Assembly (NCBI GenBank): GCA_964520275.1
Contig: CAZFNY010000016.1
Location: forward strand, 1 to 9,889
Direction of reading: 5' to 3'
Source: Candidatus Woesearchaeota archaeon
GTDB lineage: Archaea; Nanobdellota; Nanobdellia; Pacearchaeales; GW2011-AR1
Length of the DNA: 9,889 bases
In this document: positions 1 through 9,889 of the stretch, piece by piece
Position numbering within the stretch: the first letter of the stretch is position 1
Layout of the letters: every line of letters begins with the position of its first letter
Notes under the pieces: model-generated
Told to the model about the DNA's origin: nothing
Databases searched by the model: none
What the model saw: the letters and a program-made list of their open reading frames with translations, nothing else
Position numbers and translations under genes: made by a program

Positions 1-2
1 AG

Positions 3-20
3 AAAGATAATATTATCTTT
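3..20. repeat. Perfect 18-bp palindrome AAAGATAATATTATCTTT, followed by a GGTGA-N10-TCACC inverted repeat (21-40)
   Basis: Read directly; the reverse complement is identical. It lies about 100 bp upstream of the TATA box of the 151 gene, at the window edge. Confidence 0.6.
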
Positions 21-121
21 GGTGATTATAGGAATTCACCAAAGCCTGAAATAGTAATCTATTTTTTAAGGTAAACTTTTGTAAGTATATTCTAGCAAAT
101 CTATTTAAATTCACAGAAAAG

Positions 122-129
122 TTTATAAA
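122..129 (+). promoter_or_regulatory. TATA box TTTATAAA for the PRC-barrel gene (leaderless geometry)
   Basis: Archaeal TATA consensus centred about 26 nt upstream of the ATG at 151. No SD sequence is present. Confidence 0.45.
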
Positions 130-150
130 TAAATTATATGTTAACTTACT

Positions 151-411
151 ATGCAAGATAACAAAAACCCTTACAGTGCTATTATCGGAAAAATGATAGT
201 GACTAAAGAGGGGAAAAGACTAGGATTTGTTAAAGACATAACCTTTGAAACACGGTCAGGAGAGATAATAAGCTTAGTTGTAAAAGACGCAACACCTTAT
301 ACAAGGACTCTTAATCTTGAAAAGACTTCTTCAAGCGATTTTTTGATACCTTACAGTGCAATAATCGCAATAGGTGATTTTGTGATAGTTTCAGAAGAAG
401 ACTTAATTTAA
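151..411 (+). CDS. Small stand-alone PRC-barrel domain protein (86 aa)
   Basis: The segment GKMIVTKEGKRLGFVKDITFETRSGEIISLVV plus the C-terminal IPYSAIIAIGDFVIV is a typical PRC beta-barrel signature. The gene has its own TATA box and a TAA stop. Confidence 0.7.
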   Translation: MQDNKNPYSAIIGKMIVTKEGKRLGFVKDITFETRSGEIISLVVKDATPYTRTLNLEKTSSSDFLIPYSAIIAIGDFVIVSEEDLI

Positions 412-456
412 ATTCTATATACAAATATTTAAAAACACTTTTGCAATTTTATTAAA

Positions 457-873
457 ATGAAGCTTTTGGGATTTAACTTTGACAAGGTTTATGCAGAAAA
501 ACTTTCTAGCAAAGCAGAAAACCTTAGTGTTAATTCCAAAATTGACATACCTGAGATAGTTCAGGCAAAAGCAGATTTCTTTAATACTCCTGAAGAAATA
601 TTGGGAATTAAATTTGTATTTGGCCTTGAATACGCCCCTGATTTTGCCAAAATAGAACTTTCTGGAAGTATGCTCATCGCACTTGACCCAAAAATAGCAA
701 AAGAAGTATTAAAACAATGGAAAGATAAAAAAGAGACTCCAGAAGACTTTAGGGTGTTCTTATTCAATATTATTCTCAAAAAATCAACACTTAAGGCACT
801 GCAGCTTGAAGAAGAACTTAATATTCCACTACATATGCAATTACCCTCGCTAAAAAAGCAAGAGAAATCCTAA
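457..873 (+). CDS. Hypothetical protein (138 aa), no family recognised
   Basis: Long ORF in an AT-rich background. TATTTAAAA at 426-434 lies about 27 nt upstream of the ATG. The antisense ORF 561-779 looks like a shadow ORF. Confidence 0.55.
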   Translation: MKLLGFNFDKVYAEKLSSKAENLSVNSKIDIPEIVQAKADFFNTPEEILGIKFVFGLEYAPDFAKIELSGSMLIALDPKIAKEVLKQWKDKKETPEDFRVFLFNIILKKSTLKALQLEEELNIPLHMQLPSLKKQEKS

Positions 874-884
874 TTCTGAAAACC

Positions 885-894
885 TTTATATAAA
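885..894 (+). promoter_or_regulatory. TATA box TTTATATAAA for the 914 gene
   Basis: Centred about 25 nt upstream of the ATG at 914. Confidence 0.45.
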
Positions 895-913
895 CCCCTT
901 TCTTTGTAAATTC

Positions 914-1210
914 ATGCGTATTTCTAAAGAAAAAAAAGATAAGATTGCCGAGCAGATTTTGGCTTTTTTATATTCCACTACCCCCAAACCAATGTTTACA
1001 TCTTATATTGCTAAAGAAATTGCAAGAGATGAAGAGTTCACTAAGAAGATACTTCTCGATTTATTCTCTAAAAAGCTCATTATAGAAGTTAAAAAAAATC
1101 CTTCTGGCAAACAATATATCAAACGATCTAGATGGAAACTCAGCGAGATAGCTTACCAATCCTACAAAAAGAGTCAAGAAAATAATAATAGTTATATCCC
1201 ACCATATTAA
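914..1210 (+). CDS. Small winged-helix DNA-binding protein (98 aa)
   Basis: The segment KIAEQILAFLYS...FTSYIAKEIARDEEFTKKILLDLFSKKLIIEVKKNPSGKQYIKRSRWKL has the helix-turn-helix plus beta-wing pattern of MarR/TrmB-like wHTH domains. Confidence 0.5.
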   Translation: MRISKEKKDKIAEQILAFLYSTTPKPMFTSYIAKEIARDEEFTKKILLDLFSKKLIIEVKKNPSGKQYIKRSRWKLSEIAYQSYKKSQENNNSYIPPY

Positions 1211-1212
1211 AC

Positions 1213-1221
1213 TTTTTATAC
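1213..1221 (+). promoter_or_regulatory. TATA box TTTTTATAC for the 1242 gene
   Basis: Centred about 25 nt upstream of the ATG at 1242. Confidence 0.4.
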
Positions 1222-1241
1222 TTCTATAATATCTTCTCTGT

Positions 1242-1973
1242 ATGGATCAAATAAGAGAGGCGTTTCAAAAGGTTAGAGACAATATTAATAATTTAACTTA
1301 CGAAATAGATTCCTTAAAAATAAGCCTAGCAGAAGTTAATTGGAGGCTCTCTAGATTAACAGACGAAATAAAAAGCTTTGTATTTCAACATTCAAATCAA
1401 CCTCAAGACAGCCATTTTACAGGACAATCCATTCCAACACATATCCCACAAATCCCAACACACCCAACACATTCTTCGACAGATAATTTCCATTTTAAGC
1501 CTCAAAAAGCCCAAAATTGGGTTATTTCCACAGGAAATGAAGGGGTTCCAACAGACAGACAGACAGACCAACAGACAGACAGACACACCAGAATACCTCC
1601 ATTTATCCAAGAAAAAACAAACCCCATTCAATCCAAAAACTCTTTGGCAAACGCTTCTGAAATTATTAATTCTCTCAACTCTCTTAAAAAAGAGATACGT
1701 CTCAAATTTAAACGGCTTACTGAGAGAGAGATTCTTGTGTTCTCTACACTCTATCAACTCGACGAGGAAAGAGGGTTTGCTGACTATAAATCCCTCGCCC
1801 AAAAACTTAATCTTACTGAAAGCTCTATTAGAGATTATGTTGGCCGGCTTATAGTCAAGGGAATTCCCGTCGATAAAACCAAATTGAATAACAAAAACAT
1901 CCAATTGAATATTCCAGAAGCCCTTAAACAAACAGCCTCTCTTTCCACAATTTTACAACTTCGAGATCTTTAA
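1242..1973 (+). CDS. Coiled-coil / low-complexity repeat linker / C-terminal TrmB-like wHTH protein (243 aa); paralog of 2277-2915
   Basis: N-terminal heptad-like segment (IREAFQKVRDNINNLTYEIDSLKISLAEVNWRLSRLTDEIKSF). Linker with IPTHIPQIPTHPTH and TDRQTDQQTDRHT repeats. C-terminal LTEREILVFSTLYQLDEERGFADYKSLAQKLNLTESSIRDYVGRLIVKGIPV is a wHTH. Confidence 0.65.
   Translation: MDQIREAFQKVRDNINNLTYEIDSLKISLAEVNWRLSRLTDEIKSFVFQHSNQPQDSHFTGQSIPTHIPQIPTHPTHSSTDNFHFKPQKAQNWVISTGNEGVPTDRQTDQQTDRHTRIPPFIQEKTNPIQSKNSLANASEIINSLNSLKKEIRLKFKRLTEREILVFSTLYQLDEERGFADYKSLAQKLNLTESSIRDYVGRLIVKGIPVDKTKLNNKNIQLNIPEALKQTASLSTILQLRDL
1434..1470 (+). repeat. CCAACAC x3 (1434-1440, 1455-1461, 1464-1470) inside the CDS linker
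   Basis: Read directly; encodes the PTH-rich peptide repeats. Confidence 0.7.
1548..1588 (+). repeat. Tetranucleotide microsatellite: CCA(ACAG)4AC followed by CCA(ACAG)3AC, inside the CDS linker
   Basis: The sequence ccaACAGACAGACAGACAGACccaACAGACAGACAGACacacc was read directly. It encodes TDRQTDQQTDRHT. Confidence 0.85.
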
Positions 1974-1978
1974 TCTAC

Positions 1979-1983
1979 TTTTT
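1979..1983 (+). terminator. Oligo-T tract just after the 1242-1973 stop, first of many T5-T7 runs through 1974-2276
   Basis: Archaeal termination commonly uses oligo-T. The + strand of 1974-2276 is strongly T-rich. Confidence 0.3.
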
Positions 1984-2276
1984 CGTCCAAACGAATATCT
2001 TCTCTTTCAAGCCCATTAGTTTTTATTCTCGTCTTTCTGTTAAAATTTAGCCTTTTTAAGCCCCTATTTGCTTAATTTTTGGCCTTCTTTTTTCTTATTT
2101 TTGGGTTATTTATTTTTTTATACTCACTTTTAACGTTTTAACCATGATTCTTTAATTCTCCTTTCCAGCATTTATCCATTTTTTTGATGTTTTTTATAAT
2201 TTTTATTTAATTTTAACTCTCACTTTTCGTTTTTTAACACTGTTTTTTCACTGTTTTTCTCACACCTTTCGGATTT

Positions 2277-2915
2277 TTACACTTTTTCTTCATTTTTCTC
2301 TGTTTTTTCAGGCTTTCTGCTACTACCTATCTTAACTTTCACTTTTGATTTTTTTAGTATTTTCTCCTTCATATCTTCTTCAATATAAACTCTCTTTTTT
2401 CCATTCTTTTCAACCACCTCTAATATCAACCCCTCACTTTTCTGTTTTATGCTGTTTATTTGCCCCCTTATAGTTGATCTCTCTTTTCCAAGCATAGCCG
2501 CTAGATCATCATAACTAAGCCTCATCTCTGAATTTAATAATACCCATAAGATTGCCCTTTCAGTAACAGAAAATTGGTCTAATTTTGATGTTTGAACACC
2601 TGTTTGAACACCTGTTTGAACAGCATAAACAGCTGTTTGTTTATCCCAAACACCTCTGGGTGTTTTAAACACCCTTGCAGGCTTCAATTCATTCATCATT
2701 GCAAGAACATTTTTCAATCCTTCCACTTCTCCCTGAATCGACGACAAAACCTCGTTTAAGTCTTCAATCTGTCTTTGTTGTAAATTTTTTTCAGAATTAA
2801 GGTGTTTGATCCAGCCAGTAACAGCAGTAATATCTTTTTTTACACTTTCAAAACTTTTTTTTGTGTCTTCTTCAACACGTCCTACATCTCCTTTTTTGAA
2901 CAGCCATCCAAACAT
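2277..2915 (-). CDS. Coiled-coil / repeat linker / C-terminal wHTH protein (212 aa); paralog of 1242-1973, convergent with it
   Basis: Same architecture as 1242-1973. N-terminal SFESVKKDITAVTGWI aligns with AFQKVRDNINNLTYEI of the paralog, followed by a coiled coil (QIEDLNEVLSSIQGEVEGLKNVL). Linker is VQTGVQTGVQT. The wHTH is VTERAILWVLLNSEMRLSYDDLAAMLGKERSTIRGQINSIKQK, followed by a K/E-rich tail. Confidence 0.65.
   Translation of the reverse strand: MFGWLFKKGDVGRVEEDTKKSFESVKKDITAVTGWIKHLNSEKNLQQRQIEDLNEVLSSIQGEVEGLKNVLAMMNELKPARVFKTPRGVWDKQTAVYAVQTGVQTGVQTSKLDQFSVTERAILWVLLNSEMRLSYDDLAAMLGKERSTIRGQINSIKQKSEGLILEVVEKNGKKRVYIEEDMKEKILKKSKVKVKIGSSRKPEKTEKNEEKV
2589..2624. repeat. 12-bp tandem repeat x3 (TGTTTGAACACC, TGTTTGAACACC, TGTTTGAACAGC) inside the CDS
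   Basis: Read directly; encodes (VQTG)n on the minus strand. Each unit carries the TGTT-NN-AACA dyad seen in the upstream iteron field. Confidence 0.9.
2627..2673. repeat. Intragenic motif cluster: perfect palindrome AAACAGCTGTTT (2627-2638) and AAACACC-tctg-GGTGTTT-t-AAACACC (2648-2673)
   Basis: Read directly; same motif family as 2925-3206. Confidence 0.85.
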
Positions 2916-2924
2916 ACTTTCCCT

Positions 2925-3206
2925 AAAACACCCCCATTTAAAAATCTTTTGTTTTTACGTCGAAAATTTTTCCACTAAAACAGAGAAAAACACTAAAATT
3001 ATCTATCGAAGCCCCTGTTTTTCCTATGGAAAACCCTGGCTGTTTGAAATTTATTTTTTTGGAAAACAGCCTGTTTAAACAGCCACAAACACTTTCAAAC
3101 ACCCAAACAGCAAAAACACCCCCTAAAAACACTCGTTCAAATTACTCTCTCTGCAGTTTTTCTCTCGTCGACAACTAACACAAACAGCTGTTTAAACACC
3201 CCCCCC
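2925..3206. repeat. Non-coding iteron field, G-poor on the + strand. Many AAACA[C/G]C copies, the palindromes CTGTTTAAACAG (3071-3082) and AAACAGCTGTTT (3182-3193), and three direct AAACACCCCC copies (2926-2935, 3114-3123, 3194-3203, the last extended to C8)
   Basis: Read directly. The two annotated ORFs here (2806-3078 +, 2938-3132 -) have junk-like translations. Confidence 0.8.
2936..2945 (-). promoter_or_regulatory. TATA box (minus strand ATTTTTAAAT) for the 2277-2915 gene; a GGGGGTGTTT motif lies between the TATA box and the ATG
   Basis: Centred about 26 nt upstream of the ATG at 2915. The iteron copy at 2925-2935 occupies the expected transcription start region, which is an operator-like position. 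Confidence 0.4.
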
Positions 3207-3242
3207 AAACAAGCATAAACCATCAGATAAGGATTGTGTTAA

Positions 3243-3250
3243 ATTTATAA
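3243..3250 (+). promoter_or_regulatory. TATA box ATTTATAA for the 3273 ORF
   Basis: Centred about 26 nt upstream of the ATG at 3273. Confidence 0.4.
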
Positions 3251-3272
3251 GCAAGATTTTCCCTTAAAATCT

Positions 3273-3524
3273 ATGAAAAAGATAGTGAGGTTTGAGGATA
3301 TTGCAAGATATGAATCTTTTATTTTTGTCGGTTTGTTGATGACAATAGGAACAACAATAAAACTAGCTTGAGTCTATGATTTTTCTTCAGACTGGTTCTG
3401 GCTTATTGCAGGACTTGGATTGGTCGTTGAAGGCTCAATCTCTCTAATAAAACAGAAAAGATTTGATAAAAAATATAAGCTTATTGATGTTGGAAGTGAA
3501 GAGTATAAAAAGATTTATTCTTAA
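3273..3524 (+). pseudogene. Small two-TM membrane protein ORF (83 codons) interrupted by an in-frame TGA at 3369-3371
   Basis: Hand translation gives MKKIVRFEDIARYESFIFVGLLMTIGTTIKLA*VYDFSSDWFWLIAGLGLVVEGSISLIKQKRFDKKYKLIDVGSEEYKKIYS*. There are hydrophobic helices on both sides of the stop, and TGG to TGA is a single change. Confidence 0.4.
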
Positions 3525-3544
3525 AACACTAAAAATAATGGCCG

Positions 3545-3567
3545 TTCACTAAGTTAACCCAAGTGCA
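3545..3567 (+). repeat. Direct repeat copy A: TTCACTAAGTTAACCCAAGTGCA
   Basis: 21/23 identical to copy B. It starts 21 nt after the 3273-3524 stop. Confidence 0.85.
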
Positions 3568-3576
3568 AAAGAAAGC

Positions 3577-3584
3577 TTTATAAT
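3577..3584 (+). promoter_or_regulatory. TATA box TTTATAAT, plus a GGAGG Shine-Dalgarno at 3629-3633, for the 3640 ORF
   Basis: The TATA box lies about 60 nt upstream of the ATG. GGAGG lies 6 nt upstream of the ATG. This is the only clearly SD-led gene in the accessory region. Confidence 0.45.
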
Positions 3585-3639
3585 CTATATTTGCCTTAAA
3601 AGATTAACATTAACTAAATGTTAAAAAAGGAGGTTGAAA

Positions 3640-3807
3640 ATGGCAAAATTAACTGCCTGGCTGATAACACTTGTAGGTGTGCTTTTGATATTACCTTTGC
3701 TTAAGGTAGATATTGGAGCAAGTCTAAGTGCCTGGCTAATTGCATTGGCTTGGTTAATTATTGGTATAAGCAAGCTCATGCGAAACTACGGCAAAAAGAA
3801 GAAATAA
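3640..3807 (+). CDS. Small two-TM membrane protein (55 aa), below the ORF-track length cutoff
   Basis: Hand translation gives MAKLTAWLITLVGVLLILPLLKVDIGASLSAWLIALAWLIIGISKLMRNYGKKKK*. It has a strong SD, two hydrophobic helices and a basic C-terminus. Confidence 0.55.
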   Translation: MAKLTAWLITLVGVLLILPLLKVDIGASLSAWLIALAWLIIGISKLMRNYGKKKK

Positions 3808-3813
3808 ATTTAA

Positions 3814-3841
3814 TTTTTAATTAATCTTTTTCTATTTTATT
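3814..3841 (+). terminator. Oligo-T tracts (T5 at 3814-3818 and 3837-3841) after the 3640-3807 ORF
   Basis: Read directly; archaeal-type oligo-T termination signals. Confidence 0.3.
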
Positions 3842-3905
3842 CTCCTATCTTTTTAATTTATCATTTCCATACTTTTAGTTCTATTTTTCCACTTTCTTTT
3901 ATCCT

Positions 3906-3928
3906 TTCACTAAGCTAACCTAAGTGCA
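3906..3928 (+). repeat. Direct repeat copy B: TTCACTAAGCTAACCTAAGTGCA
   Basis: The arms TTCACTAA / TAAGTGCA are 6/8 complementary around the 7-nt spacer GCTAACC. Homology to copy A resumes at GCAAAAGAAA (3944-3953 versus 3565-3574). Confidence 0.85.
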
Positions 3929-3942
3929 CAACCCACATCATG

Positions 3943-3971
3943 CCGCAAAAGAAATAGCAAAAATTTTGCGG
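3943..3971 (+). other. Hairpin CCGCAAAA-N13-TTTTGCGG
   Basis: 8-bp perfect inverted repeat read directly, immediately after repeat copy B. Confidence 0.6.
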
Positions 3972-4020
3972 GAAAAATTAGAAAATTATCAAAAATTTCA
4001 AAATATTACAAAATATCACA
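3971..4020. repeat. Five phased A-tracts with exact 10-bp periodicity (ggaaaaatta gaaaattatc aaaaatttca aaatattaca aaatatcaca)
   Basis: Read directly. This is the hallmark of intrinsically curved DNA. It abuts the TATA-like ATTTTTAAAA at 4022-4031. Confidence 0.7.
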
Positions 4021-4054
4021 GATATTTTTAAAAAGTCTATTCATGAGATTAAAT

Positions 4055-4322
4055 AATGAGTTTTAAAGAAGATTTAGAAAAAAATGAGATTATAGGAAAA
4101 TTTTATATTTATTCTTAATCTCTGTTTCCAAGAATCATTTATAGGGTTGAAAGCCAATATGAAGATAGATTAGAACGTTTTCCTGAAATAAGACTTCCAA
4201 GAATAAGAGGTTCTTTGTTTGATTCTAGGTCTGGTCAATTTCTTGGAAAGGGAGTTAAGGAGTTGTCACACTGTCTTAAGGATCAAAATGCCCCAGAAGA
4301 TTTTAAACCAAAGCCAGAATAA
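4055..4322 (+). pseudogene. Decayed ORF remnant: a 10-codon start fragment, a frameshift at an A8 run (4077-4084), an in-frame TAA (4116-4118), then a 67-codon open frame without a start codon (4119-4322)
   Basis: Hand translation of the tail gives SLFPRIIYRVESQYEDRLERFPEIRLPRIRGSLFDSRSGQFLGKGVKELSHCLKDQNAPEDFKPKPE*. No family was recognised. Confidence 0.25.
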
Positions 4323-4326
4323 TCCT

Positions 4327-4349
4327 TTCACTTTCCTTACCTTAGTTCA
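4327..4349 (+). repeat. Direct repeat copy C (diverged): TTCACTTTCCTTACCTTAGTTCA
   Basis: Including flanks (ATCCTTTCACT...CACAA, 4322-4352) it is 25/31 identical to copy B. It begins right at the stop of the 4119-4322 remnant. Confidence 0.65.
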
Positions 4350-4442
4350 CAAAAATACAACCTTCCTCTGAAAAACCGGTTTTATGTGTAAAAACTTCCC
4401 CTAATACTGATTAGAAGAGGTTCTTTGAATATATAGCCGAAA

Positions 4443-4452
4443 AGTATTTATT
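4443..4452 (+). promoter_or_regulatory. TATA-like AGTATTTATT for the HNH/recombinase operon
   Basis: Centred about 26 nt upstream of the ATG at 4474. Confidence 0.35.
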
Positions 4453-4473
4453 CTCCAAATTCTTGATTTAAAT

Positions 4474-4914
4474 ATGGTTATTATTAAATGCAATAGTTGT
4501 GGAAAAGAAACATTCAATCATTCAAAGGGGCTGTGTATTACTTGCTACAAAAAATTAAAATGGAAACCCAAGACGATTATATGTAAAAGATGCAACCAAG
4601 AGAAACCCCATCATGCAAAAGGATATTGTAAAAATTGTTCAAACATATTATTTCATTATGATTTAATCAAAAAACACAATTATAGGAAATGGCATAATAT
4701 AGAGTTGGATTATTATAATAAAATTACCCAGAAATGCGTACTCTGTGGTTTTGACAAAGCTGTAGATTTACACCATTTAGACCAAAATAAAAAGAATAAT
4801 TCAGAGTCTAATCTAATTGGATTATGTCCAAATCACCATAAAATAATTCACCTGCAAGAATATAAAGACAAGATGTTAAAACTTATAGAGAAAAAGAGGA
4901 AGGTAGATTTATGA
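4474..4914 (+). CDS. Tandem zinc-ribbon plus HNH endonuclease domain protein (146 aa)
   Basis: Two copies of C-x2-C-x8-KG-x-C-x2-C (C6/C9/C21/C24 and C37/C40/C52/C55). The C-terminal CVLCG...DLHHLD...N...NLIGLCPNHHKIIH is a classic HNH beta-beta-alpha-metal motif. Its TGA stop overlaps the next ATG (ATGATG). Confidence 0.75.
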   Translation: MVIIKCNSCGKETFNHSKGLCITCYKKLKWKPKTIICKRCNQEKPHHAKGYCKNCSNILFHYDLIKKHNYRKWHNIELDYYNKITQKCVLCGFDKAVDLHHLDQNKKNNSESNLIGLCPNHHKIIHLQEYKDKMLKLIEKKRKVDL

Positions 4915-5741
4915 TGCAAAAAGAGGAAGTGGATAAATACACTGAAAAAATTAAGACAGAGTTAAAGATTAGGGGGAGTAGCCCAAGAACCATAGGGTCT
5001 TATCTTTTCTTTCTCCAACCATTCTTAGAGTCAATTCCAGATCCAAAAAGTGTTGAGGTTGACCAGGTCAAAACCTTTTTAGCCAGCCTAATAGATAGAT
5101 ATAGCAACAAATCCAGGTCTTTGGCTGTCTCTAGTCTTAGATTTTTCTTTAAACGAGTTATAGACCGTCCAGATATTTTTGTTAAGTTAGAAGTTCCAAA
5201 AAAACAAAAAAGACTGCCAGTAGTATTATCTGTCCAAGAAGTTAAAGATTTGTTAGATTCTGCCAATTTTCTTAAAAGTCAACTAATCATAAGGATGTTA
5301 TACTCTTCTGGCCTGAGAGTTTCAGAACTTGTTAATCTTACGCCTATGGATCTAGATTTTCAACAGAATATTGGGTGGGTTAGAAAGGGCAAGGGTAGCA
5401 AGGATAGAATCTTTAAGATAGCCGAAAAGATTAACAAACAACTTCAAAAGTATTTAGATAAGAATCCAGAAAACAAATATCTCTTTTCAAAAGATCGCCC
5501 CATGTCTACTAGGAATGTTCAAATAATCATAAAAAAAGCAGCAAAACGGGCAGGAATTAATAAAAAAGTAACCCCTCACACATTGAGACACAGTTTTGCC
5601 ACCCATTTGTTAGAAGGAGGAGAGAATTTATTTGTCATACAACAGCTATTAGGTCACGAAAACCTCGAAACAACAAGAATTTATGCCCATATCAGCCAAG
5701 AGCAAATCAAGAATGTAAAATCGCCTTTGGACAGGCTATAA
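4911..5741 (+). CDS. Tyrosine recombinase, XerC/XerD/XerA-like (phage integrase family), 276 aa
   Basis: Full catalytic set: R136 (SGLRVSEL), GKGSKDR lysine, H223-TL-R226 (HTLRHSFATHLL), H249 and Y258 (GHENLETTRIYAHI). It also has an N-terminal SAM-like core-binding segment. Confidence 0.9.
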   Translation: MMQKEEVDKYTEKIKTELKIRGSSPRTIGSYLFFLQPFLESIPDPKSVEVDQVKTFLASLIDRYSNKSRSLAVSSLRFFFKRVIDRPDIFVKLEVPKKQKRLPVVLSVQEVKDLLDSANFLKSQLIIRMLYSSGLRVSELVNLTPMDLDFQQNIGWVRKGKGSKDRIFKIAEKINKQLQKYLDKNPENKYLFSKDRPMSTRNVQIIIKKAAKRAGINKKVTPHTLRHSFATHLLEGGENLFVIQQLLGHENLETTRIYAHISQEQIKNVKSPLDRL

Positions 5742-5742
5742 A

Positions 5743-6278
5743 ATGATTATTAAACCAACATCAACAGAAGAGGCTATGAAATTTTTATATACTATCTTAA
5801 ATCAAGGCGACTCAAGATATAATAATCCGGCAGAGGAATTTTTGCTTGCTTCAGCAATTTTAGATGGTGCTATTTCTTTAGAAAAAAAAAAGACCTGCCC
5901 AATACAATAGATTTAACAAATGAAGAATCTGGAAAAATCTCCAATCCACAGAAAAAGGAAAAAACTATTGCTAAACTTCTTTTAAAAAATGCGGGATTCA
6001 AAGAGGAGGAAATATATTTTGAAAGGATGTTCAGGGGTTCTAGACCAGATGTTTTAGGAGAAAAAGATAATATGCTCATTCCTGTTGAATGTTGTTCTTG
6101 TCGCGTCAATAAAATTATAGATTATCTAAATTATGTTCAAGAAGTTTAGGTTTTTACTCGTGATGATTTTGAGTGGTTTATTTTTAGAAAAGGGGTGAAT
6201 TGGGATAAAATTATAAGATTTAATGAACAAAGACTAAAAGAACTCAAAAAGATAAAATTCCCAACAGATAATTTATAA
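5743..6278 (+). pseudogene. Disrupted ORF with a PD-(D/E)xK (Hjc/restriction-endonuclease-like) motif pattern. It needs a -1 shift at an A10 run (5882-5891) and reads through an in-frame TAG (6147-6149)
   Basis: The ATG lies 1 nt after the recombinase stop. Hand translation gives MIIKPTSTEEAMKFLYTILNQGDSRYNNPAEEFLLASAILDGAISLEKKK | DLPNTIDLTNEESGKISNPQKKEKTIAKLLLKNAGFKEEEIYFERMFRGSRPDVLGEKDNMLIPVECCSCRVNKIIDYLNYVQEV*VFTRDDFEWFIFRKGVNWDKIIRFNEQRLKELKKIKFPTDNL*. The E...GF...PD...VEC pattern resembles Hjc-type nucleases, but the canonical Lys position is Cys. Confidence 0.4.
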
Positions 6279-6280
6279 AA
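6272..6280 (+). promoter_or_regulatory. TATA box TTTATAAAA for the 6302 gene
   Basis: Centred about 26 nt upstream of the ATG at 6302. It overlaps the stop of the preceding disrupted ORF. Confidence 0.4.
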
Positions 6281-6301
6281 TGTTGTTTACTTAATTACTT
6301 C

Positions 6302-6586
6302 ATGGAAAAATTAAATAATTCTCTCAATAAGGTAAGGGTTGGAGAAGATGATCGCGTGCCAATAGAAAGTAATAGGAAGGTATGGTTTTTGTGGACGACT
6401 ATCAGAGGAGATTGGGATGCTGAAGCAATAACAAGAAGTGATTCTGTGATTAATGCTTTAATTAGCTCAGAAGTCGTTAATGTTTTCTGTGTATGGCACG
6501 GAGGGTATAGAACCGATTTATTTTTGATGAATAAAGAAAAATTAATTAATAGATTAAAGAAATTAACTAAAAAAAATGGATACTAA
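6302..6586 (+). CDS. Hypothetical protein (94 aa); overlaps the next ORF by 11 nt across an A8 run
   Basis: ORF with its own TATA box. No motif was recognised, and no serine-recombinase YxRxST..Q motif is present. Confidence 0.45.
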   Translation: MEKLNNSLNKVRVGEDDRVPIESNRKVWFLWTTIRGDWDAEAITRSDSVINALISSEVVNVFCVWHGGYRTDLFLMNKEKLINRLKKLTKKNGY

Positions 6587-7007
6587 TGAAATTGAGATTT
6601 TAAGAAAAGAAAATGAAGAATTAAAAAAAGAGTTGGAAAAATTAAAATCCTTAAGAGTAAACCAGAAAAAGGGCATGACTGAAAAAGCACAAAAAGGAAA
6701 CCCTGTTGCCCGAGTTGCTTTTGGTTATAATATAGTCAAGGGGGTTCTTGTTCCTGCAGAAAATTCTTACATTATTGAAGAAATTTTCCAGGATTTTTTA
6801 AATCAGAATATCAGCCTCACACAGCTAGCCAAAAAATACGGGTTTTCAGTGAATGGATTAAAAAAGATTTTAACAAACTTTACATATATAAGCAAGATAA
6901 AATTTGATAGCAAAGTTTTTGACGGCAATCACCCTCCACTGATTTCTTCCACATTATTCAACCATGTTCAGAACAAATTGGAAAAGTTAGGGATTAAGCA
7001 GAACTAA
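6576..7007 (+). CDS. Orphan serine-recombinase 'Recombinase' (RD, PF07508-like) DNA-binding domain protein with an N-terminal coiled coil and no catalytic resolvase domain (143 aa)
   Basis: The segment VAFGYNIVKGVLVPAENSYIIEEIFQDFLNQNISLTQLAKKYGFSVNGLKKILTNFTYISKIKF...GNHPPLISSTLFNHVQNKL matches the large-serine-recombinase RD pattern (FGY..g.lv..e.E..iv..IF...l.g.S...iA..ln....g...W....v..IL.N..Y.G......H..iis...F..vQ). The N-terminus EIEILRKENEELKKELEKLK is helical and resembles helix alphaE. Confidence 0.65.
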   Translation: MDTNEIEILRKENEELKKELEKLKSLRVNQKKGMTEKAQKGNPVARVAFGYNIVKGVLVPAENSYIIEEIFQDFLNQNISLTQLAKKYGFSVNGLKKILTNFTYISKIKFDSKVFDGNHPPLISSTLFNHVQNKLEKLGIKQN

Positions 7008-7041
7008 ATAATTATCTAATTGTTTTTTGGGTGTAATAATC

Positions 7042-7049
7042 TTTATAAA
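7042..7049 (+). promoter_or_regulatory. TATA box TTTATAAA for the patatin gene
   Basis: Centred about 26 nt upstream of the ATG at 7072. This supports the 7072 start over the TTG at 7027. Confidence 0.45.
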
Positions 7050-7071
7050 CAAATTTTTCAAATCTTTAATA

Positions 7072-7902
7072 ATGACAAAGAGAGCATTAGTTGTTGGGGG
7101 AGGAGGTTTAAGGGGAGCTTATGATGCAGGAGCACTCGTCACATTAAGTAGAAAATTAGGTTCAAGTTATTTTGATTCTGTTTATGCCTCTTCTGTTGGA
7201 GTTTTCACCTCAACTTTTTTTGTTTCTAATCAACCAGATACAATTGAAAATACTTGGAGAAATTTTGTTCATAGCAAACAAATAGTTAATTTTATGAATC
7301 CTCTAAAGGGGAAGCAGATTTTGGATATTGAATATCTTGTTGGTATATTTCAAAGTGAAAGTTCGCTTTTAGATTTAAAAGCGGTGATTAATTCAAACAC
7401 TAAATTAACTTATGTGCTTACTACATATCCTTCTGGAAAAGTTAGATATTTTCAGCCGAGCGAACATAATTTATTTGATGCTATGAGGGCTTCTTCAGCA
7501 CTTCCTATTGTGCATTCTCCAGTTAGAGTTAATGATCAACTCTTCTGTGATGGGGGTTTAACTGATAAACTTCCTATAAAGAAAGCTCAAGAAGATGGAA
7601 ATGAAGAGATAATTGTTATATACAACAAAACTCCAGGATTTTCTTATAGCCTTAAAGAAGCTATAACCACAAAATTTTTAGCAAGTGCTTTGCCAAAAAA
7701 CATTTCTAAATTGGTCAAAGAAAGAGAAAATCAAAATGGAGAGTTAGACAGAATGATCCAAAATAACACTAAAATAAGAATTATTAGGCCCAGAGAAAAT
7801 CTTCCTTTAACATCAATGTTAGACACAGATAAAAATAGGATTAATGCAAGTATTGATATGGGAATTACCGATGCTGAAGAATTTTTAAAGAATTATTTTT
7901 AA
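7072..7902 (+). CDS. Patatin-like phospholipase (276 aa from ATG 7072; the ORF track starts at TTG 7027)
   Basis: Oxyanion motif VVGGGGLRGAYDAGAL (GGGxRG). Nucleophile elbow YASSVG (A-x-S-x-G variant of GxSxG). Catalytic-dyad Asp in FCDGGL (DGG). ASSALP motif. Confidence 0.8.
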   Translation: MTKRALVVGGGGLRGAYDAGALVTLSRKLGSSYFDSVYASSVGVFTSTFFVSNQPDTIENTWRNFVHSKQIVNFMNPLKGKQILDIEYLVGIFQSESSLLDLKAVINSNTKLTYVLTTYPSGKVRYFQPSEHNLFDAMRASSALPIVHSPVRVNDQLFCDGGLTDKLPIKKAQEDGNEEIIVIYNKTPGFSYSLKEAITTKFLASALPKNISKLVKERENQNGELDRMIQNNTKIRIIRPRENLPLTSMLDTDKNRINASIDMGITDAEEFLKNYF

Positions 7903-7909
7903 CAGGAAA

Positions 7910-8311
7910 CTAACGATACGATTTCTGCCTCTTTCTTCTCGCCTTGCTGTCTCCCGGCTTGTAAGTCTCTTTTCTCCTGACATCTGCGACAAGAAGGCTT
8001 CTGTCATACTCTATATATATCCTCTTTAATTCAGAAGATTTTGAAAAATCAACAATTGCCCTGGACAAAGCAACTCTTGAAGCTTCTATCTGGCCTTTTT
8101 CCCCTCCGCCCCTGACCTCAATCTGCACATCAAAATTAATTTTTCCAAGAATCTTTTCTGCTATCCTTAATGGCTCCTCTATCCTTAATCTGTCAAAAAG
8201 CTGAAGAGTCTTGTAATTTTTTTTATTTATAGTTATTCTTCCATTTCCCTCGCTGATGACCGCTCTTGCGACAGCAGCCTTTCTCTTTCCTGAAGTTATT
8301 ATCTCCTTCAT
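7910..8311 (-). CDS. rps9p: 30S ribosomal protein uS9 (archaeal S9p / S16e)
   Basis: GKRKAAVARA..., EVRGGGEKGQIEASRVALSRAIV, C-terminal PGDSKARRKRQKSYR. 4-nt overlap with the uL13 stop. Confidence 0.95.
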   Translation of the reverse strand: MKEIITSGKRKAAVARAVISEGNGRITINKKNYKTLQLFDRLRIEEPLRIAEKILGKINFDVQIEVRGGGEKGQIEASRVALSRAIVDFSKSSELKRIYIEYDRSLLVADVRRKETYKPGDSKARRKRQKSYR

Positions 8312-8700
8312 TGTGAGATGTCCTTTATTCGAATAAATTTATTTTTTTCAGATTCCAAGGCAATTTTTTCAGAAGATTCAAACTCTTTTGGAACCTTCGG
8401 ATAACATTTTATTTTTTTAAAAGCATCTCTCCCTCTCCCAGATCTATGGTCTGGAAGCATACCTCTTATAGCTCTCTTGACAATTAGATGGCTCAGTCTC
8501 GAATGCTTTGGTCCTCTCTGCCCGCTTCCAACTCTGCTTCTTTTTGCCTTAAAATTTTCTTCAATGTTTTTCCTGTTTCCAGTGATAATAACCTGCTCGC
8601 AATTCACAATTGCGATTTCTTCTCCTTTCAATGCTTCTTTAGCAGCATAACTGGCAAGTCTTCCCAAAACAGCGTCTTTTCCGTCGATGATTTTTGTCAT
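8308..8700 (-). CDS. rpl13p: 50S ribosomal protein uL13
   Basis: IIDGKDAVLGRLASYAAKEALKGEEIAIVNCEQVIITG ... AIRGMLP...GRGRDAFKKIKCY. ATGA-type overlaps on both sides. Confidence 0.95.
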   Translation of the reverse strand: MTKIIDGKDAVLGRLASYAAKEALKGEEIAIVNCEQVIITGNRKNIEENFKAKRSRVGSGQRGPKHSRLSHLIVKRAIRGMLPDHRSGRGRDAFKKIKCYPKVPKEFESSEKIALESEKNKFIRIKDISQ

Positions 8701-9068
8701 TTTAGTATCTTTACTCCTTTAGCTTCTGGATTTTTTTTAATTTCTTCAAGTATACTTAATGTCTCGCAACCAGTTTTTAAGAGCTTTTCTCTTGCTTTTT
8801 CTGAAAAATTAAGTGCAGCAATCTTGATTTTTTTGTCAACATTTCCCTGAGAAAGAACTTTTCCAGGAACAACAATTATCTCTCCTGCCTTTGCTTCTGG
8901 ATTTATTTTATCAAGATTAATCTCCACCCTGTTTCTTCTAGAGCCAGTAAGAACAGAAGCTGTTTCCAGCCAGCCTTTATGTTTTTTAGCAGCAATTATT
9001 GTCTCGACTAATTCTGGATTTCTTTTCTTCTGAACTTGTTTTTCAATCTTTGTTTTTGATTTAACCAT
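8697..9068 (-). CDS. rpl18e: 50S ribosomal protein eL18 (L18e)
   Basis: TGSRRNRVEINLDKIN, IVVPGKVLSQGNVDKKIKIAALNFSEKAREKLLKTGCETLSI. It holds the canonical position upstream of uL13-uS9 in archaeal operons. Confidence 0.9.
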   Translation of the reverse strand: MVKSKTKIEKQVQKKRNPELVETIIAAKKHKGWLETASVLTGSRRNRVEINLDKINPEAKAGEIIVVPGKVLSQGNVDKKIKIAALNFSEKAREKLLKTGCETLSILEEIKKNPEAKGVKILK

Positions 9069-9217
9069 GTTGTATTAAATTTAGTAGAAGTATTAACCCC
9101 TACTATCGCGTTAGCTCGCAGGTTTGTAAAATTTGGAGAAGAAATGGGTTTATAAATTATTTGGTTGGGGGTTTGTTAGAGAATAAGTTCTTTCTAATAA
9201 AGAGGATAGTTATAATA

Positions 9218-9469
9218 TTATTTAAAAATATCAATAACTTTTATTTCTAGACTTTTCAGTAATTCGGCAGTATGTAGCTCTACACAATCTGTATTTTTTG
9301 TAGAGGGATGATAAGAAGATTCTAATAATCCCCATGTTCCTAAGGCTATTAACCCCGCTACAAAATAAGCAATTACAACACTATTAGGGGTTATTATTTG
9401 TCCATCATACAACTCTTTATATTTATCTTTGTCTGCTGAATTTCCAGTATAATTTTCTTTTTTTTGCAT
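9218..9469 (-). CDS. Hypothetical small membrane protein (83 aa, one TM helix VVIAYFVAGLIALGTWGLL)
   Basis: ORF with a TATA-like ATTTAAAAAG (minus strand; + strand coordinates 9490-9499) about 25 nt upstream of the ATG. It lies between the tRNA and the ribosomal protein operon. Confidence 0.45.
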   Translation of the reverse strand: MQKKENYTGNSADKDKYKELYDGQIITPNSVVIAYFVAGLIALGTWGLLESSYHPSTKNTDCVELHTAELLKSLEIKVIDIFK

Positions 9470-9513
9470 ACTTTTTGCAACATATTTCTCTTTTTAAATC
9501 TTTTCCAAAACCA

Positions 9514-9597
9514 TGCGGAGTACAGGATTCGGACCTGCGCAGGCACTAAGCCAACAGATTTTGAGTCTGTCCCGTTTGACCACTCCGGCAACTCCGC
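9514..9597 (-). tRNA. tRNA-Leu (anticodon CAA), class II with long variable arm, 84 nt, no encoded CCA
   Basis: Hand-folded: GCGGAGT acceptor pairs with ACTCCGC. D arm is CCG/CGG with a GG-containing loop. Anticodon stem is ACAGA/TCTGT with loop CT-CAA-AA. Variable arm is GGC-TTAGT-GCC. T stem is GCAGG/CCTGT with loop TCCGAAT. Discriminator is A. Confidence 0.85.
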
Positions 9598-9640
9598 AAA
9601 AACAAAAATACGAGAATTATAGTGTTATTAAAACTTATTG

Positions 9641-9889
9641 TTAAGGAAAAGAAATCCATCGTGTTATATCTTTAAGAGCATAAGTTCTGTAATCTTTTTT
9701 ATCCAAATCCCAAAGTTTAAGCAGCCATTGTTCCTCTTTATGATGTTCTGTTGCCCCATAAAGCATCTCTAAAGGAATGATATTTCTAATTCCAACCTCT
9801 CCTTTATAATTGGTATATTCTACTTTTATAGCAACTTTTTCAAGATTATTTCCTTTAATTTTTTCTATAACTTCAGGAGGTATTTTCAT
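9641..9889 (-). CDS. Small WYL-domain-like protein (82 aa in the window; the ATG sits at the very window edge, so the true start may lie outside)
   Basis: VAIKVEYTNYKGEVGIRNIIPLEMLYGATEHHKEEQWLLKLWDLDKKDYRTYALKDI follows the WYL pattern (i.Y....ge...R.i.P..l......WyL.a.d.....R.f.l..I). Confidence 0.45.
   Translation of the reverse strand: MKIPPEVIEKIKGNNLEKVAIKVEYTNYKGEVGIRNIIPLEMLYGATEHHKEEQWLLKLWDLDKKDYRTYALKDITRWISFP

Follow-up and report, generated by a model that had tools for sequence, protein, structure and literature searches.

We found that the chromosome of a Nanoarchaeota (DPANN) archaeon carries organized arrays of a short DNA motif both upstream of and inside a gene for a winged-helix (wHTH) protein, designated gene A, and that this arrangement is kept in more than 100 related genomes, silent codon positions included. 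The array is genuine, an unusual piece of DNA in dual use, and is neither a plasmid iteron nor the replication origin. Most likely, it is a binding platform of the adjacent wHTH protein, with autoregulation and a higher-order complex, although the identity of the binder is something that we infer. We regard the arrays as candidate protein-binding sites in double-stranded DNA that are under purifying selection across the Nanoarchaeota, and we put the chance that they are bound by the gene A product at about even.

The window, by which we mean the whole stretch of 9,889 nucleotides that was analyzed, is chromosomal DNA. Gene A (2277 to 2915, minus strand) encodes a 212-aa coiled-coil/winged-helix protein. 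It is convergent with gene B (1242 to 1973, plus strand), which encodes a 243-aa protein with a helix, a low-complexity linker, and a wHTH domain. Gene B is the final gene of an operon in the order PRC-barrel, 138-aa protein, small wHTH (914 to 1210, 98 aa), and gene B. A small open reading frame starting at 3273 is divergent from gene A, with an intergenic region between the two. Genes for integrase and recombinase are found on the far side of the locus. An Rfam scan of the whole window (E ≤ 1) returned a tRNA-Leu as the sole match and nothing in the arrays. The locus was compared with its orthologues in 80 other GTDB species, over 5 to 10 kb on either side of each hit, giving 81 loci counting the window. 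Across these loci the synteny around the arrays is chromosomal and conserved between species, with ribosomal protein genes and orc1 among the neighbors; gene B accompanies gene A in 78 of the 81 loci and the small wHTH gene in 70.

The motif AAACASC (AAACA[C/G]C, both strands) matched the window 20 times, compared with 2.77 ± 1.6 matches expected from 200 shuffles, the highest shuffle count being 7. Seventeen of these matches fall within 2451 to 3200, and 12 of 17 window copies of CTGTTT and 6 of 9 copies of AAACAG lie within 2230 to 3210. The 12-bp palindrome AAACAGCTGTTT occurs at 2627 and 3182, and CTGTTTAAACAG occurs at 3071; TGTTTGAACA[CG]C is present three times (2589, 2601, and 2613), as is AAACACCCCC (2926, 3114, and 3194), and a C8 tract starts at 3199. 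All of the counts and coordinates of the preliminary description of this DNA were thus reproduced, and its view that organized, binding-site-like arrays, not chance, cover both coding and noncoding DNA was borne out.

The upstream array (2926 to 3206, not assigned to a strand) lies in the intergenic region between gene A and the divergent small open reading frame and holds 16 half-sites, 12 of them AAACAS and 4 STGTTT on the plus strand, and includes the composites AAACAGCTGTTTAAACACC (3182 to 3200) and CTGTTTAAACAG (3071 to 3082). The intragenic array (2577 to 2678) occupies gene A codons 80 to 113, whose peptide includes RVFKTPRGVWDKQTAVYAVQTGVQTGVQT, and holds seven exact half-sites plus near-copies that read TGTTCAAACA in place of TGTTTAAACA, so that an in-frame TAA is avoided. 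A further intragenic half-site lies at 2793 to 2807 (codons 37 to 41, IKHLN, with AAA CAC CTT). A second motif embedded in the coding sequence, TTGTCGTCGATT (2736 to 2747; codons 57 to 60, LSSI), belongs to a TTATCGWCG(R) family that also is represented upstream at 3165 to 3174 and 2956 to 2965. These elements are the conserved part of the originally proposed 2230 to 3210 region. The CTGTTT copies at 2240, 2251, 2300, 2442, and 2452 had been included in it but drop out: when orthologue motifs were counted per 50-bp bin, at most 2 of 81 loci had one at the positions of 2240 to 2300 and 6 to 10 had one at those of 2442 and 2452, and these copies probably are by-products of T-rich sequence.

The putative gene A promoter (2936 to 2965, minus strand) comprises a TATA box, an A-rich BRE-like stretch, and TTTTCGACGT; the TATA box itself, ATTTTTAAAT (2936 to 2944, minus strand), lies about 25 nt before the ATG. 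The promoter block TTATCGACGAAAAACAAAAsATTTTTAAA is conserved among orthologues. In the window, one half-site (2926 to 2935) sits between the TATA box and the ATG, which had been read as an operator position. This copy is specific to the window, as only four motif copies occur between -50 and -1 across all 81 loci.

Arrays of the half-site, with the consensus RGSTGTTT (AAACASCY on the other strand; 6 to 8 bp), were found beside gene A in every related genome examined, i.e., in all 80 other species, as had been anticipated for the wHTH gene. In these species, half-sites number 12.2 per kb in the upstream region and 9.6 per kb within the gene, compared with 0.49 per kb in the flanks. The array positions are fixed across loci, at -300 to -100 and +240 to +340 relative to gene A, and in most genomes the upstream array lies upstream of BRE/TATA. 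With 16 half-sites in the 420 bp upstream, the window has the maximum of the 81 loci (median, 9). The spacing of direct-repeat half-sites peaks at 10, 13, 20, and 23 bp, indicating helical phasing, and inverted pairs are spaced by 6 to 7 bp. The motif at codons 37 to 41 was found in 63 of 81 loci, the TTATCGWCG(R) family has positional peaks at -300, -100, and +100, and many loci have a T-run after the central cluster. Some expectations from the single sequence did not extend to the orthologues. The long C/G-string beside the half-site is not conserved, the usual flank being RG-STGTTT only, and AAACAGCC at 1930, near the 3' end of gene B, has no orthologue counterpart.

The association between motif and gene also was seen from the DNA side. 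Among 80 metagenome contigs retrieved by the DNA motif alone, about 50 also carry gene A, mostly immediately adjacent, and the remainder are mostly contig-end cases or GC-richer chance matches. Genomes with a variant half-site, GGACAG/CTGTCC, upstream tend to have it in the coding sequence as well (odds ratio, 6.2; P = 9e-4, with phylogeny ignored). In 13 of 81 loci there are satellite composite sites at other genes, which encode HAD hydrolase and Recombinase-domain proteins. The sites lie in or close to these genes, sometimes within coding sequence and in some of these cases written with rare codons; 35 such sites lie on one side of the locus and none on the oriC side, compared with 0.7 expected.

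Codon usage in the 81 gene A orthologues revealed constraint at the level of the DNA. The silent positions of codons 37 to 41, 57 to 60, and 80 to 113 are locked to the motifs through rare codons, among them GTG, CTG, and GGT in the linker-coding part. In the intragenic array, Gln is always CAA, GGT is the Gly codon of 46/47 and 41/43 sequences (background, 0.21), and GTG is the Val82 codon of 38/41 (background, 0.11). Amino acid replacements in this segment retain the DNA motif; where Gly is replaced by Ala, the codon is GCT, and where Val is replaced by Leu, it is CTG. Outside the array, CAC encodes His38 in 65/77 sequences (background, 0.26), CTT encodes Leu39 in 62/79 (background, 0.24), and TCG encodes Ser58 in 74/77 and Ser59 in 49/60 (background, 0.05). 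The same-codon fraction is 0.85 in the intragenic array versus 0.57 in the part encoding the wHTH. As a control, conserved non-Ser codon columns with KL > 1 were counted: 15 of 153 in gene A and 16 of 131 in gene B, with none in Orc1, the Recombinase-domain protein (RecD), the small wHTH, PRC, the 138-aa protein (U140), Xer, or L13. In distant gene A relatives, which were compared as protein sequences only, the VQTx repeat keeps V, Q, and T while x varies, a pattern that appears to fit the conserved TGTTCAAACA core, given the codon pattern of the orthologues. An internal promoter in gene A codons 60 to 79 was considered and rejected because these codons show no silent-site constraint.

Gene A has more than 2,357 homologues at 65 to 78% identity in Nanoarchaeota and is present in 378 GTDB species genomes; only 259 representative clusters matched it among 1.84 billion proteins. 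Its product consists of a long N-terminal helix (residues 3 to 77), a disordered linker (81 to 110), a wHTH domain (117 to 187), and a Lys-rich tail. In the AF2 model, the wHTH is confidently folded (pLDDT of about 78 to 90 over residues 111 to 180), and the linker segment encoded by the array is predicted to be disordered (pLDDT, 36 to 42). Pfam and NCBIfam searches gave HTH matches only, all under the curated cutoffs, and a PDB sequence-profile search found nothing meaningful. Foldseek analysis indicated that the wHTH is MarR/Lrs14-like, with matches to MepR (3eco), ST1889 (2d1h), and AbfR2 (6cmv), at an E value of about 3e-4 for MepR and ST1889. Like these autoregulators, gene A combines a wHTH fold with palindromes at its own gene. 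MarR/Lrs14 regulators dimerize via wHTH-flanking helices and use one to three promoter-overlapping operators, whereas gene A encodes a stand-alone helix of 75 residues and a disordered linker of 30 residues; 9 to 16 half-sites lie upstream of its TATA box, and its own coding sequence houses a further array.

These features suggest how the gene A product might act on the arrays. The protein may dimerize through the long helix at its N terminus, leaving two MarR/Lrs14-like wHTH domains on flexible tethers that could grip half-sites whether these are arranged as direct, inverted, or everted copies. If binding at the helically phased sites is cooperative, it would yield a nucleoprotein complex on the promoter-distal and intragenic arrays, and bridging of the two arrays, which are about 450 bp apart, could loop out the promoter and act as a roadblock to elongation. 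Such looping and elongation block would give switch-like autoregulation, and the complex would, in addition, serve as a fixed landmark on the chromosome about 3.3 kb from oriC. Several observations count against this model. A position upstream of BRE/TATA is activator-like rather than typical of an operator, 9 to 16 upstream half-sites plus an intragenic array far exceed what simple autoregulation needs, and satellite composite sites occur at HAD hydrolase and Recombinase-domain genes.

Gene B has more than 2,074 homologues and matches HTH_36 and DnaD_N-like profiles. Genes A and B had been described as paralogues. BLASTP of gene A against gene B found no similarity, and the relationship therefore is better described as a shared architecture with a weak similarity of HTH-core profiles (hhalign probability, 82%). 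Within its linker-coding part, gene B contains an origin recognition box (ORB; 1524 to 1546, plus strand; ATTTCCACAGGAAATGAAGGGGT, peptide ISTGNEGVPTDRQTDQQTDRHT), followed by (ACAG)n repeats (1551 to 1566 and 1571 to 1582, plus strand). This DNA also is constrained at silent positions: TCC encodes Ser96 in 66/66 sequences (background, 0.07), GGG encodes Gly101 in 65/66 (background, 0.22), and in the ORB/ACAG segment Asp is GAC in 59/59 (background, 0.20) and Gln is CAG in 60/63 (background, 0.31). An ORB-like element also lies between the upstream array and the gene A promoter (3003 to 3034, minus strand; TTTTCCATAGGAAAAACAGGGGCTTCGATAG), and 12 of 81 loci have it at this position, about -116. 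This element resembles the gene B ORB, the ORBs of the local oriC (TTTCCA-N3-GAAAY-N4-GKGT), and the Sulfolobus solfataricus mORB GATTTTCAGATGAAACG (PMC3089459). Both elements had been missed in the preliminary description. The canonical oriC, with ORBs, an AT-rich unwinding element, and orc1 (Pfam domains Cdc6_C, Cdc6_lid, and AAA), lies just past the left edge of the window, about 3.3 kb from the array; across loci, orc1 starts at a median distance of 3,269 bp (range, 2,825 to 4,352 bp). Literature searches on DPANN origins and ORBs turned up no description of this array or of the ORB embedded in gene B.

This setting raises the possibility, which we hold only tentatively, that the locus is an origin-proximal organizing or segregation center, centromere-like, in which the products of gene A and/or gene B coat the arrays and their coiled coils pair, tether, or position the origin region, with autoregulation as a side effect. 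Links to Orc1, through the ORBs in the gene B coding sequence and upstream of gene A, or to the division machinery, through the PRC-barrel gene, are conceivable. The conserved distance to orc1/oriC, phased sites in far greater number than a promoter requires, the one-sided satellite sites that extend over several kilobases, the two ORBs, and the predicted combination of coiled coil and DNA-binding domain all are consistent with this idea. In Bacillus subtilis, the strongest parS site lies inside spo0J, the gene of its own binder. In Pseudomonas aeruginosa, 9 of 10 parS sites are intragenic, and they cluster near oriC (PMC4368675). By analogy with these, the palindromic sites within coding sequences may point to a similar role: as with parS/ParB, the sites here are short and palindromic, cluster near the origin, often lie in coding sequence, and are conserved across species, with 12-bp palindromes 3.3 kb from orc1 and inside coding sequences. 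Unlike ParB, however, the candidate binder is a coiled-coil/MarR-like wHTH protein and not a CTPase, and dense arrays of 6- to 8-bp half-sites at one locus differ from dispersed 16-bp palindromes. No open reading frame with the deviant Walker A motif of a ParA/SegA-type ATPase was found within ±5 kb at any of the 81 loci. Moreover, where insertions of 4 to 6 kb part the A-B-small-wHTH block from oriC, the array stays with gene A and not with oriC, and satellite sites are limited to the 13 loci mentioned above. Escherichia coli MatP, which acts at matS, is an RHH/coiled-coil protein of the terminus region. Sulfolobus UBP forms a saddle-shaped dimer, and its ucm sites number in the hundreds across the genome (PMC12141716). 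Both are sequence-specific architectural proteins that have defined short motifs and act in or near special chromosome regions, and UBP offers only a conceptual parallel, but neither has sites within its own coding sequence. A broader version, to which we likewise give a low probability, is a module in which the products of genes A and B assemble on elements inside their own linker-coding parts, coupling Orc1, origin positioning, and possibly division; the elements would be the AAACAS arrays in gene A and the Orc1 ORB plus ACAG repeats in gene B.

It is rather unlikely that gene A is only the target and that another factor, i.e., the gene B product, the 98-aa small wHTH, the Recombinase-domain protein, or Orc1, binds the arrays. 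Gene B and the small wHTH gene co-occur with the array about as faithfully as gene A does (78 and 70 of 81 loci), so that either product could be the binder, and some satellite sites lie at or inside Recombinase-domain genes. Orc1 was considered because mini-ORBs of oriC, in about 22 of 51 orc1 upstream regions, end in AGGTGTTT, which is identical to one half-site; binding via the GGTGT part of its ORB would be a minor variant. Against these candidates, the array is always attached to gene A, upstream and inside, whereas the gene B coding sequence lacks the half-site motif and its linker carries the different ORB and ACAG elements; for Orc1, the isolated half-sites lack the ORB dyad.

The notion of a second origin or captured replicon, in which the repeats would be iterons and the gene A product a winged-helix initiator of the WhiP or Rep type, is very unlikely. 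Iterons, such as those of RepA/pPS10, pi/R6K, and TrfA/RK2, are 17- to 22-bp extrachromosomal direct repeats beside an AT-rich region and DnaA boxes. The arrays share with them many phased repeats by a winged-helix gene and a potential for autorepression at inverted copies, but they consist of 6- to 8-bp units in mixed orientation, are chromosomal and phylum wide, and adjoin a gene that encodes no Rep domain. Repeats also adjoin a winged-helix gene at Sulfolobus oriC3/whiP (PMC4010727), and the origin neighborhood, the ORB-like element in 12 of 81 loci, and the integrase and recombinase genes on the far side could be read in the same direction. However, the half-site lacks the ORB dyad (TTCCA..GGAAA), only one ORB-like element is present, and orc1 is not immediately adjacent; the loose analogy to ORBs drawn in the preliminary description was not supported. 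An AT-rich unwinding element is lacking: in the window, the longest uninterrupted run of A/T upstream of gene A is 14 bp (median across loci, 17), whereas at the canonical oriC upstream of orc1, only about 3 kb away, the longest run has a median of 56 and reaches 165. Family and fold searches found no Rep, Cdt1, AAA+, or initiator domain in gene A. The plasmid or viral iteron context proposed earlier was rejected because a scan of viral contigs for gene A relatives found none, and the conserved chromosomal neighborhood also speaks against it.

An RNA-level signal (a structured 5' region, mRNA element, or small RNA) or a VQTG peptide repeat kept uniform by replication slippage, with no DNA binding, is extremely unlikely, even though the 12-bp repeat is a true tandem triplication encoding an invariant peptide, a T-run often follows the central cluster, and in L078 and L080 (identical to each other in the compared upstream and coding stretches) all three units changed together (GTC, ACG), indicating concerted evolution: the half-site fills noncoding DNA in both orientations with 10-bp phasing, the nonrepeat codons GTG/CTG TTT AAA ACA, AAA CAG STG TTT, and CAA ACA GCT GTT TAT are equally constrained, the motif stays while amino acids change, the array has no Rfam match, and the predicted RNA folding of the two strands is no better than that of shuffled sequences (z = -1.4 and -1.7). 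The peptide-only version in particular is largely refuted.

DPANN archaea are almost wholly uncultured, and to our knowledge the control and organization of their chromosomes have not been studied experimentally. Binding of the arrays by the gene A product remains the reading that we prefer, and at this locus the DNA motif and the candidate binder are both defined and the position near oriC is conserved. The locus also is a clean natural case of dual coding, in that VQTGVQTGVQT, the "peptide" with the strongest conservation in a core gene found throughout the phylum, appears to be DNA driven, and the ISTGNxGV-TDRQTDRQ segment of gene B likewise appears to be conserved owing to its encoding DNA. 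This bears on annotation, on the use of such genes as phylogenetic markers, and on how conserved disordered regions are read. Were the locus an organizing center, it would give a first handle on segregation in archaea without known partition systems. If genes A and B form a module, it would be an archaeal centromere-like system without ParA/ParB or SegAB homologues, and a clear case of a core gene whose best-conserved "protein" segment would be dictated by a function at the DNA level.

The motif counts and coordinates in the preliminary description, which had proposed an iteron-like array spanning noncoding DNA and a winged-helix (wHTH) gene, were all reproduced. Over both strands, the window contains 20 copies of AAACASC against 2.77 +/- 1.6 expected (maximum of 7 in 200 shuffles), and 17 of the 20 fall within 2451-3200, 7.6% of the window. 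They belong to an array of half-sites, RGSTGTTT (AAACASCY on the other strand), lying upstream of and inside gene A (2277-2915, minus strand), which encodes a 212-aa coiled-coil/wHTH protein. We retrieved 80 orthologous loci and oriented each with gene A on the plus strand. In these loci, the 500 bp preceding gene A hold 12.2 copies of the 7-mer per kb and the gene itself 9.6 per kb, compared with 0.49 per kb across 619 kb of flanks. The motifs keep to two fixed intervals, -300 to -100 and +240 to +340, and one more single site lies between +100 and +150. A metagenome search with the 17-mer TGTTTAAACAGCTGTTT alone as the query returned 80 loci, and gene A directly adjoins the match in ~50 of them; the remainder are mostly contig-end cases or GC-richer chance matches. 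Array and gene therefore co-occur, both in the orthologous loci and in loci found from DNA only, and this was the point on which the preliminary description had been prepared to see its reading refuted.

The layout upstream of gene A recurs among loci. Starting distally, it comprises a GTGCACTTAGGTTAnCTTAGT element, a distal composite site GTGTTTAAACAGCTGTTT, TTTATCGNCGGAAAA, a central cluster (e.g., CTGTTTaaggGTGTTTAAACAGgCTGTTT), a T-run, AAACAGCTGTTT, and, in some genomes, an element resembling an origin recognition box (ORB). It ends, next to the gene, with TTATCGACGAAAAACAAAAsATTTTTAAA (promoter), ~25 nt, and the ATG. The extended half-site is RG-S-TGTTT-a, and the median is 9 half-sites per 420 bp upstream, the 16 of the window being the maximum. 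Spacings between half-sites of the same orientation peak at 10 (91 cases), 13 (75), 20 (47), and 23 bp (80), and inverted pairs abut at 6 to 7 bp. The GTGCACTTAGGTTAnCTTAGT element (132 copies in 81 loci, i.e., the window plus its orthologous loci) is found in one orientation only, 300 to 1500 bp upstream of gene A. Its copies flank small membrane-protein genes, as at ~3545-3570 and ~3905-3931 on either side of a small ORF (3634-3807) in the window; in one relative (L051, 3391-4790), a copy overlaps the 5' end of a serine recombinase gene. These elements could be recombination or cassette sites. An 83-codon frame for a small hydrophobic protein (3273-3524, plus strand) is broken by an in-frame TGA at 3369-3371. 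Since TGA serves as an ordinary stop elsewhere in the window (e.g., 4912-4914), this is either a pseudogene or two small ORFs.

Inside gene A, the 12-bp tandem repeat (three units) could follow from the invariant peptide KQTAVYAVQTGVQTGVQT alone, and it is codon choice that shows more. Gln is always CAA (background, 0.69), and Thr is ACA in 73 to 81 of ~80 sequences per column (background, ~0.5). Gly102 is GGT in 46/47 sequences and Gly106 in 41/43 (background, 0.21); where Gly is replaced, it is by Ala (GCT) or Pro (CCT), so that the DNA still reads ACA-GST-GTT. Val82 is GTG in 38/41 (background, 0.11), and in 12 sequences of the anchored 48-sequence subset the position is Leu encoded by CTG (background, 0.05), so that STGTTTAAAACA is preserved. 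The codon is CAG for Gln88 in 44/45 sequences, GCT for Ala95 in 55/56, and GCT for Ala98 in 60/60. TGTTCAAACA in the coding sequence stands in for the intergenic TGTTTAAACA, the only alteration required to keep the reading frame free of a TAA stop. Codons 37 to 41 (AAA CAC CTT) also are constrained (His CAC, 65/77; background, 0.26), as are codons 57 to 60 (TTR TCG TCG ATA; TCG, 74/77; background, 0.05), which copy a second upstream motif, TTATCGWCG. When orthologues were paired at random, shared amino acids had identical codons in 85% of cases in codons 80 to 113 versus 57% in the equally conserved wHTH.

As a control, we counted, in each gene, the conserved codon columns (Ser excluded) whose codon-bias divergence exceeded 1 bit. 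There were 15 of 153 such columns in A and 16 of 131 in B, the second wHTH gene, and none in Orc1, the Recombinase-domain protein, the small wHTH, the PRC-barrel protein, the 138-aa protein, Xer, or L13. In the AlphaFold2 model, residues 81 to 110 of A fall in a disordered linker (pLDDT, 36 to 42) that joins a 75-residue helix to a confidently predicted wHTH. In a protein alignment, the VQTx repeat can be followed down to ~35% identity: V, Q, and T persist, and x is D, P, A, G, or R. In the codon data above, V, Q, and T are the residues whose codons lie wholly within the TGTTCAAACA core, which, as the protein alignment suggests, may also be kept in the distant members. The variant half-site GGACAG/CTGTCC tends to be present both upstream and in the coding sequence of the same genomes (Fisher odds ratio, 6.2; P = 9e-4, a statistic that ignores kinship). 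Codon usage thus indicates that the intragenic part of the array is constrained at the DNA level.

Gene B (1242-1973, plus in the window and minus in A-oriented loci) carries a full ORB, ATTTCCACAGGAAATGAAGGGGT, followed by (ACAG)n at 1524-1582 on the plus strand, encoding the conserved peptide ISTGNEGVPTDRQTDQQTDRHT. Scanning with a local consensus located ORBs at oriC and, in most loci, in the B coding region (115 matches in 81 loci). The peptide (I/V)S(T/I)GNxGV(P/S)TDRQTDRQTD is encoded by ATTTCCAnnGGAAAynnnGGGGTTyCRACAGACAGACAGAC, and the ORB-spelling codons are fixed in 66/66 orthologues analyzed. The codons are TCC for Ser in 66/66 sequences (background, 0.07), GGG for Gly in 65/66 (0.22), GAC for Asp in 59/59 (0.20), and CAG for Gln in 60/63 (0.31). 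The linker-coding parts of both wHTH genes therefore hold conserved DNA elements. An ORB also lies upstream of A, at the same position, in 12/81 loci, including the window, where the ORB-like element TTTTCCATAGGAAAAACAGGGGCTTCGATAG (3003-3034, minus strand) is flanked by the array and the promoter of gene A; in its extended form (..GGGGCTTCGACA..), it resembles the ORB segment inside gene B.

Two further elements recur. The conserved motif TTATCGWCG(R) is found upstream of A (3165-3174 and 2956-2965), in the A coding sequence (2738-2747), and in that of B (1866-1877), and rare codons spell it in both genes (TCG TCG in A; CCC GTC GAG/GAT in B); the similar TTATCGTTGG lies between the oriC mini-ORBs of relatives. 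Direct repeats of AAAGTGARAGTTAA on the minus strand occupy the end of the A coding sequence (2332-2346) and the A-B spacer (2213-2227 and 2120-2133). There are 97 copies in the 81 loci, in one orientation only, between +400 and +700 relative to the A start codon, and the first falls within the gene (Val192 GTG in 76/79 sequences). They may signal the 3' end or termination, or be a further binding site.

Clustering of ORFs from the 81 loci gave a conserved order: array, A (+), B (-), small wHTH (-), 138-aa protein (-), PRC-barrel protein (-), spacer, Orc1/Cdc6 (+; identity confirmed by Pfam), and an OB-fold protein. In the window, the PRC-barrel protein (86 aa, 151-411), the 138-aa protein (457-873), the small wHTH (98 aa, 914-1210), and gene B form a conserved operon on the plus strand (151-1973), divergent from orc1 across oriC. 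Haloarchaeal PRC-barrel proteins are archaeal cell-division factors (bioRxiv 10.1101/2023.03.28.534520), and the presence of this gene hints at a replication-division link. The spacer (420 to 880 bp) shows classical oriC features: one side bears an ORB, CTTTCCAATAGAAACAAAGGGGTGGGG; a block made up of A/T only has a median length of 56 bp and reaches 165 bp; and mini-ORBs (TTTCCAnnnGAAATnnnGGTGT) adjoin the orc1 promoter. Positions 1-150 match the PRC-proximal spacer edge and the conserved promoter of the PRC-barrel operon of relatives, which places oriC, with its ORBs and AT-rich unwinding element, and orc1 just past the left end of the window. No unwinding element was found upstream of A, the longest A/T run in the window being 14 bp, and the ATG of A lies a median of 3,269 bp from that of orc1. 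The array is thus origin proximal and not the origin, which sits in the orc1 spacer. In six metagenome loci (L084, L109, L114, L138, L146, and L150), an insertion of 4 to 6 kb separates the small wHTH gene from the 138-aa/PRC-barrel genes; there the A-B-small-wHTH block and array are unbroken and the distance to oriC is larger.

The window (GC, ~32%) is a fragment of a DPANN archaeal chromosome. It encodes an archaeal L18e-L13-S9 ribosomal-protein run (7910-9068, minus strand), tRNA-Leu, a Xer-type integrase, and a patatin-like gene. The gene A product has >2,357 homologues (65 to 78% identity), labeled Nanoarchaeota or Woesearchaeota where a source is given and many on contigs of 100 to 670 kb, and when each GTDB species was represented by one genome, 378 genomes encoded it. 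A plasmid or viral source is ruled out by these labels, contig sizes, and spread; a scan of a viral collection found no gene A relatives. The far-upstream side is variable (4474-5741 and 6576-7007), with an HNH/zinc-ribbon gene overlapping the Xer-type integrase and a Recombinase-domain-only protein; in relatives (L051, L111, L151, and L155), this side also encodes full serine recombinases and HAD hydrolases. Satellite AAACAGCTGTTT sites are present in this region in some relatives, a few within coding sequences and using the rare CTG codon. Satellite composite sites (AAACASSTGTTT or STGTTT(N)AAACAS) outside the A locus number 35 in 13/81 loci, against 0.7 expected by chance, and 35/35 lie on the side away from oriC, some at promoters and others in HAD-hydrolase or Recombinase-domain genes, again with CTG. 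None of the 81 loci has a gene for a ParA-like ATPase within +/-5 kb.

The motif is enriched, conserved throughout the phylum, helically phased, present in both orientations and in coding as well as noncoding DNA, and constrained at the DNA level, all of which fits an array of predicted binding sites for a protein whose DNA-binding domains are positioned independently. The simplest candidate binder is the gene A product: its predicted long helix and flexibly tethered wHTH domains would tolerate an irregular site grammar, and A is the only gene physically inseparable from the array. A family search with A gave no match above threshold, and its wHTH superposes on MarR/Lrs14-type regulators (E, ~3e-4). 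With 259 matching clusters among 1.84 billion representative proteins, the family is narrow. A and B share a common architecture, with a profile match (82% probability) limited to 43 HTH columns, and B homologues often match HTH_36 and DnaD_N-like models.

An origin-proximal organizing or segregation role is a serious alternative, which we consider unlikely; the excess of sites, the array position upstream of the TATA box, the scattered intragenic satellites, the ORBs, and the constant proximity to oriC speak for it. That a protein other than A binds the array is doubtful, given the inseparability of array and gene. A second origin is very improbable, there being no unwinding element upstream of A. 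An RNA-level or peptide-only cause of the conservation, in an array that extends over noncoding DNA, deserves hardly any credence.

In Bacillus subtilis, a parS site reportedly lies within spo0J. Binding-site arrays, autoregulated wHTH proteins, and intragenic parS sites (PMC4368675) are known kinds. Our literature searches surfaced no description of a phylum-wide array within the codons for a disordered linker of the very protein presumed to bind it, of the mirror case of ORB and ACAG repeats in the neighboring gene, or of both elements beside oriC in DPANN archaea. Returning to binding by the gene A product, we hold with middling confidence that it would assemble cooperatively on both the upstream and the intragenic array, and that this assembly would lead to autoregulation of gene A by looping or as a roadblock.

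Follow-up and report, generated by a model that had tools for sequence, protein, structure and literature searches.

The only role attributed to archaeal XerA is to resolve dimeric chromosomes at one dif site. XerA/dif modules are known from P. abyssi, T. kodakarensis and T. acidophilum, and in Haloferax and Halobacterium dif lies upstream of the xerA operon. A single Xer gene linked to its own dif site is also the arrangement of the XerS/difSL and XerH/difH systems, as it is here. Bacterial IMEX (CTX, TLC, GGI) integrate at dif-type sites and create tandem site arrays. The pdif modules of Acinetobacter are small gene modules with short recombinase-type sites at their ends; they adjoin or depend on a Xer system, and their content is shuffled between replicons or genomes. 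The sites closely resemble the host dif, alternate in orientation, are mostly found on plasmids and work with XerC/D. In chromosomal integrons, including archaeal ones, a tyrosine-recombinase gene stands beside a co-oriented array of short ORFs with repeated sites, and the module genes are mostly of unknown function. Their attC sites are 57–141 nt long, fold as R''-L''...L'-R' and carry GTTRRRY at the 3' end; most integron cassettes lack a promoter of their own. As far as we are aware, little is known of the ways in which DPANN archaea, with their very small genomes, gain and replace accessory genes.

Here we describe an array of short direct repeats, termed m-sites, that precedes a dif-xerA module in the window (the whole 9,889-nt stretch of DNA analysed, from a Pacearchaeota-like DPANN archaeon; Table 1). 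Such an array is part of no described XerA/dif system. With a probability of about 0.4, the m-sites are points of recombination or junction in an XerA-linked array whose modules are slowly shuffled.

Table 1. Features of the module array and the adjoining recombinase operon in the window.
Feature	Positions	Strand	Description
First small ORF of the array	3273..3524	+	83 codons, two predicted membrane helices; 5' of the first detectable site
m-site copy A	3545..3570	+	TTCACTAAGTTAACCCAAGTGCAAAA; 23-nt core 3545-3567; 29.7 bits; compact form
55-aa module gene	3640..3807	+	Small membrane protein; Shine-Dalgarno-like AGGAGG upstream
m-site copy B	3906..3931	+	TTCACTAAGCTAACCTAAGTGCACAA; 23-nt core 3906-3928; 42.4 bits
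Third module	3932..4326	+	Very A+T-rich; no supported gene
m-site copy C	4327..4352	+	TTCACTTTCCTTACCTTAGTTCACAA; 23-nt core 4327-4349; 26.7 bits; last array site
dif-type site (proposed)	4394..4421	.	ACTTCCCCTAA-TACTGA-TTAGAAGAGGT; 28 bp, 11-6-11, TAA-N6-TTA; between copy C and the HNH gene
HNH endonuclease	4474..4914	+	N-terminal double zinc ribbon; between dif and xerA; 4-nt overlap with the xerA start
xerA	4911..5741	+	Archaeal Xer tyrosine recombinase, 276 aa

The recombinase and its proposed dif site

The recombinase scored 251.5 bits with the NCBIfam equivalog NF040815 (recomb_XerA_Arch), whose cut-off is 220, in a match that spans positions 2-262 of the 263 in the model, and it also matched the Pfam families Phage_integrase (1.5e-43) and Phage_int_SAM_4 (1.6e-10). 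Residues R136, H223, R226, H249, Y258 and K161 were invariant in an alignment of 48 homologues, and K161 is taken to be the catalytic lysine. The closest solved structures were XerA of P. abyssi (4a8e, 3.8e-49) and of T. acidophilum (5hxy). More than 100 homologues at 68–89% identity showed conserved synteny, and the order cdc6 ... HTH genes ... xerA ... S9/L13/L18e recurred across many MAGs. In all six relatives with enough sequence on that side, the dif-xerA module lies ~4-5 kb from cdc6/orc1 and not in a terminus region, a difference from known archaeal XerA/dif systems. Judged by its sequence, the recombinase is the conserved archaeal XerA, probably in its housekeeping role, and not an integron integrase. 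Single-protein searches of genome contigs and metagenomes returned mostly distant Xer relatives. One relative (L101) carries a second tyrosine recombinase 3.3 kb away, and an apparent loss of xerA in another (L202) was a scaffold gap of Ns.

The gene between dif and xerA, which sets the locus apart from other archaeal XerA/dif systems, matched HNH families of PHROGs (phrog_1271, 7.3e-9; phrog_8048, 1.2e-7; phrog_2255, 6.7e-7); its HNH-type matches in Pfam were all below cut-off. It contains the sequence DLHHLD...N...LCPNHHKIIH, and an orthologue 83% identical to it occupies the same place in L101.

A true integron, with IntI and an attC array, is suggested by the NCBI name of the homologues ('tyrosine recombinase/integron integrase') and by the existence of integrons in DPANN archaea (PMC9668308). 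Comparison with integrase models spoke against it: set beside the XerA equivalog match above cut-off, the IntI model TIGR02249 reached 200.9 with a cut-off of 265, and its match was split into two stretches that skipped ~181-251 of the model, the region of the IntI-specific insertion around patch III. The protein is also shorter than IntI (~320 aa), and IntI4 (2a3v) aligned only to residues 19-181. The earlier note was right that the sites do not conform to the attC consensus. They are 26 bp long, GTTRRRY is absent from copies B and C and does not end any site, RNAalifold returned no consensus fold, and Rfam gave no match in the array. The array is moreover located 5' of the recombinase gene and oriented towards it, with a promoter in every module. 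The integron and attC reading, highly improbable overall, is refuted by the sub-threshold IntI model, the missing fold and the empty Rfam result.

The proposed cognate XerA target was overlooked in the earlier note. Archaeal dif sites consist of two imperfect inverted 11-bp arms around a 6-bp spacer and follow a TAA(N)6-8TTA rule (PMC11840125), and we propose that the 28-bp palindrome 44 nt beyond the 23-nt core of copy C is the canonical dif; it lies just 5' of the xerA operon, as in Haloferax and Halobacterium. The site is preceded by the conserved TTTTATGTGTAAAA and overlaps the promoter region of the HNH-xerA operon. An alignment of 11 loci revealed homologous sites at the same position in ten further lineages, with one copy per 10-13-kb locus. 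Both arms change together: in the L202 lineage CAA/TTG has replaced TAA/TTA not only in the two arms but also in the third half-site, and in the window and L101 CGCC has become C(C/T)C in both arms. In the distant relative L026, the site ACTTCGTATAATGTATCTTATACGAAAT matched the dif of T. kodakarensis at ~18 of 28 positions by hand count.

The repeats might also be dif-derived sites left by IMEX-like elements integrated by XerA, or Xer modules of the pdif type. The array does abut dif-xerA, and single-recombinase Xer systems with an adjacent dif, whose sites are exploited by mobile elements, are known (PMC5357621). However, in 11/11 loci dif was contiguous with its left flank TTTTATGTGTAAGA and with the promoter-bearing right flank, so nothing is integrated at dif. 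Scored with a dif half-site matrix, the m-site arms reached mean best values of 0.4 and -2.6, compared with random max-of-29 values that averaged -2.6 (95th percentile 5.0). The arms are thus at chance, and the description of the repeat cores in the earlier note as resembling dif or pdif cores is not borne out. The m-sites are not dif hybrids and, in contrast to pdif sites, they are chromosomal, all in direct orientation and accompanied by one Xer. Searches of IMG/VR for viral or plasmid copies recovered neither m-sites nor the dif pattern, nor any XerA close to this one. This explanation is largely refuted and retains a very small probability.

The m-site family

The three direct repeats, all on the plus strand and spaced 361 and 421, were recovered exactly where the earlier note had placed them, with the last copy 124 nt (given there as about 125) before the HNH start. 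A degenerate pattern matched copies A and B exactly, with 0 matches expected and at least 2 in 0/200 shuffles. A 26-column matrix was built solely from 23 sites of eight other genomes, and in a scan of either strand of the window its top three hits were copies B, A and C, in that order; the shuffle maximum was 14.0 bits (n=200). Although copy C has the weakest match (81% over 31 nt), its place among the top three of this independent matrix supports it. The three repeats are therefore confirmed as real. Since CAA follows the 23-mer, the conserved unit is 26 nt rather than 23. No fourth, degenerate site was found 5' of ORF 3273-3524 by PWM, nhmmer or alignment, which showed at most a weak left-half resemblance at ~3215-3235.

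The family consensus, to which copy B conforms exactly, is an imperfect palindrome with outer arms TTCAC/GTGMA, inner arms CTWAG, a central ACC and a 3' CAA. Copy B holds stop codons in all six frames. Its 3' flank, CAACC...GCAAAAGAAATAGC with the second box at 3945-3958, is kept after the sites of many relatives. The insertion of ~21 nt noted in B is real and reflects two forms of the downstream region: B has the conserved flank, and A and its orthologue, the L202 site at 4921, have the compact form GTGCAAAAGAAAGC. Copy C is orthologous to the last L202 site (5704), and positions 5704-5765 of L202 match 4327-4398 of the window.

Nine related Pacearchaeota-like genomes carried 2-4 m-sites each (28 in total), all on the xerA strand (28/28, binomial p 7e-9) and all between a conserved divergent HTH(-) gene and xerA, where they border modules of differing content, the pattern for which the earlier note had suggested searching. 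Outside the arrays, nhmmer found none in 207 loci (1.19 Mb), and 0 of 172,000 non-array positions in the related loci (about 86 kb) scored at least 10 bits. The occurrence in unrelated intergenic regions that the note had named as the mark of a generic element was thus not seen in these loci. A generic genome-wide repeat of REP or terminator type is, together with the integron reading, highly improbable; zero copies outside the arrays in the sequence scanned and the lack of T-runs of their own speak against it. No analogous arrays were present at the distant XerA loci L021-L028.

Structured RNA or a hairpin terminator was also ruled out, with 0 consensus pairs in site plus flank by RNAalifold; the only Rfam hits in the window were a tRNA gene (9513-9598) and one sub-threshold sRNA match (6758-6885), both outside the array. 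A tRNA-fragment att site was rejected as well: the sole tRNA, Leu-CAA, is on the opposite strand and unrelated to the repeats.

The 26 bp are kept across ~70% XerA divergence, with surroundings that cannot be aligned, and genomes with m-sites fall on both sides of the deepest split in the XerA clade, so the feature is old and maintained. Several m-sites lie inside coding sequence, where ORFs read them in different frames (SQSSPKC versus ANLSAQ) or take their stop codon from the site; conservation is therefore at the DNA level. The sites are homogenised within genomes, giving genome-specific variants, a trait that the integron literature regards as a hallmark of chromosomal attC arrays (PMC9668308), and three central variable bases differ among the sites of one array. 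The right half and central ACC are far better conserved than the left half. In the first site of each array the outer left arm is degenerate (2.9/5 versus 4.2/5 matches, p 0.003), as expected for an array boundary.

Gene content of the modules

The modules are ~360-490 bp long and have m-sites at their borders, a promoter of their own, with a TATA box ~25-35 nt before the ATG in each, and a small gene. The small ORFs described in the earlier note fared unevenly. The 55-aa gene is conserved, with 158 homologues. ORF 3273-3524 has no Pfam family and contains an in-frame TGA (3369-3371); the same TGA was present in L004 and L005, the other same-species contigs read at that codon. The open frame at 4119-4322, taken in the note for a remnant, has no start codon, and a homologue search with it found none.

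Most module genes, like those of integrons, have no known function. Most neighbouring modules shared no homology beyond the site and its flank. Where a block of homology takes in a site, it starts within -14 to +12 nt of the site's left edge and extends 35-83 nt to the right, next to an unrelated left flank. The right ends of the blocks lie 10-30 nt past the stop codon instead of coinciding with the following site. The two homologues of the 55-aa gene that were looked up both lay between m-sites 5' of xerA with differing neighbours (83 aa/55 aa/no gene in the window, 91 aa/55 aa/94 aa in L202, first/55 aa/103 aa in L205). A gene family marked by IEKPWAVY comes first in the L013 array and both second and third in that of L100, with different right flanks joined at the site. 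Between the window and L202, the 55-aa module was as diverged as its flanks (75% versus 74-76%), and so it has been inherited vertically.

Module content differed between species and not between strains. Three populations provided 10, 8 and 10 contigs (28 in all) that share an identical XerA; no module had been gained or lost among them, and the presence/absence of cassettes that the earlier note had proposed to look for was thus not seen in these contigs. Its wider reading was upheld in part: a conserved ORF-site-ORF-site array does stand beside an Xer-type recombinase, with sites at module borders and variable content, but the sites are not dif-like and strain-level gain and loss are missing.

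We consider it rather improbable that the repeats are simply the conserved 5' piece of tandem duplicates (site, flank, promoter and gene) produced by unequal crossing-over, with gene bodies since diverged or replaced and no dedicated protein involved. In L100 a stretch of 471 nt has clearly been duplicated in tandem in recent times, at 72% identity and with two pairs of sites that are identical; the m-site spacing is unit-like (320-574 nt), and homology runs rightward from the sites into common flanks. This explanation is difficult to reconcile with the retention of the 26 bp at such XerA divergence and in different reading frames, and with modules that are unrelated beyond site and flank.

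Regulatory and recombination models

The main alternative, possible if somewhat doubtful, is that the m-sites are operators for a dimeric DNA-binding protein that controls or insulates the small genes, module turnover being ordinary gene flux in a non-essential region. The protein could be either neighbouring HTH protein, XerA in a regulatory role, or a protein that organises the chromosome around dif; in T. kodakarensis the AT-rich region around dif organises chromosome domains (PMC11840125). The palindromic site, the genome-specific variants, which would fit co-evolution with a binding protein, the conserved second box CACTAAAGAAATA 3' of many sites and the two conserved HTH genes beside the array agree with such a role, as does copy A, which abuts AAAGAAAGC followed by the TATA box TTTATAAT (3577-3584) of the 55-aa gene. 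Relatives with a very similar XerA and no m-sites (L014, with XerA at 82%, L102, L104 and L015) also have variable small genes at the same position. However, the same HTH genes occur in genomes without m-sites, anywhere from 46 to 131 nt separate a site from the start codon, and every module carries a TATA box of its own. No module promoter follows the last site, and sites within coding sequence and a degenerate first-site arm are not readily expected of operators. The better conservation of the right half and ACC would be unusual for a homodimer operator.

Under the recombination reading, the m-sites would be the binding and crossover sites of a site-specific recombinase, for which XerA, the sole recombinase always encoded beside them, is the candidate. 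A crossover between two m-sites in the same orientation would release the module between them as a small circle, free to re-insert at a different m-site; on the time scale of species, modules would be lost, gained and reordered. In favour of this reading are the number, common orientation and array-restricted position of the m-sites, the differing module content, the homology blocks that start at the sites, the conservation at the DNA level, the homogenisation within genomes, the degenerate first-site arm and the age of the feature. We infer the action of a recombinase on m-sites, its identity as XerA and the movement of modules as circles; no recombination event was observed in the loci and contigs compared. 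An Xer enzyme tuned to ACTTCGCCTAA would not be expected to bind TTCACTAAG, and the differing central bases within an array would hinder complete strand exchange. Also counted against the proposal were the lack of strain-level module differences, the variable genes in relatives without m-sites, the right ends of the homology blocks, the vertically inherited 55-aa module and the modules' own promoters.

A broader and more tentative reading is that DPANN (Pacearchaeota-like) archaea have an undescribed gene-module platform physically linked to the chromosomal dif-xerA unit, at which crossovers at m-sites, unrelated in sequence to dif or attC, let XerA or an unlinked recombinase capture, excise and reorder small self-promoted genes. 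If so, integrons and Xer-dependent dif modules would be joined by a third kind of site-specific cassette system, the first to involve a housekeeping recombinase of archaea. Should m-sites be recombined by XerA or a partner, a housekeeping recombinase would also serve to capture genes, and the array would be an archaeal analogue of integrons or dif modules with a new type of site. As operators or chromosome-organising sites, the m-sites would still be a conserved, unexplained element beside dif and, by synteny, within ~5 kb of cdc6/orc1. Either way, the locus allows dif to be predicted, to the exact 28 bp, in a large clade without cultured members, and dif and m-sites A, B and C are short oligonucleotide substrates with which the question is directly testable.

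A second repeat family, AACTTTTAATCAAAAATCAAAAGTTYTAGC, was seen in L014, L104 and L102. It was read as a leaderless-mRNA promoter, with a TATA box ~25 nt before the ATG, and not as an equivalent recombination site.

Overall Organization of the Locus

Judged from sequence comparison, the locus consists of variable small-gene modules punctuated by sites, a conserved array that adjoins an archaeal Xer recombinase and is not an integron. No description of such an array was found in the literature searched. The earlier note had proposed a cassette-like series of small ORFs and dif- or pdif-like repeats next to a tyrosine recombinase. The ORF-site-ORF-site array beside a Xer recombinase holds, being conserved in nine genomes; the dif-like nature of the repeats does not, and the recombinase appears to be a housekeeping XerA with its own canonical predicted dif.

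The source archaeon has a low GC-content (about 30-35%), and 10 contigs of other samples are collinear with the window at 99.8-99.98% identity. Loci encoding XerA homologues share the gene order cdc6/orc1(-), PRC-barrel gene, two small genes, HTH(+), HTH(-), variable small plus-strand ORFs, xerA, variable genes (often HNH), a protein with only a 'Recombinase' domain, and S9/L13/L18e. The 'Recombinase' protein (143 aa), syntenic in many relatives, matches large serine recombinases in their central domain alone (Pfam PF07508; phrog_95 positions 219-359 of 651) and lacks the catalytic resolvase domain. In the homopolymer at 5880-5889, the window has A10 versus A9 in four other contigs, so that the small ORF after xerA encodes 55 aa instead of 59 aa; this is probably an assembly or sequencing difference.

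In all six relatives that reach far enough (loci L011, L100, L101, L202, L205 and the P0009 contig), cdc6/orc1 precedes the PRC-barrel gene by 0.45-0.8 kb, and the PolD small subunit gene adjoins cdc6/orc1 in both contigs extending beyond. This synteny, read from window 1-411, places dif-xerA only about 4-5 kb from a probable replication origin and not in the terminus region, where dif-xerA of Thermococcales is located.

Features of the window and their coordinates
Feature	Position	Strand	Remark
HTH gene	1242-1973	+	
HTH gene	2277-2915	-	
Iteron-like repeat regions	2588-2640; 3038-3200		
Interrupted small ORF	3273-3524		83 codons
m-site copy A	3545-3570	+	361 nt to copy B
55-aa gene	3640-3807		
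m-site copy B	3906-3931	+	421 nt to copy C
Open frame	4119-4322		
m-site copy C	4327-4352	+	
Predicted dif site	4394-4421		ACTTCCCCTAA-TACTGA-TTAGAAGAGGT; alignment of 11 loci
HNH gene	4474-4914	+	
xerA	4911-5741	+	276 aa
143-aa 'Recombinase' protein gene	6576-7007		overlaps ORF 6302-6586
L18e-L13-S9 ribosomal gene block	7910-9068	-	archaeal/eukaryotic type
tRNA-Leu(CAA)			

Recombinase and Predicted dif Site

The recombinase has more than 100 homologues (68-89% identity, all about 275 aa), whose named carriers are Pacearchaeota, Woesearchaeota or Nanoarchaeota. It scores above the cut-off of the NCBIfam archaeal XerA equivalog model (251.5 bits vs 220), and its closest solved structures are the XerA proteins of P. 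abyssi and T. acidophilum. The integron-integrase model was not passed (200.9 vs a cut-off of 265), the match being split and the IntI-specific region absent; the integron reading was ruled out on these grounds. Taken with the dif site upstream, the two model results identify the protein, as far as sequence can, as the housekeeping XerA.

The predicted dif site, overlooked in the earlier note, emerged when the 130 nt preceding xerA, or preceding the operon that includes it, were aligned across 11 loci. The alignment contains a strongly conserved element that reads, 5' to 3', TTTTATGTGTAAGA, then ACTTCGCCTAA-TCAGTA-TTAGGCGAAAT, then a TATA box TTTAAAAA, followed by a third half-site ACTTCGCTTAAT and about 15 nt to the ATG. 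The window element combines 11-6-11 geometry with TAA-N6-TTA, the signature described as best conserved among archaeal dif sites (PMC11840125). A distant relative, locus L026 (43% XerA identity), carries ACTTCGTATAA-TGTATC-TTATACGAAAT 74 nt upstream of xerA, which by hand count matches about 18/28 positions of the T. kodakarensis dif, TTTTGATATAATGTACCTTATATGACAA, confirmed by ChIP-seq (PMC11840125). In the L202 lineage, CAA/TTG replaces TAA/TTA in both arms and in the third half-site, and symmetry is kept. xerA/dif modules have been reported for some archaea (PMC5357621), and a dif upstream of the xerA operon is already on record in haloarchaea. The geometry, the signature, the likeness in L026, the symmetry kept through change and this known layout together argue that the likely XerA target is situated 44 nt downstream of where the copy C 23-nt core ends.

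The 6-bp spacer (window 4405-4410) between the near-palindromic dif arms occurs in the alignment in either orientation relative to xerA, depending on the genome: the window, L101, L011 and L102 read TACTGA, and L013, L100, L014 and L015 have the reverse complement, TCAGTA. A zinc-ribbon HNH gene lies between dif and xerA in three genomes (the window, L101 5564-6004 and L205 5897-6367), and a shorter HNH gene directly follows xerA in four (L014, L103, L101 and L205). A distribution this patchy suggests that the HNH gene is a selfish, homing-type passenger of the conserved xerA locus. The window and L101, with the upstream HNH gene, have a different right dif arm (TTAGAAGAGGT vs TTAGGCGAAAT). 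One contig sharing the P0097 XerA (275 aa, protein identical to that of L104) has a 46-nt deletion (L108 1307-1308 vs L104 3404-3449) through which the outer left dif arm and the conserved left flank are lost; the deletion stops just before CTAAT and could be a true variant or an assembly artefact.

Distribution of the Repeats

The three direct repeats were found where the earlier note had placed them. Copies A and B are exact fits to a degenerate 23-mer for which no match was expected. Conservation extends over 26 nt, an imperfect palindrome with the consensus TTCACTAAGCTAACCTAAGTGCACAA, here called the m-site. A 26-column matrix built solely from 23 sites in eight other genomes ranked B (42.4 bits), A (29.7) and C (26.7) as the three best positions of the window on either strand, with a best score of 14.0 in 200 shuffles; copy C is thus real, though weaker.

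Matrix scans revealed 28 m-sites in nine genomes: four each in L100, L103 and L202, three each in the window, L011, L013 and L101, and two each in L112 and L205. All 28 share the strand of xerA and fall in the interval from the HTH(-) gene to xerA. Outside the arrays, none of 172,000 positions in related loci reached at least 10 bits, and unfiltered nhmmer detected no m-site elsewhere across 207 loci (1.19 Mb). Neither the m-site nor the dif pattern was found in IMG/VR, which also yielded no close XerA.

In the XerA tree, m-site genomes occur on both sides of the deepest split, and genomes without m-sites (L014, L102, L015 and L104) are nested among them, a pattern indicating that the array is old and has been lost several times. 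In L103, the fourth m-site (5617-5642) is downstream of dif (5504-5531), within the first 70 nt of a 141-aa zinc-ribbon ORF forming an operon with xerA; this is the sole m-site between dif and xerA. L015 carries a 152-nt direct repeat upstream of xerA (943-1094 and 1848-1999, 99% identical, 905 nt apart).

Module Anatomy

Intervals between m-sites measure 320-574 nt and hold one small ORF each, with 46 to 131 nt from the m-site end to the next ATG. A separate TATA box, typically ATAATCTTTAAAA, precedes the ATG of each module ORF by about 25-35 nt, a distance that suggests leaderless mRNAs. The exception is the 55-aa gene of the window, which has a TATA box and a Shine-Dalgarno-like leader. Most of the encoded products are small membrane or zinc-ribbon proteins without a known family.

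The small ORFs assigned to the repeats by the earlier note fared differently. The first is present, but is interrupted by an in-frame TGA (3369-3371), found also in the other same-species contigs read at that codon. One source's gene caller gives an 83-aa product despite the TGA; the two readings are a pseudogene and a call made with a different genetic code. The second is a real conserved gene for a 55-aa membrane protein with 158 homologues. The supposed remnant at 4119-4322 has neither a start codon nor a homologue.

Many m-sites are followed by a conserved flank, CAACC-N8-10-CACTAAAGAAATA, which copy B carries; copy A and its L202 orthologue have a compact form in which GTGCA runs directly into AAAGAAAGC and then the TATA box. 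Several m-sites lie within ORF 3' ends, where they are read in different frames (SQSSPKC vs ANLSAQ) or supply the stop codon, and copy B contains stop codons in all six frames. Conservation consequently acts on DNA, not protein. RNAalifold detected no shared fold in m-site plus flank. Acting as operators or chromosome-organising binding sites is a possible role for the m-sites, rated somewhat below that of recombining module junctions.

Possible Role of the m-Sites

The m-sites border variable gene content: module genes differ between related genomes whose flanking genes are about 75% identical in DNA. The 55-aa gene neighbours an 83-aa gene and an empty module in the window and 91-aa and 94-aa genes in L202; in L205 it comes first, ahead of a 103-aa gene. 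The IEKPWAVY family occupies position 1 in L013, where a site joins it to one right-flank type; L100 has it at positions 2 and 3 with a second type of right flank. We regard the m-sites as candidate module-junction recombination sites, with a probability of roughly 40%.

Homology blocks that include the site start between -14 and +12 nt of its left edge and run 35-83 nt rightward, with unrelated left flanks. Likeness of m-sites is 0.786 within genomes vs 0.735 between genomes (permutation p <= 0.0008), and in every array the outer left arm of the first m-site is degenerate (p 0.003). That the m-site is the conserved 5' piece of duplicated units we consider improbable.

Several observations weigh against active XerA-driven exchange at recombining junctions. 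Both dif flanks are contiguous in all 11 aligned loci; dif thus carries no integrated element. Scored with a matrix of dif half-sites, the m-site arms do no better than chance, which speaks against a dif/pdif-like core. Known Xer-exploiting sites mimic dif, whereas the m-sites do not resemble it. Dif-hybrid, integron and generic-repeat readings, even taken together, are very unlikely. No module gain or loss was seen among contigs with identical XerA in three populations (10, 8 and 10 contigs), and the three central variable m-site bases often differ within a single array. The 55-aa module has diverged as much as its flanks, consistent with vertical descent. The negative IMG/VR result also weighs against such exchange. 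Relatives without m-sites nonetheless have variable small genes at the array position; the repeat in these relatives looks like a promoter for leaderless mRNAs.

Repeats near the HTH Genes

An iteron-like palindromic repeat (AAACAGCTGTTTAAAC / CCTTAAACAGC, 2-6 copies) is located between the HTH(-) gene and the array, in the window as well as in L011 (4898-5008), L100 (4193-4310) and L101 (4122-4290). Within the HTH(-) gene, a version with 12-nt periodicity (TGTTTGAACACC x3) codes for a VQTG repeat linker. Both repeats are conserved among relatives, where they may serve the HTH proteins as operators or be repeats of the origin type. The GTTTAAAC repeat is, beside the m-site, a candidate target of the two HTH proteins. 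In the HTH(+) gene, a microsatellite-like CAGA/CCAACAGACAGA repeat (window 1548-1587) encodes a TDRQTD repeat linker.
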